Virus record (IMG/VR): IMGVR_UViG_3300042934_000594
Location: 1-64,000 of that record
DNA length: 64,000 bases
Strand: one strand, 5' to 3'
In this document: piece after piece, positions 1-64,000 of the stretch
Numbering within the stretch: the first letter of the stretch is position 1
Layout: every line of letters begins with the position of its first letter
The notes under the pieces: generated by a model
What the model saw: the letters and a program-made list of their open reading frames with translations, nothing else
Databases searched by the model: none
Told to the model about the DNA's origin: nothing
Program-made: the position numbers and the translations under genes

Positions 1-104
1 TACCTACGTGGGGTTACTCACGCAGTTGGGGTTATGGGCCAGGTGGAATCGTCGGCACCCTCCTAATCATCGTCATTGTCTTGGCGTTGATGGGACGGTT
101 GTAG
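1..104 (+). CDS. DUF3309-like small membrane protein, 3' end (partial)
   Basis: Frame starting at nt 3 reads PTWGYSRSWGYGPGGIVGTLLIIVIVLALMGRL*, matching the DUF3309 C-terminal pattern; not in the ORF track. Confidence 0.75.
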   Translation, partial: PTWGYSRSWGYGPGGIVGTLLIIVIVLALMGRL

Positions 105-173
105 CACCACCGCCCTTCCCTTCGGGGAAGGGTGTTATTTCCTGTACCTCTGAAGAAGATGAGAAACTTACCT

Positions 174-794
174 ATGTCGAATGTCATCGACCTCTTTGCT
201 AAGCGCAGTGATGCAGAACAGCGCGGTATCCGTCAACGCCAGAAATTGAAACACTTTCTGAACGTACTGTCCGAACCTGATCGTTTGTTAGGAGGCCTCT
301 TTAAAGATGCCATCACCGAAACGGCCAGTCGACTCCATCAAAGTTGGATGGACTGTTTGGCCTTTGGTTACCAAGTCCGTCAGGATGGGGGACAGTCGGC
401 TATCTATTTCATCGGGCGCAGTATGCTGCACCGCAACTTCACTGGGGAGAAGAACCACCCGCCCGAACTCTTTCAAGTGCGCTTCATGGCGCGGCCAGTG
501 GATGTCGCCGAGCAAGGCAGTTACCCGATGCTGGGCCTGGCTGAACGGATGGACCGTTGGATCACTCGTAACCACATCCAGGAAACGCGACTGATCTACC
601 CTGCGGTGTGGCTGTTGGGTGCGTTGCAAAGTCCGGCGGAGAACTTCCTGATCAAAGAAATCCGTGACCACAACAACATCTTCGAGGTGCACTTAGGCTC
701 CTACAACGGATTGTGTCGCGTGCGAATCTACGCAGACGCCTTACTCTCTGATCAAAAGACCTTGTTGGACCTTAATCTAATCCCCGGAGCTTAA
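174..794 (+). CDS. hypothetical protein
   Basis: Long ORF, ATG at 174 (MSNVIDLF) after purine-rich RBS; no recognised motif. Confidence 0.75.
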   Translation: MSNVIDLFAKRSDAEQRGIRQRQKLKHFLNVLSEPDRLLGGLFKDAITETASRLHQSWMDCLAFGYQVRQDGGQSAIYFIGRSMLHRNFTGEKNHPPELFQVRFMARPVDVAEQGSYPMLGLAERMDRWITRNHIQETRLIYPAVWLLGALQSPAENFLIKEIRDHNNIFEVHLGSYNGLCRVRIYADALLSDQKTLLDLNLIPGA

Positions 795-795
795 C

Positions 796-1080
796 ATGCT
801 ACAGCTGCTCATCGCCATTGCACTCGGCACCCTGGCCGTCACACTACTGGTCGCCTATGGGTACTATCATCGGGAAAAACAGTGTCTGCCCGGTGAAGAT
901 TATGATGGTGATACGCGCAACACCCTGCTGGGTATCATGGTGGTCATGCACCACAGACCCAAGAGTTACCTACGTCACTTCTTGCGCAACTTTGAGAAGT
1001 ACATGCTGCTCTGGTTCTCGCTGACCCTGTGCTCTCTCATCGCCGCGTTCATGTGGTTTATCGGTTTTAATCGTCACTGA
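796..1080 (+). CDS. hypothetical membrane protein
   Basis: Two hydrophobic segments; abuts upstream stop. Confidence 0.7.
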   Translation: MLQLLIAIALGTLAVTLLVAYGYYHREKQCLPGEDYDGDTRNTLLGIMVVMHHRPKSYLRHFLRNFEKYMLLWFSLTLCSLIAAFMWFIGFNRH

Positions 1081-1084
1081 ACAC

Positions 1085-1110
1085 ACGGGGTCCTGTCGGG
1101 CCCCGTTTAT
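1085..1110 (+). terminator. hairpin, putative terminator
   Basis: acggggtcc-tgtc-gggccccgt followed by TTTAT, right after stop. Confidence 0.55.
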
Positions 1111-1134
1111 ACCGCCTCAGGCTAAGGAGCCATT

Positions 1135-1374
1135 ATGAGCTTTATACTCTACACCGCTATGACCATCACCAACGTGCATGACAAGCACAGTGCCACCAGC
1201 CAGGCCTTTCAAAGCTTCCCCACCGAGCAGGGCTGCAAGGACATGCGTGACACCATCGTCACGGGTGGCCGGATCATTGATCAGGGTAATAAGCGCATCG
1301 CCATCGAAAAGACTGTCGACGGTTACACCATCATCACCCGTACAGGCATATGCCAGTCCGACGGTGCGCCGTAG
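1135..1374 (+). CDS. hypothetical protein
   Basis: AAGGAG RBS, ATG, 79 aa. Confidence 0.7.
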   Translation: MSFILYTAMTITNVHDKHSATSQAFQSFPTEQGCKDMRDTIVTGGRIIDQGNKRIAIEKTVDGYTIITRTGICQSDGAP

Positions 1375-1395
1375 CTTTTACCCAAGTTGCCAATA

Positions 1396-1419
1396 GAGTG
1401 GGTCCTTCGGGACCCATTC
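1396..1419 (+). terminator. UUCG hairpin, putative terminator
   Basis: gagtgggtcc-ttcg-ggacccattc. Confidence 0.6.
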
Positions 1420-1456
1420 ATGGACTTCTTTATTTTTGGTTATTGCAGTTAGTTTA

Positions 1457-1469
1457 AGACCTACATTAC
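1457..1469 (+). promoter_or_regulatory. candidate phage early promoter (AGACCTACATTAC)
   Basis: Intergenic, after a terminator; resembles phiKZ early TATATTAC element; related motifs at 11654, 18722, 40305, 55589. Confidence 0.45.
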
Positions 1470-1483
1470 TACGGTGAGTCTTT

Positions 1484-1600
1484 ATGGAAATGAAAACTGT
1501 ACTGTTAGGGCTACTGACCCTAGTCGTGCTGGTAGCGGTAGGTACCGCAGTCGTCGTGGTATTACACGATCCCCCGGTTCCCCCACAATTCAGTCCCCTG
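1484..1600 (+). CDS. small single-pass membrane peptide (38 aa)
   Basis: MEMKTVLLGLLTLVVLVAVGTAVVVVLHDPPVPHNSVP*; below ORF-track cutoff; follows candidate promoter. Confidence 0.5.
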
Positions 1601-1627
1601 AAACCCTAATACTCCTTTGGAGGTGTC

Positions 1628-2095
1628 ATGTTTAGCGCCAATCGTAAGGCCGAAATGTTCGCAGGCCTGCTTATGGATTACCTCAGCCAGCACCGTTTCG
1701 ACGGTGCCGCTTTTGACGTCCAGCTCAATCGTGAGGTGGGCGACCCTAACCACGTCCTGCTCGAAGTGCTGATCGTGGAGTTCAGCGACCTGGAAGGCGA
1801 TCGCAAGCCGGTGAACCTGCGCGCAAGCATCACCCATGACTTGGTGGGTCATACCCCGACTGCCATACCCTTCATCAGCAACCTTCCCGACAAGCTCAAT
1901 TACTCAGCGCGAGCCTGCAATGCGTTGATCGAGTGTGTTCGGCTGTGCGTAGCAGCGCACCTGAACATCTGCGTGCAAGACATCACTGAAGACGGGTGGG
2001 TCGTGCGCATGTGGGGCACGTTGGGTATTCGCGACTACTACGTTGACCTGGTGCTGGCTGAACCCAAACCTACCACCGCGGTGGAACCGGTATGA
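1628..2095 (+). CDS. hypothetical protein
   Basis: GGAGG RBS; operon packing. Confidence 0.75.
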   Translation: MFSANRKAEMFAGLLMDYLSQHRFDGAAFDVQLNREVGDPNHVLLEVLIVEFSDLEGDRKPVNLRASITHDLVGHTPTAIPFISNLPDKLNYSARACNALIECVRLCVAAHLNICVQDITEDGWVVRMWGTLGIRDYYVDLVLAEPKPTTAVEPV

Positions 2096-2571
2096 AGAAC
2101 CCGTTCGCACACTACTTTGGCATCGGGCATCGTCAGGAACTGATCCACGTCCATCAGGGCGGTGACGTCCCTACCGCAGGGGAAGTCCTGCTCTGTCAAC
2201 ACCCGGGGATTACCCATGGGGTGCTGGTGTTGATGTCCTGGACCGGTGAGCGCGACCCTGTGGCGATCCCCAAGATGCTGGCGTCAGGCTACACCCTGTT
2301 TCATGAGGAAGTCACCTTCAACCCGGCCAAGGCCGAGGCGGAGTTTCGTGAAGCCAGTCGTGACCCTGACTTCGTCATTATTGGGGAGACCATCGCTACC
2401 CAGCTGAAGCGTCAGCTCAAAGACTATCCAGAATCGGAACACTACGGTGCGACCCCCGTGCAATACGATGTCACCGATGAGACCCTGATCAAACTGGGTA
2501 TGGGCGCGCCTAAGCACCACACCCACCTCAACCGCAATGGCATCCCCCGTCGAAAAGGAAAAAGCTGGTGA
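2092..2571 (+). CDS. hypothetical protein
   Basis: ATGA overlap with upstream gene; basic C-terminal tail. Confidence 0.75.
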   Translation: MKNPFAHYFGIGHRQELIHVHQGGDVPTAGEVLLCQHPGITHGVLVLMSWTGERDPVAIPKMLASGYTLFHEEVTFNPAKAEAEFREASRDPDFVIIGETIATQLKRQLKDYPESEHYGATPVQYDVTDETLIKLGMGAPKHHTHLNRNGIPRRKGKSW

Positions 2572-3020
2572 ATAACGGCAATCAGATCGCGCATCATTTC
2601 GTGCGAAACGAAACCATGTCCACCATCGGGTTACTCAAGACCCTGTGCCTGGAATCCGGTAAACCCCTGCTGGAAAAACTCATGGCTGGCATGATCGCCT
2701 CCAAGTACCACGAGGGGCGAGTCAACGGTCACGATCAACAATTGATCTTGGAATTGGCTTGGAGTAAGGCTGAGCAGTCTTCAGCCCGGGTGGAGTTTCA
2801 CCCGGCAGAACGCTTGACCCGCTACCTTGAGCGCTTTACCGCGTTGGCGAAAGCACCCGTATTCAAAGACAAAGAGCACCGTAAGGCGTTCAGCAAGTTG
2901 TTGGAGGATTCTGACTACGTCTGCTGGTACGCTGAAAACGAGAACACCGAGTCGGTGCTGCTTTACCCTAAAGACGTTACCGTACAACCCACCACCATCC
3001 TGCTGATATCGTTTAAATAA
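2568..3020 (+). CDS. hypothetical protein
   Basis: GTGA overlap with upstream gene. Confidence 0.7.
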   Translation: MNNGNQIAHHFVRNETMSTIGLLKTLCLESGKPLLEKLMAGMIASKYHEGRVNGHDQQLILELAWSKAEQSSARVEFHPAERLTRYLERFTALAKAPVFKDKEHRKAFSKLLEDSDYVCWYAENENTESVLLYPKDVTVQPTTILLISFK

Positions 3021-3043
3021 CTGACCGTTTTACGGAGTTCAGT

Positions 3044-3592
3044 ATGAAAGATCCCATCGTTCCGCCAAACGAGTATGGCAAATCGTTCGTCCTTGAGAAA
3101 AGTAACCTCCCGTTGTTTGCGGGAGTACGACGCATGTTGAACCTGATGGAAAGTCGCATCGGTCACCGCACCGAGGTGATGGACCTGGTTATCGAACGCC
3201 ATACCCGCCAAGACCGGGACGTCTTCTATAAGCTGCATGCAGGGTTAGGAGGCACGCAAGAGTACCGCGTGGTGGTGTCCAACAACTTGCCTGATGAGAT
3301 CATCCTCAACTGGCAGCCGTACTTGTTTGACGTGCAAGTGAAAGTGGTGGCCTCACCGCTGGATCCTGAGCAGACGCCCACAGGGACCCAAGAGATCGCC
3401 AAGTACAACCTGAAGTTGTGCCAGCTTCAGTGCATCGCCGTGTTAATCAAAGACATTGCTCGCCAGCATGGCTTTACGTTCGTCTACGACGCCAAATGCG
3501 TCAGGGCCTTTACCTTAACGCCTCACCCACTGGAGATGACCCTTCAGTTTGAGGGGTCAGGCTTCTATTTACACACCGATCTGTGGAAGTAA
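3044..3592 (+). CDS. hypothetical protein
   Basis: GGAG RBS; operon packing. Confidence 0.75.
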   Translation: MKDPIVPPNEYGKSFVLEKSNLPLFAGVRRMLNLMESRIGHRTEVMDLVIERHTRQDRDVFYKLHAGLGGTQEYRVVVSNNLPDEIILNWQPYLFDVQVKVVASPLDPEQTPTGTQEIAKYNLKLCQLQCIAVLIKDIARQHGFTFVYDAKCVRAFTLTPHPLEMTLQFEGSGFYLHTDLWK

Positions 3593-3596
3593 GTCC

Positions 3597-4235
3597 ATGA
3601 CAGTTATCGTGTTTGACGGCCGTTACCTGGCTGCCGATTCAATGAGCACCTACGTGAGAGACGGTAAGCCTCTCCAGCACCACTGCAAAACGTGCAAGAC
3701 CGAAACCCCACGTGCTGAGACGGATGCCCAGAAGATCTTTCTGGCCCCTGAAGGCACGTTCTTCGGTGACCGTGAAGTCATGGTCATGGCCACCGCTGGG
3801 GCAGGTCCTTTGGCCTGCGGGATGAAAACCCTGTTGGTGGCAGGCGACATGATGCCTAGGCTGGGTATGATCCATGAGTTCTGGAAAGCGGGGCGTTTCC
3901 CCCACGACTCCTCAATGCTGCTGGTCTGTAAAGACAACTACGTCTTTAAGATCAACTTCAACAACAAGGAACTCAAGATTCAAGGCACGGACCGGGAATG
4001 GCCGTTGCTGTTGGGTTCAGGGGCAGAGGCTGCGCACATGGCACTGACCCTAACTGGGTGTAAGGCCTATGAGGCCGTGGCCCACAGCTATAAGGTCTCC
4101 CCACATGTAGGGGGTCCGATCAAATACGTGGACGTCCAAGCCAAGGGCGATCTTGTGATTCAAGAATACACCATACCCGACGCGGAGCAGAAACCATGTC
4201 CAACCAGACCCAAGAAACCGGGGAAATCACGATAA
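3597..4235 (+). CDS. proteasome-beta/HslV-like Ntn-hydrolase (putative Thr peptidase)
   Basis: M-T1 start (MTVIVFDGRYLAADS), LGSG motif, SPHVGGP motif; CxxC insert. Confidence 0.65.
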   Translation: MTVIVFDGRYLAADSMSTYVRDGKPLQHHCKTCKTETPRAETDAQKIFLAPEGTFFGDREVMVMATAGAGPLACGMKTLLVAGDMMPRLGMIHEFWKAGRFPHDSSMLLVCKDNYVFKINFNNKELKIQGTDREWPLLLGSGAEAAHMALTLTGCKAYEAVAHSYKVSPHVGGPIKYVDVQAKGDLVIQEYTIPDAEQKPCPTRPKKPGKSR

Positions 4236-4825
4236 GTGGTGTCTCACCTGAATGTGCCGTACTGATTCAAGAACTGGTCCGCCGAGCACTGCGGGTCAAT
4301 GACTTCATCGGCTGTGAGGTGCACTACCACCCGCCGGTGATTGACTCGGATGCAGAGACCGCACCTGCACGCAATCACAGTGGCCTGGATGAGACCTACT
4401 TGGACCTCACCAACGCTGTGGCTGAAATGTTGCAGGACCCTAAAGTGCTGCGGCTCTTTGATCACCGCTGGTCAGGGAAGTACCACTACATGTGGCCAGG
4501 TCAAACGTGGGAGACTGCCCCACTGGGATCCCTACTGCGTAATCGCCTGCTGAGGTTACGCGAGTTTTTGTCCAGCACGTCCCACAATGGAAAACTCGAC
4601 GCCATGTCCCGTCGCCTGCTGGCCCTGGGGGTGGATGCTAAAGTCTACTTGGGTATCGAGAAACCCATCTACACGGTGGATCTGGGTCAACTGCCTAAGA
4701 TCACCCCCACCGCCGTCCCTTACAGCGAACACATCGCCCGACCGGATTTCGTGGACGCCCAGGGCAATGTTACGCACTGGTTGTCCATTGAGATCAATGC
4801 CAAAAGTGGCGTGATGGTGTTCTAA
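4196..4825 (+). CDS. hypothetical protein
   Basis: 209-aa ORF in operon. Confidence 0.7.
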   Translation: MSNQTQETGEITISGVSPECAVLIQELVRRALRVNDFIGCEVHYHPPVIDSDAETAPARNHSGLDETYLDLTNAVAEMLQDPKVLRLFDHRWSGKYHYMWPGQTWETAPLGSLLRNRLLRLREFLSSTSHNGKLDAMSRRLLALGVDAKVYLGIEKPIYTVDLGQLPKITPTAVPYSEHIARPDFVDAQGNVTHWLSIEINAKSGVMVF

Positions 4826-4835
4826 GGAGACCTTC

Positions 4836-5084
4836 ATGAACTACGTACTGCTGTTAACCGTGTTGTTTTGTGTGGGCTTTCGAATCCGACGCATCTACGA
4901 CGAGGCCCAGTCTTATCGCCTGGCCTGGGGCATCAGTTGGAAAACCTCACTGCGTTACCACGTCGAATGGGATCGGCATATTGCCCGCACCATTGGTACG
5001 GCGGTAGCGATCATCGTCATTTATGCCCTGGTGTGGGGGACGGTCAACTACGGTTGCCTGTTCCTCAAGGGTGTGGCCTGCTGA
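4836..5084 (+). CDS. hypothetical membrane protein
   Basis: AAGGAG RBS; two hydrophobic segments. Confidence 0.7.
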   Translation: MNYVLLLTVLFCVGFRIRRIYDEAQSYRLAWGISWKTSLRYHVEWDRHIARTIGTAVAIIVIYALVWGTVNYGCLFLKGVAC

Positions 5085-5133
5085 AAAACACTGGCTTGTC
5101 AAAGCTATGTAACTCATCCCAAGGAATATCCCC

Positions 5134-5982
5134 ATGTCTAACTCGTTCAATGACGTGCTCAGCGTTGCTGACAGCATCTCCATCGCCCTGGATCCACGCA
5201 ACACGCATGGCTCGTATCGCGCCAGTATTACCTGCGGTGCTAGCACGCTGTCCACGCGCTATGCCCCTGAAAAGGGTGAAGGTGTACTGGCGGCGTTCGT
5301 CAAGACGCTGAACCTGTCGATGTCCGACATCGATCAGCACGCAGACGGTGCCCCCGGCGAGTTCGCAGAACGTCTGCAACAGGTGCGTATCTTTGAGATC
5401 GACACCAGCAAGGAATTCCAGTTCCCGAACCTGCCGTTCGACGGCACCGACAGCGAAACCCTGTTCAAGAACGCACGCAGCGTAAACTGGGCGTGGAATC
5501 AGCTGATCGTTGACGAGAAGCCGGTGACCGAGCTGACCTGTTCGGTGTCGTTGGGTGCTGTGACGGAAAGCGTGTCGATCACCCCTGAAGGTCCGCGCAT
5601 GGCCAACATGGTGTCCACCCTGGTGACCTGCCTGAACAACCTGCTCAAGCGTATCACCCTGGTCAAAGGTGAAATCCGTCCCAAGCTCAACAGCGGCGGC
5701 GTGATGACCACCAGCGAAGAACTGTTGAATCAGGCGTTGAGCATTGACTACAGCTTCGTCGAACAGCGCGACCGCAGTTTCGCGGTGATGTGCTCCGTCG
5801 ACCTGCTGTTCTGGGGCCGTGGTCGCAGTGTGGCCGTGGTGGGTAATCGTACTGAAGCGATGGCTGAAGCATTGGAAGAGTGCCTGGTGGCACTGTCCTT
5901 TGACTTTGCAGAAGCCGCGGCCGGTACCGAGATGGCCATCTCTGAAATCCTCAAGACGCGCAAGGCTGCCGAGGAGGCGTAA
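5134..5982 (+). CDS. hypothetical protein with three internal alpha-beta-beta-beta-alpha repeats
   Basis: Repeats such as SETLFKNARSVNW / SEELLNQALSIDY and TCSVSL / MCSVDL; strongly C-ending codons. Confidence 0.75.
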   Translation: MSNSFNDVLSVADSISIALDPRNTHGSYRASITCGASTLSTRYAPEKGEGVLAAFVKTLNLSMSDIDQHADGAPGEFAERLQQVRIFEIDTSKEFQFPNLPFDGTDSETLFKNARSVNWAWNQLIVDEKPVTELTCSVSLGAVTESVSITPEGPRMANMVSTLVTCLNNLLKRITLVKGEIRPKLNSGGVMTTSEELLNQALSIDYSFVEQRDRSFAVMCSVDLLFWGRGRSVAVVGNRTEAMAEALEECLVALSFDFAEAAAGTEMAISEILKTRKAAEEA

Positions 5983-6224
5983 TGAGCGAGCCGACCAAGG
6001 CTAACATCGGGGCGTCAATGCCCCCTGTTAAAGACACCACCACCAAGGTCATGCAGATTGACCCAGACGATGTCAACCCTGCACAAACGGCTGAGCGGGC
6101 ACACGCCGAGGGCTTTGCGGTGCGTGACACCAACGGCGAACTGGTGGACGAAGAAAACTTCCGTCACCTCAAGCCCAACTTCGTACCGGTACATATCGAC
6201 TTGATTGAACCTAAGGACAGCTAA
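5982..6224 (+). CDS. hypothetical protein
   Basis: TAATG overlap, GGAGG RBS. Confidence 0.7.
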   Translation: MSEPTKANIGASMPPVKDTTTKVMQIDPDDVNPAQTAERAHAEGFAVRDTNGELVDEENFRHLKPNFVPVHIDLIEPKDS

Positions 6225-6225
6225 C

Positions 6226-6564
6226 GTGGGATACGAGGTTGATGCAAAGTGTGCCTCGTGGTCCCTCACCGAACACGGCCGCGGTAAACGCGCGGTCGTG
6301 GTACGGACAGGGTGTTACGTGGTGGAACACATCTCAACGGGTAAGTTCATTGTGGCGTGCAGTAAGAATGTCACCGAAGAGGTCGACCTCACCATTCACC
6401 ACCTGTTGCAAGGTACGAGCAAGAATAAGGCGTTCAACCGGTTGGTTGCCACTGAGCCTGACTTGCGTCTGCTGGAGTACGCAACCCGTACGCTGGTCGA
6501 TGCCCGTAAGCTTGAAGCGGCGATTCGAAAGACGGTGACGCCTCGGTATTTACTCCTCAACTGA
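6226..6564 (+). CDS. degenerate GIY-YIG-like protein
   Basis: TGCYVVEHISTGKFIVACSKNV resembles the GIY...YIGSSxN hairpin; GTG start after AAGGA. Confidence 0.5.
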   Translation: MGYEVDAKCASWSLTEHGRGKRAVVVRTGCYVVEHISTGKFIVACSKNVTEEVDLTIHHLLQGTSKNKAFNRLVATEPDLRLLEYATRTLVDARKLEAAIRKTVTPRYLLLN

Positions 6565-6633
6565 GAAACTACTGGTGCAGGTAATACTGTGCTAGTAGTC
6601 CGCTAGTGTTTGTCCCACTACAGGAGCCCCAGC

Positions 6634-6855
6634 ATGAACGATAGTCCGCGTGGGCTGATAGGCGATAAGGGTGACGAAGGAGCCAGGGGTCCTATCATCC
6701 CTCCCGAGGAATGGGCAGCGATTATGTCAGACGTTGCCAAGGAGCGACCGCCGGCACCCCGTAGCCGGTTGAGCTACCAGATCCCTTTTGCGATCAGCGC
6801 GTTGATTCTATTGTTCACGGTGGTGCTCCATTACTTTCCAATAAGGAATTTGTGA
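6634..6855 (+). CDS. hypothetical protein, C-terminal TM helix
   Basis: AGGAG RBS; hydrophobic C-terminus. Confidence 0.65.
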   Translation: MNDSPRGLIGDKGDEGARGPIIPPEEWAAIMSDVAKERPPAPRSRLSYQIPFAISALILLFTVVLHYFPIRNL

Positions 6856-7163
6856 TGTCTGAAGTAGAAAAGTCTCAAGCCGCCGCCGCTGCCTTCCTGA
6901 GCGCAGTCAAAGTCCGCCGTGACGCAATCGTCAACAGCGACACCACCGTCTACGAAAAGCTTGAATCGGCCGACGGTAGCCCAAGCTTTGCGACCGCACT
7001 GGTAGACGCCGGCGTGATGGCTGTGCTGGAAGTGATCGACGGTAAAGACGGTGGCCCAGGCTACATGGCCGCGATCCGTCCAGTTGAAGGCGACGACATG
7101 AACTACGAGCCGATCGATCTGGGTAGCCAGTTGGCTGAAAGCTGGCTCGAAATCAACAGCTGA
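6855..7163 (+). CDS. hypothetical acidic protein
   Basis: TGATG overlap; C-ending codon bias. Confidence 0.7.
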   Translation: MSEVEKSQAAAAAFLSAVKVRRDAIVNSDTTVYEKLESADGSPSFATALVDAGVMAVLEVIDGKDGGPGYMAAIRPVEGDDMNYEPIDLGSQLAESWLEINS

Positions 7164-7170
7164 TCCTCCA

Positions 7171-7200
7171 GGGGCGTCCTTCGGGGCGTCCCGCTATGCC
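7171..7200 (+). terminator. UUCG hairpin, putative terminator
   Basis: ggggcgtcc-ttcg-gggcgtccc then gctatgcc. Confidence 0.55.
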
Positions 7201-7237
7201 CTTTATTCTGCAATGTCCTTTTTATCACGAGGTTTTC

Positions 7238-7531
7238 ATGGCACGTCCCAACGAAGTGCAGATCACCCTGGACCCAAAAAACCCGATGTATCCCGCAGGC
7301 CAACTGGTCCTCAAGGTGCCTCAAAAGGACTACCCGGACACCTCTGAGGTGTACCGTGTGCTGCGTCCCTTTCGTGTGGACCCTGAGGACACTGTGATCG
7401 GGGCGCGGATGATCAAGGAATTGATCGATCACCACTGGCTTGAGAAGCTGACTTTACCCGTCTGGACCACCCACCGCTACGACAGCAACTGGGCACAGAC
7501 CGTCATTCACGAAGACATACAGGAAGCCTAA
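7238..7531 (+). CDS. hypothetical protein
   Basis: GAGG RBS before ATG 7238. Confidence 0.7.
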   Translation: MARPNEVQITLDPKNPMYPAGQLVLKVPQKDYPDTSEVYRVLRPFRVDPEDTVIGARMIKELIDHHWLEKLTLPVWTTHRYDSNWAQTVIHEDIQEA

Positions 7532-8044
7532 ATGCGCAACCTTGAGAAATACTCCGACCGTGCTGCGTTCATGAAGACCTTCTACGAATGGTTCTGCGCG
7601 GAAGGTAAGTTCCGTGCGGATGAGCGCGAGTCCGTTGAACGGGCACTCGCCTACCAGGCCATCTTCTACCGCAAGCACGTCGGTGGGATGGCCGTAATGC
7701 TGGAAGAGTACTTCCCGCGCTCGGTGGCTTCCTACGAACTGATCTTGTTGCTGGATGAGTTCGAGCTGCACATCGCTGAACTGGCGGGTTACGAGTTTGA
7801 TGCTGCCCTCGAATCGGCTACTAAGATCAACGACCTGATGGGCCTGATCTACAAGAAGCGCTCGATCGTCTGGACCCCCAAAGACTGGGTTGTGGCAGCC
7901 TGGGTCACTGAGATGCTCGTGGAGCGTATGACGGTGGAGTTGATCCTGGACGAGAGCTTTGACCTCAACAGCTTCATCCGCCTGTTGCGCACCGAGGCCA
8001 ACGCGGCGTGGTTGGAACGTCATGGTGACGCCCATGACGCCTAA
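7532..8044 (+). CDS. hypothetical protein
   Basis: Abuts upstream stop. Confidence 0.75.
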   Translation: MRNLEKYSDRAAFMKTFYEWFCAEGKFRADERESVERALAYQAIFYRKHVGGMAVMLEEYFPRSVASYELILLLDEFELHIAELAGYEFDAALESATKINDLMGLIYKKRSIVWTPKDWVVAAWVTEMLVERMTVELILDESFDLNSFIRLLRTEANAAWLERHGDAHDA

Positions 8045-8477
8045 AGCCCATTGCGTGGCAGGGCGCTACTGCATCCTACCCGGTCTGTACATCGAGGTGT
8101 CTACTCGGGGTACCGTGGGCACCCACGCAGGCTTTGTGCAGTTCTACCTGCGTGATGCGATGGACCGGCACGAGTGGCCAGCCACCAACACCATCTGGCT
8201 GAAGGTCGAGAACCTGTTGACTGAGCCTGAAACGGCGAATCTGCTCAACTGGCCTGAGGTCGTTAAGGCCTGGGTGGCGCTGTACCTGGCCGAGCTGCCA
8301 GCGTACGCCCGGGTGGACAACGTCTACCTCAACAAAAACCTGTTCCCTGCTGATTACGCGCCAGGGCATAAAACGGTTCATGGCGAACCGTTTGTGGACT
8401 TTGAAGGCAGTCGCAAATGGGGTGCGCTGGAGTGTCAGTACCCTGAATCCCCTTTCCCTGATGAGGACGTCACATGA
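8034..8477 (+). CDS. hypothetical protein
   Basis: Overlaps upstream stop; start uncertain (8022 or 8034). Confidence 0.65.
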   Translation: MTPKAHCVAGRYCILPGLYIEVSTRGTVGTHAGFVQFYLRDAMDRHEWPATNTIWLKVENLLTEPETANLLNWPEVVKAWVALYLAELPAYARVDNVYLNKNLFPADYAPGHKTVHGEPFVDFEGSRKWGALECQYPESPFPDEDVT

Positions 8478-9226
8478 AAGCTGCTGTCAAACTATTTCTG
8501 GACACCGAGTTCAACGGCACCAACGGTTGCCTGATTTCGGCGGCCCTGGTCTCAGCCGAAGGCCATGAGTGGTACGAGGTACTGGACACCGGTGACACCG
8601 AGCTGGTGCCTTGGGTGGTGGAGAATGTCATCCCGAACTTGGGGAAACCTGCGATCAGCATGGAGGCGTTCGAACAATCGCTCAGTAATTTCCTGAGTCA
8701 GTTCGGCTACGTGGAGTTCATCTACAACGCACACGCTGATAAGCGCTACCTGGATGCAATGCTGGATGGCCTTCAACGGCTGCCTATGCACCGTTTGTCC
8801 CGAGACGGTAAGTTGCATGCCCACCATGCGTTAATCCCTCACAACGCCCTCTCAGACGCCCGTGCTATCGTTTCCTACGTGGCCGGGGACGATCAAGTGA
8901 AGCATTTCGGTGTGACCGAGCGGGAAATGTTCATGGGTCTGTGGCGGGCAGGGTATCCGTTTGACCGGCGTGACGTATTGGTGGCCTGGGATACGGCCGA
9001 GGGCTTTGGCATCAAGGGTGCTATCGCCACCCTAGCACCCACGCACAATCACAAGACCCTGTCTGGCAGTATCCAGGTGATGATGCCTGAGAAGTTGCAG
9101 AACAGTGGGTACAGTGGCGGTGAAACCCCCAAGTGGGCGCACATGGTTGTGCTGTACCTACCGCGGGTAGCCGCAGCCCTCAATGTGATGGACATCGCCC
9201 AACATTCCCAGCGACTGGCGCGATGA
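8474..9226 (+). CDS. DEDDh 3'-5' exonuclease (Rv2179c/DUF5051-like) with extra C-terminal domain
   Basis: LFLDTEF (ExoI), ADKRYL (ExoII), HNALSDAR (ExoIII). Confidence 0.75.
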   Translation: MKAAVKLFLDTEFNGTNGCLISAALVSAEGHEWYEVLDTGDTELVPWVVENVIPNLGKPAISMEAFEQSLSNFLSQFGYVEFIYNAHADKRYLDAMLDGLQRLPMHRLSRDGKLHAHHALIPHNALSDARAIVSYVAGDDQVKHFGVTEREMFMGLWRAGYPFDRRDVLVAWDTAEGFGIKGAIATLAPTHNHKTLSGSIQVMMPEKLQNSGYSGGETPKWAHMVVLYLPRVAAALNVMDIAQHSQRLAR

Positions 9227-9253
9227 TATAACCCAACCCTCCTGGAGACTGTC

Positions 9254-9772
9254 ATGCCTACCACCCTTTACCACGGATCGATGTACGCCCAAGAAGAGCT
9301 GATGCCAGGCATCAAACGTTCAGGGGAGAAGGTTGAGTGGGACGGTACGGAATCCAACGAGTACCTTTACGCCACGACCGACCGTGAGACCGCGGTCAGT
9401 CAGGGTTTTGCCAGCGCCATGGAGAAGGTCTTCCCGGTTCGACGGTTTCGCACCGAAGGCCGGGACATCCACATCTTCCTGGAAGGCAAACACCCCACCC
9501 CTGAGCAACTTAAAAAGCTCACGGTAAACCTGTACACGATCCGTGTGCTGCCGCAAGACCAGTGGCGTAAAAATAACAACAAGGTCAATGGTTTGGATAC
9601 TGAGTGGACTACTCAACAGACCATCACCTCGGGCATTGAGTCGCGGGAGACCATTGACGTACCGACCTGGCTTAATGGACGCACCATTAAGTTCTTCGAC
9701 CACGTGGATGAAAACCCCAACAGCCACATTGTCCAACACACCCCGTTAACGAAGTACTTCTTTAAGAAATAA
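9254..9772 (+). CDS. ADP-ribosyltransferase-fold protein (Arr-like)
   Basis: LYHGS at strand 1, YLYAT at strand 2, followed by Ala-rich helix. Confidence 0.55.
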   Translation: MPTTLYHGSMYAQEELMPGIKRSGEKVEWDGTESNEYLYATTDRETAVSQGFASAMEKVFPVRRFRTEGRDIHIFLEGKHPTPEQLKKLTVNLYTIRVLPQDQWRKNNNKVNGLDTEWTTQQTITSGIESRETIDVPTWLNGRTIKFFDHVDENPNSHIVQHTPLTKYFFKK

Positions 9773-9780
9773 GGACCTGC

Positions 9781-10224
9781 ATGGACCGTTACGAACGCGA
9801 AGCTTATTGGACGGGTACCCGGCTGTTTCTGGCCTTGGTGGCCATGGGTATTCTGATGGCACTGGGCGGTTACGCCTGGAAGTACTTCATGGCCCCTGTG
9901 GCTGGGAAGGCCGAAGCGGAATGGCAACAAGAATCGGGTGCCAACCGCACCGCGCAGTACGACAAGTTCTTTGACCTGTGTGCAGCGATCCAGGGTTATG
10001 AATCCACGATCCGCATCCAGAGCGAAGCCTTGAAGACAGCCACTGCGCCTGAAGACCGTTCTCGCTTGACCACGGTGGTTGCAGGGGTGCGTGCACAGCG
10101 CGGCCGTGCGATTGCCCAATACAACGCCGACGCTCGCAAGAGCTACACCCAAGGGCGTTTTCTCGACGGGTCCCTGCCGACCCAACTCAATGATGCTGCG
10201 GAGCAAACACAATGCGTAAACTGA
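9781..10224 (+). CDS. membrane-anchored helical protein
   Basis: N-terminal TM helix, helical body with two Cys. Confidence 0.75.
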   Translation: MDRYEREAYWTGTRLFLALVAMGILMALGGYAWKYFMAPVAGKAEAEWQQESGANRTAQYDKFFDLCAAIQGYESTIRIQSEALKTATAPEDRSRLTTVVAGVRAQRGRAIAQYNADARKSYTQGRFLDGSLPTQLNDAAEQTQCVN

Positions 10225-10751
10225 TCTATCTGCTGTGCGGTCTGTTCCTGACCGCAGGTCTGCTGGGTAACACCAGTTGCAATCAGGAACGTCCAACGGC
10301 ACGTGAAACCAACGTGGTGGCGCAGCAGGATCTGATGACACGGGCTACCCAGGCCGTGCCGGTACCGCGTGTCAGCAACTTTCTCAATCGCGAAGCGGTG
10401 GCCAAGCAGGTCACACGCCTCGATGAGAAGGGTAAGCTCTTCTACATCTACCTCTTCGGCGACAACGGACAGCAGATGGGCTACTTCGTTGCGTACACCC
10501 GTCCCGTGGCGACCTGTTCACTCCTTACCCCACCGGACGACGTCTGGAAGTACGGCGACACCGGGCGCACCAGTCAGGCATTGAAAGCCCCAGGTCTGGG
10601 CGGTGTGTGGAACCCGGGTAACTGCGGTCCGAACTACTTCTTCTTCGATGCCTCCACCGATGCGTACATCGAGTTCGGTGACTTCAAGTACTTCATCAGT
10701 GACCAACCACTGAGCCTGAAAGCTGAACCGATTCACGTCAACACCAAGTAA
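10212..10751 (+). CDS. putative exported protein or lipoprotein
   Basis: Signal peptide ending in Cys (LTAGLLGNTSC); overlaps upstream gene by 13 nt. Confidence 0.7.
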   Translation: MRKLIYLLCGLFLTAGLLGNTSCNQERPTARETNVVAQQDLMTRATQAVPVPRVSNFLNREAVAKQVTRLDEKGKLFYIYLFGDNGQQMGYFVAYTRPVATCSLLTPPDDVWKYGDTGRTSQALKAPGLGGVWNPGNCGPNYFFFDASTDAYIEFGDFKYFISDQPLSLKAEPIHVNTK

Positions 10752-10760
10752 CAACGCACG

Positions 10761-10794
10761 GCAGTCCCTTCGGGGACTGCTGGCTTTATTTTTT
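10761..10794 (+). terminator. intrinsic terminator
   Basis: gcagtccc-ttcg-gggactgc plus T-rich tail. Confidence 0.7.
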
Positions 10795-10806
10795 CTAGGG
10801 ACGTTT

Positions 10807-11418
10807 ATGAATTTATCTAATACCGTTGTCGTCGATGCTCAAGGTCAGCCTCTGGCAGTCTACCGAGGTGAGCATGGGATGCACGATCATTTCATCCAAA
10901 GCCTATTACCTTCCATCTCTTTTGGTGATGAGGCAGCGGCGCGTCAATACGCCATGCACCCCAATCAACCTCACCTGCGGGCAGAACGACCCCGCATTCT
11001 GAAAGCCTATCTGAATATCACCAAGCCGGTGTTCAACCGCTCAGGCGACTCCTACGTTGACTACGACGATCTGGTGGAGTTGGTGGGGTTGCGATTGGCC
11101 AACCGGATGTTCTGCAAGTTTGCTGAAGTGGTCATGGCCACTGATGCTTGGGCGGACATGGTGGTGCACAGCCTCAAGGCCTGGCGTACGGTGGAATCAC
11201 TGATTGCTCAACGCTTGGACCTCATGTCACAGCTGTGTATTCAGGTCTACCCATTGCTGGATGATCCTGAGTTTATCGAGCACACACGCTCCTTGGGCTT
11301 TGACGGGGCCATTCACATGGGCAGCGGGTTTAACTCCGGGGCAGACGAGTACCGGGTGTTTGACCAAAATCAGATCGTCTTCATCGGTGAAGAACGTCTA
11401 CAGGGGTGCGCAGCATGA
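10807..11418 (+). CDS. ART-PolyVal-like ADP-ribosyltransferase-fold protein
   Basis: VYRG, ISF...A..YA, AYLNITKP, GFDGAI, EYRVFDQNQI pattern. Confidence 0.6.
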   Translation: MNLSNTVVVDAQGQPLAVYRGEHGMHDHFIQSLLPSISFGDEAAARQYAMHPNQPHLRAERPRILKAYLNITKPVFNRSGDSYVDYDDLVELVGLRLANRMFCKFAEVVMATDAWADMVVHSLKAWRTVESLIAQRLDLMSQLCIQVYPLLDDPEFIEHTRSLGFDGAIHMGSGFNSGADEYRVFDQNQIVFIGEERLQGCAA

Positions 11419-11654
11419 ACGGGGCTAACAAAGCAACCATCCGGGGATTGACCATCCGGGCCAAGAATACGTTGCGTGATCAGCTGGTGCGTTTCCTGGA
11501 AAGCAAACGCGACCTCAGCGGTAATGAGCAAATGGCTTTGAGCATCCTGCAAGCCGATGAGCGCCTGACCCTGACGGTGTCTGACACCCACCTCGCCCTA
11601 CAAGGGGTTGACCAGCAGGGTAAGTTCAGCAGCACTACCTTGCACTTGGTTTAA
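11415..11654 (+). CDS. hypothetical protein
   Basis: ATGA overlap. Confidence 0.65.
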   Translation: MNGANKATIRGLTIRAKNTLRDQLVRFLESKRDLSGNEQMALSILQADERLTLTVSDTHLALQGVDQQGKFSSTTLHLV

Positions 11655-11666
11655 CGTCTATATCAC
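11654..11666 (+). promoter_or_regulatory. candidate early promoter (ACGTCTATATCAC)
   Basis: Member of the CTATATnAC motif family, intergenic. Confidence 0.35.
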
Positions 11667-11695
11667 CCAGGTGTCCCTAGCCGTTTGGAGGACCC

Positions 11696-12208
11696 ATGGT
11701 CTACCCCATTGTGTTACAACGTCCCACCGGCACACGCCGGCGTGAGTACTTCGCGTTTAGTCAACAGGATTATCGGTTGACGCTGGATGAGTTCGTGCAG
11801 GTGTTGGACCGTTGTGACGAATGGGTGGTGGCTGCAACGCTGCACCACTACCACACCGTGGACGTCGCCACGCAACAGCGCGTCATGCGCGAATGGCAAG
11901 ACAGACTCAATAACCCCGCCATCCGCACCCAACGGACGGTGGACACCGAGGTTGCCCTACGGTACGCCCCCGCCCACATGCAGAAAGAGCATGGGTGGGC
12001 CTTGTTGTCCTGTCGAGCGACTTCCTTGGTGGTGAAAATCGCCAGGGATTCTTACTTACTGGACCTAAGCTATGGCAGAGTGATGGCGGTCTTTGCTTTT
12101 GACCCTATCCACCAAGTCCGCGTCGGTCAAAAGCTCCACACTCTGACCATTCCAGGCGATCACCCCGTTCTGGAATTGTTTGTTCAAGAACACACCCCCC
12201 TTGATTAA
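11696..12208 (+). CDS. hypothetical protein
   Basis: GGAGG RBS. Confidence 0.75.
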   Translation: MVYPIVLQRPTGTRRREYFAFSQQDYRLTLDEFVQVLDRCDEWVVAATLHHYHTVDVATQQRVMREWQDRLNNPAIRTQRTVDTEVALRYAPAHMQKEHGWALLSCRATSLVVKIARDSYLLDLSYGRVMAVFAFDPIHQVRVGQKLHTLTIPGDHPVLELFVQEHTPLD

Positions 12209-12217
12209 GAGGTTGTA

Positions 12218-12799
12218 ATGAAAACGGTCAAACTACTGTACACCAGCGCCGGCTGGATGTTGGAGTGGCAAGGTCGTGCACCTTTGGAGGTGTATGAGTT
12301 TGTAGAAGAACTGCAACGCAGCCAGCAGAACGTCTTGGCCGATATCCTGCTCGCTCTGAACAAGGACAACCCGGTCGCGGCATTGGCGTACATGAAAGTG
12401 CTGTCGGACCCGAACGGTCCTGCTTACTTCGTTGCCCCTGAGGTGGATAACGCCACCTTGCGTTCAGAAGTGTGGTACCGCTCCGAACCGAACCTGCTCA
12501 CGCAGACTGGGGTCGCCGCCTGCGGTGGGTTGATCGAAGGGCGCGATGTGATGATCCACTTTGAAAACGGTCGGATCGTCGTCGTGAACAAAGGTGATGA
12601 GAACAAACCCCATGTGCGTCACCAGATGGTTCAACGCCATGGGGAGGTTATCACCAGTCTGGAGATTCCAGAAACCCATTCTCTGTTCGACACATTGTAC
12701 GTGATCGGTCCTCGCCTGCGCCAAGGCGGGTACCCCAAGATCGACACCCGTCCGATCTCGATCCGTGAGTGGTACGCCCTGCAACCCAAAAGCGCCTAA
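12218..12799 (+). CDS. hypothetical protein
   Basis: GAGG RBS. Confidence 0.75.
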   Translation: MKTVKLLYTSAGWMLEWQGRAPLEVYEFVEELQRSQQNVLADILLALNKDNPVAALAYMKVLSDPNGPAYFVAPEVDNATLRSEVWYRSEPNLLTQTGVAACGGLIEGRDVMIHFENGRIVVVNKGDENKPHVRHQMVQRHGEVITSLEIPETHSLFDTLYVIGPRLRQGGYPKIDTRPISIREWYALQPKSA

Positions 12800-12804
12800 A
12801 CCCA

Positions 12805-12830
12805 GGGGGTCTTCGGACCTCCCTTTGTGC
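12805..12830 (+). terminator. UUCG hairpin terminator
   Basis: gggggtc-ttcg-gacctcc then ctttgtg. Confidence 0.55.
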
Positions 12831-12933
12831 CGCTTCCCAAGACCAGTGTAATGATGTGGTCTAGGCCGGCTACTTACCACCCCGACCCACTACCCTTAAG
12901 CTGACCTCACCCTCGAAAGAGTTTGGAGCACGT

Positions 12934-13482
12934 ATGTCTTTACCCTTTGATAGCGACACGGTGTTTGATGCCATTGTCGAACAGACCAACGGCGTGCCGA
13001 CGCAGGCCGCCTACGCCCTGGCATTTGACCTGGTGATGGAGCAAGGCATCGATTACCCCGAAGCCGTGCAGAAAATCGTCAATGCTGACCTGGTCGCTGT
13101 CGGCGACAAAGACCGCATTGATGAAGCCATCGCCATCGCCGTCAATCAAGGCCAGACCCCAGGCGAAGACCACAAGATGTTTGTGATCGATCAAATGCTG
13201 CGCACACTCGCCGCCGGCGAATACCGCGGTATCGTCGAGACCTACAACACCCCGGCTGAAGCCGACGAACCTGAGTCGGACGACGACGAAGACGAGGGTG
13301 ACGACGCTGAAGTCGACGACGATCAAGATCGCCCGTTGCCAGTGGAAGAAGATTCCGTCGTGGTTGAAGTCGGTGTGGGTATCCCAGCACCTGCGGCCAA
13401 CCGCCATTGGGACTGCGGTGAGAAAGCCACCGGTCTGGAAATCCTGGCCACTGCCACCGGCATCACCGTTACCCGTTTCTAA
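12934..13482 (+). CDS. acidic hypothetical protein (HK.FVIDQM.R.L / WD.G phage family motif)
   Basis: GGAG RBS; D/E-rich tract EADEPESDDDEDEGDDAEVDDDQD. Confidence 0.75.
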   Translation: MSLPFDSDTVFDAIVEQTNGVPTQAAYALAFDLVMEQGIDYPEAVQKIVNADLVAVGDKDRIDEAIAIAVNQGQTPGEDHKMFVIDQMLRTLAAGEYRGIVETYNTPAEADEPESDDDEDEGDDAEVDDDQDRPLPVEEDSVVVEVGVGIPAPAANRHWDCGEKATGLEILATATGITVTRF

Positions 13483-13492
13483 AGACCTAACA

Positions 13493-13519
13493 GGCCTGGG
13501 GAAACCCAGGCTTTGTGCC
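13493..13519 (+). terminator. GAAA hairpin, putative terminator
   Basis: ggcctggg-gaaa-cccaggct then ttgtg. Confidence 0.55.
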
Positions 13520-13557
13520 CTGTACTACCTGAGGGATTTATTTTGAAGGAGAGCACC

Positions 13558-14244
13558 ATGTTTAAAGTTCTTGCCACGGCCCAGGGTAAACGCCAAAGCG
13601 CCGCGTTTCACCAGGTCCTGAGTCAATTGGGGCTACTGACGTTCTGGAGCCAGATCGAGAAGACCAACCCGGCGGTCAACGCGCCCTACCACAGCAATCA
13701 GCACATGTACCACGTGGCGCGGATTGCGTACGAGCTGTACTGCCTGGACCACGTTAACGCCGGGACCTACAACAAGGATCATGCGCGCAACATCGTGGTG
13801 GCGGGTCTGGTGCACGACTACGACCACTCCATGGGCCGGTTTGTGGATTCGGTCAACATTGAACGCGTCCTGCGTTCAATCGAGTGGTGGGGGATGGAAC
13901 ACCCCGGACTGTGCGACTGGGACGAAGTGGCTGACCTGGTGCGGTCCACCCAGTTTCCCTACGTGGAGTACAACTACCCACCCCTGCACCCGTACTTGCG
14001 TGATGCTGACCTGATGTACGGCATGGAGATCCATGCGCAGCAGGGGTTGCTTAAGGGATTACCTGAGGAGATTGCTCAGGGTTCAGGGACCCAAATGACC
14101 AGCGTGCAGTTTCTCCCCTTGCAACGTAAGTTCTTAGACGGCATTGAACCGACCTCTCGGCCGGCACAGTTTATCTGGCGAGCCTGCCTGGAAGAAGCTT
14201 TCTACATGCAGTCGAAAATGGCTGAGTATTTCGACAAGAAGTAG
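13558..14244 (+). CDS. HD-domain metal-dependent phosphohydrolase
   Basis: YHSNQH, LVHDYDH, LRDADLM motifs. Confidence 0.8.
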   Translation: MFKVLATAQGKRQSAAFHQVLSQLGLLTFWSQIEKTNPAVNAPYHSNQHMYHVARIAYELYCLDHVNAGTYNKDHARNIVVAGLVHDYDHSMGRFVDSVNIERVLRSIEWWGMEHPGLCDWDEVADLVRSTQFPYVEYNYPPLHPYLRDADLMYGMEIHAQQGLLKGLPEEIAQGSGTQMTSVQFLPLQRKFLDGIEPTSRPAQFIWRACLEEAFYMQSKMAEYFDKK

Positions 14245-14304
14245 CGGTATGGCGTTACGATTTAAAGCAGAAGACAAATACACTTTCCGCAGTACGGAGG
14301 TTGC

Positions 14305-14663
14305 ATGACACGTCGTAGTCCGAATGCGCCTGTCCAGGTCGAGTTGATTGCTCGCCTGACGCGCAAGATCGATGACGCCCGTGATTGGGTGTTTATCACC
14401 GATCACGAACAGCACACCAAGCAAAAAATCCTGGAAGGGGAATGGCGCGCCCGCCTGTACCGTTTCACCGCAGACCCTGAAAACGGGATTACCGAACAGG
14501 AAACCAAATGGGTAGCGGCGCTCCTGACCAAGCGTTATGCCGAGTACCTGCCTCGCACGGTGGTGGAGAAACTCACCCGTATCCTCACACCGCCCGTGCA
14601 AGCCAAACCTTCCCGTGAAGAAGCCCTGGCCAAGGTCAAACGCGACATTCGAAAGGTAAGGCC

Positions 14664-14667
<4 letters not shown>
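14305..14667 (+). CDS. hypothetical protein
   Basis: GGAGG RBS. Confidence 0.7.
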
Positions 14668-17154
<2,487 letters not shown>

Positions 17155-17155
<1 letters not shown>

Positions 17156-17451
17156 TGGATCAGCAAGTTGTAGTAAAGGCTTTCAAGATTACTGAGATTC
17201 CCAGGTGGCTATCCGACACCCTGGGTGGTGAGCCGTCGGCGGCCTGCACCCTCGTGTGTGAGTCGGGACACACCCTCTCCGTTAACGATGCCTGGGCGAG
17301 TGTCTACTCGCCTCAGGTAGGGGGCTGGCTGCTGGTGAACCGTCAGGGTAAGCCCGTCTACCGTTCGGACGAAGAGTTCCAGAAGATCGCGACTCACATT
17401 CAGAACAACTTCTACCACGTCCCCCGCGGTGGGGACTTTACAGGAGAGTAA
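17155..17451 (+). CDS. hypothetical protein
   Basis: TAATG overlap, GGAGG RBS. Confidence 0.7.
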
Positions 17452-17453
17452 CC

Positions 17454-18038
17454 ATGGCAATGTCCGACTGCGTGAAATGTTGGGACACCCCCTGCACGTG
17501 TGGCCACGACCTCAAAGAACGTTCTGAGGATTGGTTGAAGAACCAGTTGAAGATCATCACCGCCGAATTGGAATCGCGTACACCGGCTCGACTGGGTCAG
17601 CGTGTGGAGTTGTTACGCTTTGGGGTGGTATCAGAACACACCGGTTTGGTGTTGGTGCCCACCGAGGAAGCTGTAGCTGCCGTGCAAGCTATTCTGGGTA
17701 AGACCCGGTATTGCGAGTTTGGTCGGGTTGAACTCCCCCGTGACGCCAGTGCGACGGAGACCATTAATCGGATGGGCGTAGTCAAGGAAGCTCGAGTCTG
17801 CGCCTTCCTGGACCGTCTCCATTACGACTCTGAAGAACAAGTGCTTTGGGGACATTACTACGCGTACGGCCCATTTGCCAACAAAGCTAACATGCTTTTC
17901 GAGGGAACGGCACGCCTGACCTACCGCTGCTCATCGTACACTGATCCTAACGCCGGGACCCGTGAGATCAAGAAGTTGATCACGTTTGACCTTATCCCCA
18001 TCACCGAGGAGTTAGAGCATGCGTCTCCTGAAATCTGA
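17454..18038 (+). CDS. N-terminal Cys-rich finger plus degenerate prohead-protease (S80/U9)-like domain
   Basis: CVKCWDTPCTCGH; YCEFG...RVCAF...YGP...R...LITFDLI pattern. Confidence 0.5.
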   Translation: MAMSDCVKCWDTPCTCGHDLKERSEDWLKNQLKIITAELESRTPARLGQRVELLRFGVVSEHTGLVLVPTEEAVAAVQAILGKTRYCEFGRVELPRDASATETINRMGVVKEARVCAFLDRLHYDSEEQVLWGHYYAYGPFANKANMLFEGTARLTYRCSSYTDPNAGTREIKKLITFDLIPITEELEHASPEI

Positions 18039-18660
18039 ATCGCCCCGTTACAAGGCCCTGCCGCCGATGCACCTGCGCAAAGACCAGTTCGGTCGTTTGT
18101 TGCGGCTGCAATACGGCCCCAAGATCATGCAGGAATGCGTGAACCAGCACCGCCCATATGGCGACGACTGCTGGGACGGTGGGGTGACCGAGTTGCCCAT
18201 CCGGGAGGCTCGCCGTAAGCACCTGAACAAACTCAGACGCTACTGGCACCGCACTCAACCCAAACCCCTGGACACCACCAAGGTCAATGCGGAGCACCCG
18301 CGATACCCTGGGCACTATTTCTACCCGCTGGTCGGTAATGCCGCGCTGGTGGAGTTACCCCTGATTGACCGTATGAAAATACTGTCGGATGAGGGCAACT
18401 ACATGGTGATGCTGGCCAACCTGAATGACGAGGGCCAACGCACGGACGCTCTTTGCGCCTGTGACAATGCCCGCATCCCCACTCACCGTCGGCAGGACGC
18501 CCCAACGATACCTACGCTGGCCGAACACCTCAGCGCCTCACTGGCCGAAGTAAGGGCCACGTCACCCAATGCCCCGTCCCCCTACGGCAAGCTGTATGAA
18601 ACCACCCCCATCAGTGAGGAGGATTTTGTCAAGGCTTGGCAGGCGCCCTCCAAGGCATAA
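18019..18660 (+). CDS. hypothetical protein
   Basis: GAGGAG RBS; 213 aa. Confidence 0.7.
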   Translation: MRLLKSESPRYKALPPMHLRKDQFGRLLRLQYGPKIMQECVNQHRPYGDDCWDGGVTELPIREARRKHLNKLRRYWHRTQPKPLDTTKVNAEHPRYPGHYFYPLVGNAALVELPLIDRMKILSDEGNYMVMLANLNDEGQRTDALCACDNARIPTHRRQDAPTIPTLAEHLSASLAEVRATSPNAPSPYGKLYETTPISEEDFVKAWQAPSKA

Positions 18661-18661
18661 A

Positions 18662-18700
18662 AGCGGGCACCCTTCGGGGTGCCTGTTATGTCGTCTTTTC
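18662..18700 (+). terminator. UUCG hairpin terminator
   Basis: gcgggcaccc-ttcg-gggtgcctgt, T-rich tail. Confidence 0.65.
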
Positions 18701-18721
18701 TTTTTGATCGCACGGGTTTTG

Positions 18722-18734
18722 AAACCTATATGAC
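18722..18734 (+). promoter_or_regulatory. candidate early promoter (AAACCTATATGAC)
   Basis: Motif family member, downstream of terminator, upstream of Arc gene. Confidence 0.45.
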
Positions 18735-18790
18735 TCAGGTGTGAAAGCTGGCAGCTTTTACAAACACATACCACTTATTGGAGCAATACC

Positions 18791-19162
18791 ATGACTGAGA
18801 AGTCCAGGGGTCAAGGACACGCGTACCCATCACGTTTCGCGGACAAATTTGTCGTGCGTTTGGCCGATGGCGTGCGGGAACGCATTCTGGCGATGAGCAA
18901 AGAAAAGCACATGTCCATGAACAGCTTGATGCACGGCTGGGTCATGGAGGGCCTTCTGCGTGATGAAGGTGGGGCTGCCCGCTGGGTACCACGAAAGGGC
19001 ATGGTGATCTACGACACCCTTCAGTCTAAGGTCGGCGAGATCGTCGGCTTTACGTTAAGGCAGGGTGAGCTCTACATCAACTACGAAGACATAGAAGACC
19101 CCATGCGCGACCGCATCCTCACCCAACATGCGGCCGATTGCCAACCGTTCACGGTTTTCTAA
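18791..19162 (+). CDS. Arc/AmrZ-like ribbon-helix-helix regulator with extra C-terminal domain
   Basis: [21 protein letters not shown]...HMSMNS matches the Arc/AlgZ-AmrZ signature. Confidence 0.85.
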   Translation: [123 protein letters not shown]

Positions 19163-19232
19163 TCCAGGTGGGGTTGCCCCGCCATTGTAAGTCCGGCTTT
19201 TGCCACCAAACTGCTATTAGGAGTTACCCAAG

Positions 19233-19940
19233 ATGAACATCAAATCGCGCGTCATCCACATGAACCTGCGCAACATTGTTCGCCATGTGACCGATACACC
19301 GGGCAACATCGAGCAAGTCCCGCATTACACCCTCTCTATTCAAAACCGAGGGGCTCGGGGTGTGGAATGGTACGGTGTGTTTATCCAGTCGATCAAACCT
19401 GCCGATCGCTGGACACCTGAAGACACGTACTTCATCAAGCGTTGCCTGTGTAACTTCGTCCGAGACTTGGGTGGGGATCGGCGTCTAAGCCTTGGGGTTG
19501 AGAAAACCGCTGAACAAATCATCGACGTGGGTCTGCGCCGTAAGCCCTCCGCACTGTACGCGGAAGGCCACCCAACGCTGCTTAAAGCGTACCTGACCAA
19601 TGGCCTGGAATTGGACGTCGTGCGCCCTGGTGCGCAGCTGGGGGACGTTGAGGGGTACGGTGGGTTTAAGATCGCCATCCCCGTGATGGGTCTGGTGCAT
19701 GAAGGGTTGGTTTACCACCGCGGACTGCCGCTGTACAACTACCTGGACGTGGGTCATGTCCCTGGTATTGTGCGGGAACATTTAAGTTTGCAGTTTCCTT
19801 TGTTCTTTGGGGGACAGCGTGAACTGTGCGTGACCCAAGACCTCGTTCCCCGAACTCGTAATCAACGTATGGCAGTCGTTGCCGTCCGTGATCAGGCCGC
19901 ATTCGCCAGCGGGCCTGGACTTTCTACTGACCAGCATTAA
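19233..19940 (+). CDS. hypothetical protein
   Basis: AGGAG RBS. Confidence 0.75.
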   Translation: MNIKSRVIHMNLRNIVRHVTDTPGNIEQVPHYTLSIQNRGARGVEWYGVFIQSIKPADRWTPEDTYFIKRCLCNFVRDLGGDRRLSLGVEKTAEQIIDVGLRRKPSALYAEGHPTLLKAYLTNGLELDVVRPGAQLGDVEGYGGFKIAIPVMGLVHEGLVYHRGLPLYNYLDVGHVPGIVREHLSLQFPLFFGGQRELCVTQDLVPRTRNQRMAVVAVRDQAAFASGPGLSTDQH

Positions 19941-19997
19941 GATCTGAAGGGTTTTGCTGTTCCTCCCCTTCCTCTATGTCCCACTACGGATTGAGTT

Positions 19998-20507
19998 ATG
20001 AACCTGAATTTAAAGACCCAGATTATTCTAGCCCTGTCACTGGGTGCGCAGTTGACAGCGTATTCATCGTTTACTGACGCGGCTGAAGTGACCCTAAGGC
20101 TCGACAACACAGACAACACCGTGTCGGCGTACCGTGACGACACGTTGGTGGAATCGGACCTTGCGTTCAGCACAGGTGATCGGGTGGACAACAAGTGGCA
20201 GCTCACCGACGCTGCCGAAGAAGTCCTGGCCCGTACCCTGACCGATTGGTCGGTCAAACGGCACCTGCGCATGATCAAGCCGCACTTGGCGATCATCCGT
20301 GAGGCGTTCCCTGACGTCACCCTGTGGCGACTGCGTGATGTCCGCCTGACTGATGTAAACGGCTTTGCGGTGATCGCCCGGTACCGTGAAGGTGATCCTG
20401 ATCGTCTACCGTGCCCAAGCATGGGCGGCTTCGGTCTTTCCACTGATGGGCGGTCTATTGTGTATGTCGAGGCCGAGATCTGGCGTTACGAACCGTTGCA
20501 AGAATAA
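19998..20507 (+). CDS. hypothetical protein
   Basis: 169-aa ORF in operon context. Confidence 0.7.
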   Translation: MNLNLKTQIILALSLGAQLTAYSSFTDAAEVTLRLDNTDNTVSAYRDDTLVESDLAFSTGDRVDNKWQLTDAAEEVLARTLTDWSVKRHLRMIKPHLAIIREAFPDVTLWRLRDVRLTDVNGFAVIARYREGDPDRLPCPSMGGFGLSTDGRSIVYVEAEIWRYEPLQE

Positions 20508-20517
20508 CGAGGTAGGT

Positions 20518-20967
20518 ATGCTGTCGCAGTTAATCGTGATTGACTTTACAGGAGGTCAACGGAAGTTCAGCTTTGGTGAGTTCAGTGGGGCGCACGACAG
20601 TGCCGTCTCCCACGTCAACTCCCGACCGCTGGCTGACGAAATGACATACCTGTTTAACTACGACAGGTACCACTCCAACCGAACGCTGCTCCAAGTCGTC
20701 TTTCTGTTCGCCAGCAGTACAGAAGCTGAGTTTTGCCATCGGGCCAATCCCGATCCCAAAGCCCAAGCCTTCTGTCAACGGATCGAGGAGTTGGCGCTGC
20801 GTTACCGGGCTCTTACTAGCAGTCGGTTAAGTGTCGTGAAATACGATGGGTGGAACACACTCTGTGAGTTCAGCTCCACCGAACATGACCTGACTCTCAG
20901 TAACCAACTGGACTGGTTAACGTGTCCGATGACTGACTTACCGGATCCACCGGGAACCGATGCTTAA
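20518..20967 (+). CDS. hypothetical protein
   Basis: GAGGTAGG RBS before ATG 20518. Confidence 0.7.
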   Translation: MLSQLIVIDFTGGQRKFSFGEFSGAHDSAVSHVNSRPLADEMTYLFNYDRYHSNRTLLQVVFLFASSTEAEFCHRANPDPKAQAFCQRIEELALRYRALTSSRLSVVKYDGWNTLCEFSSTEHDLTLSNQLDWLTCPMTDLPDPPGTDA

Positions 20968-21010
20968 GTTATGCGCCTGTGTGTCACCCCTAACCGAAAA
21001 GGAACGTGGT

Positions 21011-21142
21011 ATGGAAAATCCATTGCTTGACCAGATCCACCACAAGCGTCGCATCCGTCAATTGTTCTACGTCACTGTATTCGCCGTTCTGGCCGTATCG
21101 CTGACGCACATCGTGGTCAAAGGCATTTTGCCAATGTTCTAA
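21011..21142 (+). CDS. small membrane peptide
   Basis: AAGGA RBS; single hydrophobic helix. Confidence 0.55.
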   Translation: MENPLLDQIHHKRRIRQLFYVTVFAVLAVSLTHIVVKGILPMF

Positions 21143-21146
21143 TTGT

Positions 21147-21177
21147 GTCCTCCCTACACCCGTGGGGAGGGCTTTAT
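21147..21177 (+). terminator. CCTCCC/GGGAGG-family hairpin
   Basis: gtcctccc-tacacccgt-ggggagggc-tttat. Confidence 0.55.
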
Positions 21178-21197
21178 ACCCTTCTGGGAGCAGTACC

Positions 21198-21434
21198 GTG
21201 TCCACAACCAAAACTGAAACAACGATTGCTGAATTCACCCTGGCCGAGCACTTTAAAGCTCATATCCAAATTGTGCGGATCGTTGAGATCAGCCCGACTG
21301 AGAAGTTTGAGTCGTACCGTATCGACATTAATGAGAACGGTGTGGTGGTGAGCCATACTCGTGAAACCCAACTCGCCACCTGGGACCTCTTCCAAGTGGC
21401 GGTTGAACAGATTGTAGAAAAGGCGAAGAACTAA
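21198..21434 (+). CDS. hypothetical protein
   Basis: GGGAG RBS, GTG start. Confidence 0.6.
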   Translation: MSTTKTETTIAEFTLAEHFKAHIQIVRIVEISPTEKFESYRIDINENGVVVSHTRETQLATWDLFQVAVEQIVEKAKN

Positions 21435-21435
21435 A

Positions 21436-21798
21436 ATGGCTGACCTACCCGTAGTTACCGTGGACCGTAAAACCCTGGTCGAACGCCTGAAGATGCAGTT
21501 AGCCAGCCGTCTGTTACTGCGCCGCTACAAGGCACAAGAGATTTACGCCATGCTGGATGCGTACATCGCGGGTGAACAGTCCGAGGTGGAGCAGCTGATT
21601 GTCGAGCTGGTGACGCACGCCACTCGCGATCGTGTCTTGTTGGGGATGCTCTGCGAACCCAACATCGGTGAAGTCATTCAATTCCCCCATCACACCACCC
21701 ACTACGCCGTGGAGCTCTCAGGTTCCCTACCTAAGCCGGTGCTGACCACCCTGCACGCCTTTCTCAACGAGCCTAAAGAGGTTGCTGTAGATGCCTAA
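21436..21798 (+). CDS. hypothetical protein
   Basis: Abuts upstream stop. Confidence 0.7.
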   Translation: MADLPVVTVDRKTLVERLKMQLASRLLLRRYKAQEIYAMLDAYIAGEQSEVEQLIVELVTHATRDRVLLGMLCEPNIGEVIQFPHHTTHYAVELSGSLPKPVLTTLHAFLNEPKEVAVDA

Positions 21799-21909
21799 AT
21801 TCATGAATGATGACGAATAGACATCACTTTTGTGTATGGTATGTTAGACACTGTCTGACTGCTCTTTCACAACTTAAGCACTACCCCCAGCGGAATGGTC
21901 CGCATTAAA

Positions 21910-21965
21910 GCACCCTTGTCAGCGACTGGGTGCGTTGAGCAACGTGCGCAAGCATCAGGCTCAAC
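21910..21965 (+). ncRNA. candidate small structured RNA (two abutting hairpins)
   Basis: gcaccc/gggtgc stem and gttgagc/gctcaac stem with inner GCAA tetraloop; intergenic, followed by family terminator. Confidence 0.3.
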
Positions 21966-21977
21966 AGATACACACGT

Positions 21978-22010
21978 CATAGGCCCTCCCGATTGGGAGG
22001 GCTTTATGCC
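21978..22010 (+). terminator. GCCCTCCC-family hairpin
   Basis: catag-gccctccc-gatt-gggagggc-tttatgcc. Confidence 0.7.
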
Positions 22011-22032
22011 GTCTCAACCAAACGGAGGCTTC

Positions 22033-22296
22033 ATGGTTATTCAAGAGGAGGGCGATGGGTCAGTGCATCTAGAAGAAGGTCCGGTTCACGTTTACTTGGG
22101 TCGCGACTTGACTCACTTGAAAGAAATCCACCACGGTTACGATCCACGTGACAGTTATCTGTGGATAGATCCATTGGGAGTAAGGCACATGCTTGTAACA
22201 AGTCCACACCTGCACAAAATCATCGACCCTGCCGTCAAACATCGGATTGGGGCTGAACTGTTTATCGATTACTGTTGTAATCACAAAGGACTCTAA
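22033..22296 (+). CDS. hypothetical protein
   Basis: GGAGG RBS before ATG 22033. Confidence 0.65.
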   Translation: MVIQEEGDGSVHLEEGPVHVYLGRDLTHLKEIHHGYDPRDSYLWIDPLGVRHMLVTSPHLHKIIDPAVKHRIGAELFIDYCCNHKGL

Positions 22297-22304
22297 CGCT
22301 AAAT

Positions 22305-22345
22305 GCCCTCCCGCTGGGGAGGGCCTATAACTCTTTATTTTTTTA
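22305..22345 (+). terminator. GCCCTCCC-family hairpin
   Basis: gccctccc-gctg-gggagggc then T-rich tract. Confidence 0.65.
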
Positions 22346-22388
22346 TTGGCTGATTCTATGTAATTTCCTTATTCCCAGGTACCGCACC

Positions 22389-23081
22389 ATGCTTGAAGCC
22401 CTGCTCAGCGGTAAACCCGCCATCTTTTCACAAGCCCCCGTACTGATGCTCGACCCGAGCAATCTGGCAACCGGCTCGACCGCTATCGCTGACAGCTCAG
22501 GGAAGGCTGTGACCGTGACCAACACTGGGGTAGTGGTAGCCAACAAAGGACCTAAGGCCGGGATGAAGTCGCTGTACTTCAGCAACACGGCGAACTGTTA
22601 CCTGCGCCTGCCGTATGCGCAGCTTCCCAACCTGCTGCGTGGTGACTTCACCATCGAGTTCTGGTACCAGCCTGAATCGCTACCCAACGGCGTTGAGGCC
22701 ATTATCGCTCAGTGGGCTCAAATCACCAACAAGGGTGGTTTCCTTACACACACCGGTTCGGGCAACCGCATCTTCACGTGGGGGCCCTACAGCGAGAACG
22801 CTGCCCTTAACACCGAATCGCAAGACACCATCGGCGTCTGGCGACACACAGCCATTGTGCGCAAGGACGGTGTCTTCAGCTTCTTCACGGATGGTACGTA
22901 CCGAAGCGGTGGATCGCGGCCAGAGTCGCGTGACCAGATCGGCGTGGACTGGACCGTGGGGGCCTACTTCGGGCCTGGCAACGGTATCCCACAAAGTGGA
23001 TACGCCCGTTTGAACGGTTGGATAGCAGGATTGCGTGTTTATACCGCGGCCAAATACACCAGTAATTTCACCCCTGCTTAA
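22389..23081 (+). CDS. LamG/concanavalin-A-like domain virion protein
   Basis: SLYF, DFTIEFWY, WRHTAIVRKDG, LNGWIAGLRVY...KY..NF pattern; starts MLEALL. Confidence 0.8.
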   Translation: MLEALLSGKPAIFSQAPVLMLDPSNLATGSTAIADSSGKAVTVTNTGVVVANKGPKAGMKSLYFSNTANCYLRLPYAQLPNLLRGDFTIEFWYQPESLPNGVEAIIAQWAQITNKGGFLTHTGSGNRIFTWGPYSENAALNTESQDTIGVWRHTAIVRKDGVFSFFTDGTYRSGGSRPESRDQIGVDWTVGAYFGPGNGIPQSGYARLNGWIAGLRVYTAAKYTSNFTPA

Positions 23082-23091
23082 TAGGTGCTGT

Positions 23092-23775
23092 ATGTACGAA
23101 GCGTTACTCACGGTTCAAAAGAAAGCCAATGGCGGTGGCCCAGGCCCTAAGACTCTGGTGGCGGGTGACGCCACCAACGGTTTCTACGGAGAAGTGGCTG
23201 CTGCTGATCTCTTTACCGCGACTGAACTGGCGACCCTAACTGGGGCGAATGCGTATGGGACTACCATCAATGACACCACCCCGTGGCTTAAATGCAGCCT
23301 GGACGGCAACGTGGTGTACCTGCCCAAGAAACCTATTCGCCACAGCATGACCTGGTTTCAGATTGATGCCCTAAAGATGCGCACCAAAGCCCAAGACAAG
23401 CAAGTCAGTAAAGACGGCCTGTCATATCGAGTGCGTTCAATGTCGGGGGTGGGCAGTACCTGGACAGGGGTGCAGGGTGAAGACCCACCGGGATGTTCGG
23501 ACAGTGAGTACAACCGGTTGATCTACCGGCTGTGTGTGCTGAACCCACCCAGTGAGACGCCGCCGGTGTTAGGCAGCTACACGCTCGATGACCTGGGGCT
23601 GACCCTGGGCCCTGGGTGCTGTCTGATTTGCCAGGAAGGCGGTAACACCTACGTCCAACGCAACGGGGGTGGTAACGCGACTAACACCAACTCCTGGCAC
23701 TCGCTGCAATCGGGCGTGCGTTCGGACCTGTCTGACCAATATCGTGGGTGGCGACCGATCTTGGAATTGCTCTAA
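23092..23775 (+). CDS. phiKZ-like virion structural protein (GEV / WLK..DG / SEYNRL / WRP.LE family)
   Basis: Family motifs shared with 63031-63741 and 63770-64000; starts MYEALL. Confidence 0.7.
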   Translation: MYEALLTVQKKANGGGPGPKTLVAGDATNGFYGEVAAADLFTATELATLTGANAYGTTINDTTPWLKCSLDGNVVYLPKKPIRHSMTWFQIDALKMRTKAQDKQVSKDGLSYRVRSMSGVGSTWTGVQGEDPPGCSDSEYNRLIYRLCVLNPPSETPPVLGSYTLDDLGLTLGPGCCLICQEGGNTYVQRNGGGNATNTNSWHSLQSGVRSDLSDQYRGWRPILELL

Positions 23776-23833
23776 CCCTTTCTTTAATTCTGGCGGATAA
23801 CTACCGCCCTCCTGCTCTCTAGTAGGCCTCGCA

Positions 23834-24541
23834 ATGATTGAAGCTCTTTTGCAACACTCAGGACCCTTTCGTGAAGACACCGGGAACGTGCTCTTTCTAT
23901 TTGACCCCGAAACCGGCACGGACCTCATGGGCTCAACGCCCACGGTGGCCTATACCAACTCCGCAGGGCCAGATGCTTTCGCCATCCGGGGCAAACCTAC
24001 TTATGCCCTCCCAAACACCAATGCGGGTCTGACCATCACTCTGGCCACACCGCTAAACCTTCAAGGCAAGAACTGGACACTGGAGTGGTCCACGTACAAC
24101 ACAGGTGCGTTTTCTGCCTACGCTTGGGAATTGGGTTTGGTAAACGCCAGTGCAGGGATTCAGGCGCGGTATGGCAACTCAGGTTTTGGCAGTCGTCTGC
24201 AAGTGGGGACTAACTTTCGAACGGTTGGAGCCGCCTGGAACCCACCGGTGTCTAACGCCTCGACGTTGAACGTGCTTAAAGAATACGCCCTGGTCTGCAA
24301 GAACAACGCCATCAGTATGTTTGTTGACGGCAAGAAACAAAAGTTCGCCAACGGAACCGGGTCAGTGTACAACACTGATTCGTTTGCCCCTGCTGATGAC
24401 TTGTCGGGTTTGACCCGGATCATTGCCGGCTTTCAAGGCAGTACGGTCCCGGCGGTAATCAGTAAGCACGGACGCATTCGCATCAGTGACTTTGCCCGCT
24501 ACACCCGCGACTACGAACCTAAGTTGTTGGAAATGGTGTAA
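23834..24541 (+). CDS. LamG-like beta-sandwich virion protein
   Basis: WTLEW, YALVCKNNAISMFVDGKK, RISDFARY pattern; starts MIEALL. Confidence 0.7.
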   Translation: MIEALLQHSGPFREDTGNVLFLFDPETGTDLMGSTPTVAYTNSAGPDAFAIRGKPTYALPNTNAGLTITLATPLNLQGKNWTLEWSTYNTGAFSAYAWELGLVNASAGIQARYGNSGFGSRLQVGTNFRTVGAAWNPPVSNASTLNVLKEYALVCKNNAISMFVDGKKQKFANGTGSVYNTDSFAPADDLSGLTRIIAGFQGSTVPAVISKHGRIRISDFARYTRDYEPKLLEMV

Positions 24542-24568
24542 AAGAATACTGGCGGTAGTATGGTATAC
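24541..24568 (+). promoter_or_regulatory. bipartite promoter of tRNA operon (AAAGAATACTG-N8-ATGGTATAC)
   Basis: Both boxes and the spacer length are identical at 25672-25699; upstream box resembles phiKZ middle-promoter AAanntTAC. Confidence 0.65.
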
Positions 24569-24590
24569 AGGAGCAGTCTGTCCCTGTAAT

Positions 24591-24675
24591 GGAGAGGTTC
24601 CCGAGCGGTCAAAGGGAGGGGACTGTAAATCCCCCGTCGTGTACTTCGAAGGTTCGAATCCTTCCCTCTCCACCA
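24591..24675 (+). tRNA. trnY: tRNA-Tyr(GTA)
   Basis: Full cloverleaf: GGAGAGG/CCTCTCC acceptor, gggga-CTGTAAA-tcccc, long variable arm, TTCGAAT, encoded CCA. Confidence 0.95.
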
Positions 24676-24681
24676 TTTCAT

Positions 24682-24760
24682 TGGGGCATAGCCAAGTCTG
24701 GCCTAAGGCAACAGGTTTTGATCCTGTCATTCGTTGGTTCGAATCCAACTGCCCTTACCA
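24682..24760 (+). tRNA. trnQ: tRNA-Gln(TTG), weak 1:72 and 2:71 pairs
   Basis: acagg-TTTTGAT-cctgt, gttgg-TTCGAAT-ccaac, encoded CCA; U1.U72 mismatch. Confidence 0.88.
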
Positions 24761-24765
24761 TTTAC

Positions 24766-24852
24766 GACCCTTTGCCATTGCCCGCGCTTGCCTATGTGCG
24801 AACAGCGCAGGAGGCGTCGCATTAACCCAGCGGTACGTCCGCTGGGAGGGTC
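24766..24852 (+). ncRNA. structured spacer RNA S1 (three-way junction)
   Basis: gaccct/agggtc closing helix stacked on perfect cccagcgg/ccgctggg helix plus an irregular gcct..tgcg/cgca..aggc hairpin. Confidence 0.45.
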
Positions 24853-24860
24853 ACCCTTGT

Positions 24861-25019
24861 TTGAAGCGTTGAGAGCGAGTGGTGGAACATGGTATACGTG
24901 GGGGATAGCATCCCCTAGTCGGGGAATATAGACTCCGGCCGCCTGTCCGTTGGTGCCTTCGTGGTTTGCGGGTTCGAACCCCGCCTCAGAGAGAACGGAT
25001 CATATTCTCAACGCTTCAA
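24861..25019 (+). ncRNA. tRNA-like RNA L1 (Leu-type D-arm and T-arm, rebuilt anticodon and acceptor domains)
   Basis: Perfect 14-bp terminal helix ttgaagcgttgaga/tctcaacgcttcaa; TGGTGGAAcaTGGTATAC D-arm; gcggg-TTCGAAC-cccgc T-arm; no 7-nt anticodon loop, no CCA. Confidence 0.7.
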
Positions 25020-25026
25020 CTTTTTA

Positions 25027-25103
25027 GACGCCGTAGCTCAGTTGGTTAGAGCACTAGCCTGTCACGCTAGGGGTCGAGGGTTCGAGTCCCTTCGGTGTCG
25101 CCA
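25027..25103 (+). tRNA. trnD: tRNA-Asp(GTC)
   Basis: GACGCCG/CGGTGTC acceptor, ctagc-CTGTCAC-gctag, TTCGAGT, encoded CCA. Confidence 0.95.
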
Positions 25104-25107
25104 TATT

Positions 25108-25191
25108 CAACGTAGGGAGAACTAGGGATCATACCCCTAGCCAGTTACTCATGAACTGGTCGCTTAGTCAGGTATAAAGCAATCTACGTTG
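25108..25191 (+). ncRNA. structured spacer RNA S2 (four-way junction with two 7-nt-loop hairpins)
   Basis: caacgtag/ctacgttg closing helix; ctaggg-ATCATAC-ccctag; ccagtt-ACTCATG-aactgg; gctt-11nt-aagc. Confidence 0.6.
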
Positions 25192-25203
25192 TCTTAGTTT
25201 CAT

Positions 25204-25279
25204 TCCATGATAGCTCAGTTGGTAGAGCAACGGACTGTTAATTCGTTGGTCCCTGGTTCGAGTCCAGGTCATGGAGCCA
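25204..25279 (+). tRNA. trnN: tRNA-Asn(GTT)
   Basis: TCCATGA/TCATGGA acceptor, acgga-CTGTTAA-ttcgt, TTCGAGT, encoded CCA. Confidence 0.95.
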
Positions 25280-25283
25280 CATT

Positions 25284-25313
25284 CATACGGCCTCCCGCAA
25301 GGGAGGCTTTATG
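25284..25313 (+). terminator. GCCTCCC-family hairpin closing the tRNA operon
   Basis: gcctccc-gcaa-gggaggc-tttatg. Confidence 0.7.
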
Positions 25314-25339
25314 TCGGATCTGTATTTAAGGAGTGGAGT

Positions 25340-25660
25340 ATGCTGTCAGTTCGCCTGGATAAAGAGTGTGACGAGTACCTGCGAAAATTGGCAGACCTCG
25401 AAGACCGCTCCATCAACAACCTGATCAAGCGCATGATCCTGGAGCATAAGCGTTACAACCCACTGGCTGAGGACGGTGGCATCCTACAGCTGGAACGGGG
25501 CGTCAAGCATGCGTTCATGATTGTCTTGGACGGTAAGGTCGTAGGGACACTCAACCGCGGTCCTGGTGGGTTACTGGCCTTGGAGCTGGACACTACTAAC
25601 CTAGGTTCTCCTGTGCCACATTGGTCTAAAGACCTGCCAAGCGGTGCTGTGACGGACTGA
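25340..25660 (+). CDS. ribbon-helix-helix (Arc/CopG-like) DNA-binding protein
   Basis: MLSVRLDKECDEYLRKLADLEDRSINNLIKRMI RHH pattern; AAGGAG RBS. Confidence 0.75.
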   Translation: MLSVRLDKECDEYLRKLADLEDRSINNLIKRMILEHKRYNPLAEDGGILQLERGVKHAFMIVLDGKVVGTLNRGPGGLLALELDTTNLGSPVPHWSKDLPSGAVTD

Positions 25661-25671
25661 CCTGGTTACTG

Positions 25672-25699
25672 AAAGAATACTGACCAGGTCATGGTATAC
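25672..25699 (+). promoter_or_regulatory. second copy of bipartite promoter (AAAGAATACTG-N8-ATGGTATAC)
   Basis: Identical boxes and spacing to 24541-24568; ends 18 nt upstream of L2. Confidence 0.65.
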
Positions 25700-25716
25700 G
25701 AAGCAGTTATGCAATC

Positions 25717-25823
25717 CCCTGGGTAGCTCAGTTGGTTAGAGCGTTGCCGTTGTGAGAGTCCGTTAGTCCGGGTGCTTTTGCAGCAGTGAAGGCCGATGGT
25801 TCAAATCCATCCCTCGGGGCCTA
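25717..25823 (+). ncRNA. tRNA-like RNA L2 (intact D/T arms, expanded anticodon domain, CCTA end)
   Basis: ccctggg/cctcggg acceptor with one mismatch; TAGCTCAGTTGGTTAGAGC D-arm; gatgg-TTCAAAT-ccatc T-arm; about 30 extra nt between the arms; own promoter and terminator. Confidence 0.7.
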
Positions 25824-25839
25824 TTTTGTGAATTATACA

Positions 25840-25864
25840 GCCTCCTTCACGGGAGGCTTTATAT
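25840..25864 (+). terminator. GCCTCC-family hairpin
   Basis: gcctcc-ttcacg-ggaggc-tttat directly after L2. Confidence 0.65.
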
Positions 25865-25880
25865 CGTCGAGGCATTAGCC

Positions 25881-26117
25881 ATGTTTGGTTGCTGTAAGTT
25901 CGCCATGCAACATGTGTACTGCGTTGATTACGGGGACAAACCCGATTTGGAAGTACTGAAGTCAGAATACGGTGATGAAATCTCCTTGGAGCAACGGCCC
26001 AATCTGCGCAACCCACAGGACATACCGCTTAAATGGGTGATGGTGAGCCCAGGTAAAGAAGAGGACGTCTGCACGTGTGGTTGCCACGTGCGCAACGGCC
26101 CAGCGATCATGTGTTAG
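25881..26117 (+). CDS. hypothetical Cys-containing protein
   Basis: GAGG RBS; 78 aa. Confidence 0.6.
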   Translation: MFGCCKFAMQHVYCVDYGDKPDLEVLKSEYGDEISLEQRPNLRNPQDIPLKWVMVSPGKEEDVCTCGCHVRNGPAIMC

Positions 26118-26125
26118 GAGCAGGT

Positions 26126-26482
26126 ATGGACGAGCGTTACGAATATGTCCGACTGGAAGTACAATACCAGATTCCCAAGATACTGCTGGACTATCTAGGC
26201 AACGTCGACGATTCCATCCGTAAACACTTGGCAAAGTTTGATGGCTGGGAAGACGCACGCATATTGAAGCAAGTTAGCCGTTACGTGGAGTGCCGTATTC
26301 GTCAAGAGATTCTGGCTAAGTACGAAAAGCTGGAAGTCCAACCCGATTACCTCGATGGGCACTGGGTTGAGCTGATCTTGGCATATCGGGACGCCGCTGA
26401 AGAGGCCAACGACGTCAGGGCAGAGCTTGAAACCATCCGGCGTATGCAGTTTAGAGCAACCATCTTCAAAGGGTCATGTTAA
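26126..26482 (+). CDS. hypothetical protein
   Basis: AGGAG RBS. Confidence 0.7.
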   Translation: MDERYEYVRLEVQYQIPKILLDYLGNVDDSIRKHLAKFDGWEDARILKQVSRYVECRIRQEILAKYEKLEVQPDYLDGHWVELILAYRDAAEEANDVRAELETIRRMQFRATIFKGSC

Positions 26483-27033
26483 TGGACGACGACTACATCA
26501 AGAAACATTTCGGTAACCCACCCGTGCCTGAGGTGGTATCGCATATTCCGCTGATGCGCAATAGTGAGACTGTGGAGGCTACCGCAACCCCTGACATTGC
26601 TCGCTTGGGTGCGGCTATCGACGCCATCGCCAAGGCTACGAAGGGCATGGACAAAGAAGAACTCCTCAAGCGTATGGATCGTTACCTGGAGGACATCAAG
26701 GAAAAGCGTCTGCCCATTCACGTGGGTCCTGCTATTCAAACCAGCGACTACAGTTGGATGGTTTCGATCCCTATCACCGATAAGGGTATTCGTATCCTGC
26801 TGGAGGACGCGGTAATCCACATCGTGAAACAGCACGACCGTGAGGCCGTGCTGTCGTCTGCCGAGTTTGCTGGGAAGATCCAGTTAGAAGTGCTGGCTTA
26901 CCTGCAAGCGATGTTGGATTTCCAGGAATCGAACCTGGAGGTCGATGTTACCTTCAAAGCCTATGAGGGGGAAATCACATACACTGCTAACCTCTACGCC
27001 TTCGGCATCGGCACTCGGGTACATTTTCAATGA
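26482..27033 (+). CDS. hypothetical protein
   Basis: TAATG overlap. Confidence 0.7.
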   Translation: MDDDYIKKHFGNPPVPEVVSHIPLMRNSETVEATATPDIARLGAAIDAIAKATKGMDKEELLKRMDRYLEDIKEKRLPIHVGPAIQTSDYSWMVSIPITDKGIRILLEDAVIHIVKQHDREAVLSSAEFAGKIQLEVLAYLQAMLDFQESNLEVDVTFKAYEGEITYTANLYAFGIGTRVHFQ

Positions 27034-27413
27034 CCGACCAATTCACGATGGATCAGCCGGGGTACGAAGCTGCCTACCAGTGGCTTAACCAAACCCATCA
27101 GTTTCACCTGCTGGATGCTATTCCTAAGTCCGATGGTTACACGGTCATCACCTTGGCCAATACACTGTGGGTGCAGCAGAACGGCGGCGTAGAACGTGAG
27201 TTCGAGATCTGGATGGAAGGCTACCAGGCCACCGGTGAGAGCGGTGGGGCACAACTGGTCGGTAAGTCCACCGGGTGGACCTTCTACGACGCGGTTAAGA
27301 ACCTGGCAGACCGGTCACACAAGGGTAAGTTTGACTGGTACGGTGGCCGTTGGAGTATTTGGGCCTGTCGTTTGTTCGACAATGAAGCCGACGCTCGCAA
27401 GAGCTTTGGCTAA
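27030..27413 (+). CDS. conserved phage hypothetical protein (IW.EGY.ATG / W.CRLFDNE..AR.SFG motif)
   Basis: ATGA overlap; motif recalled from many phage genomes. Confidence 0.75.
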   Translation: MTDQFTMDQPGYEAAYQWLNQTHQFHLLDAIPKSDGYTVITLANTLWVQQNGGVEREFEIWMEGYQATGESGGAQLVGKSTGWTFYDAVKNLADRSHKGKFDWYGGRWSIWACRLFDNEADARKSFG

Positions 27414-27422
27414 GGATCTGCT

Positions 27423-27644
27423 ATGCGTTACGCGCTAGAGCAACGGCTGCGGTTGATTGACTTCCTCCTGGCGCAGTATGGTTGGTTGCACCGCAAGATG
27501 GTCATGGACTACTACGCCATCACCATGGCAGCAGCATCCAAAGACTTTGCTGATTATATGAAACTGGCGCCTGACAACATGGCTTACAACTTAAAGGCTA
27601 AGCGCTACGAGCGTCAGTCTGGGTTTAAGCGGTTGTTTGAGTAG
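27423..27644 (+). CDS. stand-alone CapW/BrxR-type winged helix-turn-helix (no WYL domain)
   Basis: EQRLRLIDFLL..G...R..VMD.Y.I....ASKD...Y..LAP.NM.Y....K.Y.....F..LF matches the N-terminal wHTH of CapW-like WYL regulators. Confidence 0.75.
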   Translation: MRYALEQRLRLIDFLLAQYGWLHRKMVMDYYAITMAAASKDFADYMKLAPDNMAYNLKAKRYERQSGFKRLFE

Positions 27645-27813
27645 TCGGTACCGTCCATGACCCTTGGGCCTTAGGGTGCCAATCTCGCTGTGTAGGATGC
27701 CGGCGCATCTGAGCATGGGAGCCCCCTTCGAGAGGTGGGCAAGTGTAGAGGCAGGACAGACGATGTGGTCGCGTGCGACCTGCGCTGGACTGGGGTCAGC
27801 TTATTCCGTACAG

Positions 27814-27840
27814 ATCCCTCCCGCTTGGGAGGGGTTTATT
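27814..27840 (+). terminator. CCCTCCC-family hairpin
   Basis: ccctccc-gctt-gggaggg-gtttattt. Confidence 0.65.
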
Positions 27841-27863
27841 TCGCAACGTTCAGGCGACCTGAT

Positions 27864-28490
27864 ATGAAATGCAAGCACTGTGACCAACCCATGGTCTTTG
27901 AATTGGGGGTGGACAACGGAACAGATGAAGAAGCGTACTGCTACAACCTACACAGCTGTCGCGATTGCGGTACCCTCCTTAAGGAAGACATCCACAATCG
28001 ACTGCTGATCTGGATTCCCCCAAGCAATCAGATTCTTCGTGAGGGTAGTGAGGACCTTGACAGTCCTTTCAAACTGCCTCCCGTGACGCACGCACCGTTG
28101 GGGGTGCAGGAGTTCCTAAAGATGTTGCGCTCGCGCATCAACCAAGGGTACATGCCTTCAGCGACGGGGGAACAACAATACAACAGCAAGCCTGAGTACT
28201 TGCGTAACCTGCAACTGATTTTGGACAAGCCTGGGCAAAGTGGACTGTCGTATGGCTCAGGCTTTTATGCACAGGACGGCGCTTACCTGGAGTACACAGG
28301 GGGCAAGAAGGTTCATGACATTTACTTGTTCTTGGATGTGAGTAATGTGGCAGTGTTGGTGAACCTGTTGACCGATGAAGCCTACGTGGCCTTAAGCGGT
28401 GAAACCATTGGGGCGTGGGAACCGTGGACAGCACAGTTGCTGTCCGTAGATCGCCACCTGTTGGCGGAGAAGATTGACGCGTATTGCTAA
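27864..28490 (+). CDS. hypothetical protein with N-terminal Zn ribbon
   Basis: MKCKHC...CRDCG. Confidence 0.7.
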   Translation: MKCKHCDQPMVFELGVDNGTDEEAYCYNLHSCRDCGTLLKEDIHNRLLIWIPPSNQILREGSEDLDSPFKLPPVTHAPLGVQEFLKMLRSRINQGYMPSATGEQQYNSKPEYLRNLQLILDKPGQSGLSYGSGFYAQDGAYLEYTGGKKVHDIYLFLDVSNVAVLVNLLTDEAYVALSGETIGAWEPWTAQLLSVDRHLLAEKIDAYC

Positions 28491-28528
28491 CGTCAGTCGT
28501 GGCAACTTTCACCCGGGAGCACACTACT

Positions 28529-29302
28529 ATGAAACTTACCCGCCCACCCAAGACACGGAGAATCTTTATGTCCGAGCCATCACGCCGTTACGTACAGTCT
28601 GAAGAATCCAGCGCCCCGTTCTTCAGCCTGCATGAAGTCCTGATCCTGCACTTCGTAGATGCCGCAGGTATCGCAGCCCACGTCATCGGTTACGTCGAGC
28701 GCGTAAACACCGAAACCGAAGGTCCGGCTCTGTTTGACTTCGCCTTCCGCAACAAGTGGCGCAGTGGCGGCTTCGGCGGTCTGCTGACGCTCACCAACGT
28801 ACCAGCCTGGCGTTACCTGGTCGACCGTCTGCCGAACCAGGACGAACTCAAGTTGATCTTCGACGGTGCTGAAGAGTCCGCCAAGCCACACCTGTTCTTC
28901 CGTGATGCCGACGGCCAGCCGGTACTGGTGTCCAAGGCGCTGGAAGGGTACACCCCTACCCAACCACTGCCAGTCTTTGACAACGACGAAGGCCACGTGC
29001 TGGAATCGGGTGAAGGTGTGGCCACCGCGGCTGACTCTGACACCGAACTGCGCGATCAAGTCAACCAGATCATCGTCGCAGCCCACAACCACGTCACCGG
29101 TGACTCGAAGCTGACTGAACAGGAACTGGCCGAAGTCGTCGAGAAAAACATCGCCGAAGCTGTCACGGAACTGACCCACAACGAATGGCGCGCCACCTCC
29201 AAGACCCGTCTGGTCAATGGAGATCTGGTCACCGACGTGAGCCTGTTCCGGGTGGATGAACCCAAGACCTTCCACGTAGAAGCCAACCGCATCAGCGAAT
29301 AA
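28529..29302 (+). CDS. hypothetical protein
   Basis: GGGAG RBS; strong C-ending codon bias. Confidence 0.75.
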   Translation: MKLTRPPKTRRIFMSEPSRRYVQSEESSAPFFSLHEVLILHFVDAAGIAAHVIGYVERVNTETEGPALFDFAFRNKWRSGGFGGLLTLTNVPAWRYLVDRLPNQDELKLIFDGAEESAKPHLFFRDADGQPVLVSKALEGYTPTQPLPVFDNDEGHVLESGEGVATAADSDTELRDQVNQIIVAAHNHVTGDSKLTEQELAEVVEKNIAEAVTELTHNEWRATSKTRLVNGDLVTDVSLFRVDEPKTFHVEANRISE

Positions 29303-29303
29303 C

Positions 29304-29336
29304 CATACGGCCTCCCTTCGGGGAGGCTTTATGCCG
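29304..29336 (+). terminator. GCCTCCC-family hairpin
   Basis: catacg-gcctccc-ttcg-gggaggc-tttatgcc. Confidence 0.7.
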
Positions 29337-29388
29337 TCTCGGGAAATACCCCCGCTTTATATCCTATGCCAAAACGCCTTGTCTTGGC

Positions 29389-29448
29389 GGTCCACAAGGA
29401 CCTTACATGCGCTGTCCACAAGGACACTTGGCGCATCACCCACAAGGG
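29389..29448 (+). repeat. three CCACAAGG repeats at 24-nt period, each an ACAA-loop hairpin
   Basis: CCACAAGG starts at 29392, 29416, 29440; stems ggtcc/ggacc, tgtcc/ggaca, ccc/ggg; third overlaps the RBS. Confidence 0.7.
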
Positions 29449-29455
29449 AAACCAC

Positions 29456-30502
29456 ATGGTTAACATGTCTGTTGTACAAGAGCTGTACCTGCAATTGGTG
29501 CGTTGTGCCCTGGAAGGCCGCACAACCACCCGTAGTGAGTTGATTAGCCGGATCCCGGACGTTCTAGGGGATGGCGATAAAGAAGGCGCTATCGACGCTG
29601 TAGACCCGATGACGGACCCTCTGGGTGTACTGTGCACCTGGCTTAAAGAGCGGAACTTGCCGATGCTCACCAGTTTGCTGGTGAAAGAATCCGGTGGGGG
29701 TGTAGGTCGGGTTGGCTTAGGCTTCTGGCGTGGCCTGGGCTTTGAGTTAAACGACAAGGAGCTGACCTCCGACGCTGCCGGGATGTTCCAGCGGTATCTG
29801 CAAACCCAGTGCTTTGATTACTTTCAAGGGGTGGGGGTCAACAACTATGCCTTGGACCAACTGGTCAACCGTCGCTTGTTGGCTGTTTTGGGCAGTGAGT
29901 ACCCGGACCTGCGTGATGCCTGCCGTGCATTAGTGGAAGAGCTGTTGGCCAAACCCGACGTGGACCATAAACAGGTCAGCCGTGACGGGAGCCTTACCTC
30001 TGAGCCCGTCAACATGGCGGTTAGCCTCAATGCCTGGTTTGATCGGGTGTGCACGTGGTCAGACCTGGGTCTGCTGCTGGACTACGATCGGACCCTGGTC
30101 ATGAGCTACGAGCAGAAGCACTCCCATACCCGCACCGGTGTCTTGCCGATTGGCACCGAACTGGACATTGCCAGCTTTATGTTTGGTGACCTCTTGGCGG
30201 GCCATTACTTCACCTTGCTCAACCTGGAAGTCACTGGCGGCCTGGACAGTGAACGCAAACCGATCTACGGCCTGGAGATGACCTACTCAGGCTCATTGCC
30301 AGGGACGTGGAACTACGCCATCAAAGCGGACAACCGTGGCATTGGCGGGGTCACTGTGGACCCGCAGCGTTGCATCTTCCGGGCATCGGTCGACAGCAGC
30401 ACACCCATCAAGGAACTGATCGTCTCCGTGAAGGCCCTGGCCCATCCCCTCACCGACCCTGACCCGGATGTAGGGGGCGTACCCAAAGCCCTGTTGATGT
30501 AA
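29456..30502 (+). CDS. hypothetical protein with N-terminal winged-helix-like domain
   Basis: LGVLCTWLKERNLPMLTSLLVK...G.GFW resembles the wHTH found at the N-termini of some nucleases. Confidence 0.7.
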   Translation: MVNMSVVQELYLQLVRCALEGRTTTRSELISRIPDVLGDGDKEGAIDAVDPMTDPLGVLCTWLKERNLPMLTSLLVKESGGGVGRVGLGFWRGLGFELNDKELTSDAAGMFQRYLQTQCFDYFQGVGVNNYALDQLVNRRLLAVLGSEYPDLRDACRALVEELLAKPDVDHKQVSRDGSLTSEPVNMAVSLNAWFDRVCTWSDLGLLLDYDRTLVMSYEQKHSHTRTGVLPIGTELDIASFMFGDLLAGHYFTLLNLEVTGGLDSERKPIYGLEMTYSGSLPGTWNYAIKADNRGIGGVTVDPQRCIFRASVDSSTPIKELIVSVKALAHPLTDPDPDVGGVPKALLM

Positions 30503-30504
30503 GC

Positions 30505-30541
30505 GACATAGGCCCCTCCCCGAAGGGAGGGGCTTTATGCT
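30505..30541. terminator. bidirectional GCCCCTCCC-family hairpin
   Basis: gacatag-gcccctccc-cgaa-gggaggggc-tttatg between convergent genes. Confidence 0.75.
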
Positions 30542-30545
30542 GTCT

Positions 30546-31415
30546 TTATTTTACCGACGCATCGATCCACTTGGCCATGGCTTCGATGTAGTTGGTGATG
30601 TAAACATAGTAGTGCTGGTAGGATTCAGAGGCGTGGTAGTAACTGTGCTCAGCACCGTACGCACACTCGGAGACTTCATTGACCAGGTACTTGAGTTTGT
30701 CCGCCAACTCTGGATCGGACGACCAGTGCTTGTCGATCTCATCTTCGAATGGGTTATCGGAGGTGTACATCTTATCCCCGCCCATAGGTGCTAAACGGTC
30801 GTACCATTTCTTACCAAACGGGGTGGCGAGCCGATTACCTTCATACAGCTCCAGCATCAATTTGGCAGTGGCCTGTACGCCGTCCTTGTCCAGGGCGGGT
30901 AACTTAGCCGTCTCAGGCGCCTGATATGCTTCAGTGGGTTGGGTCCACTTAGGGTCATTGAGGTCGTCGTTGAAGATCAATTTGTCCAAGAACGCACGAC
31001 AGGCTTTGGCATCCTTCCATTTACCCGACGCAAAGAACTGCGACACCGTGTCGATCTGGTGGGTCAGTTTAATGACCAATTGTTCATCCTGATGCGCCGC
31101 AGCGCGCGAGGCTTGCAGTAACTTACGGGCCTGGGCTTCCCAATTTCCTTGTAAGTAGTTACCGCCTTTGACCGACACCGTCCCTTCAACAAAGCGGCGG
31201 TTACTGAGCCAACTGTAGTTAAGGTAGGTGCGGCTAAGCACTTGTTTCATGTCGCTGTTGGCGGGGATCTTCTCCGTCTTGCCGTGGCGCATGTTGCGAA
31301 AGGTGTCGCCTAGCGATTCCAACAGGCCTTCGCTGGAAGGACGAAAGAACACGCTTTCAATGCTGGTGTGGGTCGGTTGCGAGTGGTGTTGCTCAAGGTA
31401 CTTACGATAGTCCAT
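30546..31415 (-). CDS. phiKZ-like internal head/virion protein (gp93/162/163-type family)
   Basis: N-terminal S-x-E processing sites (SIES, PSSE|GLL) and TYLN.SWL..RRFVEG.V motif. Confidence 0.6.
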   Translation of the reverse strand: MDYRKYLEQHHSQPTHTSIESVFFRPSSEGLLESLGDTFRNMRHGKTEKIPANSDMKQVLSRTYLNYSWLSNRRFVEGTVSVKGGNYLQGNWEAQARKLLQASRAAAHQDEQLVIKLTHQIDTVSQFFASGKWKDAKACRAFLDKLIFNDDLNDPKWTQPTEAYQAPETAKLPALDKDGVQATAKLMLELYEGNRLATPFGKKWYDRLAPMGGDKMYTSDNPFEDEIDKHWSSDPELADKLKYLVNEVSECAYGAEHSYYHASESYQHYYVYITNYIEAMAKWIDASVK

Positions 31416-31486
31416 TTTAGTTCACTTGCCCAGGCGGAGGAAGGAGGCCCACAGGCATCCCGATGTATAGCATTGGACGTGTGGAC

Positions 31487-31522
31487 GGCATAAACCCTCC
31501 CCGTAACAGGGAGGGCCTTTTG
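31487..31522. terminator. CCCTCCC-family hairpin after nrdB
   Basis: ggcataaa-ccctccc-cgtaaca-gggaggg-cctttt. Confidence 0.65.
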
Positions 31523-31529
31523 GTGTCTT

Positions 31530-32723
31530 TTACAGCACCAGTTCGAAGTCTTCGTTGTCATCGTCACGCGACAACAGGTTAACCTTGTACTGAGCGTTCT
31601 GCTCCTCCTGTGGGGCGCTCTGAGACGCGCTGACGTCCAGGTAGTCCAACATGAAGGGCAATGGGTTGGTCTGTGGGAATTCGTGCCCACGGGCGATCAG
31701 GTCCTGCTCTACGCCCATGAACACTGCCGCAGCGCGACCGTTGAACTTGTTCCAGCGTTTACCGTGACTCAAGGTAAAGCCTGGCAGTTCGTTGCCTGAG
31801 CTGAATAGGTACTCCAACCAAGTGTCTTCGCTGTTGAGGATCTCATCCAACAGGTTGACGATCATCGGTTTGCACTGCTGGTACGCGATACGGCCGCGCT
31901 CGGTGGCCAGTTCGATGCGCAGCACTTCCTGACCGAACTGAGCGTGGATCTCGAACTCGTCCTGGGCAATACGCTCCACCGCTTTACCAATCGGTTGGAA
32001 CAGGCCGGTGCGGCACACCGCGAAGGTGATGGCGAACGAGGACATGAACTGCACGCGCTCCAGGAAGTACATGGCCACCAGGAACATGAAGATGGCGTTG
32101 TACGACTCTTGATCGGCTTCCACCTGACCCAAGGCGTATTTGTGGCTGACTTCATGAGCACGACCCATGACCTGGGCCACCGACGTCAGGCGCGACATGG
32201 CTTCCTTGACTTCCAGGATTTCTTTGAGCACTTCATCCGGGTTGTCGAAGCTGGAACGCACGATCTCCGAGTACGTCAGGCCGTGAACGTTTTCGTTCTC
32301 GTTGATCTTGACGTAACCGCACCAGAGTTCAGTCGAGCTGCACACCGGGCCCATGATCGTCGCAATGGCCCGTGAGGCCATCGAGTCGGCTTCCCACTGC
32401 CAGGCCAACGTCTTGATCATGAAGTCGGCGCAGATACGCCCTGTAGGGTCACTGGTGGCAAACTCCACGTTACAGCTGGAGTAGTCGAACTCGTTTTCGT
32501 CCCAGTCGAGCGAGCGCAGCGTTTTGTACAACGACCACAGCTGGGGGTACTGCTTGTTGATGGTGTCCAGTAGACCACCCTCTTGACCGAAGAACAGCGG
32601 GGTGCGTTCGTAGTCGGTTTTCTGGGTGTTGAAGATCTTGGCCGGCAGGGCAGACGGTGGTGCGTAGCCCCGGGAAGGTTCGTGGGGTAGTTCGGAATCG
32701 GGTTGGAATTCGCGGTCAGTCAT
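31530..32723 (-). CDS. nrdB: ribonucleotide reductase class Ia beta subunit
   Basis: EADS, ENVHGLTY (E..H..Y radical Tyr), FLE...FM.SF, DEFEIH. Confidence 0.95.
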   Translation of the reverse strand: MTDREFQPDSELPHEPSRGYAPPSALPAKIFNTQKTDYERTPLFFGQEGGLLDTINKQYPQLWSLYKTLRSLDWDENEFDYSSCNVEFATSDPTGRICADFMIKTLAWQWEADSMASRAIATIMGPVCSSTELWCGYVKINENENVHGLTYSEIVRSSFDNPDEVLKEILEVKEAMSRLTSVAQVMGRAHEVSHKYALGQVEADQESYNAIFMFLVAMYFLERVQFMSSFAITFAVCRTGLFQPIGKAVERIAQDEFEIHAQFGQEVLRIELATERGRIAYQQCKPMIVNLLDEILNSEDTWLEYLFSSGNELPGFTLSHGKRWNKFNGRAAAVFMGVEQDLIARGHEFPQTNPLPFMLDYLDVSASQSAPQEEQNAQYKVNLLSRDDDNEDFELVL

Positions 32724-32783
32724 GAATGGTCTCGGATCAAGAGGGTATAGAGAGTGGGGACCCGTAGGTCCCCACTCGGGGGT

Positions 32784-35258
32784 TCACAGTGCGCAGGCAC
32801 CGGAGGCACAATTGGCTTCGCTGGTATTGTTGGCTACCGCTGTTTCCATGTGCTCCAAGTCCAGCCCTTCGGCGGTCTCGCAGTTCTGGTAATAGCGGGT
32901 CTTCAGGCCCATCTTGACCATGTACAGGTAATCGCGAATCATCTCGGTCGAGGTAATCTTCTCGTCTTTGATGATGCGACGGAACAGGTCAGCACTGATG
33001 GCTTGGTCGGTGAACTTCTGGAACAGCGCGTAGCAGTCGATCATGTCCTTGGTGGGAATGTCCCAGGCCATTTCGTACTCGTAGTCAGGATCATCGCCAA
33101 ACGGCGCTGCCCAACGGATCGAGTTCTGCTCGTCGGTCTTCTTCAAGATCTTGCGACGGATCGGGTAGATGCTGTTGGTCAAGCCGGCAGCTTTGGACGA
33201 CGACTCACCTGGCATGAAGTTCACCAGGCAGCTGTGTGCAATACCACCGTTTTCAATGACGCGTTGCTTCTGACCGGCCCAGTCGTAGGTCAGTGAGAAC
33301 TCACCGATCGAGTCGACGTTACGGTTGTAGGTGTCCAGAGGGGACCAACCCTCAGGCCACTTGGTCTTGTGGATCCATGGCGCCAGGCCACGCTCCTTGG
33401 AGATCATCAGCGAGGCTTCGATCGCCATGTACATGTGACGCTCGGCCAGCCAGTGAATCTCTTGTTTGCCGGCAATCGAGGAGTACTTGAGCTTGTTGCG
33501 GGCCATGTGTGTGGCCAGCCCCATCATGCCCATGCCAGCGTTCATGCGTTGCTTGGCCGTAAAGCCCACATGCGGCAGCGGGTAGATCGACTTACCGATG
33601 GTGTAGTCAATCATTTTGTACCCGTAGTACATCACTTCCTGGTACTGCGCATCGTTTTCGATGTTGTCGACGCAGGTGGCACCCAGTGAGCACATGGCCA
33701 CTTCAGGCTGCTGCGTACGTTCCAGGACTTCCACCACGTCGTGAACGATGGCCTCGTTACGGGCGGTGAAGCGATCACCGACCTGCAAGTCGATGGCCGA
33801 ACGAACGATACCGCGCTGTTTGCCGTTTTCCAGCACAACCGGTTCCCACGCGTCCAGGATGTACTCGCCGCCATCCGTGTCACGCCAGGAGAACACACCG
33901 ACTTCACGGTCGGAGTAGACGTGTTCCATCTTGTAATACGGGTTGGTCGGCTCGGTCACTTCAGCGCACAGGTTCGAGGACCAGATGGTTTCCTTGAACG
34001 GGGTGTGGCGGTTGATCTCGTCCATGAAGGACAGGTAAGCCGTACCGGTTTCGTACGCTTCGTTGAGCGAGGTCAGCAACAGCTCACGGGCGTCGAAGTA
34101 GTTCTTGACGAACAGTGGATCGGCTTCGTACTTCTCGTACAGTGCGATGAAGTGACTCAGGTCTGCACTGTAGAAGGCCTGGAACAGATCCGGTGCCGTC
34201 TTGCAGCTCCAGGAGAAGATCTGACGCTCTTCTGGGGTTTTCTTCGCAACCTTGGAGGCGAAGAATTTGTTCTGCATCATGTTGTAATGCAGGTCGCGGT
34301 TCTGCTTGTCCACAGTCTGACGTGGATTACGCAGCTGGACCAGGAAGTCCGCTTCCGGGTCGAATGCATTGAAGTACATGGTGCCTGCGCCACCACGACC
34401 GTTTTTGGTGTTGGCCAGGACCGACTTGGCGATGTCAGCGATGTACGCTTTCTTGCCCAAGTGTTTGATGGTGCCATTGCGCACCGGCTCACCCACGCCA
34501 CGGGTCACCAGGTTCACACCGATGCCGGCGTTGGCTTGGGTCATGATGTTGGCAATGTAGCTGGTGATCGCCAGGGACTGGCCGTCGTCACCGGACACCA
34601 GTAGGCAGCAGGACGCCAGGCCTGGACGTGGGGTTCCGAAGTCAACGTAGTTAGGGGTCGGGGCACTCAGGCGTTTAGCCGAAAGGTGCTCGTACCACTT
34701 GGCCAGGTGCTTCATGCGCACATCGCGCGGTTCGTCTTCTGCCATGGCCATCGCCATACGCATGTACATGAACTGCTGAGTTTCGAACTCCTCGCCAGTG
34801 ACGCGGTTCTTCAGTGCGTACTTCTCACGGCTGTGGTGCAGCGAGAAGTGTGGGCAGTGGTAATCGCGGTCGTGGTCGATCAGCTCTTCGACCATCGCGT
34901 ATTCGGCGTCGGAGTAATCCAACTTGGCCATGATGCCGCGAAATGCCAGACGCGAATGCAGGGCTTTAACGGTCGGTACCTTACCGCCGTAGATTTTCTT
35001 GAAGAGGTAGGCCGCGTAAAGACGCCCTGCCATTTTGTAGGACGACCAGGTGCGCTGATCCAGGCACTCTTCGATCAGCCCCAGTTGAAAGTCCTGACTT
35101 GTGACCTTTTCCGGCATGTGGCGCACGGTGTTTGCCACAATGGAGGTCCAATCAACCTTGTCTCCCAGGTTTTCAGCTGCCCACTCCCCCCAGCCGTTTG
35201 CTTTTTGGGGCATGAAAGCCTGTTCGGAGCCATCAAGTTTGACAATAGTCTTGATCAT
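32784..35258 (-). CDS. nrdA: ribonucleotide reductase class Ia alpha subunit with about 70-aa insertion
   Basis: N-terminal ATP cone, ASCC, SNLCAE, EVAMCSL, MP.ESSS, KTRYY, C-terminal CASGAC. Confidence 0.97.
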   Translation of the reverse strand: MIKTIVKLDGSEQAFMPQKANGWGEWAAENLGDKVDWTSIVANTVRHMPEKVTSQDFQLGLIEECLDQRTWSSYKMAGRLYAAYLFKKIYGGKVPTVKALHSRLAFRGIMAKLDYSDAEYAMVEELIDHDRDYHCPHFSLHHSREKYALKNRVTGEEFETQQFMYMRMAMAMAEDEPRDVRMKHLAKWYEHLSAKRLSAPTPNYVDFGTPRPGLASCCLLVSGDDGQSLAITSYIANIMTQANAGIGVNLVTRGVGEPVRNGTIKHLGKKAYIADIAKSVLANTKNGRGGAGTMYFNAFDPEADFLVQLRNPRQTVDKQNRDLHYNMMQNKFFASKVAKKTPEERQIFSWSCKTAPDLFQAFYSADLSHFIALYEKYEADPLFVKNYFDARELLLTSLNEAYETGTAYLSFMDEINRHTPFKETIWSSNLCAEVTEPTNPYYKMEHVYSDREVGVFSWRDTDGGEYILDAWEPVVLENGKQRGIVRSAIDLQVGDRFTARNEAIVHDVVEVLERTQQPEVAMCSLGATCVDNIENDAQYQEVMYYGYKMIDYTIGKSIYPLPHVGFTAKQRMNAGMGMMGLATHMARNKLKYSSIAGKQEIHWLAERHMYMAIEASLMISKERGLAPWIHKTKWPEGWSPLDTYNRNVDSIGEFSLTYDWAGQKQRVIENGGIAHSCLVNFMPGESSSKAAGLTNSIYPIRRKILKKTDEQNSIRWAAPFGDDPDYEYEMAWDIPTKDMIDCYALFQKFTDQAISADLFRRIIKDEKITSTEMIRDYLYMVKMGLKTRYYQNCETAEGLDLEHMETAVANNTSEANCASGACAL

Positions 35259-35385
35259 GTTAAGGTTGGCCTGTCGTGTAGATATGACAATTATGATTCT
35301 CGTATAGAATCACTTGACGAGTAAAAAACCCACCCAAAAAAGGTAGGTCTGAAAATGTGTTGTGGTCTTCCTAAAGTGCATACCA

Positions 35386-35877
35386 TTACTTTAAATGGAT
35401 AACTTCCCGGACCTGATACGGAGAGATCTTTTGGTTAGTCCGGTGGGGCACGTAAGTACCTAAATGACCCGGCTCAATGATTGCGTTGGTAGGCACATCC
35501 ACAGCAATCACGACACGCTCTGTGAGCGATCCTAAGACACTTTCGCTCACTTCCTGCAAGGTAGTGACGGGTTGGTTTAGGAAGCCTGCTATGTGCACCA
35601 GAAGCTCTCCTACGTAGAGCTCCCGTCGGGTGGGTAGATCAAAGGGGTGCTCACAGGCCTCCCCCACAGTGCAGTAGAAATCACTGCTGCCCGCTAAGGC
35701 CGGTACAGGCACCGCCGTCAGAATTTCATCGGGGACATTGAAGAAATCCTTGATGCGGTTGTACAGATAACAGTAGTCATTGGCGTCCATGCCCACCCCC
35801 GTACGTTTAATGCGGGGTACACACGCCGCACGTGTGCTGTGATACAGCCGGATGACTGCGGCTTCCGTTGGCTTCAT
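35386..35877 (-). CDS. ART/Tpt1-fold-like hypothetical protein
   Basis: LYHST...I..TG at N-terminus, VVIAVDV and I.P..V at C-terminus. Confidence 0.55.
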   Translation of the reverse strand: MKPTEAAVIRLYHSTRAACVPRIKRTGVGMDANDYCYLYNRIKDFFNVPDEILTAVPVPALAGSSDFYCTVGEACEHPFDLPTRRELYVGELLVHIAGFLNQPVTTLQEVSESVLGSLTERVVIAVDVPTNAIIEPGHLGTYVPHRTNQKISPYQVREVIHLK

Positions 35878-35980
35878 TGCTAGTCCCTCCTCTAAAGCAT
35901 ACCATCGGGGTGGTAGCTTTTACTCAGAGACTACTATTATGATTGTTTGTAAAAACTTCCCGTAAACGTTGAGGTGTCCT

Positions 35981-36526
35981 ATGAATTACGCTTTATTGGA
36001 CCGTGTGTTGAACACACTGATCACCAGCCAGGCTAATAACACCGAGCCTCAAGAGTACCTCCTGACTGAAGATGCCATCCCTGTCAGCATCAACGACCTA
36101 CGTGACTTGGTTGCCCTGCGTGACAGCACCTACACGTTGTTCCAAGGGACTTTGGGTCTAGGGCAGGCCTTGGTCAATGTGTTCTGGACTGAGGGGGAGA
36201 ACCCGACCGACTACCCGCTGGAAGGCAGTGTGCCAATCCTTAGCTGCGGGATGTACGATGGGGTGTTCGTAATGGACCTGCAATACCGACCACCTGGAAA
36301 CGGTGCGTTGCAGGACATCCATACTTCCCATGTGGAGGTGACCCAAGCACAACGTCTGCACGTGCTGCGCATTCTGGGTGGTGTGTGCCCTAAGGCCCGG
36401 GAACTCAAGAAGGCCGGGTGGATGCAAGACTTCAATGTGTCCGTCACCAACGACGGTTCGACCATGCGTCTGAACGGTGAGACGTTCATTCACCAGATCT
36501 GCGAGGAACGGCTGGGTAAAAGCTAA
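35981..36526 (+). CDS. hypothetical protein
   Basis: GAGG RBS. Confidence 0.75.
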   Translation: MNYALLDRVLNTLITSQANNTEPQEYLLTEDAIPVSINDLRDLVALRDSTYTLFQGTLGLGQALVNVFWTEGENPTDYPLEGSVPILSCGMYDGVFVMDLQYRPPGNGALQDIHTSHVEVTQAQRLHVLRILGGVCPKARELKKAGWMQDFNVSVTNDGSTMRLNGETFIHQICEERLGKS

Positions 36527-36559
36527 CTCTATGTAACTCCCTGCCTAACGAGGACTGGC

Positions 36560-36931
36560 ATGAAAACTCAACACGTGTACGCCAAAATTGCCGCCGCCCT
36601 GTGGGTGACGTTTCTGCAACAAGAAATCCCCACCAGTGAACCGGCTGAGCTGAAGATGTTGACAGTCACCCTGAAGGATCAGATGTTGACGGTGGACGTT
36701 AAGACCCGTCGTGAAACCGACCCTACCCAGTCCGACTACACCTTCACCTATCCCGTGGGTGAAACCAGTCGTCGTGAAGTGGTGATCCAACTGTTGAGCC
36801 AGATCCTGGAAGAGCTGGACGATGTCCCGCAAGACTTGCTGGACCGCAACTTCGTACTCACCGTCAAGGTTTCCCCACAGGAAATCTCCGACATTGACCT
36901 GACTCATACCGAACCTGGATCCGATGACTAA
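36560..36931 (+). CDS. hypothetical protein
   Basis: GAGGA RBS; preceded by TATGTAAC (36530-36537). Confidence 0.75.
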   Translation: MKTQHVYAKIAAALWVTFLQQEIPTSEPAELKMLTVTLKDQMLTVDVKTRRETDPTQSDYTFTYPVGETSRREVVIQLLSQILEELDDVPQDLLDRNFVLTVKVSPQEISDIDLTHTEPGSDD

Positions 36932-37430
36932 GCTCTGTGTGATTGTAGCGGTTTCTGAAAACCACGTCATTGGTCGCAATGGCAAACTCCCCTGGCACTT
37001 TCCTGAAGACCTTAAGCACTTTAAGGACGTGACCATGGGTTGCCCGGTGATCATGGGACGTAACACCTTCGAAGACATCGGACGGCCATTGCCCGGTCGC
37101 AAGAACATCGTGGTCACCAGTCGTCCACTGGAACACGAGCATCCTGACCTGGTACGCGTGGCCTCGTTGCCTGAGGCCATGGCGCTGGTACAGAGCAGTC
37201 GGGCGGCTAAAGCGTTCTTCATTGGTGGTGAACGGATCTTCCGGGACGGTCTGCGCTGGGCGACGGAAGTTTACTTGACGCGAGTGACGGGTAAATTTGA
37301 CGGTGATCGTTTCCTGGACCTGTCGAACTTGCGCGAAACCTTTCGCCGGGTGGAGTCCACGTTTGTGATTTCTGAATCACCCCGAAACCCTGGGATGGTT
37401 GGGCACTTCGAACGCTGGGTTCGGCATTGA
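36924..37430 (+). CDS. folA: dihydrofolate reductase
   Basis: VIG.NGKLPWH.PEDLKHFK..T, IMGR.TF, RPLP.RKNIVVTS, IGG. Confidence 0.96.
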   Translation: MTKLCVIVAVSENHVIGRNGKLPWHFPEDLKHFKDVTMGCPVIMGRNTFEDIGRPLPGRKNIVVTSRPLEHEHPDLVRVASLPEAMALVQSSRAAKAFFIGGERIFRDGLRWATEVYLTRVTGKFDGDRFLDLSNLRETFRRVESTFVISESPRNPGMVGHFERWVRH

Positions 37431-37435
37431 TGTAG

Positions 37436-37463
37436 AGCCCCCTGCTTCGGCAGGGGCTTTATG
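37436..37463 (+). terminator. UUCG hairpin terminator
   Basis: agccccctgc-ttcg-gcaggggct-ttatg. Confidence 0.65.
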
Positions 37464-37507
37464 TTGTTTATCCTCTGAGCACCACGTTCGGGCTCAGGGG
37501 AGGGTAC

Positions 37508-38008
37508 ATGAGTAGTTTTACGCGGTTTGATGCACGGCTGTTAACCAGCTATGACCCCCATGCCAGTGCAATCCTGGGTAAGGATTACTGGTTGGTGGAG
37601 TTGGGCTTTCGTTACTACCTGGGGGACAAAGACTCCACCAAGTGGGTCGATATCCCTAAGTACTTTTTGACCGATGGGGCCTCAGTCCCACGTTTTCTGT
37701 GGAACCTGATCCCACCATGGGGTATCTACGGCCAAGCGGCTGTGGTACACGACTGGTTGTGCGAACACCTGTACATTTGTGAGCAGGTGGCGGATGGGAC
37801 GATCGTGCACACGCCGATTACCCGCAAGCAGTGCGACCAGATCCTCTACGAAGCCATGCAGGTGCTGGGCGTGCCTAAGCTGAACCTGTATGTCATTCAA
37901 GCGGGTGTGAACCTGTACCGCATGGTGGCGAACCCACAGAAGCCAGTCGTGGCGCAAGCCAAGCTGGATCTGGAAGCGACCTACGTCAAACAAGAACTGG
38001 CTGCCTGA
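37508..38008 (+). CDS. DUF1353 family protein
   Basis: IP..F.TDGASVP, AAVVHDWL, R...D.IL.EAM. Confidence 0.85.
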   Translation: MSSFTRFDARLLTSYDPHASAILGKDYWLVELGFRYYLGDKDSTKWVDIPKYFLTDGASVPRFLWNLIPPWGIYGQAAVVHDWLCEHLYICEQVADGTIVHTPITRKQCDQILYEAMQVLGVPKLNLYVIQAGVNLYRMVANPQKPVVAQAKLDLEATYVKQELAA

Positions 38009-38011
38009 GGC

Positions 38012-38046
38012 GGCATAGGCCCCTCCCGTAGGAGGGGCGCTATGTC
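38012..38046. terminator. bidirectional GCCCCTCC-family hairpin
   Basis: ggcatag-gcccctcc-cgta-ggaggggc-gctatgtc between convergent genes. Confidence 0.7.
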
Positions 38047-38048
38047 CT

Positions 38049-40214
38049 TTATGCTGCGTAGCGCATAGGACTGCCGTGTCCCAGACGTTTGGTACGCAGT
38101 TTACGCAGACGGTCGTTGTGTGCCTGTTGCAGCATGGCATCGATACCGACACCCCCTGACTCAGTCACATCCACCACCTGCGACAAGCGACGCAGTTTCA
38201 TCTCCAAGCGTGCAACCGACATCATGTCCTTGCAGCTCTTGAGTTCTTCCAGTGCTTCGTCGAACTCAGCACGTTGACGGGCAGTGCGCTGTTCACGGTA
38301 GATGTCCAGCTGACTCATTTCCTCTTCACGGCGCAAGGCCTTGGCGAAGATGCGTTGCGAGTCAATCCCGTAGTAGTCCAGGTTCTTGGACAAGATGCAG
38401 AACCAGTGCGCCAACAGGAAGCTGACCACCATGTCATCGTGGTTACCGCTGGAGTGATCCAGACGACCGTTCTTGATCGTGAGCGACAACAGCTCATTGA
38501 TCAGGATGTTGTCGTGCACCCGCTTGACCCCGTATTCCAACATCGACTTAAACGCAGTATTGAACAACGCATCGCGCGAATGGCCCCCACTCGACGAGGT
38601 GTTGAACCCAAAGTGACGTTTGAAGCGATCGTAGAAGTAGGGCTGTCGTTGGTTAACCGGCAACTGGATTTCACGGAACTCCGTTGCAAACTCTTCCCGA
38701 CTGTCCACGATGCGGTTGTACAAACGCTTGAACGGGTCAACCCCGGCTTTGGTCAGCTGAATGATCAGCATGTCCAAGATCGAGATGCCTGAGGACTTGC
38801 GTTCAATCACCAGCGTGGTGCGTGGGTAACGCAGCAGGAAGTTACCGATGAACTGCGCCAGTACCGGCAGACTCGTTTCGTTGTAGCGACCGGTTGCCAG
38901 CACATCGTGCGTTTCGGTGTCGATCATCACAAAACCGGTGGCGTCGTTGTCTTTGCCCAGGGCTTCGGAGGGGTCGATACCAATGACGCAGGTGGAGCGG
39001 GCCATCCGCTCAGCGATGTCCAGCTTACCGATGTACCAGCGCACGATGTAGCCTTCAGGCGAGATCTCGGTGTACTCAGGCTCACGCTCCGATTCCTTGA
39101 TCATGCGCTTCTCATCAGGCCCCAACGGCCCGCCTTCGGTACCGGCAGTCCAGATGTTGAAGTAGTCGCGGTCGGCCAGTTCCCCCGTGGAGGCGGTTTC
39201 ACGCAGTTCCTGGTAGAGCCATTCATCCGTCTTACCCAACTGACGGTGGTTAAACGGCCCATAGATCAACGGCTTACTGCCCGAGTTCTTCTCGATGACC
39301 CGTTTGAGGGCGGCCTGGTTAGGCTGATCGAAGTAATGCTCGGTCCACGGTGCGCCGCCTGTCATGAACTGGTAGGCGTACTGACCGTCACGGCTGTTGA
39401 TCGAGCCTGCCGTTGTGGTGAAGATGTTACCGTAAGGCTGGCCAGCGTTCTTGGCTTCCAGACGCGCAGCAGAACCCGACGACAGGGCTACAGGCAACGA
39501 GGCGGCGATCCAGTTGATGTACGACAGCTCGTCGAACTGCATGATCGGTACGGTCAAACCACGACCGAGTTTGTCCGCTTCTTTCTTGTCGTTACGACCC
39601 ACGGCCGTCTTGTACTTGTTGCCCAAGCGGATGCAGGTGATCAGCTCCTGGTTATCGGCGTCCAGGGCGTTCTTGCGGTACAAGTAATCAGGCAGCAAGT
39701 CACGCATGTCTTTCAAGCGGTCAACGTTGGAGTTGCGCAGCTTGATGTCCTTGGTGATCAGAACGATGTCGGTGTTCTCACACCAGATGTGCATCAACCC
39801 GTTCATCAGGACGTCAGTGGATGCTGACTTACCTGTTTGACGGGGCTGGAGCAACCCGAAGTCGACGTGGTTGAAGAAACTCCAATACAGTGCGATGTTT
39901 CCGCGGTTGGCTCGGAAACGGATCGGCACGGTACCGGCGTTCGGAGGTAGGCGCGCCACTTCACGAAAGAAGTACCAGGGGTTGTACTTACATTCCCGGG
40001 AAATCATGAACTGCTGTTCCATCGTCAGGTTCGGGTCAAATGGATCGACCCCACTGAGTTCAGGCTGATACAGCGCCAAGATAAATTCACAGTTTTCAAT
40101 GCCTTGCTTTTTGTACAGGGCCACTGTACGCAGGAAGGACTTGTTCGTGGTGTTGTAGTCCACCACCGCGGTTGGGAACTTAGCCCAGTCCGACTTAAAC
40201 AGAATCATGTCCAT
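38049..40214 (-). CDS. terL: terminase large subunit (phiKZ gp25-like)
   Basis: Walker A PRQTGKS, Walker B MQFDE, nuclease IGIDP and HDD motifs; 721 aa. Confidence 0.93.
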   Translation of the reverse strand: MDMILFKSDWAKFPTAVVDYNTTNKSFLRTVALYKKQGIENCEFILALYQPELSGVDPFDPNLTMEQQFMISRECKYNPWYFFREVARLPPNAGTVPIRFRANRGNIALYWSFFNHVDFGLLQPRQTGKSASTDVLMNGLMHIWCENTDIVLITKDIKLRNSNVDRLKDMRDLLPDYLYRKNALDADNQELITCIRLGNKYKTAVGRNDKKEADKLGRGLTVPIMQFDELSYINWIAASLPVALSSGSAARLEAKNAGQPYGNIFTTTAGSINSRDGQYAYQFMTGGAPWTEHYFDQPNQAALKRVIEKNSGSKPLIYGPFNHRQLGKTDEWLYQELRETASTGELADRDYFNIWTAGTEGGPLGPDEKRMIKESEREPEYTEISPEGYIVRWYIGKLDIAERMARSTCVIGIDPSEALGKDNDATGFVMIDTETHDVLATGRYNETSLPVLAQFIGNFLLRYPRTTLVIERKSSGISILDMLIIQLTKAGVDPFKRLYNRIVDSREEFATEFREIQLPVNQRQPYFYDRFKRHFGFNTSSSGGHSRDALFNTAFKSMLEYGVKRVHDNILINELLSLTIKNGRLDHSSGNHDDMVVSFLLAHWFCILSKNLDYYGIDSQRIFAKALRREEEMSQLDIYREQRTARQRAEFDEALEELKSCKDMMSVARLEMKLRRLSQVVDVTESGGVGIDAMLQQAHNDRLRKLRTKRLGHGSPMRYAA

Positions 40215-40304
40215 GTGTTATTCCTTAGGCGCTATAAAAGAAAGATGACGAAATACGCCTGTATCCACAGCATTAGTGCATATTTAGGTAACGAAAAACT
40301 CTAG

Positions 40305-40317
40305 AGACCTATATAAC
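40305..40317 (+). promoter_or_regulatory. candidate early promoter (AGACCTATATAAC)
   Basis: Motif family member at the start of the + strand accessory block. Confidence 0.45.
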
Positions 40318-40371
40318 ACAGGGGACAGCTACACAATGGTCGTAACTTTTATACCCTCATTCGGAGGCTAG

Positions 40372-40644
40372 ATGGAAACTATTTCGCTTCGAGGCCGTTT
40401 TCAAAAAGGTCATCGTATCAACGAAGGGCGCATCCATACACCAGAACACCGTGAGGCCACGCGGCAAGCGGCATTGCGACGCTCTACCAAGGTCTACCGT
40501 AAGTTGAGTGTGTCGGGTGTGGTCTACCCTAACTTGACGCAAGCGGCTAAAGCGACTGGAATCAGCGCACGAGCACTGGGTATGTATGCCCGTTCCGACA
40601 ACAACATCTTTAAACACATTTTCTTTATCGAGCCGGAGAACTGA
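40372..40644 (+). CDS. NUMOD3/NUMOD1-type DNA-binding protein lacking a nuclease domain
   Basis: GRIHTPEHRE (NUMOD3-like) and GVVYPNLTQAAKATGIS (NUMOD1/HTH-like). Confidence 0.6.
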   Translation: METISLRGRFQKGHRINEGRIHTPEHREATRQAALRRSTKVYRKLSVSGVVYPNLTQAAKATGISARALGMYARSDNNIFKHIFFIEPEN

Positions 40645-40646
40645 AC

Positions 40647-41054
40647 ATGCCATGCGTCTCTTCCCACATGGAACCCACCGCTACAGAGAAGCACATTCAA
40701 CGTACCGCCAAGTTGTTTGTGTACCTCTACACCAAACTGGCGCTGGAGATTCCGGCACCCATCGCGGCAGCGGCTAAAGACATGTACGCTTCGAGCCGTG
40801 ACATTGAGCCTGCCCTGTGCAAAGCAATGCAAGCGCTCAAGGACACCAACGAAACAGCCTTTGACACCATCGTGTACGACGGACGCATTCCAGAAGCACG
40901 TGACCTGGCTGCCTGGTGGCAAGCACACGAAACGGCCGATCAGCAGCGCGAGCAAAGTCTGTCCGTGCTGGAGACAGCGGTGAAGAAATTGAACCGTGCT
41001 GAAGCGGATGCGTTGGGCCATCGTTCCCTGTGGGATCGCCTCAATAAGGAGTAA
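40647..41054 (+). CDS. conserved phage hypothetical protein (MPC / LC / WW..H..AD..R motif)
   Basis: Motif recalled from phage proteins; GGAG RBS. Confidence 0.75.
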   Translation: MPCVSSHMEPTATEKHIQRTAKLFVYLYTKLALEIPAPIAAAAKDMYASSRDIEPALCKAMQALKDTNETAFDTIVYDGRIPEARDLAAWWQAHETADQQREQSLSVLETAVKKLNRAEADALGHRSLWDRLNKE

Positions 41055-41056
41055 GT

Positions 41057-41788
41057 ATGTTTCGTCGTCTGGTCGTAGAACAACGCCACCCCATGCAACG
41101 CGAAGAGGCGTTGTTGGTGGCCCATGCAGAAACCCTGGGTATCCCTGTTGAAGGGGTGTACCTCAAACACATGTCGCGTGGTTTCGTACGACCGGGCTCT
41201 GCGGATCTAGTGGCGGGAACGATCCAGTTCATGCAACACGCCGTGCGCCAGTATGGCAAAGAACTGGCTGAGCACACGCCATACCCCGAGTGCCTGAAAC
41301 CTTTCATGCACCGTAAGACTTGGCAACTGGACACCTTGGCTCAAGCCAAGGCCATGCTCGACAGCGGTCGCAAGTTCTTCATCAAGCCTGTGCACTGGAA
41401 AGTGTTCACCGGCTTTGTGGCTGAATACAGCGATGACTTTCGTTTCAACGGGGTGTCTAACCAGACGCCTGTGTATTTGTCTGAGGTCGTAGAGTTCATC
41501 GCCGAGTACCGAGCCTACGTGGCCCATGGTGAAGTCTTGACCGTGGAGTTTGCGGGAGGGGATGAACGCTGCGGAATGATTCCTCATCCTACCATCTTTG
41601 AAGCGGTGAAGATCCTGACGCAACACGGTGTGCCTGCGGGCTACGCCATTGACTTCGGGATCCTGACCACCGGCCAAACGGCACTGGTGGAACTCAACGA
41701 TGGTTTCTCCATCGGGGCTTACGGCAACATCACCGCCGAGCAATATTGGAAAGTGATCGCAGCACGCTGGCCAGAACTCATTAAATAG
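41057..41788 (+). CDS. ATP-grasp domain protein (DUF4343 / R2K-like)
   Basis: FIKP...K.FTG, SEVV....EYR.YV, AIDFG, LVELND. Confidence 0.8.
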   Translation: MFRRLVVEQRHPMQREEALLVAHAETLGIPVEGVYLKHMSRGFVRPGSADLVAGTIQFMQHAVRQYGKELAEHTPYPECLKPFMHRKTWQLDTLAQAKAMLDSGRKFFIKPVHWKVFTGFVAEYSDDFRFNGVSNQTPVYLSEVVEFIAEYRAYVAHGEVLTVEFAGGDERCGMIPHPTIFEAVKILTQHGVPAGYAIDFGILTTGQTALVELNDGFSIGAYGNITAEQYWKVIAARWPELIK

Positions 41789-41801
41789 ATTCGAGGTTTG
41801 C

Positions 41802-42182
41802 ATGGCCACACCCTTTCTGGACGAACTGGCAGCACTGTACATGGGGGTGTCTTCGGTCACCCCCGAGTGTCTGATCACCTTCCGTCCTAGGCAACAACCT
41901 GCCAACAATGAATACGCCCTGAAGGCCTTTACGGCTGACGGGGGTCACATGAAACTGGACGGCTACAGTTACTACACCCAGGTTAAGGGGACGTTGGTAC
42001 TGGTGCTGTCCCGCGACTCCCTGCGGCGCAATAACCATCTGGAGATAGCCTTCTACCTACACCGCAAAGGCGGTTGGTTAATGGACTACCCCAGTGCGTT
42101 GCGTTCCACGGACTTACCTCGGGAAGACTTTGAAATCTTCCAGAACCTGTTGTTAACGTTTCAGCGCAGCATGGTGCCTTAG
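41802..42182 (+). CDS. hypothetical protein
   Basis: GAGG RBS. Confidence 0.7.
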   Translation: MATPFLDELAALYMGVSSVTPECLITFRPRQQPANNEYALKAFTADGGHMKLDGYSYYTQVKGTLVLVLSRDSLRRNNHLEIAFYLHRKGGWLMDYPSALRSTDLPREDFEIFQNLLLTFQRSMVP

Positions 42183-42215
42183 GGCACCGTTCCATACCCT
42201 TCGAGGAGCAACACT

Positions 42216-43991
42216 ATGGCAGAAGAGAAACCCGTCATCGTCAGCGGTGACTATTATACCGCGTTGGAGAAAGCAGCCCCAGGACGGCATATTCGTCCTG
42301 AAGGGACCGCTGGCGAAGTCCACGTCACAGAGCGTAGTATTCCGATGCGCTCTCAAGGGGAAAGCGAGACCCGGCTTCCGCTGGGTAACGATGTCATCAT
42401 CAACAACATCCCAACCTTCAATCGCATGAACCACGGGCGTTTGCTGGAGAAACACCTGACAGAAATGGGGGGTTACAAGAATCAACCCAAGAACAACCCT
42501 GACGGCCGAGGGATGATCAATCCGTTTGACAGCTTTGCTGACCGCACGGGTCTGCTGCCTTCGCCTGAAGGAGACGAAGATCCAGAAGAAGAAGCGCTGA
42601 TGGCTGCATCACCTCTGTACAACCAGAAGTTTGTCGACATCCGCGACGTCATGGCGCAACTGCGTGACGAGCAGCCTGAAGGGTGGGAGCAGCAAGTAGC
42701 TGAGATGCAAGACTACCTGGACAACGTCCAGAAGCGCTTCTTTCCCCAAGAAGAACCCATTGACATGGAGGTACTGGCGCAGAAAGTGGCAGACGGGGAA
42801 CGACTGACCCCCTTGGAACACCGCGCTTACATCGAGCACATCTTGCAGGCGAATGAACTGACGTCAGCCGGTAAAACCCTGCTGACCGCAGCCACCCCAC
42901 TGTCGGACACGGAGTACGTGAACCGCAAGCTGCAATTGGGTGGCGTCCCGGAAGAAGAGACTTTAAGTTCTGCGCAGGAGAAGAAAGAACGGCGTAAGCT
43001 GGCCAATCGCGAACGCAAGATTGAAGCACGCATGGCTCAGGGCATGTCTCGTGAAGAGGCTGAGCGCAGCCTGGATTACAACTCCACTGCACTTAAGGAC
43101 AACTTGGCCCTCCAGCGCGATCTGGCGTTTGATAACGATCTGTTTAACCGGCGTTACGCCAGTCCGTTGCTCAAGGCACAGGCGTACGAGGAGCACATCG
43201 AAAGCATCCTGGAGACCAAGCCCTTTGGTTGGGAGCAGCGGATCATCACCTTGCGTAAGCAGCAGGCGGAGTTGTTAGCCCCTGTAGCCCCTGTGGTCGC
43301 CGTAGAGCCGCCCCCACCGCCACCGGTACTGGACTTCAGCACTGAAGACCTGGAATTGCCTGAGCGCTTTATCATCAAGGATCTGGAAGGCTTTAAGTTT
43401 GAGCCAGACACAAAGTTTGATGGGCTGCGCTTGCCGTACGAGTCGTGCTTGTTTGTGTTGGGTGAAGAACCGTTGCGTGCGGTGGTCTTGGCCACTCAGG
43501 AAGACGAAGACGTCATCAGTCTGAAATTGCTGTCCGAACAAAAGGCTGAATTGCCGTGGCACTCGATGGCCACGCTTTATGTCCGTCTGAACGGTAGCCG
43601 GGCTCGGCTTAAATGGGCTAACACCAAACGCACGCTGGACAAGCGTTTGGGCATGGTGTCGTCGGTCTTGGCGTTTCTGGCCGGTGAGCAGATCGGTGAC
43701 GTGGAAATCGAAACCGTGATCAACGCACCGATGGGTCGTGAGATCCCTCCACCGAAACCTGGCTACAGCTACAGCGTGGTCAGCATTGTTCACGAGCAAC
43801 GCAAAGCCAAGCGTCGGGACTGGCAGGGCGGTACGCATGCCTCACCACGGGAACACAAACGCAAAGGTCACTGGTGGCCGGGTAAGAAGGGCCTGATCTG
43901 GCGTCCCGCTACGATCGTTAACAAGGGTGTACTCGGCCGAGTCGAGAAAGAATACCACGTCACTAAACTAGAGGGAGGCCACGATGCCTAA
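42216..43991 (+). CDS. multidomain accessory protein with N-terminal RNAP-beta-like fragment and C-terminal SPREH.R.GHW motif
   Basis: EK..PGRH...DVIIN....NRMNHGRLLEKHL; C-terminal THASPREHKRKGHWW. Confidence 0.8.
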   Translation: MAEEKPVIVSGDYYTALEKAAPGRHIRPEGTAGEVHVTERSIPMRSQGESETRLPLGNDVIINNIPTFNRMNHGRLLEKHLTEMGGYKNQPKNNPDGRGMINPFDSFADRTGLLPSPEGDEDPEEEALMAASPLYNQKFVDIRDVMAQLRDEQPEGWEQQVAEMQDYLDNVQKRFFPQEEPIDMEVLAQKVADGERLTPLEHRAYIEHILQANELTSAGKTLLTAATPLSDTEYVNRKLQLGGVPEEETLSSAQEKKERRKLANRERKIEARMAQGMSREEAERSLDYNSTALKDNLALQRDLAFDNDLFNRRYASPLLKAQAYEEHIESILETKPFGWEQRIITLRKQQAELLAPVAPVVAVEPPPPPPVLDFSTEDLELPERFIIKDLEGFKFEPDTKFDGLRLPYESCLFVLGEEPLRAVVLATQEDEDVISLKLLSEQKAELPWHSMATLYVRLNGSRARLKWANTKRTLDKRLGMVSSVLAFLAGEQIGDVEIETVINAPMGREIPPPKPGYSYSVVSIVHEQRKAKRRDWQGGTHASPREHKRKGHWWPGKKGLIWRPATIVNKGVLGRVEKEYHVTKLEGGHDA

Positions 43992-44724
43992 AGTAGCCAA
44001 GAGTAACCAAGCTTTCAAGATTATCGCCATCAATGTACCCCCTATTGGGGCACCTGAAGATGATACGTACCACCTGATCGGGCAAGAGCTGACTCAGCTC
44101 CTCAGTATCCCTAAAGAAGTCTACGACGTTTGGCAGCCGAAGATTGGTGGTTGGGTGGATTTCGAAAACACCACTCGCGGTTGTCAGCCCGGAGCCTACC
44201 CAGAGGCGATGGCTGTTTACCGTGAAGACCTTCTGCCCAACACCGTGGGGGACTTTGATGGGGACAGTCTGGGGGACCCTCTCAAGAAACCTGTTAACTT
44301 CAGCCGTTTGGACAAACTGTTCGAATACTCCAACGGTCGCAAGGACCCTTCGGTGCTGAACCTGGTTCAATCCATGCGGGTCTTCACCCGCCGGCATGGT
44401 GGTGCTTATGGCGCCATGCTGATCAACAACCGTGATCACGGTAACGATGCGTTCGAGATGATCGCTGAAGACTACGGCCTGAGTCATCACTTGAGCCAAC
44501 GCCCATGGTTCCCCTACCGTGAATCCGACACCGCCACGGGGGCAATCACTGCCCTGATGGACTTCCTCAATAACGAACTGACCCAAGATCGCGAGCAATT
44601 GATCAACTGGTCTGTCAACTGCGCCTTGTTTGAGTACAAGCTCAGTCAAGGCGGTGATGGTTACTACGACATCGCCACCGGCTGGTGCCTGAGCGCCGAA
44701 GAAGCTTACGCCCCACAGAAATAA
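43984..44724 (+). CDS. hypothetical protein
   Basis: GGAGG RBS; overlap. Confidence 0.75.
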   Translation: MPKVAKSNQAFKIIAINVPPIGAPEDDTYHLIGQELTQLLSIPKEVYDVWQPKIGGWVDFENTTRGCQPGAYPEAMAVYREDLLPNTVGDFDGDSLGDPLKKPVNFSRLDKLFEYSNGRKDPSVLNLVQSMRVFTRRHGGAYGAMLINNRDHGNDAFEMIAEDYGLSHHLSQRPWFPYRESDTATGAITALMDFLNNELTQDREQLINWSVNCALFEYKLSQGGDGYYDIATGWCLSAEEAYAPQK

Positions 44725-44767
44725 ACTGAAGTTCCATTTCGTCACTAATACTCATTTGAGGTTTACC

Positions 44768-45190
44768 ATGCGTTTAATCACCCGTAAACAATTCCTGGAA
44801 CTCCCAGAAGACACTGAGGTATTGTATTCGCAGTACCACCCCATCGTGTTTGAAGGTTGGTCGATCAAGACCGGCAATACCGGTCGTAATGACTGGTGCT
44901 ACACCCGCCTGCAACCGGACGACATCGCTAACCGCGGTTCGGACGATCACTGCGACAAACTCTTCAACGCTGAGCGCCTGGTGTTGGACCCTAATCAACC
45001 TGAACTCCCGATGGACTTCGATTGCGGCGAACGTGACGGGTTGTATGAAGCCGACAATACGTTGATCGCGGTCTACTCGGAAGCGGACGTGTTGGCCATG
45101 GCTGAGCGATTGGTACGGCTGTTGCCTAACCACCGCCTGATCGACGCCGACGGTAACGACGTACCACGCCCTCCCATCGATGTCGACTAA
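44768..45190 (+). CDS. conserved phage hypothetical protein
   Basis: GAGG RBS; ITRKQFL.LP..T motif. Confidence 0.75.
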   Translation: MRLITRKQFLELPEDTEVLYSQYHPIVFEGWSIKTGNTGRNDWCYTRLQPDDIANRGSDDHCDKLFNAERLVLDPNQPELPMDFDCGERDGLYEADNTLIAVYSEADVLAMAERLVRLLPNHRLIDADGNDVPRPPIDVD

Positions 45191-45200
45191 GGGGATTCCC

Positions 45201-45860
45201 GTGACTCCTCTTGAACGGCTGTTTCGTAAATACCCTCTCCAGGTAGGTAAGCATTACCGTCACGACGGCAAGCTTCGTCGGAACCAGAAGAAGACCTGCC
45301 CCTGGTTGGGTGAAGAAGTAGAAGTAATCAGGCAGTTGAAATCCGGGCTGTACCAAGTCCGGGTCATCAACTGCCGCTTCTCGTGGTTTGACCCTGAGAC
45401 GACTTACACCCTCCCCAAAAACGAGTTCTTGCCTATTCCGGGTACGGCGTACGATTACCCTGAGGATGTTTCAATGGGTCTGACCCTTAAGCAGGTCACT
45501 GAGAACAGCGATCTGATCTACATCGCCACCAGCGAAGGCATCGGCGCATTGATGCCCCGCAATACCCAGCTGCAACGGGTGCTGATGTTGTTGACAGAAC
45601 CTGGCAACGAGGTCTTCGACAACTACTTCAATTCCACCTGGTTCCCGATGGCACGGGGCGGCAGTGTGGAAGGCAATATGGCAGTGGTTGCGGACAAGGT
45701 CGCCACCTTGAACGAAGACCGCCTGGAAGACTTCGTCAAAGTAATCGTGTCGCATTGGCAAGCTATTGAAGACAACTTCAAATGGCCGCTGGAAGTTGAC
45801 TTTGACGCCGCTGTTAAACGAGAGGGCGAACTGGAACAAACCGTTGACCGCCTGCAATAA
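45201..45860 (+). CDS. hypothetical protein, SH3-like N-terminus
   Basis: AAGGGG RBS, GTG start. Confidence 0.7.
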   Translation: MTPLERLFRKYPLQVGKHYRHDGKLRRNQKKTCPWLGEEVEVIRQLKSGLYQVRVINCRFSWFDPETTYTLPKNEFLPIPGTAYDYPEDVSMGLTLKQVTENSDLIYIATSEGIGALMPRNTQLQRVLMLLTEPGNEVFDNYFNSTWFPMARGGSVEGNMAVVADKVATLNEDRLEDFVKVIVSHWQAIEDNFKWPLEVDFDAAVKREGELEQTVDRLQ

Positions 45861-45887
45861 CACCCACACCTAACGAGGAGCAACACC

Positions 45888-46181
45888 ATGAGCCGTACTT
45901 TGACTTGGGAACAAATCGTCAGTGCCGTCGACCGGCACGGCAACAGCGCCAATGGCCGTGAGGCCTGGGAAAATGAAGAAGACCTCGACACCGAGGAGAC
46001 TGCACTGATCGATGAAGACGACGGCGCAGTGATTGTGGTCGGCACCGACGATGGTGACGCCTGGATCAAAGAACACTCCTTGAAGTACCCTGATGGGGTA
46101 GTGGTCACGTACGAAAACGATCACCACCGCGAAACTTGCGTGCGTGATGTCCTGCCACGTTACATTGCTGATAAGCTCTAA
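45888..46181 (+). CDS. small acidic protein
   Basis: GAGGAG RBS; 24 D/E in 97 aa by hand count. Confidence 0.75.
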   Translation: MSRTLTWEQIVSAVDRHGNSANGREAWENEEDLDTEETALIDEDDGAVIVVGTDDGDAWIKEHSLKYPDGVVVTYENDHHRETCVRDVLPRYIADKL

Positions 46182-46189
46182 GGATTACC

Positions 46190-46498
46190 ATGGCTCTTGA
46201 ACCCTGTAATGACGATGTCTACAAGTACGGCGAAAGCTTAGGCTTCCACGACATGTCCAAAGAAAAGGCTGAAGAATACTGCAAGCAGCAAACCGAGGCA
46301 ACCGGTCGTCTGCACGACTGGCACTACGTCGGTGGTCGTGTGCACATCAAAGCCTTGCTCGCGTCGCCTGCCTCGGGTGACAGCGCATATGACGCTGCCG
46401 TGATCAAAGGTTACAAGGGTACGTTGGAGGAATGGAAGGTGGCTCTTGGAGCCGGTGCTTCTAAAGTTCTTCCTGACTCCAATACGGAGGCTTCCTAA
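46190..46498 (+). CDS. hypothetical protein with G.SAY..AV..G..GT.EEW motif
   Basis: AAGGA RBS; motif recalled from phage fibre/collagen-like proteins. Confidence 0.7.
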   Translation: MALEPCNDDVYKYGESLGFHDMSKEKAEEYCKQQTEATGRLHDWHYVGGRVHIKALLASPASGDSAYDAAVIKGYKGTLEEWKVALGAGASKVLPDSNTEAS

Positions 46499-46499
46499 C

Positions 46500-46889
46500 A
46501 TGGAACCTCCGGATCCGTGTCTGCGTAAAGAAGATGGTCTCCTGCGCTACTTGGCATGGAATGCAGTCGCCTTGCTACTGTTAGGGTTGTTCTACCTCTA
46601 CATGGGGTTGATCCGCCCGTTCTTCTATGCCGTGGCCTACGTACGCAGCTGGTACCGTTGGCGGCATCACCGTGACCTGGGGTACCTCACCCTCGATTCA
46701 TTGATCGGCGCTTACAGTGACCGTTCTTCGAGTCTGGTGGCCCGAGCGTTTATAGAAGCCCATGGCGACTTCGTGCACACGTACGAGTTCGCCATCCGTC
46801 CGGGTTACCACCCCGCGCACGCCGTCATCGTGCTGCGCCACGGTAGGGACTGGGTCAAGGTTCCCACCCGTAACACTAACGCCCGTTAG
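46500..46889 (+). CDS. hypothetical membrane protein
   Basis: GGAGG RBS; TM segment. Confidence 0.7.
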   Translation: MEPPDPCLRKEDGLLRYLAWNAVALLLLGLFYLYMGLIRPFFYAVAYVRSWYRWRHHRDLGYLTLDSLIGAYSDRSSSLVARAFIEAHGDFVHTYEFAIRPGYHPAHAVIVLRHGRDWVKVPTRNTNAR

Positions 46890-46927
46890 GACATAACGCC
46901 CTCCCCGGTTTGGGGAGGGCTTATGCC
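46890..46927. terminator. bidirectional GCCCTCCC-family hairpin
   Basis: gacataac-gccctcccc-ggttt-ggggagggc-ttatgcc between convergent genes. Confidence 0.7.
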
Positions 46928-46944
46928 GTCTCTTTCTTTTTTGT

Positions 46945-48585
46945 TTACTGACCGCGTTGACGAACCACCAAAGCAGTAGTCGCCAATTGCAGGTCGGTTT
47001 CGTACGTACGGCGCAACCATTGGATCAACAGCAACTCGCCGTTGGCCAAATCGTTGTTCACCACCAGGGCTTGGTTCCACTGGCTGACCGCAAACTCGTA
47101 CGTGTTGTGTGCAAACACGAGGCGGAAGTGCGTCGGGTCTGGTGCGATCGCTTCCAAGTCTGGGTTGTACAGCGGCTCGGTACGTTCGAACAAGGTCTTA
47201 AGCCACAGGGCCTGTTCAGTGATACCGTTGGCCAACCGCAGGCGCCAGGAGTTGGTGTTGACGTATTCCAGATCGGCGATGAGGTCGCGACCGTAGCCTT
47301 GCGCCTGGTTGGGGGTGAAGAACACTTCCCAGTTCGCCGTGTCGGCTCCACCGTTGAGCAGCGCGAGTTGCACGTTCTGCACATGACGGTGAGGGGCAAA
47401 GCGCCCGTCGACTTTGTTCAGGTCCAGCGCGTAGGTCATCTTTTGGATGACGCCAAATGCCAGAGGGTCGAACGCGTTCGAGTTGACGCCCAGCTCCACG
47501 TACGGCGTGACGTTGTAGAACGTCTGCCGGTCGAGGTTGTACATCCAGAACTCCAGGCGGTAGCCTTTGGCTGCGCTGACCCAGAACGGGTAAACGAACA
47601 GCTTGACTTCGTACGCACCGTCAGCCGTGGTGGTGGTTGCCGTGTAGTCCATGACCAACGAACGATCCAGCGCTGGAGTGAGGTTATACGACACCTCATC
47701 TTCAGCCAGGGTGTACTTGAGGACCAACGGGAACTTTTGACCGACTTCGGTAGCGATGTAGTCATTCAAGCCCAACAACTGGAACTTGGAGTTCTGCACC
47801 GACATGCGGTTCTTGGAACCGTCGCTGTAATACACGACGGCCGTCATCGGCAAGGACTCAACCGTGACGTTGATCGGGAACTCGATCGTCTGCGGATCAG
47901 CCGAGGACAGGAACGGTGATTCCAGGGCAATGGCCTTGATGTAACGCTTGGAGGTGTCAGCCTGACGGTTAGCCGAGGAGTTAACAATCACCAATTGGTT
48001 CTTGCTGGCCGGTGTTCCGTTGCGGTAAGGCACCAGTGTTACGATCTCACCGTTGCTCAACTGCTCGGAGGTAAAGCCCACCGAGGGAATACGCACGGTC
48101 TTGTGCAGCGCCCCTGGGATTTCCATTTCTTCAAATGGAACCGATTCACCCAGGAAGTTACCGGAGGGATCAAAGAACGTCGAGATGACTTTACCGAACT
48201 CCTCCGACGTGTCAGTCCCCAGGAACACCTTGTAATGCGTGACATCCGTGGCGTAGGTGTGCAGGCGCACATCAGGCGACAGGGTGTGTGGGGTGACGGT
48301 CTGATCCAGGAACGCACGGTACGACTCATCGATCGTTCCTGGCCCATGACCGGTCAAGGTCAGGGAGACCCCCTCTTCCGTTGGCTGGGTGGGAGCGAAC
48401 CAAGGGCGCATCTTCGATTCACCAGTGGTGTAGTCCACCTCGGTGATCAGGAAATCCCCTTGGTCTTCGTCAAAGAGCTTGTCCCCGACGTTAGGCACCC
48501 AGGGACCACCGAAGGAGACGACTTCGCCTCGAGCCCAGTAGTGAAAGCCGCGATCGGGATCGCGGTAGTTGGTTGAAGTTGGCAC
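46945..48585 (-). CDS. virion structural protein (phiKZ gp26-like)
   Basis: Size and position in the gp26-27-28 block divergent from the sheath gene; CAGGAG RBS, GTG start. Confidence 0.75.
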   Translation of the reverse strand: MPTSTNYRDPDRGFHYWARGEVVSFGGPWVPNVGDKLFDEDQGDFLITEVDYTTGESKMRPWFAPTQPTEEGVSLTLTGHGPGTIDESYRAFLDQTVTPHTLSPDVRLHTYATDVTHYKVFLGTDTSEEFGKVISTFFDPSGNFLGESVPFEEMEIPGALHKTVRIPSVGFTSEQLSNGEIVTLVPYRNGTPASKNQLVIVNSSANRQADTSKRYIKAIALESPFLSSADPQTIEFPINVTVESLPMTAVVYYSDGSKNRMSVQNSKFQLLGLNDYIATEVGQKFPLVLKYTLAEDEVSYNLTPALDRSLVMDYTATTTTADGAYEVKLFVYPFWVSAAKGYRLEFWMYNLDRQTFYNVTPYVELGVNSNAFDPLAFGVIQKMTYALDLNKVDGRFAPHRHVQNVQLALLNGGADTANWEVFFTPNQAQGYGRDLIADLEYVNTNSWRLRLANGITEQALWLKTLFERTEPLYNPDLEAIAPDPTHFRLVFAHNTYEFAVSQWNQALVVNNDLANGELLLIQWLRRTYETDLQLATTALVVRQRGQ

Positions 48586-48591
48586 CGGATG

Positions 48592-51288
48592 TTACTCCTG
48601 TAGATATACGAACACGGAGGTTTCGGGAACTTTGCGCAGGTACAGCTTGATCACCCGCTGGAAGAACGCCCACTGATACGTATTCAACGCCACCGGTGAC
48701 CCAAACCAATGTGGATAGACCATGACGTGGATCGGATCGTAGTCGTTGTTGCAGATGTCGAAGGGCACCAGCCATTCGTACGCTTTGCACCAGGTGCGAA
48801 TGTCTTGCTCGCTATAGAAGCCGGACGAGATTCCCTTGGGGTTGAGTACACCGGTCCGCAGGTCATGAAGGATTTTGTTCGTGAAGGCGGAAAACACGTG
48901 GTACGGTTCTTTAATAAAGTCAACACCCCGGTCTCGCGTGGGGTAGTACTGACTCATGTAGTCACTGACCATCTGGTCCCGAGCATCGTCCTCTTCCCGA
49001 GCCAGCTTATCACTGGTGTACACGTCCCTGAAGACGATCGGTGGGGTTTGGATGGTGTACGGAGCCCCGTTACGCTCGTTGGTGATGGTCAGGGCATTAA
49101 GCTGCTCCTCGAACACCAACTCTTTTGCGTCACGGTAATGGCCGTCAATCACTACGCGCTGAACCTTGTGCGTGTGGATGTCGTAACGGTGGTCGTTAGA
49201 CAGCACCCCGTGTTCGACAAAGCCCACTTCACTGGGTGGGTAACGCGTCATGTCGTCGTTGCAGAACCCGTGGCCACGGAGCATGACGTTGGTGACGTCA
49301 GTGCCCAAGTACTCCAGGTTATTGATCACCACTTGCGGCCAGCGCACGAAGTAATCCAACCCCTCGATCAGGGTACGCCAGCGTTGACCTGCCCCTGGCT
49401 GCACCAGGATGTCCAGTTGCCCGAACGGGATGTCCATCAGCTGGTAGGTTTTGAGGTCCGAATGGATCTCGTCACTGGCCACTGAGAAACGGATCACCCC
49501 CGCTGACTTGTTAAAGGTCAGGGTATCCAGGAAGAACTGATCGTCCTGACGCACGGCACCCATGTACCGGGTAGCGTCTACGGACCACACCCAGCGGTGC
49601 ACGTCCTGGGTTTCATCCAGGAAGCCGTACTTGGCCAGATCCGGGGATTCGGTGATGTCCACCCAATCGCCCTTGGGCTCGCCACCCCACACCGAGCTGA
49701 TGTACAGTCGGTAGTTGTAACCGGTGCGCAGGGTAACAGGCTTGGTGCCGTAGACCGTGTTGAGCGCCTGACCCCCGTAACCTGTGATGGCTTCAACCCG
49801 GACGCAGGCCAGGTTGCGGACCATCCACTGTCGACCGCCGGAATGGTAGTAGTGATCGATCAACAATCCTTTGTCATCGTACTCAAAGATCGTGGCGTTT
49901 TGCCAGTGCTCATAGCACAGGTCTGCCCAACGGTAGCCATCCTTGGCGTAGACCGAACTTGGGGTGTTGGCCAGGATCTCAGCCGCTGCGTGGTAGCCGA
50001 AGACGTCCCCTACGAAGTTGTTGGCTTCTTCCTTACCAGGGGTGACGTCATCAGGGCGAAAGAAAGCAATCGGGTAGATGAACTTAGCGTCCGCCGACAT
50101 GAAGCGCACGTAAGGGCACATCTCCAACTGCGCCGCTTGCCAGAGTGGGTTGCTCGATTCCAACCCAGTCAGGGCGCGCACCACTTGTGCATCGGTGAGC
50201 TTATACAGCTCTTGGATGCGGTTGGCTTCAGCGACCAACGGACGTTCGTAGCCTGAGTGACGCAGGTACACCCGCACCGTCAGATCAGACGCTGACTTCC
50301 AGTCGTCCGCCGGCCAGCGTACGTTGTCGATGGCATTGCGAGGGTCTGGGGTGTGGGTTCGGACAAAGCCTTCCACGCGGGCTACAGGGATGCTGTAGTC
50401 TTTGTGTGTGACCATGCGCAACCACTCACCTTCGTTGTGGTGGTAATACACCCCCATGAACCGACCAGCCTGGGCTTGCGGCCGAAGCAGGTAGATGTCG
50501 ATGTCATCGAGGTAGTCAATCGACTTCGCACTGGGGTCGTTGTAATGGAGTAGGTACTTGCGCGCCTTGTCCAGCACCGAGGTGAAGGTGGGCAGCTGCG
50601 GTACCTGGAACTCCAGCAGACGCTTGATCGAGGAATCCAGCACCAACTCCACCACGTCACCGATGGTTGCAGTGGTGAGGTTGATCCCTTGCACAAACCG
50701 GCCGTTGACGAAGTACAGGGGGAAGCCCCCTTTCGCGGCGACCAGGTCATCGACTGCGTGTTGGAAGCGCAGCAATTCCGCCTGGGTGGTCACCCGCAGC
50801 CCCATGACATCCACATAGCGCTTGGCTGCAAGGTCAGAGCGACCTGACTGGTAATAGGCGTTGGAGTAGAAGCGCAGGTACAGGTCTTGGTCATCCAGGT
50901 CGATGATCCGTGGGTTGATCTTGCACGCCACAATCAGGTTCCGGTTGGCGGTGACCAACACGTAGGACTCAAAGCGTGGGAACTGCAACCCGTTGGTCAC
51001 GTACAGGTCAGTGAGCAGTTGGTCACTGATGGCCATGGAAGCCAGCGAGACCCATTGGTTGATCCGGGTCGGCATGCCCAATAGCTTGGGCACCACCTGA
51101 CCAATTTGATACACGTGCCAGTAATCATCACTGGTAGGCAACCGGTAGCGCTCGTAGTTAACGGGCCAGGTGCCGCGAGCACCGTACCGAGGGGTGAGTT
51201 GCGCCAGCTTATAAACGTACTGGCGGTCCTGACCCGGGTTGCACCAGACGTTGGCAATCGCGTGACGTAACAGGTAATCGTTCATCAC
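48592..51288 (-). CDS. virion structural protein (phiKZ gp27-like)
   Basis: 898 aa; starts DYLLRHAIANVWC.P.QDRQ; synteny. Confidence 0.8.
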   Translation of the reverse strand: MMNDYLLRHAIANVWCNPGQDRQYVYKLAQLTPRYGARGTWPVNYERYRLPTSDDYWHVYQIGQVVPKLLGMPTRINQWVSLASMAISDQLLTDLYVTNGLQFPRFESYVLVTANRNLIVACKINPRIIDLDDQDLYLRFYSNAYYQSGRSDLAAKRYVDVMGLRVTTQAELLRFQHAVDDLVAAKGGFPLYFVNGRFVQGINLTTATIGDVVELVLDSSIKRLLEFQVPQLPTFTSVLDKARKYLLHYNDPSAKSIDYLDDIDIYLLRPQAQAGRFMGVYYHHNEGEWLRMVTHKDYSIPVARVEGFVRTHTPDPRNAIDNVRWPADDWKSASDLTVRVYLRHSGYERPLVAEANRIQELYKLTDAQVVRALTGLESSNPLWQAAQLEMCPYVRFMSADAKFIYPIAFFRPDDVTPGKEEANNFVGDVFGYHAAAEILANTPSSVYAKDGYRWADLCYEHWQNATIFEYDDKGLLIDHYYHSGGRQWMVRNLACVRVEAITGYGGQALNTVYGTKPVTLRTGYNYRLYISSVWGGEPKGDWVDITESPDLAKYGFLDETQDVHRWVWSVDATRYMGAVRQDDQFFLDTLTFNKSAGVIRFSVASDEIHSDLKTYQLMDIPFGQLDILVQPGAGQRWRTLIEGLDYFVRWPQVVINNLEYLGTDVTNVMLRGHGFCNDDMTRYPPSEVGFVEHGVLSNDHRYDIHTHKVQRVVIDGHYRDAKELVFEEQLNALTITNERNGAPYTIQTPPIVFRDVYTSDKLAREEDDARDQMVSDYMSQYYPTRDRGVDFIKEPYHVFSAFTNKILHDLRTGVLNPKGISSGFYSEQDIRTWCKAYEWLVPFDICNNDYDPIHVMVYPHWFGSPVALNTYQWAFFQRVIKLYLRKVPETSVFVYLQE

Positions 51289-51300
51289 CGCCCCCTGGGG

Positions 51301-52236
51301 TTATTCGAAGTGTTCTGCCACGTGCCGGGAAACCAGGTCCGTGAAAGCTTTAAGGTCGTTAGGTCGACCTGCGGTTTCAGCCCGACGGGCCAAAACTGTT
51401 TTACGGTATGAGCGTTCATCGAGTGCGCTATACGCCATCGCAATAAAGGTGGGTAGATGCTCCATTGCCACCCCTACGTTTTCCCGGCCGTTGTGTCCGC
51501 CCCATGAAGCGGCCAACAGTTTGTAAACGTCGGCGTACTTGATCGCGTTCAAACGAATCGTTCCAGCGTGCTCTGCCAGTTCCCGGGCCAGTGCGCTTGC
51601 GTCAGGCATCGGTCCAATGCGCTCAGCATAATCGAGCACGGTGTTCAGAGGCGCCATCGTGGCACGAGAGATCATCGGTGCAAGCCGATGGCGTTCGTCC
51701 ACCGACGCCAAGCTTTCCGCGCCATTGACCATGCCGTAATAGTAGTAGCCACAGATGATCGACACCGCGATCTGCGTATCGAGTGGCAGGTTGAAACTGC
51801 TGGCCAGTTGTACTGTGATCCAGCGCACGAATATTTTCGCCGGGACGTCACCCAACCGGTTGAAAACCCGCAAGTCTCCATCCATTAACCGAAGGGTCAA
51901 AGCCATTCGAATGCACTGAAAGGTGTAATCGTTTTCAGCAGTCAGACGGTATGTATCCGAACGTGGTTCCCAGCGCATATAAGGCCGGGCATCAATGACG
52001 AGTTTAGGGTTCACAGCATCGCCCATGTTGAGAAACTGGGTAAAGCTGGGCACGTCCTGATGCTCGTCCCGCGGAGTAATGAACACTGCGCCGGCCAGTA
52101 GGTTGCCGGCCGGTGTTTTGACACGCGGAAGCGGGTAGTCCAGATCTGCGCGACGGATCGCATTGAGTGTTCGCTCCAGCGACGGTTCGGGGTACAGACC
52201 CCGGCACAGTGTGGTCTGGTAGGGTAATGTTAGCAT
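51301..52236 (-). CDS. virion structural protein (phiKZ gp28-like)
   Basis: PY.TT.C N-terminus, LEH.PTF.A motif, synteny. Confidence 0.75.
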   Translation of the reverse strand: MLTLPYQTTLCRGLYPEPSLERTLNAIRRADLDYPLPRVKTPAGNLLAGAVFITPRDEHQDVPSFTQFLNMGDAVNPKLVIDARPYMRWEPRSDTYRLTAENDYTFQCIRMALTLRLMDGDLRVFNRLGDVPAKIFVRWITVQLASSFNLPLDTQIAVSIICGYYYYGMVNGAESLASVDERHRLAPMISRATMAPLNTVLDYAERIGPMPDASALARELAEHAGTIRLNAIKYADVYKLLAASWGGHNGRENVGVAMEHLPTFIAMAYSALDERSYRKTVLARRAETAGRPNDLKAFTDLVSRHVAEHFE

Positions 52237-52372
52237 GACCTGGGCTTCCAAAAGGGTTGTGAAAAATAACTAACGTTACTTCTATGCGCAGTTATTGGTT
52301 AATATTTATGGATTGACTGTAGTTAACGCTCATAACATCGAGTTGCTTTGCTCCAAACCTGGGAGATACACA

Positions 52373-54463
52373 ATGGGTACCACGAACGCCTCTCCAAAGA
52401 TTGTCTTTGGGGGTATCGACGATCAGTCCCGGCGGCCGCTCGCGCGTCCCGCTGTGACTTTCGCGCAACACGCCCCGCTGCTCCGTCTGTTTGCTCAGAC
52501 CGGGCCTGAGACCACTGAATGGGTGGGCACCGAATCTGGTGGTTTCGCTTCACTCTACGGTGCGCTGACCCTGGCCCGTCGTGGTCAGTATTACAACCTT
52601 CAGTCGATGCTGGCTGAAAAGCTCCTGGGTGAGGGTAACGGCTTTGCAGTCAAACGCCTGATTCCAGACGATGCGCCTGCACCTGCGCGCATCATCATCG
52701 CACTCGAGCTGGTGCGTGACGCCATCCCTGCCACGACCGTGGCGCTGTCTGGGTTTGACTACCCGGAAGATGTGGCTGACGTCAGCGGTAATACCGCTCA
52801 AGCTCAAGCCGTCGGCGACACCGTCAATGGCCTGCGTGCTCGCATCATCACCATCCAGGACAACCAGTCGGGCGTGGGTAAGCAACGCGTTCTGCCAGGT
52901 ACTCTGGTGGCTGAATCCGATTCGACTCAGTCGATGGTTTACCCGCTGTTCGAATTGCCGGCTTCTTTTGTCGGCAGTGGCGGTAACCTGCTCGGCTGGC
53001 GCGCATGGGCGCCCACCACGCAAGACGACATCGGTTTCGACGAAACCACCGCTGCTCAGTTCAAGACCCGCATGTACCGCATGCAGTTCTTGCAGCGTGC
53101 CACCAGCTCGGCTTCCCCGGCTGTGGTCAAGACTGCCCTGGGTGACGACTACGTTGACGTCTGCTTCACTGAAGGCGCCTACAGCGAGTCCACTGACAAA
53201 GAATACTACATCGGCCAGACGCTTGTTCAAGCGTACAAGGACGACGGTTTGGACAGCGGCCTGGCGCCCCTGTACTCCCCGTTCGAAAAGATCTACGTCT
53301 ATAAGGACAACATCAAAACTGTCCAGGACCTGATCTACGAAGTAGAGCTGGAAGTCAACCCGGCTGCTCAGGCCCTGATCGCGGCCCCTGGCCAGATCGA
53401 TTTCCTGACCGGTACCGGTATCGACGGCGACCTGTACCAGGGCATCCTGTTCGAAGGTCCGCTCAACGGCGGCATCAAGCTGGGTGACCAGACCACTGTT
53501 TATGCAGTGGGTGGCGGTGACGGTACCACCGACCTCGCCATGTACGAGAAGTTGGTCAACCTGGAAAACGACAACTTCGGTCAGCTCAAAGACCAGTACG
53601 AAAACTTGGCGGTCTTCCCGTTCACTCGTCTGTACGACACTGGCCTGTCCATGGACGGCAAGTATCGCATGATGGGTGTGCTGGGCAAGCGTCAGGACCT
53701 GATGCTGACCTTCACCACGTACGTGGAAGCAGAAGGTGTGGCACCGACGGCGTCTGAAGAGCTGTCCCGTGCGCAAGCCCTGACCACGCGTCTGAAGGCG
53801 TTCCCTGAGTCGACGCTGTATGGCACTCCAGTGTGCCGTGCTGAAATCATCATGCAAACCGGTTACCTGGCAGGCGGTGGTTACACCAAGCCTGTGCCAC
53901 AGGTCATCGACTACGCCGTACGTTGGGCTCGCTTCGGCGGTGCTGGCAGCGGCAAGATGCGTGAAGGCTTCGACATCGACGTCAGCCCGAACAACCGTGT
54001 GACTGAGATCAAAGACCACAACGTCAAGTATTTCAACGCACGGGCGCAATCCAACGCCTGGGTCAACGGTGGTTCGTACTCGTTGTCTTACGACAACCGC
54101 AGCATGTACTACCCGGCGATCCACACCGTCTACAACGACGACACCTCGGTGTTGACCTCGCCGATCACCACGTCGATCTGCTGCGACCTGATGCGCCTGT
54201 CGCGTCTGGTACACGCTGATTTCTCCGGTAACGCCAAGCTGACCGATGAGCAATTCATCGAGCGCTGCGATGCGCGCCTGCTGGCTCTGGTGGACGGTCG
54301 TTACAACGGTCGTGTGGACCTGGTACCCACCACGTACTTCACCGCTGATGACAAGAACAATGGCTTCAGCTGGCACGTGAAGTGGGAAGTCCGTGCGAGC
54401 GTGCCTCGTACCGTGATGTACCTGGACATCATCACCGAACGTCGGGACTCCGTTGCGGCGTAA
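52373..54463 (+). CDS. tail sheath protein (phiKZ gp29-like)
   Basis: NA.PKIVFGGIDD.S, QH.PL, YDTG; 696 aa upstream of tube gene. Confidence 0.88.
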   Translation: MGTTNASPKIVFGGIDDQSRRPLARPAVTFAQHAPLLRLFAQTGPETTEWVGTESGGFASLYGALTLARRGQYYNLQSMLAEKLLGEGNGFAVKRLIPDDAPAPARIIIALELVRDAIPATTVALSGFDYPEDVADVSGNTAQAQAVGDTVNGLRARIITIQDNQSGVGKQRVLPGTLVAESDSTQSMVYPLFELPASFVGSGGNLLGWRAWAPTTQDDIGFDETTAAQFKTRMYRMQFLQRATSSASPAVVKTALGDDYVDVCFTEGAYSESTDKEYYIGQTLVQAYKDDGLDSGLAPLYSPFEKIYVYKDNIKTVQDLIYEVELEVNPAAQALIAAPGQIDFLTGTGIDGDLYQGILFEGPLNGGIKLGDQTTVYAVGGGDGTTDLAMYEKLVNLENDNFGQLKDQYENLAVFPFTRLYDTGLSMDGKYRMMGVLGKRQDLMLTFTTYVEAEGVAPTASEELSRAQALTTRLKAFPESTLYGTPVCRAEIIMQTGYLAGGGYTKPVPQVIDYAVRWARFGGAGSGKMREGFDIDVSPNNRVTEIKDHNVKYFNARAQSNAWVNGGSYSLSYDNRSMYYPAIHTVYNDDTSVLTSPITTSICCDLMRLSRLVHADFSGNAKLTDEQFIERCDARLLALVDGRYNGRVDLVPTTYFTADDKNNGFSWHVKWEVRASVPRTVMYLDIITERRDSVAA

Positions 54464-54490
54464 GCCGCAACACCTTTAGAGGATTACACA

Positions 54491-55354
54491 ATGTCGCGCT
54501 ATACCAGTCCCTTCGTTGGACAAACCGGGTACGGTCGCGGTCAGGCAGACAACACCATCAACCTGGCGCAAGCCGGTACGATGCAGTTTGCTCCAGACTT
54601 GGCCAACATCGCCTCCAACACGCCGTACGTGCGGCGCAACGTCATCCCTTTCTTGATCGAGGCACCACGCTTCTTCCAATTCACCTCCAACCCTGAGTTG
54701 ATGGTGCGTTGCCTGAAGGCCATGATCGAGAACCACACGCGTACCATCGATGGTCTGAACCAACAGATCAACGTGGACCTGGCTGAAGCGCCATACGGCG
54801 GTTCGGGCGAGCGCATCCAGGTGGCGACCAACGTCACCCGTGCAACCTCGGCCCCAAGCCATGGCATGTGGGAACTGCAAGGTCGTGCGGTGAGCCGCTT
54901 CATCAAGTGGTGGATCACCTACGGTATCGGCGACGAAAACACCAAGGTGCCTTTGGTGGTTGCAGACGGTCAGGTGAAAGCCTCCGACTACGACGCAACC
55001 TTCTACGGCGCCACCGTGCTGTACGTCGAGCCGGATCCGACCTTCACTCAGGTGGTCAGTGCCTGGTTGTGCACCAACATGTTCCCGACGGCGACTCCGC
55101 CATGGGAAGGTGGTAAGGACGCTTCGATTCTCGGTCAAAACCTCGACATCACCCTCGAGTTCACCGCGATCGCAGACGTCTCGATCGGTACTCAACTGTT
55201 CGCCCAGCAGCTGCTGCAAAGCCTGTCGGTCGGCGGTCTGAACCCGAACGAGAACAAGCTGTGGCTCGAATCGATCTCGGCCGACGTGAAAGCGGCGACC
55301 AACGGTATCGAGAACCAGCTCGAAGAAGGCGCGGCCAACCGCATCAGCTTCTAA
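54491..55354 (+). CDS. tail tube protein (phiKZ gp30-like)
   Basis: [23 protein letters not shown]; follows sheath. Confidence 0.85.
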
Positions 55355-55364
55355 GGAGTAAGGT

Positions 55365-55535
55365 ATGGCAAATCCAACCACTCCGGTTCAGACCGGTCAA
55401 GACGGCACCACCAAACCTGCGGCTGCGTCCTACGCAGACCTCGTCGGTTCCAGTGTGGCCAAGGCGACCAATGGCATTGCTTCTCAACTGGCTGCCGGGG
55501 CGAAAGCACGGGCAACGGTGAGCAAGCCGTCCTAA
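55365..55535 (+). CDS. 56-aa protein resembling the tail-tube C-terminal helix
   Basis: AAGGAG RBS, ATG 55365, TAA 55533-55535; VAKATNGIASQLAAGAKAR vs tube [19 protein letters not shown]; missed by ORF track. Confidence 0.75.
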   Translation: MANPTTPVQTGQDGTTKPAAASYADLVGSSVAKATNGIASQLAAGAKARATVSKPS

Positions 55536-55539
55536 CACG

Positions 55540-55569
55540 AAGGCCTCCCTTCGGGGAGGCTTTTGTGCC
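55540..55569 (+). terminator. GCCTCCC-family hairpin closing the sheath-tube operon
   Basis: gcctccc-ttcg-gggaggc-ttttgtg. Confidence 0.75.
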
Positions 55570-55588
55570 GTCACAAGAATCACCTCGC

Positions 55589-55601
55589 TGCCTTATATGA
55601 C
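55589..55601 (+). promoter_or_regulatory. candidate early promoter (TGCCTTATATGAC)
   Basis: Motif family member between terminator and next gene. Confidence 0.35.
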
Positions 55602-55626
55602 ACGTACCCCCACCCCTGGAGTCAAC

Positions 55627-56055
55627 ATGCCTACAACCTTCGTTATCGGTGTGCGCACGCACAACGTCACGCCTGAAGACTTGCCCGGCTTTGCCCGTAC
55701 GTTCGACTTAGAAGACCGCATCCCACATGAAGCTCCGGTCAATGTGTTTGCCGGTTACATCCTGGGGGAACAGACCTGGGTGATCAGCTTTCCAACCGTG
55801 CACGTAGACATTGATACCCTGCACTTTATCTGGGACGAAAACCTGGAAGACCAGGCCCACACCATGCGGTGGGTGGCGCACTGGCAAGAACTCTTTGGTG
55901 GTGTGTGCACCGGTTATCAATGGAGCGGTACCCGAAGCCATACTACGCTGGTGGGGTACAACACCATTCGCCTGCTGCATCAGATGGTGCAGTGGAAAAT
56001 TGAATCCGGGGCTGAAGACCGGGCGGAACGGTTGCCGTGGGACCTGATTCACTGA
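55627..56055 (+). CDS. hypothetical protein
   Basis: GGAG RBS. Confidence 0.7.
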   Translation: MPTTFVIGVRTHNVTPEDLPGFARTFDLEDRIPHEAPVNVFAGYILGEQTWVISFPTVHVDIDTLHFIWDENLEDQAHTMRWVAHWQELFGGVCTGYQWSGTRSHTTLVGYNTIRLLHQMVQWKIESGAEDRAERLPWDLIH

Positions 56056-56057
56056 CA

Positions 56058-56091
56058 GCATAAAGCGCCTCCCTACGGGGAGGCGTCTATG
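56058..56091. terminator. bidirectional GCCTCCC-family hairpin
   Basis: gcataaagc-gcctccc-tacg-gggaggcg-tctatg between convergent genes. Confidence 0.7.
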
Positions 56092-56093
56092 AC

Positions 56094-57380
56094 CTATGCC
56101 ACGTGCTTGATATTGGAGCGCACGTTGACAGCCTGTGTGGACGCGCCTGAGCCGTTTGAGTAGTAACCCTTGGTCATCGCGCGGACTGTGATGTAAAGCA
56201 GCACACCGGTCCTCACAGCTGCCACCACAGCCGGATTACGGCTACGGATCGCTTGTCCTACCATCCGCTCGGTGTATTCACGCAACTTGAGTACGGTGGG
56301 GTCACTGGAACGCGACGCCATCAACAGCGAACGCAGTTTAGCCAACAGCGCCGCGATGTCATTGGAATGACCCACCATGGTGCGGTTGTTTTGCAGGTAG
56401 TCGAACGTGTATAGCAAGTTCTCGGTGATAATCTCATCGAGGTAACCCATGTTGGGTTTGCCGTAGTTGTTGGACATGAACAGCAACGCTTCACGCAGCA
56501 ACTGCGGTGGCATTGACTGCATGGCCGAAGCAATGACTTCGACCAGCTCTTCACGGATGAAGTTACGTTCTGTCTGGACCACCATCTTCAGGTAACGCAT
56601 GTAATCGGCGTAACCGTTCTTACGGTCTTTGAGCACTTGTTCCCCATCGGTGTTGAGCATGGTCTCTGAGGTCGAACGAATACGTCCCCCAGACGCCAAG
56701 GTCTCCAGGTACACCGCGTAGATCTTCTTGACCACTTCCCGGATACGGCCTTGGGTGTCCGTCACCACCCGGATCAGGGACGGATCGGGCTCAAAGCGTT
56801 CGATGGCCTGGCGGTAGATCGAGTTAGGGGAAATCAGATCCTCTGCCCGCGCTTGCAACAAGGCGCGCCAGCTGCCGTACCGACGGATGTCAAACCGACC
56901 CGACAGGGAAGCGTAGGTGGCAGTGGCCACTTCAGGGTCAGCGGGGTAACGGAAACGCTTGACCAACAGTGACGTCAGGAACCGGTAGTGCAGGACCATG
57001 AACGCATGGGTCATGGCCTCGTGGCGCAGCGCTTGAGGGATACCGCTCTCTTTCTGAAGCCGGTGGCAGATGTAGATGGGGGTGTAGTTGAACACATCCG
57101 ACATCACCTTGAACTCGAAGTTGATGGCCTTGACCTTGCGAAAGGCTGCAAACAACAAGTCCTCGTCCACTTCCAGCACGTCTTCGTACCAGGCTTCCCG
57201 GTCAGACTCCAGAAAGCGAATAGGGTTAACCCCCAATAACACACCGCCAAAGAAGGCGGAGTGGTCATCGTTGCGGTTCATGTACTTGAGGGAAAACTGG
57301 ATCACCCGCTTGCAAAAAGCCGTATCGAATTTAACCTGATCAAACTGCTGATCGAAGGCTTCTTTGATGGTGAGGTTCAT
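56094..57380 (-). CDS. virion structural protein (phiKZ gp32-like)
   Basis: FFGG.LLGV, F.PD, DTQGRIR, RTG.LLY motifs; synteny. Confidence 0.75.
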   Translation of the reverse strand: MNLTIKEAFDQQFDQVKFDTAFCKRVIQFSLKYMNRNDDHSAFFGGVLLGVNPIRFLESDREAWYEDVLEVDEDLLFAAFRKVKAINFEFKVMSDVFNYTPIYICHRLQKESGIPQALRHEAMTHAFMVLHYRFLTSLLVKRFRYPADPEVATATYASLSGRFDIRRYGSWRALLQARAEDLISPNSIYRQAIERFEPDPSLIRVVTDTQGRIREVVKKIYAVYLETLASGGRIRSTSETMLNTDGEQVLKDRKNGYADYMRYLKMVVQTERNFIREELVEVIASAMQSMPPQLLREALLFMSNNYGKPNMGYLDEIITENLLYTFDYLQNNRTMVGHSNDIAALLAKLRSLLMASRSSDPTVLKLREYTERMVGQAIRSRNPAVVAAVRTGVLLYITVRAMTKGYYSNGSGASTQAVNVRSNIKHVA

Positions 57381-57473
57381 AAAAGACCCTGGCATGATGT
57401 TTGAAAATATTTAAGACCTAGATCATTGGGATGAATAAACCCAATTGTACCAACTACTAAGGAGTAGACTCAC

Positions 57474-58400
57474 ATGAAACACCCAATGTCGGCCCTCGCT
57501 CAATTCAACTTTGCTCAAGAACCTGAGGTCCGCCGAATCCAACAGGCGCTTAAGCACTACTACAACAGCCACATGGCTGAAGCTGCCAAAGCCCCTTTGG
57601 CCGATATCCACGATTTCGGTCTGTTTCTGTATCACGATGCACATGGCGAGACCGAACTTAAAGTCGCCTACCTGCCCACCGGTGATTACACCCTGGTGAG
57701 TTGCCCACCGGACGTGACTGGGTTTGATGCCAGCGAATGGTTCTTGACCCAAGTGGACCGTTGGTTGTCGGAGTACACCCCCGACCTCGTCCAACTGTTT
57801 GAGTCGCATGCCGAACAGGTGAGTGCCAAAGAGCATGCCTGGTACCGGGTGAACTCTGTGTCGGCTGAGAACGCCCTGGTGCTGCAAAAGCAGCTGGAAG
57901 ACAGTAACTTCTGGTTGACGACGATGAGTATGCGCACCGAAATGCTGCCGCGCTACCAGTACCCGATGATGTTGCACGACGAGCAAGGTCTGCATCAGGA
58001 CGAAAGCATCGTGACGCGTGAAGAGCTGCGTTACCGACTGAAGTTCTTTGTGGCTGACAACCCGGATGCATTCAAGCATCAAGGTCTGATGCAGCAAGTG
58101 ACCAGCATCTTCCTGGACGATGACTTCTACTTCTTCAATGCCTCGGTACTGGAGCGTGACGATCACCGCGTTCTGCAATACCGCGGCCGGCAGCGATTGG
58201 CGGCTGACGACCTGGCACCTCACTTCTTTGAGTTGCGCCTGGAGCTGATCGTCGAAAAGGCCGACCCCCACGCCGTGCTGTCCACTCTCGCCCGAGTGCG
58301 TGATGTCGTGGGGGACCGCCTTGAAGTGAAGGACGGTTCCATGATCTCGGAAGAAAATCGCTTCGGTAGCCTTAAGACCCGTGCGGGTCTGACGGAATAA
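57474..58400 (+). CDS. hypothetical protein
   Basis: AAGGAG RBS; 308 aa. Confidence 0.8.
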   Translation: MKHPMSALAQFNFAQEPEVRRIQQALKHYYNSHMAEAAKAPLADIHDFGLFLYHDAHGETELKVAYLPTGDYTLVSCPPDVTGFDASEWFLTQVDRWLSEYTPDLVQLFESHAEQVSAKEHAWYRVNSVSAENALVLQKQLEDSNFWLTTMSMRTEMLPRYQYPMMLHDEQGLHQDESIVTREELRYRLKFFVADNPDAFKHQGLMQQVTSIFLDDDFYFFNASVLERDDHRVLQYRGRQRLAADDLAPHFFELRLELIVEKADPHAVLSTLARVRDVVGDRLEVKDGSMISEENRFGSLKTRAGLTE

Positions 58401-58681
58401 AAGCGGCCCGCCGGCCGCCGTCATACAGGGTGAAACAACCAGGTACCCAAACAGAACGTGACGAAGCTAGAGACCTCTGTGTCTCTAGCGTTCTTCGAAA
58501 ACAACGTTCAGCTGTATAGAGAAATCTAAACAAAAATAACTTAAAAAGTGTATATATAGAGAGGGGGGACCGACACCGGAGGGGGCGGGACCCCCCTCCT
58601 TATTCTTTTATATTTTTTAGAGTTAGTTAGTGGTGATTATCACAGCATGTAGTTATTTAGTTTAATCTCCCAGAGGTGATT

Positions 58682-59656
58682 ATGAACGAAGACCGTAAAC
58701 CCGGTGTACTGCAACGACTCAAGACCGCTGTGCGCAAAGTGTTCAAACGCCCAGCCCCTGAACCCAAGACCTTGGACGACACCGTCAAGCGCAAGGACGC
58801 CATGCCGGAAGCGATGCGTCAACACGCCCCCGAGCGCGGTCCTCTGGAACTGCCTACTCGCCAGATAGGTGAAGTAGAGCATGTATTCTTCACTCAACAA
58901 CCCGCAGACCCATCCGGCGTTACTCTGCACCGAGAGGAGGTTGACCAGGTTCAGTGGTCGCTCGATTGGTTCATGACCACCGCCGTTGCCGACCGGGCTG
59001 CCTTCGAATCGTTTCTGATGGACAACTGGTCGTCCTTCCAGGGCAGTGCCATCACCGATACGATCTTTCGTACCAAGCTCATCCGATCCAAACTCACGGA
59101 TTTCTTCCGCGATCATCCCCAGATGCATTTTGTGTTGCCCAACGAGTACAACGGCATCAAGGTCATCCACTGGGGGATTGCCAAAGAAGAAGACCGCACC
59201 GCATTCATTGAGATGTTCCGTGAGAAACACTGGTTGATCCGTGGGTTCACGCCTATTGAAGCGGATGACTTCAGTTTCAACCAGCCCGATGCGCAAAAAC
59301 AGCTTGATGCCTTTCTGGGCGAGCACTACCTGACTACCGCCGTGCACCCGGAAACCTTGGCCAGTTTCCAAGCGGCGGCTGCGTTGGACCTGAATGCAAG
59401 CCCCGAACCCTTTACGGGCAACCCGTACATCGTGGACCCTAAATCACCGGTCGGTCAGGTGCTGGCCCGGCAGTCGGGCAAGGCTCGTGTACAGGATGCG
59501 GTCGACGACGTCATTGAGCGTCTGGGTGGGATCGTCCCTGATGAAGCCGGGCACGCCAGTCGGGTCACCCCGATGACGGAGAAGCCGGTAAAGTTCCGTC
59601 AACAGGGTCAACCTCGCAACACCCGTAAGAAATCTAAGAAACCTGGTAAGAAATAA
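58682..59656 (+). CDS. hypothetical protein
   Basis: GAGG RBS; basic C-terminal tail. Confidence 0.8.
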   Translation: MNEDRKPGVLQRLKTAVRKVFKRPAPEPKTLDDTVKRKDAMPEAMRQHAPERGPLELPTRQIGEVEHVFFTQQPADPSGVTLHREEVDQVQWSLDWFMTTAVADRAAFESFLMDNWSSFQGSAITDTIFRTKLIRSKLTDFFRDHPQMHFVLPNEYNGIKVIHWGIAKEEDRTAFIEMFREKHWLIRGFTPIEADDFSFNQPDAQKQLDAFLGEHYLTTAVHPETLASFQAAAALDLNASPEPFTGNPYIVDPKSPVGQVLARQSGKARVQDAVDDVIERLGGIVPDEAGHASRVTPMTEKPVKFRQQGQPRNTRKKSKKPGKK

Positions 59657-59665
59657 GGAGTGGAT

Positions 59666-60934
59666 ATGACTGATGAGAAGCGCCCCCTGATCCTGTGGTC
59701 CGGGGGTTTGGATTCAACGTTCCTGATGTACCAACAGCTGCTCAATGGGCCGGTGGATTACATTGTCATGGACGGGGGTCAAAGCCGGTCTAAGATCCGC
59801 ATGGAGGAGGAAGCGCGCACCAAGGCACTGAATTGGTTCGCTGCGCAGGGCCTGCCCTACCCGCATCAATTGAACACGGCCGATCCCATGACGCTGGCTA
59901 AGATGCCCGGCATCAGTTGGTCGCAAACGATCCCGTGGTTGATCGGTGCGTTGTATGCCGCGGACCATCGTAAGCACCACAGTGTGATGATCGCCTACGT
60001 GATCGGTGATGAACCAGTGCACCTGAAGGACGTCTTCAGTCAAACCTTCGAAGGCCTGCAACGGATTTCCAAACACGGTGACCCCGTTCCCCTGTGCTTC
60101 CCGTTCCTGGATGGGTTCGTCAACAAGCGCCGGATCTTGCACGAGATCCCCCGTGGCCTGCTCGAGTGCGTCTGGTACTGCGAGCTGCCTGAGAAAATCA
60201 ACGTCACCCCGTGTCAGTTTGAGATGGTCAGTGGCAAGCGGTGTGAATGGAAGGCTAACGATCAGTTGGTGATTGAGGTCATCCAGGAAGGGGATGTGGA
60301 ACGCGTCGAATTGAGTGCGCTTTACCTTCAACCTGAACACCGGGTGGTCATGCCCGACGGCTCTGTCGAGGTGGTCAGCAAAGCGGTCGAGCAAATCGAC
60401 AACGTGTACATCTGGCAGCGTTGCAATAACTGTCCGGCGTGTGTGACGCATGACCTGGAACTGGTGCGCTATCAGCGCCTGGGTAAACACATCGGCTATC
60501 GCAAGGATGTGGGCGTGGAGGATCCTGTACCTGCCCCGGGTAAAGAGCTGCCACCCCCGGACGCCACCGTGTTCCTGGTGGCCACCGCTGAGCAAGTCTT
60601 GACCATCGCGCAAAGCGGTCTCACCGCCGGCACCCAGTTCCACGCCACCTCAGAACAGGCCGCCCTGGAAGTCAACAACTGGCTGGCGGGTGGGTTCCCA
60701 GGGGACGACATCCGCGTGATCGAAGTGGACTACCATTCGGGCATGCGTGGGCAAGACGCTCCAGCCAAAGACTGGATCTTAGACTGTGCGTTGAGCACAG
60801 GTTTCATCCGCCGCCTGCGCGATCGCAATGGCACCCAACTGCTCTGGCCCGTCCCGTGGGAAGAAACAAGCACCCCGGACGACGTCGTCGAGCAACTCGT
60901 CGAACTGGCAAACACACTCAAAGAGGAGGTCTAA
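59666..60934 (+). CDS. QueC-like PP-loop ATPase with 80-aa spacer in the Zn site and C-terminal ART/Tpt1-like domain
   Basis: ILWSGGLDST PP-loop; WYC...CNNCPAC Zn ligands; extra about 120-aa C-terminal domain. Confidence 0.75.
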   Translation: MTDEKRPLILWSGGLDSTFLMYQQLLNGPVDYIVMDGGQSRSKIRMEEEARTKALNWFAAQGLPYPHQLNTADPMTLAKMPGISWSQTIPWLIGALYAADHRKHHSVMIAYVIGDEPVHLKDVFSQTFEGLQRISKHGDPVPLCFPFLDGFVNKRRILHEIPRGLLECVWYCELPEKINVTPCQFEMVSGKRCEWKANDQLVIEVIQEGDVERVELSALYLQPEHRVVMPDGSVEVVSKAVEQIDNVYIWQRCNNCPACVTHDLELVRYQRLGKHIGYRKDVGVEDPVPAPGKELPPPDATVFLVATAEQVLTIAQSGLTAGTQFHATSEQAALEVNNWLAGGFPGDDIRVIEVDYHSGMRGQDAPAKDWILDCALSTGFIRRLRDRNGTQLLWPVPWEETSTPDDVVEQLVELANTLKEEV

Positions 60935-61263
60935 TGAAACGCATCAAGGATCTGATTAAAGCGTATGCGGTGGCTCCCATCGAAGTGGACCATGATGACC
61001 TGATTGATGGCAACCTGACGGTGTGGTACTCCACCGACGGTACACACGCTGAGCAGCGGTTGCTCAAGCACGACAACGAACCCCTGGCCGAAGGCGATCT
61101 TTACTATGGGTTCATGCCGATCGAAGGTACACAAGTGGCGGTGATGAACTTCCATTACTTGCACAACCTGCGTACCAACCGTATAAGCCCGGCATTGCGC
61201 CAGTGGCCCCAAGGCTTTCGAGCCATCCTCAGCGGCACTGCTTACGTCACCCCCAAGGAGTAA
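60934..61263 (+). CDS. hypothetical protein
   Basis: TAATG overlap, GAGGAGG RBS. Confidence 0.75.
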   Translation: MKRIKDLIKAYAVAPIEVDHDDLIDGNLTVWYSTDGTHAEQRLLKHDNEPLAEGDLYYGFMPIEGTQVAVMNFHYLHNLRTNRISPALRQWPQGFRAILSGTAYVTPKE

Positions 61264-61265
61264 CC

Positions 61266-61361
61266 ATGGCTTCCATGTATGGCATGTACGGCCTTCGTCG
61301 TACCGTTAAATCCAAACCGTTGCCCAAAGCACTGAACAAGTTGCTGGCCCGGGCGAAGTAA
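61266..61361 (+). CDS. 31-aa basic peptide
   Basis: AAGGAG RBS; MASMYGMYGLRRTVKSKPLPKALNKLLARAK*; missed by ORF track. Confidence 0.55.
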   Translation: MASMYGMYGLRRTVKSKPLPKALNKLLARAK

Positions 61362-61459
61362 AGAAACACCCGTAGCAATGTAGTATGTAACAAACCCTTT
61401 CCCTTCAGCCAGACGCGGTGCGTCTGGTTTATTTCCTCACTGTAACTAGGAGTTTCACC

Positions 61460-62398
61460 ATGTCTAAGATCAAAGCCCGTCTGTACAACTGCGGTGGTGC
61501 CGGTACTGACCTCGGCCTGCAAGTGCAGTCGGACACGTTCACCAAGTGCTACGTCGATGCCAGCGACTCCAACCTCAAAGAAGGCATGGACAAAGCAGAC
61601 TGCTTCTTCATCCCAGGTTTGAAAGGATCGGGCAAGAACCGCGCTGAAAACGCCAAGATCATCGCGCCGATCATCCCTGAGATCATGGATGCTCACGAGC
61701 CAGGTGAATTCAACGTCGTGGTGTACTCGCTGGCCGGCGGCAGCGGTTCGGTGATCGGTCCGTACATCGTGCGCTACCTGTTGGAACAGAACCTGCCGGT
61801 GATCTCGGTAGTGATCGGTGTCACCGATTCGGCGACCGACATCAAGAACAGCATGAACACGCTCAAAACCCTGGAAGCGTTCTCGGCGGCTACCCGCTTG
61901 CCGGCGGTGGTCAACTACCACGAAAACGTGTCGGGCCAACCACAGCGTATCACCGACCAGAGCGTACTGTTCTGCCTGGAAGCTTTGGGCGACCTGTTGA
62001 CTCAGGAAAACGATCGTCTGGACTTGATGGACCTGACCAACGCGGTTCAGTTCCACAAGGTCACCCCGATCCCGGCGCAGTTGGCCTACATGGGCATCTT
62101 CGACAATCGTCAGTCGGCCACGCAAGTGCCTGAACCGATCGTCACCGTGTCGCTGTACCAAGACCCGGACAAGAACATCGCCGTGGGTCAACCACACGTG
62201 GCGTACGCCGGTCTGCCGCGCAACGAGATCACCTCCGAGCAGCTGCACTTCATCGTCAACACCGCGACCATGGAACAGATCACCACCGATCTGATCACCA
62301 GTCAAACGGCGTTGAACCAGAAGCTTGGCGGTTACCGCAGTCGTAAGCCGGTGGTCTCGGTCGACGACAACATGGCGGCCGATGGCCTGGTGCTCTAA
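61460..62398 (+). CDS. phuZ: PhuZ tubulin-like spindle GTPase
   Basis: CGGAG, G.GSGK.R, GGGSGS signature, D..D (RLDLMD) T7 loop, acidic C-terminal tail DDNMAADGLVL. Confidence 0.93.
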   Translation: MSKIKARLYNCGGAGTDLGLQVQSDTFTKCYVDASDSNLKEGMDKADCFFIPGLKGSGKNRAENAKIIAPIIPEIMDAHEPGEFNVVVYSLAGGSGSVIGPYIVRYLLEQNLPVISVVIGVTDSATDIKNSMNTLKTLEAFSAATRLPAVVNYHENVSGQPQRITDQSVLFCLEALGDLLTQENDRLDLMDLTNAVQFHKVTPIPAQLAYMGIFDNRQSATQVPEPIVTVSLYQDPDKNIAVGQPHVAYAGLPRNEITSEQLHFIVNTATMEQITTDLITSQTALNQKLGGYRSRKPVVSVDDNMAADGLVL

Positions 62399-62474
62399 CC
62401 CTCCCAGCAGCGGGGCTCTGAAAAGGGTCCCGTTTCACCCTTAGTTATGAGGGTAAGCACCGGGAGGACATGGC

Positions 62475-62987
62475 ATGTCAAAGTCCGCTGTCAAACACCT
62501 CGATCAGGCAGTGGCAACGGAGCTGGGCTTACAGAACAGTCCCTTCGCCATGACGTTCAAGCATGCACGACAACTTCACCGAGTGATCACAGGGTTTGTC
62601 TTTGCGTTCGAGAAAGACGGCCTGGTGCATTTCGACGAAGTAGGGATTTGGGACTCCACGCAGGGACTCAGGCATAAGGTCACCCGTTTCATCTCTCACC
62701 CTCGTATCGAACAACGGTTATCCAAAAGGCAGTACCAACGTTGGTACGTGCGAGATGAGAATGCTTTGTATCCCCTGCAAACAGCAAAGGTCGAGGACTT
62801 GAAAGATAACTTCTACTTTGTCGTGGACGACAACCCCTGTCACCGTACGCAGATAGTCATGAACGAAGAGACACAGTTCATCCGTAAGAAACCGTTGCTG
62901 GCAATGCGTAAACCTCACATCCCGTGGGGCGTACCCATGCCTGTCATCGTGGTCACCAAGCGTCAACGTATGGCCGTAGCAACATAG
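62475..62987 (+). CDS. hypothetical protein
   Basis: GGAGG RBS. Confidence 0.75.
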   Translation: MSKSAVKHLDQAVATELGLQNSPFAMTFKHARQLHRVITGFVFAFEKDGLVHFDEVGIWDSTQGLRHKVTRFISHPRIEQRLSKRQYQRWYVRDENALYPLQTAKVEDLKDNFYFVVDDNPCHRTQIVMNEETQFIRKKPLLAMRKPHIPWGVPMPVIVVTKRQRMAVAT

Positions 62988-63019
62988 CGCCCTCCCGGTT
63001 GTGGGAGGGCGTTTATGTC
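62982..63019. terminator. bidirectional GCCCTCCC-family hairpin
   Basis: acatag-cgccctccc-ggttgt-gggagggcg-tttatgtc. Confidence 0.7.
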
Positions 63020-63030
63020 GTCTTTTCTTT

Positions 63031-63741
63031 TTAGTTCAATTGCTCAAGCACCGGTCGCCAACACACCATGATGTCGGTGTCCTTGTCCATCAGTTCAAAC
63101 CCGTCCACCCCACTGCGCACCAGTCCATTGGTACCCCCGTCGGTTTCACGCGTCCAGGCCAGTTTATCCAACCCCAGCTCAACCGCTGTCATGCTGGCAA
63201 ACTGACCGTTCTGCAAAGCACCGAAGAGGCGGTTCCATTCCGAACCACTGCCATCGGAGGCTCCTACGGGATTGTTCACTGAACCGCGCAGCAGTCGGAG
63301 CTTGTATTGGCGCCCATCGATCGTGGCCAGGGTATTGCCGGTACTGAGGTCTGCTTGCTCCAGTTGGTTGTAGGAGACGTCAGACATGATGGGCAGCTTT
63401 GGAGTGTAAACGTAGTTACCGTCTACCATGAACTTAAGCCACGGGGTTTCACCGTTGATGGGTACGCCGTCATCCAGACCCACCGATGTGCGGATCAAGT
63501 TCACGGTGGTGAAGTCTTCTTGCGAGACCTCACCGTACCAGGCCAGGGTATCGTCCCCAGCCAGGCGCGTAGCGTTTGCCGTCACGGCCCGAAAGCCTAG
63601 AACTTCAAACCCACCCACCGTCACACCGTCATGGAACCGTAAGGCTTTCTTTTCCAGGTCAATCGACAGCCGACCTTCAGGGAGCAGCAGGGCATCGTTT
63701 TGTGCGGTAGTGCCCCGCGTGACTTTAATGTTCAAGTTCAT
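63031..63741 (-). CDS. virion structural protein, Mtd-N-like domain plus GEV/WLKF/SEWN/WRP family domain
   Basis: RGTTAQND...EG.L.ID.....L..HDG.T.GG N-terminus; WYGEV, WLKF.VDG, SEWNRL, WRPVLE. Confidence 0.7.
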   Translation of the reverse strand: MNLNIKVTRGTTAQNDALLLPEGRLSIDLEKKALRFHDGVTVGGFEVLGFRAVTANATRLAGDDTLAWYGEVSQEDFTTVNLIRTSVGLDDGVPINGETPWLKFMVDGNYVYTPKLPIMSDVSYNQLEQADLSTGNTLATIDGRQYKLRLLRGSVNNPVGASDGSGSEWNRLFGALQNGQFASMTAVELGLDKLAWTRETDGGTNGLVRSGVDGFELMDKDTDIMVCWRPVLEQLN

Positions 63742-63769
63742 TACAAACTCCAAGAGCTGCAACTTGCGT

Positions 63770-64000
63770 TTATTGTGGTACCAGTTCGAGTAAAGGCCGC
63801 CAGTTAAGGGTGGCTGAATTTACAGCCGCGCTGGTGAAGTACAAAGGTCCCGTGCCCCCGCGTAGCACGGCAGCACCACCTGCCGTGAGTTCCTGACAGA
63901 CGCTAGGAACCGTTAACCCCAGTTCGGCGTTACTGAAGTTCGCCCAGCGGCTGGCCTGCCCTAGGGAGGTGGTGATCGGGTTAAACAAACTGTTCCACTC
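63770..64000 (-). CDS. virion structural protein paralogue, 3' end (partial)
   Basis: EWNSLFNP...WRPLLEL C-terminus of the same family; runs off the window. Confidence 0.7.
   Translation of the reverse strand, partial: EWNSLFNPITTSLGQASRWANFSNAELGLTVPSVCQELTAGGAAVLRGGTGPLYFTSAAVNSATLNWRPLLELVPQ

What the first reader, a model, noticed from the sequence alone, without database searches (positions are those of the whole stretch)
24861..25019. L1: tRNA-Leu-like core inside a 14-bp clamp, with rebuilt arms and a possible pseudoknot
A perfect 14-bp helix (24861-24874/25006-25019) closes a core with a Leu-type D-arm (TG-GTGGAA-caTGGTATAC) and a canonical T-arm (gcggg-TTCGAAC-cccgc). The anticodon position holds a 7-bp stem with a 5-nt TAGCA loop, followed by two extra hairpins (gtcgggg/ctccggc; cgcc/ggtg). 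The loop GTCCGTT (24945-24951) is complementary to AACGGAT (24994-25000) in a 19-nt bulge of the acceptor arm. There is no CCA. New perfect helices are not expected from simple decay. GTCCGTT also occurs in L2 and is the exact complement of AACGGAC in tRNA-Asn, which may be chance.
Basis: partly seen in the sequence, partly recalled or inferred. Interest (0 to 1): 0.85.

Follow-up and report, generated by a model that had tools for sequence, protein, structure and literature searches.

The report
Clamped tRNA-Leu relic in phage operon
A giant phage carries, in the middle of its tRNA gene cluster, a 159-base leftover of a leucine tRNA gene that can no longer decode and whose two ends are locked in a perfect 14-base-pair helix; it probably gives a stable tRNA-like RNA of unknown use, much like the long-known small RNAs of phage T4, and no second copy exists anywhere to test this.

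Summary
The sequence features are all present, but only two exceed chance. One is the perfect 14-bp helix 24861-24874/25006-25019, the only one of its kind in the window. The other is descent from a tRNA-Leu: a Leu-type D arm, and a variable arm, T arm and 3' acceptor about 71% identical to tRNA-Leu(UAA) of related jumbo phages.

The interior without the clamp folds no better than shuffled sequence (z +0.31). The GUCCGUU/AACGGAU match is at chance level (P 0.08-0.17), and in the energy model it is a nested helix that competes with the cloverleaf, not a pseudoknot.

L1 is not a tRNA. It gets no Rfam or ARAGORN call, keeps 3 acceptor pairs, has a 5-nt loop, carries a 38-nt insert and lacks CCA.

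It lies in a phiKZ-like phage (IMG/VR contig, 269 kb), inside a Tyr-Gln-L1-Asp-X-Asn operon with a clade-conserved promoter motif.

No homologue turned up in IMG/VR, JGI metagenomes, GTDB genomes or related phages. The phage itself has no close relative there, so covariation cannot be tested.

Best reading: a transcribed, non-decoding, end-clamped tRNA-like stable RNA, analogous to T4 species 1 RNA. An inert relic is nearly as likely. Interest is moderate to low.

The parts
24545..24568 (+). Promoter-like motif AATACT-N10-TGGTATAC in front of the tRNA operon that contains L1
   Evidence: It occurs only twice in the window, against 0.01 expected. The second copy, 25676-25699, precedes L2. The same motif precedes tRNA clusters in Noxifer, RVTF4, L002, L004, L006 and L053.
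24591..24760 (+). tRNA-Tyr(GUA) and tRNA-Gln(UUG), both with encoded CCA, upstream in the same operon
   Evidence: ARAGORN and Rfam at 54.6 and 54.2 bits.
24766..24852 (+). Structured spacer closed by GACCCU/AGGGUC, between tRNA-Gln and L1
   Evidence: MFE fold of 24758-25026.
24861..24874 (+). 5' arm of the 14-bp clamp (P1)
   Evidence: Perfect inverted repeat I8, pairing probability about 1.0.
24877..24879 (+). GAG, the residual 5' acceptor strand, able to pair with CUC at 24985-24987
   Evidence: Read from the sequence. Probability about 0 in the energy model.
24880..24899 (+). Leu-type D arm (UG-GUG-GAACAUGGUAUA-CGU) with the G18 G19 equivalents
   Evidence: Alignment with tRNA-Leu genes of relatives. 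The stem has two G.U pairs and is not predicted by the energy model.
24899..24917 (+). Hairpin at the anticodon position: 7-bp stem with a 5-nt loop UAGCA, so no 7-nt anticodon loop
   Evidence: Probability 0.95-0.98 for the five inner pairs.
24918..24955 (+). 38-nt insert relative to tRNA-Leu: hairpin GUCGGGG/CUCCGGC (24918-24939) and weak hairpin CGCC/GGUG (24940-24955). It contains GUCCGUU at 24945-24951.
   Evidence: It is a gap in the alignment with tRNA-Leu. Hairpin probabilities are 0.97 and 0.09. The Leu model aligns the first hairpin as a second D-arm-like element.
24954..24967 (+). Remnant of the tRNA-Leu variable arm (UGCCUUCGUGGUUU)
   Evidence: It aligns with CGCCUUCGGGAUUG of Psa21 tRNA-Leu(UAA).
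24968..24984 (+). Canonical T arm GCGGG-UUCGAAC-CCCGC
   Evidence: It is the best-matching part in every model search.
24985..25005 (+). CUC (residual 3' acceptor strand) followed by the 18-nt internal loop, which contains AACGGAU at 24994-25000
   Evidence: Read from the sequence. The P3 helix with 24945-24951 has probability about 0.8 but is at chance level.
25006..25019 (+). 3' arm of the clamp (P1)
25020..25026 (+). CUUUUUA, the 7-nt spacer to tRNA-Asp. It contains no CCA.
   Evidence: Read from the sequence. tRNA-Asp starts at 25027.

Best explanation
L1 is a lineage-specific, non-decoding descendant of a phage tRNA-Leu (UAA-type) gene. It is retained inside the tRNA operon of a phiKZ-like jumbo phage.

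**Shown**
- The core descends from tRNA-Leu.
- Everything needed for decoding or charging is gone. The acceptor stem is down to 3 bp, there is no free 3' end or CCA, the loop is 5 nt where 7 are needed, and a 38-nt insert sits between the anticodon stem and the variable arm.
- A perfect 14-15 bp helix joins the two flanks.
- L1 lies 100 nt after tRNA-Gln and 7 nt before tRNA-Asp, downstream of a promoter motif conserved in this phage clade.

**Inferred**
- L1 is transcribed with the tRNAs.
- RNase P cutting at the 5' end of tRNA-Asp, and an endonuclease cutting in the U-rich stretch before the clamp, release an RNA of about 160 nt.
- Its ends are buried in the clamp, so it resists exonucleases and accumulates as a stable RNA.
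- It can be neither charged nor used by the ribosome.
- The intact T arm and the GG-bearing D loop could still form a tRNA elbow.

My best guess is a 'closed tRNA mimic': a stable RNA that occupies or titrates a factor which recognises tRNA shape. Candidates are a processing or modification enzyme, or a host tRNA-targeting defence nuclease. It would be the counterpart of T4 species 1 and 2 RNAs and of the permuted tRNA-like RNAs conserved in this phage clade.
For: **Origin**
- Searches give the similarity of the D arm, variable arm, T arm and 3' acceptor strand to tRNA-Leu(UAA) of Psa21, D6, RVTF4 and L126.

**Not a tRNA**
- ARAGORN makes no call.
- Rfam gives no tRNA match even at E up to 10 on the element alone.
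- The Leu model gives 18.5 bits, against 36-54 bits for the four true non-Leu tRNAs next to it.

**Clamp**
- It is unique, perfect and has probability about 1.0.
- The whole element has z -2.86.

**Operon context**
- The promoter motif occurs twice in the window against 0.01 expected and is conserved in relatives.
- Genuine tRNAs with CCA lie on both sides.

**Precedent in the clade**
- Clamp-closed permuted tRNA-like elements are present in the window and five or more relatives.
- Compensatory changes occur in 5 of the 9 predicted T and D arm pairs.
- Other non-decoding tRNA-likes with short or expanded anticodon arms occur at L2, L053, Noxifer, L009, L010 and L026.

**Precedent elsewhere**
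- T4 species 1 RNA is 139 nt and lies in the tRNA cluster. It has a canonical T arm near its 3' end and paired ends.
- Its role is still unknown (PMC3014915, PMC9697503).
Against: - No homologue was found anywhere I could search, so there is no covariation and no evidence of purifying selection.
- The interior is no more structured than shuffled sequence.
- The energy model disfavours the cloverleaf by 12-14 kcal/mol, so an elbow is not assured.
- No partner protein is evident nearby.
- A perfect clamp could be a young mutational product, such as a template switch at the quasi-palindrome formed by the acceptor stem, rather than a selected feature.
- Expression and processing are inferred, not observed.
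Confidence: 0.45

Rival explanations
1. L1 is an inert relic: a dead tRNA-Leu gene that is still co-transcribed but does nothing. The insert, the shortened loop and the broken acceptor stem are decay. The perfect clamp is a recent mutational accident, for example a template-switch copy of one flank onto the other starting from the acceptor-stem palindrome, and has simply not yet had time to degrade.
For: - L1 is an orphan in all searches.
- In Noxifer, tRNA-Tyr and tRNA-Asp are 3 nt apart, so Gln, the spacer and L1 are dispensable at this site.
- The interior has z +0.31.
- P3 is at chance level.
- L1 scores lower on the Leu model than non-cognate tRNAs do.
Against: - The T arm and the D loop GG are still perfect although four other parts of the molecule are altered.
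- A 14/14 helix that exactly brackets the element has a low prior probability.
- The same operon and the clade keep other closed, non-decoding tRNA-likes under selection.
- The phage has no close relative in the collections, so orphan status says little.
Confidence: 0.35
2. L1 is a punctuation element of the precursor transcript. The clamp would be a double-strand RNase (RNase III) site, or, together with the following C-U5 run, a partial terminator or attenuator. It would split the operon into Tyr-Gln and Asp-X-Asn halves, and the tRNA-derived core would be only the filling of the hairpin.
For: - The 14-15 bp perfect duplex is followed after one base by UUUUU.
- All three non-tRNA spacers of the operon are closed by their own end-to-end helix.
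- T4 species 1 RNA is a classical RNase III substrate in vitro (my own knowledge, not checked here).
Against: - The terminator scan does not report it. The 'loop' is 131 nt, and the stem has 6 G-C pairs out of 14, unlike the GC-rich GGGAGGC-type terminators after tRNA-Asn and L2.
- tRNA-Asp and tRNA-Asn downstream have no promoter motif of their own, so strong termination would silence them.
- 14 bp is short for RNase III.
- This reading does not explain why the T arm and D loop are kept.
Confidence: 0.12
3. L1 is a Y RNA: a partner of a Ro60/Rsr protein, with the clamp as the Ro-binding stem and the tRNA-like domain as the effector module. The D-to-T order and the short 'anticodon' loop would match D. 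radiodurans Yrn1.
For: - The architecture resembles Yrn1 as described in PMC4201824. That paper describes terminal stem pairing, a tRNA-like domain whose T and D arm order relative to the 5' end differs from YrlA, and a 5-bp 'anticodon' stem with a shortened loop.
Against: - Rfam Y RNA and YrlA models give nothing on L1 alone.
- The weak YrlA hits in the region span two adjacent elements, which is the dimeric-tRNA artefact that PMC4201824 warns about.
- The clamp is a perfect helix without the bulged Ro-binding motif.
- No TROVE-domain protein appears among the large ORFs of the window scanned with Pfam.
Confidence: 0.03
4. L1 is a functional decoding tRNA whose inserts are removed after transcription.
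For: The T arm and D arm are intact. A 7-nt loop AUAGCAU with U33 and A37 equivalents can be drawn if the innermost A-U pair is opened (read from the sequence).
Against: - No splicing system is known in bacteria for a 38-nt insert at the junction of anticodon stem and variable arm, or for an 18-nt insert in the acceptor strand.
- Removing the 38-nt insert in silico still gives no ARAGORN call, even at very relaxed thresholds.
- There is no CCA, and the acceptor stem has 3 bp.
Confidence: 0.02

Closest known systems
T4 species 1 and species 2 small stable RNAs (annotated rnaC and rnaD in NC_000866) of the T4 tRNA cluster
   Same: - They lie in a phage tRNA gene cluster and are co-transcribed with tRNAs.
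- They are 119-139 nt long, against 159 nt for L1.
- Species 1 has a canonical T arm (CCGGG-UUCGAAU-CCCGG) close to its 3' end, its two ends pair, and long extra hairpins stand where the D and anticodon arms would be.
- They do not decode.
- Their function is still unknown (PMC3014915, PMC9697503).
   Different: - There is no sequence or structural homology beyond the T arm.
- The terminal pairing in T4 is short and interrupted, whereas L1 has a perfect 14-bp clamp.
- L1 keeps a recognisable Leu-type D arm and variable arm, so its parent tRNA can still be named.
- The T4 RNAs are conserved among T-even phages (my own knowledge), whereas L1 is an orphan.
Bacterial Y RNAs with a tRNA-like domain: D. 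radiodurans Yrn1 and YrlA (Rfam RF02553)
   Same: - The terminal stem is made of the 5' and 3' ends, and a tRNA-like module is attached to it.
- PMC4201824 describes Yrn1 as having a T/D order relative to the 5' end that differs from YrlA, and a 5-bp 'anticodon' stem with a 6-nt loop.
- They are not aminoacylated.
   Different: - There is no Rfam match.
- There is no Ro-binding motif in the stem.
- No Ro60/TROVE gene was found in the window.
- YrlA has the permuted order T arm, acceptor hairpin, D arm. That order fits the neighbouring element at 25108-25191, not L1.
tRNA-Leu(UAA) genes of related jumbo phages (Psa21, D6, RVTF4, IMG/VR contigs L126, L140, L089)
   Same: - The D arm sequence type is the same.
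- The variable arm GCCUUCG..., the T arm and the start of the 3' acceptor strand match, about 71% over nt 94-131.
   Different: - L1 has a 5-nt loop instead of CUUAAAC.
- It has a 38-nt insert, 3 acceptor pairs instead of 7, and an internal loop of 2 nt on one strand and 18 nt on the other.
- It has the 14-bp clamp and no CCA.
- It scores 18.5 bits on the Leu model.
Permuted, clamp-closed tRNA-like elements of the same phage clade (window 25108-25191; L004, L006, L007, L002, Psa21, L126)
   Same: - These are closed tRNA-shaped modules without a free acceptor end.
- They are embedded in the same tRNA operons.
   Different: - They are closed at the anticodon side, with the T arm before the D arm.
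- They are conserved across the clade and covary.
- L1 is closed at the acceptor side, has the D arm before the T arm, and is found in this phage only.

Membership tests
tRNA (Rfam RF00005 / ARAGORN) | Score at or above the family threshold (29 bits), or an ARAGORN call | tested here: not met
   There is no tRNA hit on L1 at the gathering threshold, nor at E up to 10 on 24840-25026 alone. ARAGORN at default settings finds nothing. Only at an 80% threshold does it force a poor 'tRNA-Asp' onto 24911-24993.
tRNA | A 7-bp acceptor stem with a free 3' end carrying or accepting CCA | tested here: not met
   Only GAG/CUC can pair. It is followed by a 2/18-nt internal loop and the clamp. There is no CCA, whereas all four neighbouring tRNAs encode CCA.
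tRNA | A 5-bp anticodon stem with a 7-nt loop (U33, purine 37) | tested here: not met
   The stem is 7 bp and the loop is the 5-nt UAGCA, with probability 0.95-0.98 for the inner pairs. A 7-nt loop requires opening an A-U pair.
tRNA | A T arm with 5 bp and a UUCRANN loop | tested here: met
   GCGGG-UUCGAAC-CCCGC at 24968-24984.
tRNA | A D/T elbow (G18 G19 contacting the T loop) | not testable with these tools
   The GG is present in the D loop, but the D stem is not predicted by the energy model. This needs probing or a solved structure.
tRNA-Leu of related jumbo phages (model R2) | A full-length match to the family model at the level of true tRNAs | tested here: inconclusive
   The score is 18.5 bits, E 0.011 for the window (3e-5 on the element alone). 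It is carried by the variable arm and T arm, with the anticodon arm skipped. True tRNAs of other specificities score 36-54 bits. This supports descent, not membership.
Y RNA / YrlA | A match to the Rfam models | tested here: not met
   There is no hit on L1 alone. The hit at 24966-25052 (20.8 bits against a threshold of 69) joins the L1 T arm to the tRNA-Asp D arm and is an artefact.
Y RNA / YrlA | An adjacent Ro60/Rsr (TROVE) gene | tested here: not met
   Pfam scans of 20 ORFs of the window found no TROVE domain. These ORFs included those of 424 aa or more that I judged coding, with the exception of the + strand ORF 52295-54463. The remaining 205 kb of the genome was not available.
Intrinsic terminator | A GC-rich hairpin with a 3-8 nt loop directly followed by a U run | tested here: not met
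   The scan does not list it. The arms are 131 nt apart. A U5 run does follow, one base after the 3' arm.
tmRNA | An ARAGORN tmRNA call or a tag reading frame | tested here: not met
   ARAGORN finds no tmRNA in the window, and none with -m at a relaxed threshold.
MITE / insertion element | Terminal inverted repeats, a target-site duplication and multiple copies | tested here: not met
   A 14-bp terminal inverted repeat is present. The flanks CTTGT and CTTTT are not a duplication. There is no second copy in the window or in the collections.
Phage tRNA-cluster stable RNAs (T4 species 1 type) | Lies in a tRNA operon, is non-decoding, is T-arm-bearing, and accumulates as a discrete stable RNA | tested here: inconclusive
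   Location, the T arm and paired ends are met. Accumulation as a stable RNA cannot be tested here. There is no homology to the T4 RNAs, so this is an analogy, not a family assignment.

The most novel reading that the evidence does not exclude
L1 is a working 'closed tRNA mimic' of a nucleus-forming jumbo phage. It would be a tRNA-Leu body whose ends are sealed by a clamp, so that it cannot be charged, cleaved at the anticodon or degraded from its ends. It would titrate a factor that reads tRNA shape, for instance a host tRNA-targeting defence nuclease or a processing or modification enzyme. It would then belong to a wider set of non-decoding tRNA-like RNAs in this clade's tRNA operons: the permuted YrlA-type modules, L2-type RNAs with expanded anticodon arms, and tRNA-likes fused to structured RNAs of about 250 nt.
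Probability: 0.2. Interest if true: 0.7.

Novelty: new variant of a known kind. Interest (0 to 1): 0.35.

Why it matters
Small stable RNAs in phage tRNA clusters have been known since the T4 era, and their role is still unexplained. L1 is a case in which the parent tRNA, Leu(UAA-type), can still be read. The steps from tRNA to non-decoding RNA are therefore visible: loss of the loop, an insert, loss of the acceptor stem and sealing of the ends.

If L1 is functional, it would add to the evidence that jumbo phages use tRNA mimicry beyond decoding, and it would give a simple construct for pull-down and decoy tests.

If L1 is a relic, it shows how tRNA genes decay in phage operons. It also cautions against reading perfect helices in G+C-rich sequence as evidence of selection.

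The more robust lead lies beside L1: the clade-wide, covarying, permuted tRNA-like elements.

Tried and rejected
**Searches for homologues, all negative**
1. An exact 21-mer in IMG/VR found only the window's own contig.
2. A D-arm...T-arm pattern in IMG/VR and JGI metagenomes found only promoters in front of ordinary tRNAs and unrelated expanded Leu-type tRNA-likes.
3. A GTCCGTT...T-arm...AACGGA pattern found only self in IMG/VR, and 9 unrelated loci in GTDB genomes.
4. blastn against GenBank phages matched only T arms.
5. A single-sequence covariance model of L1 was run against 26 loci of relatives, the window and T4. It gave only partial matches, to the variable arm, T arm and 3' acceptor strand of tRNA-Leu genes or to T arms alone.
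6. Relatives were sought through the upstream 235-aa protein and through the NAD ligase. The best neighbour-protein identity is 43-52%, so no close relative exists in these collections.
7. A promoter-motif scan of IMG/VR was too unspecific.

**Hypotheses tested and dropped**
- Homology of L1 to the Noxifer Asp-Asn spacer, which shares AGCGAGTGGTG and CATCCC-TAGTC-GGG. The alignment score is within the shuffle range and the region has z +0.52.
- Origin of the 38-nt insert by internal tandem duplication of the D and anticodon arms (38 nt each). This is not significant, P about 0.23.
- A GTCCGTT link to tRNA-Asn and L2. The heptamer is at background frequency.
- A reading on the minus strand. It is less stable (-54.5 kcal/mol), and all neighbours are on the + strand.
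- YrlA, tmRNA, terminator and MITE assignments. See the membership table.
- Coding potential. Only short ORFs without support cross L1.

**Functional clues from neighbouring proteins: none**
- The hits were an RHH-domain protein, lectin-fold virion proteins, ribonucleotide reductase and a ligase.
Full report
**Where the window comes from.** The window is the first 64 kb of IMG/VR contig IMGVR_UViG_3300042934_000594, which is 269,430 bp long. Its large virion protein (DUF7193) is about 50% identical to those of PhiPA3, PA1C, Psa21, Noxifer and other phiKZ-like jumbo phages. It also encodes an NAD-dependent ligase and a ribonucleotide reductase. No close relative exists in the collections. The protein just upstream of the tRNA cluster has its best homologues at 43-52% identity, and the ligase finds only itself in IMG/VR.

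**The operon.** ARAGORN and Rfam find tRNA-Tyr (24591-24675), tRNA-Gln (24682-24760), tRNA-Asp (25027-25103) and tRNA-Asn (25204-25279). The motif AATACT-N10-TGGTATAC occurs twice in the window, against 0.01 expected. One copy lies before tRNA-Tyr and the other before L2. The same motif precedes tRNA clusters in Noxifer, RVTF4 and four metagenomic relatives. In 201phi2-1 a tRNA-Leu is transcribed from a middle promoter (PMC11512511). A GC-rich hairpin with a U-rich tail follows tRNA-Asn at about 25290-25315. I saw it by eye; one search does not list it. L1 therefore lies inside a Tyr-Gln-L1-Asp-X-Asn transcription unit, 100 nt after tRNA-Gln and 7 nt before tRNA-Asp. All four true tRNAs encode CCA, and L1 and L2 do not. 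In Noxifer, tRNA-Tyr and tRNA-Asp are 3 nt apart. Gln, the spacer and L1 are thus an addition in this lineage or a loss in Noxifer.

**Checking the observation.** Two details need correcting: the 3' 'bulge' is 18 nt rather than 19, and one of the seven GTCCGTT/AACGGAT pairs is G.U. The 14-bp clamp is perfect. It is the only perfect inverted repeat of at least 14 nt with separate arms within 250 nt in the window, and neither arm recurs. The full element folds at -64.5 kcal/mol with z -2.86. The 131-nt interior alone folds at -44.5 kcal/mol against -45.8 +/- 4.3 for shuffles, z +0.31. The surplus structure is therefore the clamp. The interior helices are what a sequence of about 55-60% G+C gives by chance. 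The 7-bp complementarity has shuffle P of 0.08-0.17. GTCCGTT occurs 8 times in the window against 10.6 expected.

**Which fold.** In the ViennaRNA ensemble the pairing probabilities are:
- clamp, about 1.0
- anticodon-position hairpin, 0.95-0.98
- first insert hairpin, 0.97
- T stem, 0.8-0.9
- GUCCGUU/AACGGAU, about 0.8

In this ensemble GUCCGUU/AACGGAU forms as an ordinary nested helix that encloses the variable-arm remnant and the T arm. GGUG of the D stem pairs with CGCC of the insert (0.7). The cloverleaf D stem, the GAG/CUC acceptor pairs and the second insert hairpin have probabilities of about 0, 0 and 0.09. The 'pseudoknot' is a pseudoknot only if the cloverleaf is assumed. Thermodynamics prefers a two-domain fold, but tertiary contacts of a tRNA elbow are not modelled, so this remains open.

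**What it descends from.** Local alignment and MAFFT show that nt 94-131 match tRNA-Leu(UAA) of Psa21 at 27 of 38 positions. This stretch comprises UGCCUUCGUGGUUU, the T arm and CUCAG. The D arm UGGUGGAACAUGGUAUAC is of the Leu type seen in RVTF4, Psa21 and D6. My single-sequence model of L1 finds the variable-arm, T-arm and 3'-acceptor segment of tRNA-Leu(UAA) genes in RVTF4, L126, D6 and Psa21, plus other partial matches to T arms, but no full-length homologue. A model built from ten tRNA-Leu genes of relatives hits L1 at 18.5 bits, E 0.011 for the window. It skips the anticodon arm and uses the first insert hairpin as the D arm. The four true tRNAs, none of them Leu, score 36-54 bits on the same model.

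L1 is therefore a tRNA-Leu descendant but no longer a tRNA. Relative to the parent it has:
- a 5-nt loop
- a 38-nt insert between the anticodon stem and the variable arm
- an acceptor stem cut to 3 bp
- an internal loop of 2 nt on one strand and 18 nt on the other
- the clamp

Removing the insert in silico does not restore an ARAGORN call. The insert has the same length as the D and anticodon arms together, but a tandem-duplication origin is not statistically supported.

**Homologue search.** All attempts failed:
- an exact word in IMG/VR
- two degenerate structural patterns in IMG/VR, JGI metagenomes and GTDB genomes
- blastn against GenBank phages
- the L1 model on loci of relatives, the window and T4

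The phage has no close relative in these collections, so this absence neither supports nor refutes function. It does mean that no covariation test is possible.

**Context that bears on function.** The operon and its relatives are rich in non-decoding tRNA-shaped RNAs.

- *Permuted, clamp-closed element.* Between tRNA-Asp and tRNA-Asn lies an 84-nt element at 25108-25191. It runs clamp, T-arm-like hairpin, acceptor-like hairpin, D arm, clamp. Elements with this order are present in L002, L004, L006, L007, Psa21 and L126. Compensatory changes occur in 5 of the 9 predicted T and D arm pairs, and by eye also in the clamp and the acceptor hairpin. This is the order of YrlA-type Y RNAs (PMC4201824). 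Rfam YrlA does not reach threshold, and the weak YrlA hits in the region span neighbouring tRNAs, which is the dimeric-tRNA artefact that paper mentions.
- *L2 type.* L2 has its own promoter motif and terminator. It is a tRNA body with 42 nt in place of the anticodon loop. Noxifer has a similar element.
- *tRNA-likes fused to longer RNAs.* L053 and L006 carry tRNA-likes with closed anticodon loops fused to a conserved RNA of about 250 nt.

Closed tRNA mimics are thus a recurring and partly selected feature of this clade. That raises the prior that L1 is used.

**Known analogues.** T4 encodes two small stable RNAs at the end of its tRNA cluster. Species 1 is 139 nt long. It has a canonical T arm near its 3' end, paired ends and long extra hairpins, with z -4.57. 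Their roles are unknown (PMC3014915, PMC9697503). L1 shares only the T arm with species 1, so this is an analogy and not homology. D. radiodurans Yrn1 is described as having a T/D order relative to the 5' end that differs from YrlA, and a 5-bp 'anticodon' stem with a 6-nt loop (PMC4201824). But L1 has no Rfam Y RNA match, and no TROVE protein was found in the window.

**Verdict.** The origin is well supported (about 0.8): a tRNA-Leu(UAA-type) gene remodelled into a non-decoding element sealed at its ends and sitting in a tRNA operon.

For function I commit, at 0.45, to a stable tRNA-like RNA released from the precursor. Its 3' end would be defined by RNase P cutting at tRNA-Asp, and its ends would be protected by the clamp. 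It would act as a closed tRNA mimic. The processing steps and the mimicry are inferred, not shown.

The alternatives are:
- an inert relic with a young clamp, 0.35
- a processing or attenuation punctuation element, 0.12
- a Y RNA, 0.03
- a spliced decoding tRNA, 0.02

The finding is real but modest. The clamp and the tRNA-Leu ancestry do.

Noticed in passing
window 25108-25191; also L004 7355-7448, L007 3717-3810, L006 3841-3938, L002 6928-7000 and 7005-7066, L012 (Psa21) 4990-5058 and 5064-5125, L126 7094-7162 (-): A family of permuted, clamp-closed tRNA-like RNAs is conserved across this jumbo-phage clade, sometimes in tandem. The order is closing stem, T arm, acceptor-like hairpin, D arm, closing stem, which is the YrlA-type order. 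The T and D arms covary, with compensatory changes in 5 of 9 pairs. By eye the clamp (GAGAG/CUCUC against GAGGG/CCCUC) and the acceptor hairpin covary too. It is below the Rfam YrlA threshold, and no Ro60 gene was seen. This is a stronger lead than L1.
   Followed up: partly
window 25717-25819 (L2), promoter motif 25676-25699, terminator-like 25844-25856; Noxifer L014 about 5258-5355: L2 is a separate transcription unit. It is a tRNA body with good acceptor, D and T arms, 42 nt in place of the anticodon loop, and CCU instead of CCA. Noxifer has a comparable tRNA-like with a 23-nt 'anticodon loop' and CCA. Both contain CCGUUAG.
   Followed up: partly
L011 (RVTF4) 5680-6520; L002 7780-8370; L012 (Psa21) 5823-6643; L013 (D6) about 5030-5730; L140 about 790-1540: A non-coding region of about 600-850 nt lies next to the tRNA-Trp/Ser/Leu genes, with stretches shared by several relatives. 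No Rfam family matches it. It may be a large structured RNA.
   Followed up: no
L053 2585-2900 and 3165-3560; L006 4217-4480: These are repeated units. Each is a tRNA-like with a closed or extended anticodon arm (for example CCGG-CUUAG-CCGG) directly followed by a conserved region of about 250 nt (...GAACTAAAACGAGGCG...GGGTAATCAG...). It is unannotated and was not tested against Rfam with relaxed thresholds.
   Followed up: no
window 24545-24568 and 25676-25699; relatives L002, L004, L006, L011, L014, L053: The motif AATACT-N10-T(G/A)GTATAC precedes tRNA clusters throughout the clade and is probably their promoter. Its 3' half, CATGGTATACG, is also present as an exact 11-mer in the D loop of L1 (24888-24898), without the AATACT half. 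This may be a coincidence, because Leu D loops read UGGUAUAC.
   Followed up: partly
window 24591-25279 and tRNA clusters of L002, L006, L012, L013, L014, L053, L126: The tRNA sets of this clade are dominated by the GUN-anticodon (queuosine-family) tRNAs Tyr, Asp, Asn and His. That would fit replacement of host tRNAs hit by an anticodon nuclease of that specificity. This is speculation and was not tested.
   Followed up: no
window 24766-24852: The 100-nt spacer between tRNA-Gln and L1 folds into its own closed module: GACCCU/AGGGUC closing two hairpins, one of them an 8-bp hairpin CCCAGCGG/CCGCUGGG. All three non-tRNA segments of the operon are closed end to end.
   Followed up: partly
L009 331-432 (-), L010 6353-6464 (-) and about 6232-6302 (-), L026 about 1150-1250: Unrelated viral contigs carry expanded Leu-type tRNA-likes with odd anticodon arms. 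In L010 these have 9-bp acceptor stems, and ARAGORN does not call them.
   Followed up: no
window 25340-25660: The small ORF between tRNA-Asn and L2 has an N-terminal ribbon-helix-helix (CopG-type) domain (Pfam RHH_1, E 7.6e-5). It may be a regulator or an antitoxin-like protein.
   Followed up: no
L004 6908-7072, L007 3385-3549, L006 3669-3836, L053 3008-3168: A 54-55 aa ORF (MKVK...CRCC...) embedded in the tRNA clusters is conserved in relatives. It is absent from the window's cluster.
   Followed up: no

What the first reader, a model, noticed from the sequence alone, without database searches (positions are those of the whole stretch)
25717..25823. L2: separately transcribed tRNA-like RNA with an expanded anticodon domain
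It has an intact D-arm (TAGCTCAGTTGGTTAGAGC), T-arm (gatgg-TTCAAAT-ccatc) and a near-complete acceptor stem, but about 30 extra nt replace the anticodon arm (including a tgct-tttgc-agca hairpin), and the end reads CCTA rather than CCA. It has its own copy of the tRNA promoter and its own terminator. The insert is too short for a group I intron, and removing it does not restore a clean stem.
Basis: partly seen in the sequence, partly recalled or inferred. Interest (0 to 1): 0.75.

Follow-up and report, generated by a model that had tools for sequence, protein, structure and literature searches.

The report
Phage tRNA look-alike without an anticodon
A soil jumbo phage carries a small gene with a perfect tRNA body whose anticodon arm is replaced by a long hairpin, so it cannot decode; it is either a tRNA mimic, like a conserved one in related phages, or a recently broken tRNA gene.

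Summary
Window 25717-25819 (+) matches the Rfam tRNA model at 39.5 bits (threshold 29). The acceptor, D and T arms and all tertiary-core positions are intact, but 46 nt stand where the 17-nt anticodon arm should be. One acceptor pair is mismatched (U4.C69), and the 3' end reads G-CCU, whereas all four neighbouring tRNAs encode CCA.

The element has its own copy of a promoter-like motif that occurs only in this tRNA cluster in the 269-kb genome. It also has its own terminator.

The window belongs to a phiKZ-like (nucleus-forming) jumbo phage from soil. The extra sequence is not an intron. It most likely extends the anticodon stem into a roughly 19-layer, GU-rich hairpin with no anticodon loop.

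I found no homologue of this element. In a near-identical strain the whole cassette (a ribbon-helix-helix ORF, this RNA and its terminator) is replaced by 622 other bases. No expression evidence was available.

The nearest isolates (Psa21, D6 and one IMG/VR contig) carry a tRNA-like gene of the same design: a lengthened anticodon arm, an unpaired base in the middle of the acceptor stem, and no CCA. That gene shows seven compensatory pair changes inside almost invariant flanks.

Best reading: a non-decoding tRNA mimic (0.45). The main rival is a decaying tRNA gene (0.38).

The parts
25672..25699 (+). Promoter-like motif: an A-rich block ending in TACTG, an 8-nt spacer, then ATGGTATAC. The predicted transcription start is near 25701, which is inference.
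   Evidence: It duplicates 24541-24568 upstream of tRNA-Tyr. ATGGTATAC occurs only at 24560, 24889 and 25691 in the 269-kb genome. It fits the phiKZ motif of TACT centred 22 nt upstream of the start and preceded by A's (PMC8244752). The same AAAAGAATACT follows the homologous upstream gene in related contig L054.
25659..25690 (+). 8-bp perfect inverted repeat (GACCTGGT / ACCAGGTC) that brackets the TACT block and overlaps the stop codon of the upstream ORF. It could be an operator or an RNA hairpin.
   Evidence: Read directly from the sequence. Function not tested.
25717..25819 (+). tRNA-like RNA gene ('L2'). C25716 can pair with G25819 to make an eighth acceptor pair.
   Evidence: Rfam tRNA 39.5 bits, model positions 1-71. 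Positions 8-30 and 44-65 are letter-for-letter those of ordinary bacterial tRNAs; the variable-loop/T-arm block is shared with tRNA-Val, Ile, His and Met genes, and the 5' block matches the tRNA-Val(CAC) of L038 exactly.
25744..25789 (+). Expanded anticodon domain of 46 nt in place of 17. It consists of 4 bp of anticodon stem, a C.A mismatch, an 11-bp helix with 5 G.U pairs, a 2-nt bulge, 3 bp and a 6-nt loop (UUAGUC). It contains a tandem AGTCCG-TT-AGTCCG.
   Evidence: Folds. Helix probability is about 0.99 with the cloverleaf fixed, but the z-score is only -1.2 to -1.5 against shuffles.
25820..25823 (+). 3' tail CCTA. The CCA end is not encoded, unlike in the four neighbouring tRNAs.
25835..25866 (+). 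Intrinsic terminator-like hairpin followed by TTTAT. It is a diverged copy of the terminator after tRNA-Asn (25285-25316).
25340..25660 (+). ORF of 106 aa with an N-terminal ribbon-helix-helix domain. It lies in the same strain-variable cassette and has no relative in the protein collection searched.
   Evidence: Pfam RHH_1, E = 7.6e-5. The only hit among 5.8 billion clusters is itself.
25316..25874 (+). Strain-variable cassette (ORF106, promoter, L2, terminator), bounded by the two similar terminators.
   Evidence: In run X3 a 42-kb contig with about 10-12 differences per 400-900 bases of flank joins 25315 to 25875 with 622 other letters in between (tables 5 and 8).

Best explanation
L2 is a tRNA-derived gene that no longer encodes a decoding tRNA. 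It encodes a tRNA-shaped small RNA, a tRNA mimic.

Proposed mechanism, with the status of each step:

1. The phage polymerase starts about 15 nt upstream, at the cluster-specific promoter, and stops at the terminator. This gives a primary transcript of roughly 160 nt (inferred).
2. The acceptor/T-arm stack and the D/T-loop elbow are intact, so host RNase P and 3' trimming enzymes should release a molecule of about 103-105 nt (inferred from what RNase P is known to recognise).
3. The anticodon arm is replaced by a hairpin of about 19 layers with no 7-nt anticodon loop. The distance from acceptor end to 'anticodon' no longer fits a ribosome, and synthetases that read the anticodon cannot recognise it. 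The RNA therefore acts through its tRNA body (the structure is shown; the consequence is inferred).
4. The most likely role is as a decoy or competitor for a host factor that binds tRNA bodies. One example is an anticodon-arm nuclease of an anti-phage defence system, which could bind L2 but find no loop to cut (speculative).

The element sits in a strain-variable accessory cassette, as expected for a conflict gene.
For: - **Intact tRNA core.** U8, A14, G15-C48, G18G19, G26, G45/G46 and the T loop UUCAAAU are all in place. The core is identical over 23 + 22 nt to functional bacterial tRNAs. Every deviation is confined to the anticodon arm, one acceptor pair and the CCA end.
- **A complete transcription unit.** The two promoter blocks are perfectly kept while the spacer between them has diverged (1 of 8 positions identical), which argues for selection on the motif rather than a recent copy. 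A terminator follows.
- **The extra sequence continues the anticodon stem as a helix**.
- **A same-design gene in the nearest isolates.** Phages Psa21, D6 and contig G001 have a tRNA-like gene ('B') with an anticodon arm of 8-12 layers, an unpaired A in the middle of the acceptor stem, and no CCA although all neighbouring tRNAs encode it.
- **B is under structural selection.** Between Psa21 and G001 the 240 nt upstream are 98% identical and the first ~120 nt downstream mostly identical. B itself has 7 pairs changed on both sides and none broken. It is therefore a selected, fast-evolving structured RNA, and the architecture is not simply decay.
- **tRNA-targeting defences exist.** Such defences, and phage tRNA counter-measures, are established (PMC10264068, PMC11555353; anticodon-arm cleavage by bacterial Schlafen, PMC13056530).
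Against: - No homologue of L2 itself was found. Searches of IMG/VR, JGI metagenomes, 50,697 phage records and the neighbouring proteins gave nothing. Covariation therefore cannot be tested on L2.
- A near-identical strain lacks the cassette, and the closest contig with the same gene order (L054) has no counterpart.
- The long hairpin is rich in G.U pairs and no more stable than shuffled sequence (z = -1.2 to -1.5).
- It contains a tandem repeat that looks like replication slippage.
- There is no expression evidence.
- L2 and B share no detectable sequence homology and have different D arms. The parallel may be coincidence.
- No candidate protein partner is encoded: TROVE/Ro, CCA-adding enzyme, RtcB and Rnl-type ligase are all absent.
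Confidence: 0.45

Rival explanations
1. L2 is a recently inactivated tRNA gene (a pseudogene). On this reading an ordinary Val/Ile/His-type tRNA gene took an insertion or duplication of about 29 nt in its anticodon arm, plus two point changes (an acceptor mismatch, and CCA to CCU). It is still flanked by its old promoter and terminator and has no function of its own.
For: It is strain-specific and has no homologue. The internal tandem AGTCCG-TT-AGTCCG suggests slippage. The hairpin is not significantly stable. Loss of CCA and an acceptor mismatch are what decay produces. No expression was seen. Aberrant or partial tRNA genes are common in prokaryote and phage annotations (bioRxiv 10.1101/2022.07.05.498093, listed).
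Against: None of the roughly 45 core positions has drifted from the canonical tRNA sequence. Both point changes fall in the 17 acceptor-end positions. The promoter blocks are perfectly conserved next to a diverged spacer. The same three peculiarities occur in element B of the related phages, which is clearly under structural selection.
Confidence: 0.38
2. L2 is a cis-acting, tRNA-shaped processing or punctuation signal. On this reading the tRNA-like fold serves only as an RNase P / RNase Z cleavage site, or as a transcript-stabilising end, for the flanking mRNAs (ORF106 upstream, the 78-aa ORF downstream).
For: It lies between two small ORFs. RNase P needs only the acceptor/T-arm stack and the elbow, which are intact. 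The one phage-specific RNA contig runs from the end of tRNA-Asn through its terminator into ORF106, so read-through transcripts may exist (record 29).
Against: L2 has its own promoter-like motif between ORF106 and itself, and its own terminator before the next ORF. It therefore looks like a self-contained unit. A punctuation signal would not need a 46-nt arm.
Confidence: 0.1
3. L2 is a precursor of a real tRNA. On this reading the extra bases are a short intervening sequence that is removed, leaving a working tRNA, for example His(GUG) or Thr(UGU).
For: ARAGORN in intron mode offers tRNA-His(gtg) with a 12-nt intron. An eighth acceptor pair (C-1:G73) recalls the 8-bp acceptor of tRNA-His.
Against: The ARAGORN solution has an anticodon stem of 3 pairs with 2 mismatches and needs an invented long variable arm. 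The insert (29-42 nt) is far below the size of a group I intron. No splicing endonuclease, RtcB or Rnl ligase is encoded. Bacteria are not known to splice protein-dependent tRNA introns (established knowledge). The extra pair is C:G, not the G-1:C73 of tRNA-His.
Confidence: 0.04

Closest known systems
Element 'B' of Pseudomonas jumbo phages Psa21 (NC_062581, 295343-295424 minus strand = L020:3529-3610), D6 (OQ363659, 10533-10613, annotated 'tRNA-OTHER') and IMG/VR contig 3300042010_000058 (L004:3332-3417)
   Same: It lies in the tRNA cluster of a phiKZ-like phage, next to a homologue of the same 235-aa gene. It has a cloverleaf with normal D and T arms. The anticodon arm is lengthened to 8-12 layers and keeps the first four pairs. 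One base in the middle of the acceptor stem, after four G/C pairs, is unpaired. No CCA is encoded although all neighbouring tRNAs have it.
   Different: No sequence homology to L2 is detectable. The D-arm type differs (GCUU/AAGC against GCUC/GAGC). The unpaired base is A.A or a bulged A rather than U.C. The arm is shorter and G/C-rich. B lies between tRNA-Pro and tRNA-Asn without a promoter copy or terminator of its own. B has comparative support (7 compensatory pairs) and L2 has none.
Canonical elongator tRNA (Rfam RF00005), Val/Ile/His/Met type
   Same: Acceptor, D arm, variable loop, T arm and all tertiary-core nucleotides match. L2 scores above the family's gathering threshold.
   Different: There is no 5-bp stem with a 7-nt anticodon loop. 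Known decoding tRNAs reach at most 6 bp in this stem (tRNA-Sec, tRNA-Pyl, mt-tRNA-Ser; PMC7609411). One acceptor pair is mismatched and the end reads CCU instead of CCA.
Bacterial Y RNA-like RNAs (YrlA, RF02553) and tmRNA
   Same: They are non-decoding RNAs that imitate the tRNA acceptor/T-arm/elbow and replace the anticodon arm with a long helix.
   Different: By established knowledge, YrlA is circularly permuted (its ends lie in the long stem) and works with Ro/Rsr. Here the ends form the acceptor stem, the genome has no TROVE gene, and no YrlA match covers L2. tmRNA lacks a D stem, exceeds 250 nt and carries a tag reading frame; ARAGORN finds none.
Phage tRNAs that evade anticodon nucleases (T5 and other phages; PMC10264068, PMC11555353)
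   Same: They are phage-encoded and lie in tRNA clusters, and their altered anticodon region is linked to host tRNA-cleaving defences.
   Different: Those are working tRNAs with point changes in a normal loop, and they replace cleaved host tRNAs. L2 cannot decode and could act only as a competitor.

Membership tests
Decoding tRNA (RF00005) | Cloverleaf with a 7-bp acceptor stem, a D arm and a T arm carrying the conserved tertiary nucleotides | tested here: met
   39.5 bits against a gathering score of 29. D stem 4/4 and T stem 5/5 pairs; acceptor 6/7 with U4.C69.
Decoding tRNA (RF00005) | Anticodon stem of 5 (at most 6) bp closed by a 7-nt loop with U33 and an anticodon | tested here: not met
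   46 nt stand in place of 17. The favoured fold is an irregular hairpin of about 19 layers with a 6-nt loop. Standard ARAGORN finds no tRNA.
Decoding tRNA (RF00005) | 3' CCA end (encoded or added) and aminoacylation | not testable with these tools
   The encoded end is G-CCU-A, while the four neighbouring tRNAs encode CCA. CCA repair and charging need experiments.
tRNA gene with a group I intron | Intron of roughly 200 nt or more with the P1-P9 core, inserted in the anticodon loop | tested here: not met
   Only 29 extra nt. No intron family was found in the Rfam scan at E<=1.
tRNA with a protein-spliced (bulge-helix-bulge) intron | Excision restores a normal anticodon arm, and a splicing endonuclease and ligase are available | tested here: not met
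   The best forced solution has a 3-bp stem. No tRNA_int_endo, RtcB or RNA_ligase gene is in the genome.
YrlA / Y RNA | Permuted tRNA-like module on a Ro-binding stem, with an Rsr (TROVE) partner | tested here: not met
   No RF02553 match covers L2. No TROVE gene is in the genome. The topology is that of a normal tRNA.
tmRNA | tRNA-like domain without a D stem, plus pseudoknots and a tag reading frame | tested here: not met
   The ARAGORN tmRNA search found nothing. The D stem is intact and the length is 103 nt.
Element B family (Psa21 / D6 / G001) | Architecture: tRNA body, lengthened anticodon arm, one unpaired base after four G/C acceptor pairs, no CCA | tested here: met
   Counting C25716:G25819 as the first pair, L2 has 4 C-G pairs, then U.C, then 3 pairs. 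It has a 46-nt arm and a CCU end.
Element B family (Psa21 / D6 / G001) | Sequence homology (5' GCCCA, D stem GCUU/AAGC, 3' AGGGC) and position between tRNA-Pro and tRNA-Asn | tested here: not met
   No BLAST similarity in either direction. The D arm, the ends and the position in the cluster all differ.
tRNA pseudogene | Random loss of conserved core positions and pairs; not expressed | tested here: inconclusive
   The core is untouched, and only the functional ends are altered. Expression could not be assessed.

The most novel reading that the evidence does not exclude
L2 and element B may belong to an undescribed class of phage tRNA mimics. In this reading they are tRNA bodies that are deliberately made unable to decode or be charged, because the anticodon loop is replaced by a duplex, one acceptor base is left unpaired and no CCA is encoded. 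The fast-changing anticodon arm would be the interface of an arms race with host tRNA-binding defence proteins, acting as an uncleavable decoy or inhibitor of anticodon-arm nucleases. Psa21 and G001 would show that arms race directly: a hypervariable, always compensated RNA inside 98% identical flanks.
Probability: 0.2. Interest if true: 0.8.

Novelty: new variant of a known kind. Interest (0 to 1): 0.52.

Why it matters
Phage tRNA genes are usually explained by codon supply, or more recently by replacement of host tRNAs that defence nucleases cut. A tRNA-shaped RNA that cannot decode fits neither explanation. It would point to a third use of the tRNA fold by phages: competing for host proteins that recognise tRNA bodies.

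The related element B gives a testable entry point in cultivable phages. Psa21 and D6 grow on Pseudomonas syringae. In D6 the element is annotated only as 'tRNA-OTHER', and in Psa21 it is not annotated at all.

If L2 is instead a dying tRNA gene, it is an ordinary by-product of the rapid turnover of phage tRNA clusters.

Tried and rejected
**Searches for homologues of L2 (all empty)**
- Exact-pattern scans of IMG/VR with the D-arm/insert junction, the insert apex and the flanking terminator.
- blastn against 50,697 phage records. The only hit was a 31-nt D-arm match to tRNA-Met of PA5oct-like phages.
- Relatives of ORF106 and the 78-aa ORF in IMG/VR, JGI metagenomes and the 5.8-billion protein set.
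- A promoter-motif scan of IMG/VR gave 4 chance matches, none next to a tRNA.

**The variant strain**
- I could not fetch the 622-nt replacement. Exact-protein look-ups returned only the window's own record and one identical Logan contig.

**Expression**
- No RNA run holding the element was listed.
- The one RNA library containing the phage covers only 25269-25405, at depth about 3.

**Antisense target**
- No complementarity longer than 13 nt between the insert and the phage genome.

**Other phiKZ-like phages**
- An RF00005 scan of PhiPA3, Noxifer, HPP-Temi and KTN4 at E<=0.1 gave only hits of 73-86 nt, none longer than 90 nt. Only Psa21 gave a weak extra hit (19.5 bits), which is element B.

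**Readings rejected**
- YrlA. The weak YrlA hits are a T arm followed by the next tRNA's D arm, which is an artefact of adjacent tRNAs.
- tmRNA, group I intron and spliced tRNA: see the membership tests.
- A resemblance of two short pieces of the insert to a CRISPR repeat came only from my memory and I could not test it, so I dropped it.

**Not done**
- I did not build a covariance model of element B. MAFFT misaligned the variable arms, so pairs were counted by script instead.

Full report
**What the window is.** The window is the first 64 kb of a 269,430-bp IMG/VR virus record from a soil metagenome. A DUF7193 virion protein is about 50% identical to those of PhiPA3, Psa21, Noxifer and phiKZ-type phages. 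This is therefore a phiKZ-like (nucleus-forming) jumbo phage, probably of a Pseudomonas-like host. Its only tRNA genes lie in one cluster: Tyr 24591, Gln 24682, Asp 25027 and Asn 25204.

**Checking the observation.** The element at 25717-25819 (+) matches the Rfam tRNA model end to end at 39.5 bits (gathering score 29; E = 7.5e-5 for the window). The acceptor, D and T arms align, and 42 nt stand where the model expects 13. Reading the sequence gives these parts:
- acceptor strands 25717-25723 and 25812-25818, with one mismatch (U4.C69) and one G.U pair
- U8 A9
- D stem GCUC/GAGC with the loop AGUUGGUUA
- G26
- a five-base variable loop AGGCC
- T stem GAUGG/CCAUC with the loop UUCAAAU
- discriminator G, then CCUA

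Every nucleotide of the usual tertiary core is present. The four real tRNAs of the cluster all encode CCA. Standard ARAGORN does not call the element.

A scan of 185,579 prokaryote genomes with the variable-loop/T-arm sequence found 29 loci, most of them called as ordinary tRNA-Val, Ile, Met or His genes. One tRNA-Val(CAC) is identical to L2 from position 8 to 30 and from 44 to 65. The body of L2 is thus an unaltered class I tRNA body. Only the anticodon arm, one acceptor pair and the CCA end deviate.

**The extra sequence.** Between G26 and the variable loop lie 46 nt instead of 17. With the cloverleaf fixed, the ensemble is dominated (p about 0.99) by an 11-bp helix pairing 25749-25759 with 25774-25784. 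This helix stacks on the four remaining pairs of the anticodon stem. It is capped by a 2-nt bulge, three pairs and a six-base loop.
- Five of the 11 pairs are G.U.
- The fold is no better than shuffled sequence (z = -1.2 to -1.5).
- The apex holds a tandem AGTCCG-TT-AGTCCG.

Nothing resembling a 7-nt anticodon loop on a 5-bp stem can be drawn. ARAGORN in intron mode gives only a forced tRNA-His with a 3-bp stem, a 12-nt intron and an invented variable arm. The insert is far too short for a group I intron. The genome encodes no splicing endonuclease, RtcB or Rnl ligase.

**Transcription signals.** A 28-nt motif at 25672-25699 repeats the one in front of tRNA-Tyr. Its 11-nt and 9-nt blocks are identical, and the 8-nt spacer differs at 7 of its 8 positions.
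- ATGGTATAC occurs three times in the whole genome, all in this cluster.
- The left block (an A-run then TACT) fits the second phiKZ promoter motif of Wicke et al., in which TACT is centred 22 nt before the start (PMC8244752). That places the start near 25701.
- The same AAAAGAATACT follows the homologous upstream gene in a related contig, just before its tRNA-Tyr (L054).
- A terminator-like hairpin follows L2, and it is 84% identical to the one after tRNA-Asn.

L2 therefore looks like a self-contained transcription unit, but this is inferred from sequence only.

**Expression and population data.** No RNA run holding the element was listed. One soil RNA library contains a single phage-specific contig covering 25269-25405 and nothing over L2. 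Such libraries rarely capture tRNA-like RNAs, so this says little.

More telling is run X3. There, a 42-kb contig with only about ten differences per flank joins 25315 to 25875 with 622 unrelated letters in between. The whole cassette is therefore strain-variable. It comprises a 106-aa ribbon-helix-helix ORF with no relatives, the promoter copy, L2 and its terminator. It is bounded by the two similar terminators. I could not retrieve the replacement sequence.

**Relatives.** L2 itself has no detectable homologue. The gene upstream of the cluster (235 aa) led to related loci:
- Psa21 (51% identity)
- an IMG/VR contig, G001
- phage D6
- three Logan contigs

Psa21, G001 and D6 each carry a tRNA-like gene ('B') between tRNA-Pro and tRNA-Asn. 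Rfam scores it weakly (31.4 bits for the G001 copy, 19.5 bits for the Psa21 copy), standard ARAGORN misses the G001 copy and calls the Psa21 copy tRNA-Gly(acc), and the D6 record calls it 'tRNA-OTHER'. All three copies fold unconstrained into cloverleaves whose anticodon arm is lengthened:
- G001: 11 pairs interrupted by a bulged U, with a triloop
- Psa21: 8 pairs with a 7-nt loop
- D6: 10 layers with a 6-nt loop

All three keep an unpaired A in the middle of the acceptor stem, after four G/C pairs. None encodes CCA, although every neighbouring tRNA does.

Between Psa21 and G001 the 240 nt upstream are 98% identical and the first ~120 nt downstream are mostly identical. B itself differs at seven base pairs on both sides and none is broken. 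These are acceptor pairs 6 and 7, anticodon-stem pairs 3 and 4, and T-stem pairs 1, 2 and 5. A 99% identical Psa21 strain has an identical B. B is therefore a real, structurally constrained and unusually fast-evolving RNA.

**How L2 compares with B.** If C25716:G25819 is counted as the first pair, L2 has the same plan as B: four G/C pairs, one non-pair (U.C), then three pairs. It also has a lengthened arm that keeps the first four anticodon-stem pairs, and no CCA.

There is no sequence homology and the D arms are of different types. The two are either very diverged or independent derivations of the same design. Four other phiKZ-like isolates show nothing similar, and the closest syntenic contig, L054, has no L2 counterpart.

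**Interpretation.** It is shown that L2 is a tRNA-derived gene with an intact tRNA body and no usable anticodon arm. It sits in a strain-variable cassette and has its own promoter-like and terminator-like signals. It follows that L2 cannot be a decoding tRNA.

I favour a non-decoding tRNA mimic, processed by RNase P and acting through its body (0.45). The reasons are that all damage is confined to the functional ends, the promoter blocks are conserved next to a diverged spacer, and the same odd architecture is under selection in the nearest cultivated relatives. A decoy for tRNA-binding defence nucleases is the most attractive specific role, given the variable arm and the accessory-cassette context. 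That role is speculation.

The main rival (0.38) is a recently broken tRNA gene. It is supported by the lack of any homologue, the loss of the cassette in a sister strain, the slippage-like repeat and the unimpressive stability of the hairpin. A cis-acting processing signal (0.1) and a spliced precursor (0.04) are less likely.

**Comparison with known systems.** L2 works like tRNA mimics such as the tRNA-like domains of tmRNA and YrlA, in which a long helix replaces the anticodon arm. It fails the defining features of both (topology, partner protein, size). It passes the tRNA family threshold but fails the anticodon-arm criterion. Known decoding tRNAs have at most 6 bp in that stem (PMC7609411). 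I found no paper describing such an RNA in phages. The genome papers on Psa21 and D6 only count tRNAs.

**Verdict.** Novelty is moderate (a new variant of the tRNA-mimic theme), and it rests more on the comparative evidence for element B than on L2 itself. Interest is 0.52.

Noticed in passing
window 24855-25026 (+): This is a second odd element ('L1') between tRNA-Gln and tRNA-Asp. The third genomic copy of ATGGTATAC (24889) is followed by about 110 nt of hairpins that include a perfect T-arm-like GCGGG-TTCGAAC-CCCGC. The whole is enclosed by a 14-bp perfect inverted repeat (24861-24874 / 25006-25019). The fold z-score is -2.8. There is no Rfam match apart from a spurious YrlA hit.
   Followed up: partly
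L004:3332-3417; L020:3529-3610; L053:1123-1207: Element B is a tRNA-like gene of Psa21, D6 and an IMG/VR contig. It has a lengthened, hypervariable anticodon arm, a conserved unpaired A in the acceptor stem and no CCA. It shows 7 compensatory pair changes inside 98%-identical upstream and mostly identical downstream flanks. It is unannotated in Psa21 and called 'tRNA-OTHER' in D6.
   Followed up: yes
L004:3241-3329; L020:3436-3521: Element A is an unusual tRNA-Tyr-like gene that encodes CCA. It has a D stem of 5-6 bp and a 4-bp anticodon stem with a 9-nt loop containing GUA. Standard ARAGORN misses it, and its best Rfam match is a weak tRNA-Sec hit. Similar sequence occurs in 210 phage records, nearly all from Pseudomonas phages of several unrelated groups and mostly unannotated. 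One G-C to A-U compensatory change separates the Psa21 and G001 copies.
   Followed up: partly
L020:3610-3740; L004:3418-3540; L053:1201-1337: About 130 nt just downstream of element B are conserved among Psa21, G001 and D6 and carry three hairpins, one with a UUCG loop. A 70-nt part is 76-83% identical to unannotated sequence in unrelated ~47-kb Vibrio phages and in 'Phage TPWB-08'. There is no Rfam match.
   Followed up: no
L054:7350-7600; L057:3712-3960: A non-coding region of about 260 nt follows the tRNA cluster in two related Logan contigs and is 85% identical between them. It has two long-range complementary pairs of 10-11 nt and a stretch resembling a tRNA acceptor strand plus D arm, followed by a palindromic hairpin. 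There is no Rfam match and it is absent from the window's genome. It may be a large structured RNA.
   Followed up: no
L020:3853-3985; L057:3628-3712: The tRNA-Asn(GUU) genes of Psa21 and a related contig are 85-88 nt long. They carry a 9-12-nt insertion in the variable region, which is unusual for a class I tRNA. In Psa21 the gene is preceded by a 5' fragment of another tRNA-Asn.
   Followed up: no
window 25285-25316, 25835-25866, 29305-29340, 31480-31515(-); genome 97850, 111330, 186680: Terminator hairpins of the form GCCTCCC-loop-GGGAGGC recur at seven sites in the genome. Each is followed by a conserved TTTATGTCG/TTTATGCCG tail. They may be combined terminator-promoter modules; late promoters of phiKZ-type phages centre on TATG, but that is from my memory and was not checked.
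   Followed up: no
window 25316-25874: The cassette holding ORF106 and L2 is replaced by 622 unrelated bases in a closely related strain present in two other soil runs (X3, X4). The slot after tRNA-Asn behaves as a hotspot bounded by terminator repeats.
   Followed up: partly
L004:2770-2937; L054:6908-7072; L057:3385-3549: A small conserved ORF of about 54 aa (MKVKI..., with two Cys pairs) sits inside the tRNA clusters of three related phages. No counterpart was noticed in the window's tRNA cluster.
   Followed up: no

What the first reader, a model, noticed from the sequence alone, without database searches (positions are those of the whole stretch)
27423..27644. Stand-alone CapW/BrxR winged helix without its WYL sensor: candidate defence-operon silencer
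The 73-aa protein matches the N-terminal wHTH of CapW-type WYL repressors along its whole length (EQRL..I.F.L...G...R...MD.F.I....AS.D...Y..LAP.NM.Y....K.Y.....F..LF) and stops where the WYL domain would begin. CapW and BrxR repress CBASS, BREX and related operons and are released when WYL binds nucleic-acid ligands (established). A sensor-less copy in a phage could keep defence operons off or interfere with the host regulator (inference). Loss of the dimerisation domains may limit DNA binding.
Basis: partly seen in the sequence, partly recalled or inferred. Interest (0 to 1): 0.75.

Follow-up and report, generated by a model that had tools for sequence, protein, structure and literature searches.

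The report
Sensor-less BrxR/CapW DNA-binding domain in phage
A soil jumbo phage carries a complete 73-residue gene that is only the DNA-binding head of the bacterial BrxR/CapW regulators of anti-phage defence, without their damage sensor; it belongs to a large, undescribed, mostly phage-borne family that may keep host defence operons switched off, which is untested.

Summary
ORF 27423-27644(+) encodes a 73-aa protein homologous along its whole length to the N-terminal winged helix (wHTH; Pfam WHD_BrxR, PF26109) of CapW/BrxR. A family profile hits CapW and BrxR structures at E 1.9e-22 to 4e-12. The AlphaFold model (pLDDT 97) overlays them at TM 0.95-0.97, rmsd 0.6-0.8 A.

No WYL or C-terminal domain exists in any frame of the 269-kb phage genome.

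It is not a recent truncation. About 96 clusters (50% identity) of ~73-80-aa proteins end at the same position. They fall on one side of a weakly supported branch from the full-length regulators. They occur in unrelated virulent and temperate phages and share no neighbour with the window.

DNA-contact residues known from BrxR/CapW mutagenesis are kept. Residues typical of full-length proteins are replaced, and a homodimer is predicted (0.57 against best control 0.20).

No operator was found, the host is unknown, and published work shows derepression is not needed for first-round defence.

This is a new variant of a known kind, and interesting.

The parts
27423..27644 (+). Gene for the 73-aa stand-alone wHTH protein (WHD_BrxR/PF26109-type), including the TAG stop
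   Evidence: ORF list; profile hits to CapW/BrxR structures; fold match at TM 0.95-0.97; homologues carry precomputed PF26109:WHD_BrxR
27412..27416 (+). Shine-Dalgarno AAGGA, 6 nt before the ATG, overlapping the TAA stop (27411-27413) of the upstream gene
   Evidence: Read directly from the sequence
27429..27479 (+). Helix alpha1 (residues 3-19). It carries R8, the equivalent of BrxR-Efer R17 and BrxR-Acin R11 (phosphate contact). It also carries family-specific R10, L15, Q18 and Y19, which replace the E, R, invariant W and E of full-length regulators.
   Evidence: DSSP on the model; column statistics; PMC9122601 and PMC9122589 for R17/R11
27525..27566 (+). Recognition helix alpha3 (residues 35-48). 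With T34 it gives I-T-M-A-A-A-S-K-D-F-A-D-Y, where CapW has I-S-x-P-Q-A-S-x-D. It is closest to the I-Q-S-A-A-A-S-R-D-L-A-L-Y helix of a widespread Pseudomonas/Burkholderia-type BrxR.
   Evidence: DNA-contact positions from PMC9122588 (Sm CapW S42/Q45/S47) and PMC9122589 (BrxR S37-Q40)
27579..27614 (+). Beta-hairpin wing (residues 53-64) with conserved Y55, K60 and Y62, equivalent to BrxR-Acin H59, K64 and Y66 DNA contacts
   Evidence: PMC9122589
27816..27845 (+). Intrinsic-terminator hairpin CCCTCCC-N4-GGGAGGG plus T-run. It closes the transcription unit about 170 nt after the gene.
   Evidence: the same hairpin type recurs at least 40 times in the genome
25881..27413 (+). Four co-directional upstream ORFs of unknown function (78, 135, 185, 127 aa). 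They lie between the terminator at 25834-25863 and the wHTH gene, which is the last gene of the unit.

Best explanation
Shown: the gene encodes a complete, stand-alone winged-helix DNA-binding domain of the BrxR/CapW family (Pfam WHD_BrxR) with no WYL sensor or C-terminal dimerisation domain anywhere in the phage genome. It belongs to an old, diversified family of ~73-80-aa proteins found mostly in phages and prophages. Inferred: it forms a homodimer through helices alpha1 and alpha2 and binds a (pseudo)palindromic DNA site with the same residues BrxR and CapW use. Because it has no ssDNA-sensing WYL domain, the DNA-damage or infection signal that releases the host regulators cannot dislodge it. 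The most likely target is the operator of a host BrxR/CapW-type regulator at the head of a defence island. The phage protein would then act as a ligand-blind 'super-repressor' that holds CBASS, BREX, restriction-modification or similar operons at basal level during infection or prophage induction. Confidence is about 0.95 for the identity and architecture, about 0.7 for DNA binding as a dimer, and about 0.4 for the host-defence target.
For: Homology and fold. No sensor. The family is real and old. The representative search gave 1930 hits at E<=1e-3, and the best ~75 are short proteins whose match ends at their C-terminus. All 17 IMG/VR loci stop at the same position. The 96 short rows lie on one side of a branch from the 24 full-length rows, SH-aLRT 83. 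DNA-contact residues are kept in the short family: R8 100%, R24 90% (= Sm CapW R32), S34 72%, Q37 61%, S/T39 91%, K/R60 96%, Y62 89%. Mutating these positions abolishes binding or repression in CapW and BrxR (PMC9122588, PMC9122601, PMC9122589). Residues typical of full-length proteins are replaced (W3->Y, E10->R, R15->L, invariant W18->Q/H, E19->Y, D26->A/V, P70->R), and positions 10, 18, 19 and 26 lie in the predicted interface. Homodimer prediction: score 0.57, best of 3 controls 0.20; in calibration the mark was reached by 20 of 30 proteins solved as pairs of one chain and 1 of 23 solved as single chains. Accessory-gene pattern: homologues sit in a related 233-kb jumbo phage, the virulent Stenotrophomonas siphophage Sonora, lambdoid-like temperate phages and prophages, and none shares a neighbour with the window; they lie among small early genes and orphan methylases. 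Of 50,697 cultured phages, only Sonora has one. Recognition-helix types in the short family ('S-x-P-Q-A-S-x-D' and 'x-A-T-A-T-R-D'/'A-A-A-S-K-D') mirror the two main types in full-length host regulators. In both lysogens that carry a short and a full-length copy, the types match. One phage lineage carries two tandem short paralogues, one of each type. A full-length BrxR with a helix like the window's heads a helicase-DprA-type I R-M island in Pseudomonas. The only recurrent palindrome in the phage genome is its terminator hairpin, so there is no sign of an internal regulon.
Against: No operator or target was identified, and the host of this phage is unknown. This copy differs from the CapW consensus at base-reading positions 34-37, so mimicry of a specific host regulator is not shown. 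The matched-helix evidence rests on n=2, and the common motif has a high baseline identity. Two of the four lysogens with a short copy have no full-length regulator. Published work shows that CapW/BrxR derepression is not needed to block a first infection (PMC9122588; bioRxiv 10.1101/2025.11.13.688357), so locking repression may give little benefit within one lytic cycle. phiKZ-like jumbo phages are, from general knowledge, already shielded from many DNA-targeting systems; nucleus formation was not tested here. The homodimer pass may reflect the model's memory of the solved BrxR/CapW dimers. The short/long split has only weak support (83, 75 columns).
Confidence: 0.4

Rival explanations
1. Phage-internal regulator, for example an Aca-like autorepressor. 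The wHTH dimer binds an operator in the phage's own genome and tunes the small-gene operon of which it is the last gene, or another phage promoter. Host defence is not its target.
For: Small HTH proteins in phages commonly regulate phage operons (general knowledge). The gene is the last of a five-gene unit of small unknown ORFs bounded by terminators, an Aca-like position. Its variable neighbours resemble the guilt-by-association pattern of Aca genes.
Against: Inverted repeats are not enriched and no palindrome is shared within 450 bp upstream of the gene in 22 loci. The only recurrent perfect palindrome in the 269-kb genome is the terminator hairpin. The gene has no promoter region of its own, starting 9 nt after the upstream stop. 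There is no PHROG or PADLOC link to anti-CRISPR-associated families. The domain is specifically the defence-regulator subtype, not a generic phage HTH.
Confidence: 0.27
2. A host-takeover DNA-binding protein with a host target unrelated to BrxR/CapW operators, such as other promoters or nucleoid sites. It merely reuses this wHTH scaffold.
For: The base-reading positions are the most variable part of the short family (entropy 3.65 at position 35), and this copy departs from the CapW motif. Two of four lysogens with a short copy lack any full-length regulator.
Against: The helix types track those of full-length regulators rather than drifting freely. Residues R8, R24, S39, K60 and Y62 are conserved exactly as in the defence regulators.
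Confidence: 0.15
3. A protein-binding decoy. The free wHTH docks onto the host regulator, for example onto the WYL/linker surface that normally holds the partner's wHTH, or forms mixed dimers. It thereby alters the host regulator rather than binding DNA itself.
For: In CapW each WYL domain packs mainly against the wHTH of the opposite protomer (PMC9122588). Helix alpha1 is unusually conserved in the short family, which could mark a protein interface.
Against: The residues typical of full-length proteins that would be expected to make such contacts (W3, R15, invariant W18, E19, D26) are the ones lost in the short family. The DNA-contact residues are retained. A self-dimer is predicted.
Confidence: 0.08
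4. A non-functional remnant: a fragment of a captured host capW/brxR gene that is decaying.
For: It corresponds to a 5' fragment of a longer bacterial gene. Gene GC is 51% against 56% for the genome.
Against: Nearly 100 diverged clusters share the same stop position, with invariant residues at 40-55% identity. It has a good Shine-Dalgarno sequence. No WYL remnant exists in any frame. The same sequence is held by two soil samples from different studies.
Confidence: 0.02

Closest known systems
CapW (CBASS-associated wHTH-WYL-WCX repressor; PDB 7TB5, 7TB6, 9C5G)
   Same: The N-terminal wHTH is the same domain. The window protein is 30-35% identical to CapW structures over the aligned fold and 38% identical to a full-length CapW-like protein; rmsd is 0.6 A and the profile E-value is 1.9e-22. 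R8, R24 (= Sm CapW R32), S39, K60 and Y62 are conserved. Most members of the short family share the S-x-P-Q-A-S-x-D recognition motif.
   Different: There is no linker helix, WYL domain or WCX domain, so it cannot sense ssDNA or be released allosterically. It is encoded by phages, not upstream of a CBASS operon. Residues typical of full-length proteins (W3, R15, W18, E19, D26, P70) are replaced. This copy has T-M-A-A at the S-x-P-Q positions.
BrxR (BREX and defence-island wHTH-WYL-CTD repressor; PDB 7QFZ, 7T8K/7T8L)
   Same: Same wHTH fold (TM 0.96 to 7QFZ, 33% identity). R8 aligns with the arginine whose mutation abolishes repression (BrxR-Efer R17A). The window's A-A-A-S-K-D helix resembles the A-A-A-S-R-D helix of a widespread Pseudomonas/Burkholderia-type BrxR that heads a helicase-DprA-type I R-M island.
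   Different: It lacks the WYL and BrxR_CTD domains and the domain-swapped dimer architecture. It is not next to any defence system in this phage.
Aca proteins (anti-CRISPR-associated HTH repressors of phage anti-defence operons)
   Same: A small stand-alone (w)HTH protein, phage-borne, at the 3' end of an operon of small unknown genes, with no conserved neighbours.
   Different: No sequence link to Aca families was found. No inverted-repeat operator lies near the operon. The domain is homologous to host defence regulators, not to Aca families.
Phage counter-defence proteins such as OrbA (anti-BREX) or Ocr
   Same: If the leading hypothesis is right, the biological role is the same: it lowers host immunity.
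   Different: Those proteins inhibit defence proteins directly. This one would act on transcription by copying the host regulator's DNA-binding head. I found no described precedent for that in the held literature.

Membership tests
WHD_BrxR winged-helix domain family (Pfam PF26109) | Significant sequence homology to the N-terminal wHTH of BrxR/CapW | tested here: met
   Profile against PDB: E 1.9e-22 to 4.2e-12, on residues ~8-92 only. BLASTP: E 1e-14 and 1e-10. Close homologues carry precomputed PF26109:WHD_BrxR. PF26109 is missing from the local Pfam copy, which explains the empty single-sequence scans.
WHD_BrxR winged-helix domain family (Pfam PF26109) | Three-helix winged-helix fold superposable on BrxR/CapW | tested here: met
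   AF2 pLDDT 97.3; H3-19, H24-31, H35-48 and a beta-hairpin at 53-64. Foldseek TMq 0.95-0.97, rmsd 0.6-0.8 A over 71-73 residues; the next fold scores 0.67.
WHD_BrxR winged-helix domain family (Pfam PF26109) | Conservation of experimentally defined DNA-contact residues | tested here: met
   R8, R24, S39, K60 and Y62 are present; S34->T is conservative; Q37->A also occurs in a natural full-length BrxR type (PMC9122588, PMC9122589, PMC9122601). Actual DNA binding was not tested.
CapW/BrxR wHTH-WYL-WCX defence regulators | Central WYL ligand-binding domain | tested here: not met
   PF13280 finds nothing in six frames of the 269-kb genome, with a positive control. Full-length queries match only residues 15-88 and 15-82.
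CapW/BrxR wHTH-WYL-WCX defence regulators | C-terminal WCX / BrxR_CTD dimerisation domain | tested here: not met
   The ORF ends at residue 73 and is followed by an untranslated stretch and a terminator.
CapW/BrxR wHTH-WYL-WCX defence regulators | Encoded at the head of a defence system or island | tested here: not met
   The neighbours are phage ORFs of unknown function, tRNAs, ribonucleotide reductase and structural genes. Only one homologue (P0016) lies near a BrxC-like island, behind an integrase.
CapW/BrxR wHTH-WYL-WCX defence regulators | Binds a palindromic operator overlapping a promoter and represses it | not testable with these tools
   This needs EMSA or reporter assays. No candidate operator was found near the gene.
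Aca-type anti-defence operon autorepressors | Small HTH gene directly downstream of anti-defence genes, with inverted-repeat operators at the operon promoter | tested here: inconclusive
   It is the last gene of a small-ORF operon, but the upstream genes have no known function. No operator-like inverted repeats are enriched.

The most novel reading that the evidence does not exclude
Phages of many kinds carry sensor-blind copies of the DNA-binding head of the host's own defence-island regulators. These dimerise on their own and occupy BrxR/CapW operators, so that the ssDNA or damage signal made during infection or prophage induction can no longer switch on CBASS, BREX, R-M or similar islands. 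This would be a transcriptional, regulator-mimicry form of counter-defence. Helix variants, and sometimes two tandem paralogues, would be matched to different host regulator classes.
Probability: 0.35. Interest if true: 0.85.

Novelty: new variant of a known kind. Interest (0 to 1): 0.62.

Why it matters
BrxR/CapW-type WYL repressors control a large share of bacterial defence islands. Recent work shows that their derepression after a failed infection primes cells against later phages. A phage protein that copies only the DNA-binding head of these regulators would be the first example of counter-defence by transcriptional mimicry. It would also explain why a defence-regulator domain is scattered across unrelated phages. 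Whichever target proves right, the family gives a minimal, ligand-independent version of the BrxR/CapW wHTH that probably dimerises on its own. That is useful for dissecting operator recognition, and possibly as a tool to hold defence islands in the off state. The hypothesis can be tested directly with an existing cultured pair: Stenotrophomonas phage Sonora gp088 and the published S. maltophilia CapW operator.

Tried and rejected
- **Single-sequence family scans.** Pfam, NCBIfam and PADLOC gave nothing, and PHROGs gave only a weak unknown family. This is a library gap, because PF26109 is not in the local Pfam copy. It is not evidence against homology.
- **Frameshifted or separate WYL/WCX domain.** Rejected.
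- **Recent truncation or pseudogene.** Rejected on family-wide conservation.
- **Conserved partner gene.** An all-against-all BLAST of neighbours across 18 loci found no partner gene shared with the window or across the lineages; the only shared neighbours are among a few closely related contigs, and some also carry a tandem second paralogue.
- **Local operators.** Palindromes within 450 bp upstream in 22 loci occur at background density, with no shared motif. Inverted repeats in 25250-27900 are terminators or weak.
- **Phage-wide operator regulon.** Only the terminator hairpin recurs.
- **Structured RNA downstream.** The 27645-27863 spacer folds with z -0.84 and has no Rfam hit.
- **Extending the co-residence test.** A scan of 401 genomes of the order of one lysogen found 26 with matches, nearly all of full length, and no further short copies. 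The test stays at n=2.
- **Diverse helix types.** A search seeded with a full-length BrxR returned only near-identical proteins.
- **Expression evidence.** Only DNA runs from soil hold the region.
- **Literature.** No description of a WYL-less phage BrxR/CapW wHTH was found in the held library.
- **Not tested.** Whether this phage forms a nucleus (chimallin), and the geometry of the predicted dimer relative to the BrxR-DNA complex (no coordinates available).

Full report
**1. The observation**

The window holds an ORF at 27423-27644 (+) of 73 codons with an ATG start and TAG stop. The frame is open for only 76 codons, so there is no hidden N-terminal extension. An AAGGA Shine-Dalgarno sequence lies 6 nt upstream and overlaps the TAA stop of the preceding gene.

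Single-sequence scans of Pfam, NCBIfam and PADLOC returned nothing. This turned out to be a library gap. Close homologues carry the precomputed domain PF26109, which another tool names WHD_BrxR, and that model is absent from the local Pfam copy.

A profile of 19 homologues, and later of 98, hits only five distinct PDB sequences significantly. All are CapW or BrxR, and all match on their N-terminal ~80 residues:

| PDB entry | Protein | E-value |
|---|---|---|
| 7tb5 | CapW | 1.9e-22 |
| 7tb6 | CapW | 6.3e-22 |
| 7qfz | BrxR | 2.5e-17 |
| 9c5g | CapW | 2.6e-14 |
| 7t8k | BrxR | 4.2e-12 |

Direct BLASTP of the window protein against two full-length regulators taken from bacterial genomes gives 38% identity (E 1e-14) and 33% identity (E 1e-10). 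In both cases the match covers their residues ~15-85.

An AlphaFold2 model built on the 98-sequence alignment has pLDDT 97.3. Its topology is H1-(b)-H2-H3-beta hairpin. Foldseek places it on the BrxR/CapW wHTH at TMq 0.95-0.97 and rmsd 0.6-0.8 A over all 73 residues, while the best unrelated fold reaches 0.67.

**2. No sensor anywhere**

The WYL model PF13280 finds nothing in six frames of the whole 269,430-bp virus record, which is about 90% complete. The same search rings in 9 of 14 control genomes. Two full-length regulators used as queries against the phage genome match only the 73-aa ORF and stop at its TAG.

The next ORF (27864-28490, 208 aa) has no Pfam or PHROG match. Between the two lies a ~220-nt spacer that ends in a terminator hairpin at 27816-27845.

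**3. It is a family, not an accident**

The word-index search found 19 proteins of 72-120 aa. The exhaustive search of representatives found 1930 proteins at E<=1e-3. The ~75 best are short proteins whose match ends at their own C-terminus, and full-length ~290-305-aa regulators appear only from E~1e-17.

All 17 IMG/VR loci carrying a relative stop within a few codons of the same position. In a maximum-likelihood tree of the domain, 96 short sequences lie on one side of a branch and all 24 full-length sequences on the other. Support is only SH-aLRT 83 on 75 columns, so the split is neither shown nor rejected.

The carriers are diverse:
- a 233-kb jumbo phage related to this one (tail sheath 65% identical), where the gene has different neighbours;
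- the cultured virulent Stenotrophomonas siphophage Sonora, the only hit among 50,697 phage records, where it sits in a long array of small early genes;
- lambdoid-like and other temperate phages;
- a replication-module context next to orphan methylases;
- prophages in Dechloromonas, Luteimonas, Frateuria and Geobacter genomes.

No neighbour of the window gene recurs in any other locus; shared neighbours appear only among a few closely related contigs. In 401 genomes of one lysogen's order, 26 had a match. Nearly all of these were of full length, and only the seed genome had the short form. The short form is thus overwhelmingly phage-associated.

**4. The phage**

The window encodes the following:
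- a tail sheath;
- a large terminase;
- class I ribonucleotide reductase;
- an NAD-dependent ligase;
- a cluster of tRNA genes;
- several phiKZ-type virion proteins.

The sheath is 57% identical to that of Pseudomonas phage PhiPA3 and its relatives. This is a soil-derived, phiKZ-like jumbo myovirus of unknown host with 56% GC. Nucleus formation was not tested.

The wHTH gene is the last of five co-directional small ORFs lying between two terminator hairpins.

**5. What the sequence says about mechanism**

I mapped published functional residues through the alignments.
- BrxR-Efer R17 (R17A abolishes repression; PMC9122601) and BrxR-Acin R11 correspond to R8 here. R8 is invariant in both short and long sets.
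- Sm CapW R32 (R32A abolishes binding; PMC9122588) corresponds to R24, present in 90% of short sequences.
- Sm CapW S42/Q45/S47 and BrxR-Acin S37-Q40 (base contacts; PMC9122589) correspond to positions 34, 37 and 39. In the short family these are S 72%, Q 61% and S/T 91%.
- The wing contacts K64 and Y66 correspond to K60 and Y62 (96% K/R; 89% Y).

The DNA-binding surface is therefore under the same constraint as in the host regulators.

Several residues are typical of full-length proteins (54-100% of sequences, W18 invariant) and are replaced in the short family: W3->Y, E10->R, R15->L, invariant W18->Q/H, E19->Y, D26->A/V and P70->R. In CapW each WYL domain packs against the partner's wHTH (PMC9122588), which may explain why these positions are free to change once the WYL domain is gone. 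That link is my inference.

A homodimer prediction passed its mark. The score was 0.57 and the best of 3 controls 0.20. In calibration the mark was reached by 20 of 30 proteins solved as pairs of one chain and by 1 of 23 solved as single chains. The interface is symmetric and comprises residues 10, 14, 17-19, 22-23, 26, 29-30, 32 and 73. It overlaps four of the family-specific substitutions (positions 10, 18, 19 and 26).

The pass may partly reflect the model's memory of solved BrxR/CapW dimers, and I could not inspect the geometry.

**6. Which DNA?**

This is the open step. I found no support for a local or phage-wide operator.
- Palindromes upstream of the gene in 22 loci occur at background density and share no motif.
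- The only recurrent perfect inverted repeat in the 269-kb genome is the CCCTCCC-N4-GGGAGGG terminator hairpin.

Several indirect findings favour host BrxR/CapW operators.
- (a) The domain is the defence-regulator subtype specifically.
- (b) The short family's scaffold is homogeneous, but its recognition helix comes in types that mirror the main types among full-length regulators. These are 'I-S-x-P-Q-A-S-x-D' (CapW-like) and 'x-A-(A/T)-A-(S/T)-(R/K)-D' (a BrxR type).
- (c) In the two lysogens that hold both a short and a full-length copy, the helices are of the same type: ISTPQASLDLRAY beside ISIPQASLDLARY, and IGPATATRDFAQY beside IQSAAASRDLALY.
- (d) One phage lineage carries two tandem short paralogues, one of each type.
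- (e) The window's own helix, ITMAAASKDFADY, is closest to IQSAAASRDLALY. That helix belongs to a BrxR that is 85-91% identical across Pseudomonas, Burkholderia and Alcaligenes and heads a helicase-DprA-type I R-M island on a mobile element.
- (f) Sonora infects S. maltophilia, the species whose CapW-CBASS operator was characterised (PMC9122588).

A biological rationale exists. CapW and BrxR are released by ssDNA or DNA damage (PMC11662680), which is also the signal that accompanies prophage induction and infection. A head without a sensor would stay bound.

**7. Why caution is needed**

- The matched-helix evidence is n=2 against a high baseline.
- Two of the four lysogens have no full-length regulator.
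- This copy deviates from the CapW motif.
- The host is unknown.
- Published data show that derepression is not required to stop a first infection (PMC9122588; bioRxiv 10.1101/2025.11.13.688357). The benefit would therefore lie mainly in preventing priming or damage-induced up-regulation.
- phiKZ-like phages are, from general knowledge, already protected from many DNA-targeting systems.

The chief rival is an Aca-like or other phage-internal regulator. I rate it about 0.27, against about 0.40 for the host-operator model.

**8. Comparison and novelty**

The protein is a member of the WHD_BrxR domain family: sequence, fold and contact residues were all tested and met. It is not a member of the CapW/BrxR regulator family as defined by wHTH-WYL-WCX architecture and a position at the head of a defence system; those features were tested and not met.

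I found no description of WYL-less, phage-borne BrxR/CapW heads in the held literature. I class it as a new variant of a known kind. It is a sensor-less, probably self-dimerising, phage-associated subfamily whose function is unproven but directly testable.

Noticed in passing
window 25717-25819 (+): A fifth tRNA-like element next to the four-tRNA cluster. It matches Rfam tRNA at 39.5 bits (gathering score 29) but was not called by ARAGORN. At 103 nt it may have an intron or a long extra arm.
   Followed up: no
window 27816-27845, 25284-25313, 25834-25863, 21984, 22306, 30514 and others; at least 40 copies genome-wide: A recurrent hairpin, CCCTCCC/GCCTCCC-N4-GGGAGGG/GGGAGGC, followed by TTTAT. 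It is the only over-represented palindrome in the 269-kb genome (18 copies of one half-site against at most 2 in shuffles). It most likely marks the phage's intrinsic terminators, possibly coupled to downstream promoters.
   Followed up: partly
window 25271-25657 (+): [quoted passage not shown] It is another small DNA-binding protein, about 1.8 kb upstream of the wHTH gene.
   Followed up: no
L013:5989-6216 and 6251-6523 (same arrangement in L012, L015, L016, L018): Two stand-alone WHD_BrxR paralogues in tandem (75 and 90 aa, 44% identical). Their recognition helices differ: I-S-I-P-C-A-S-N-D and T-S-A-T-A-T-R-D.
   Followed up: partly
L063:6001-6279 and 8046-11771: A short homologue (P0016, 92 aa) lies at the end of a prophage. 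It is 1.7 kb from a BrxC-PglY_N/DUF6079 ATPase island that follows an integrase and an HTH_17 gene. This is the only case found near a defence-like locus.
   Followed up: no
L066:10001-20906: A full-length BrxR (85-91% identical across Pseudomonas, Burkholderia and Alcaligenes; 6209 relatives) heads a conserved island of DEAD/ResIII helicase, DprA-like protein and type I R-M genes, next to AlpA and YagK/YfjJ genes. Its recognition helix resembles the window protein's.
   Followed up: partly
window 59660-60931 (+): A QueC-like queuosine/7-deazaguanine biosynthesis gene (phrog_1550, E 2.5e-21). This hints at DNA base modification in this jumbo phage.
   Followed up: no
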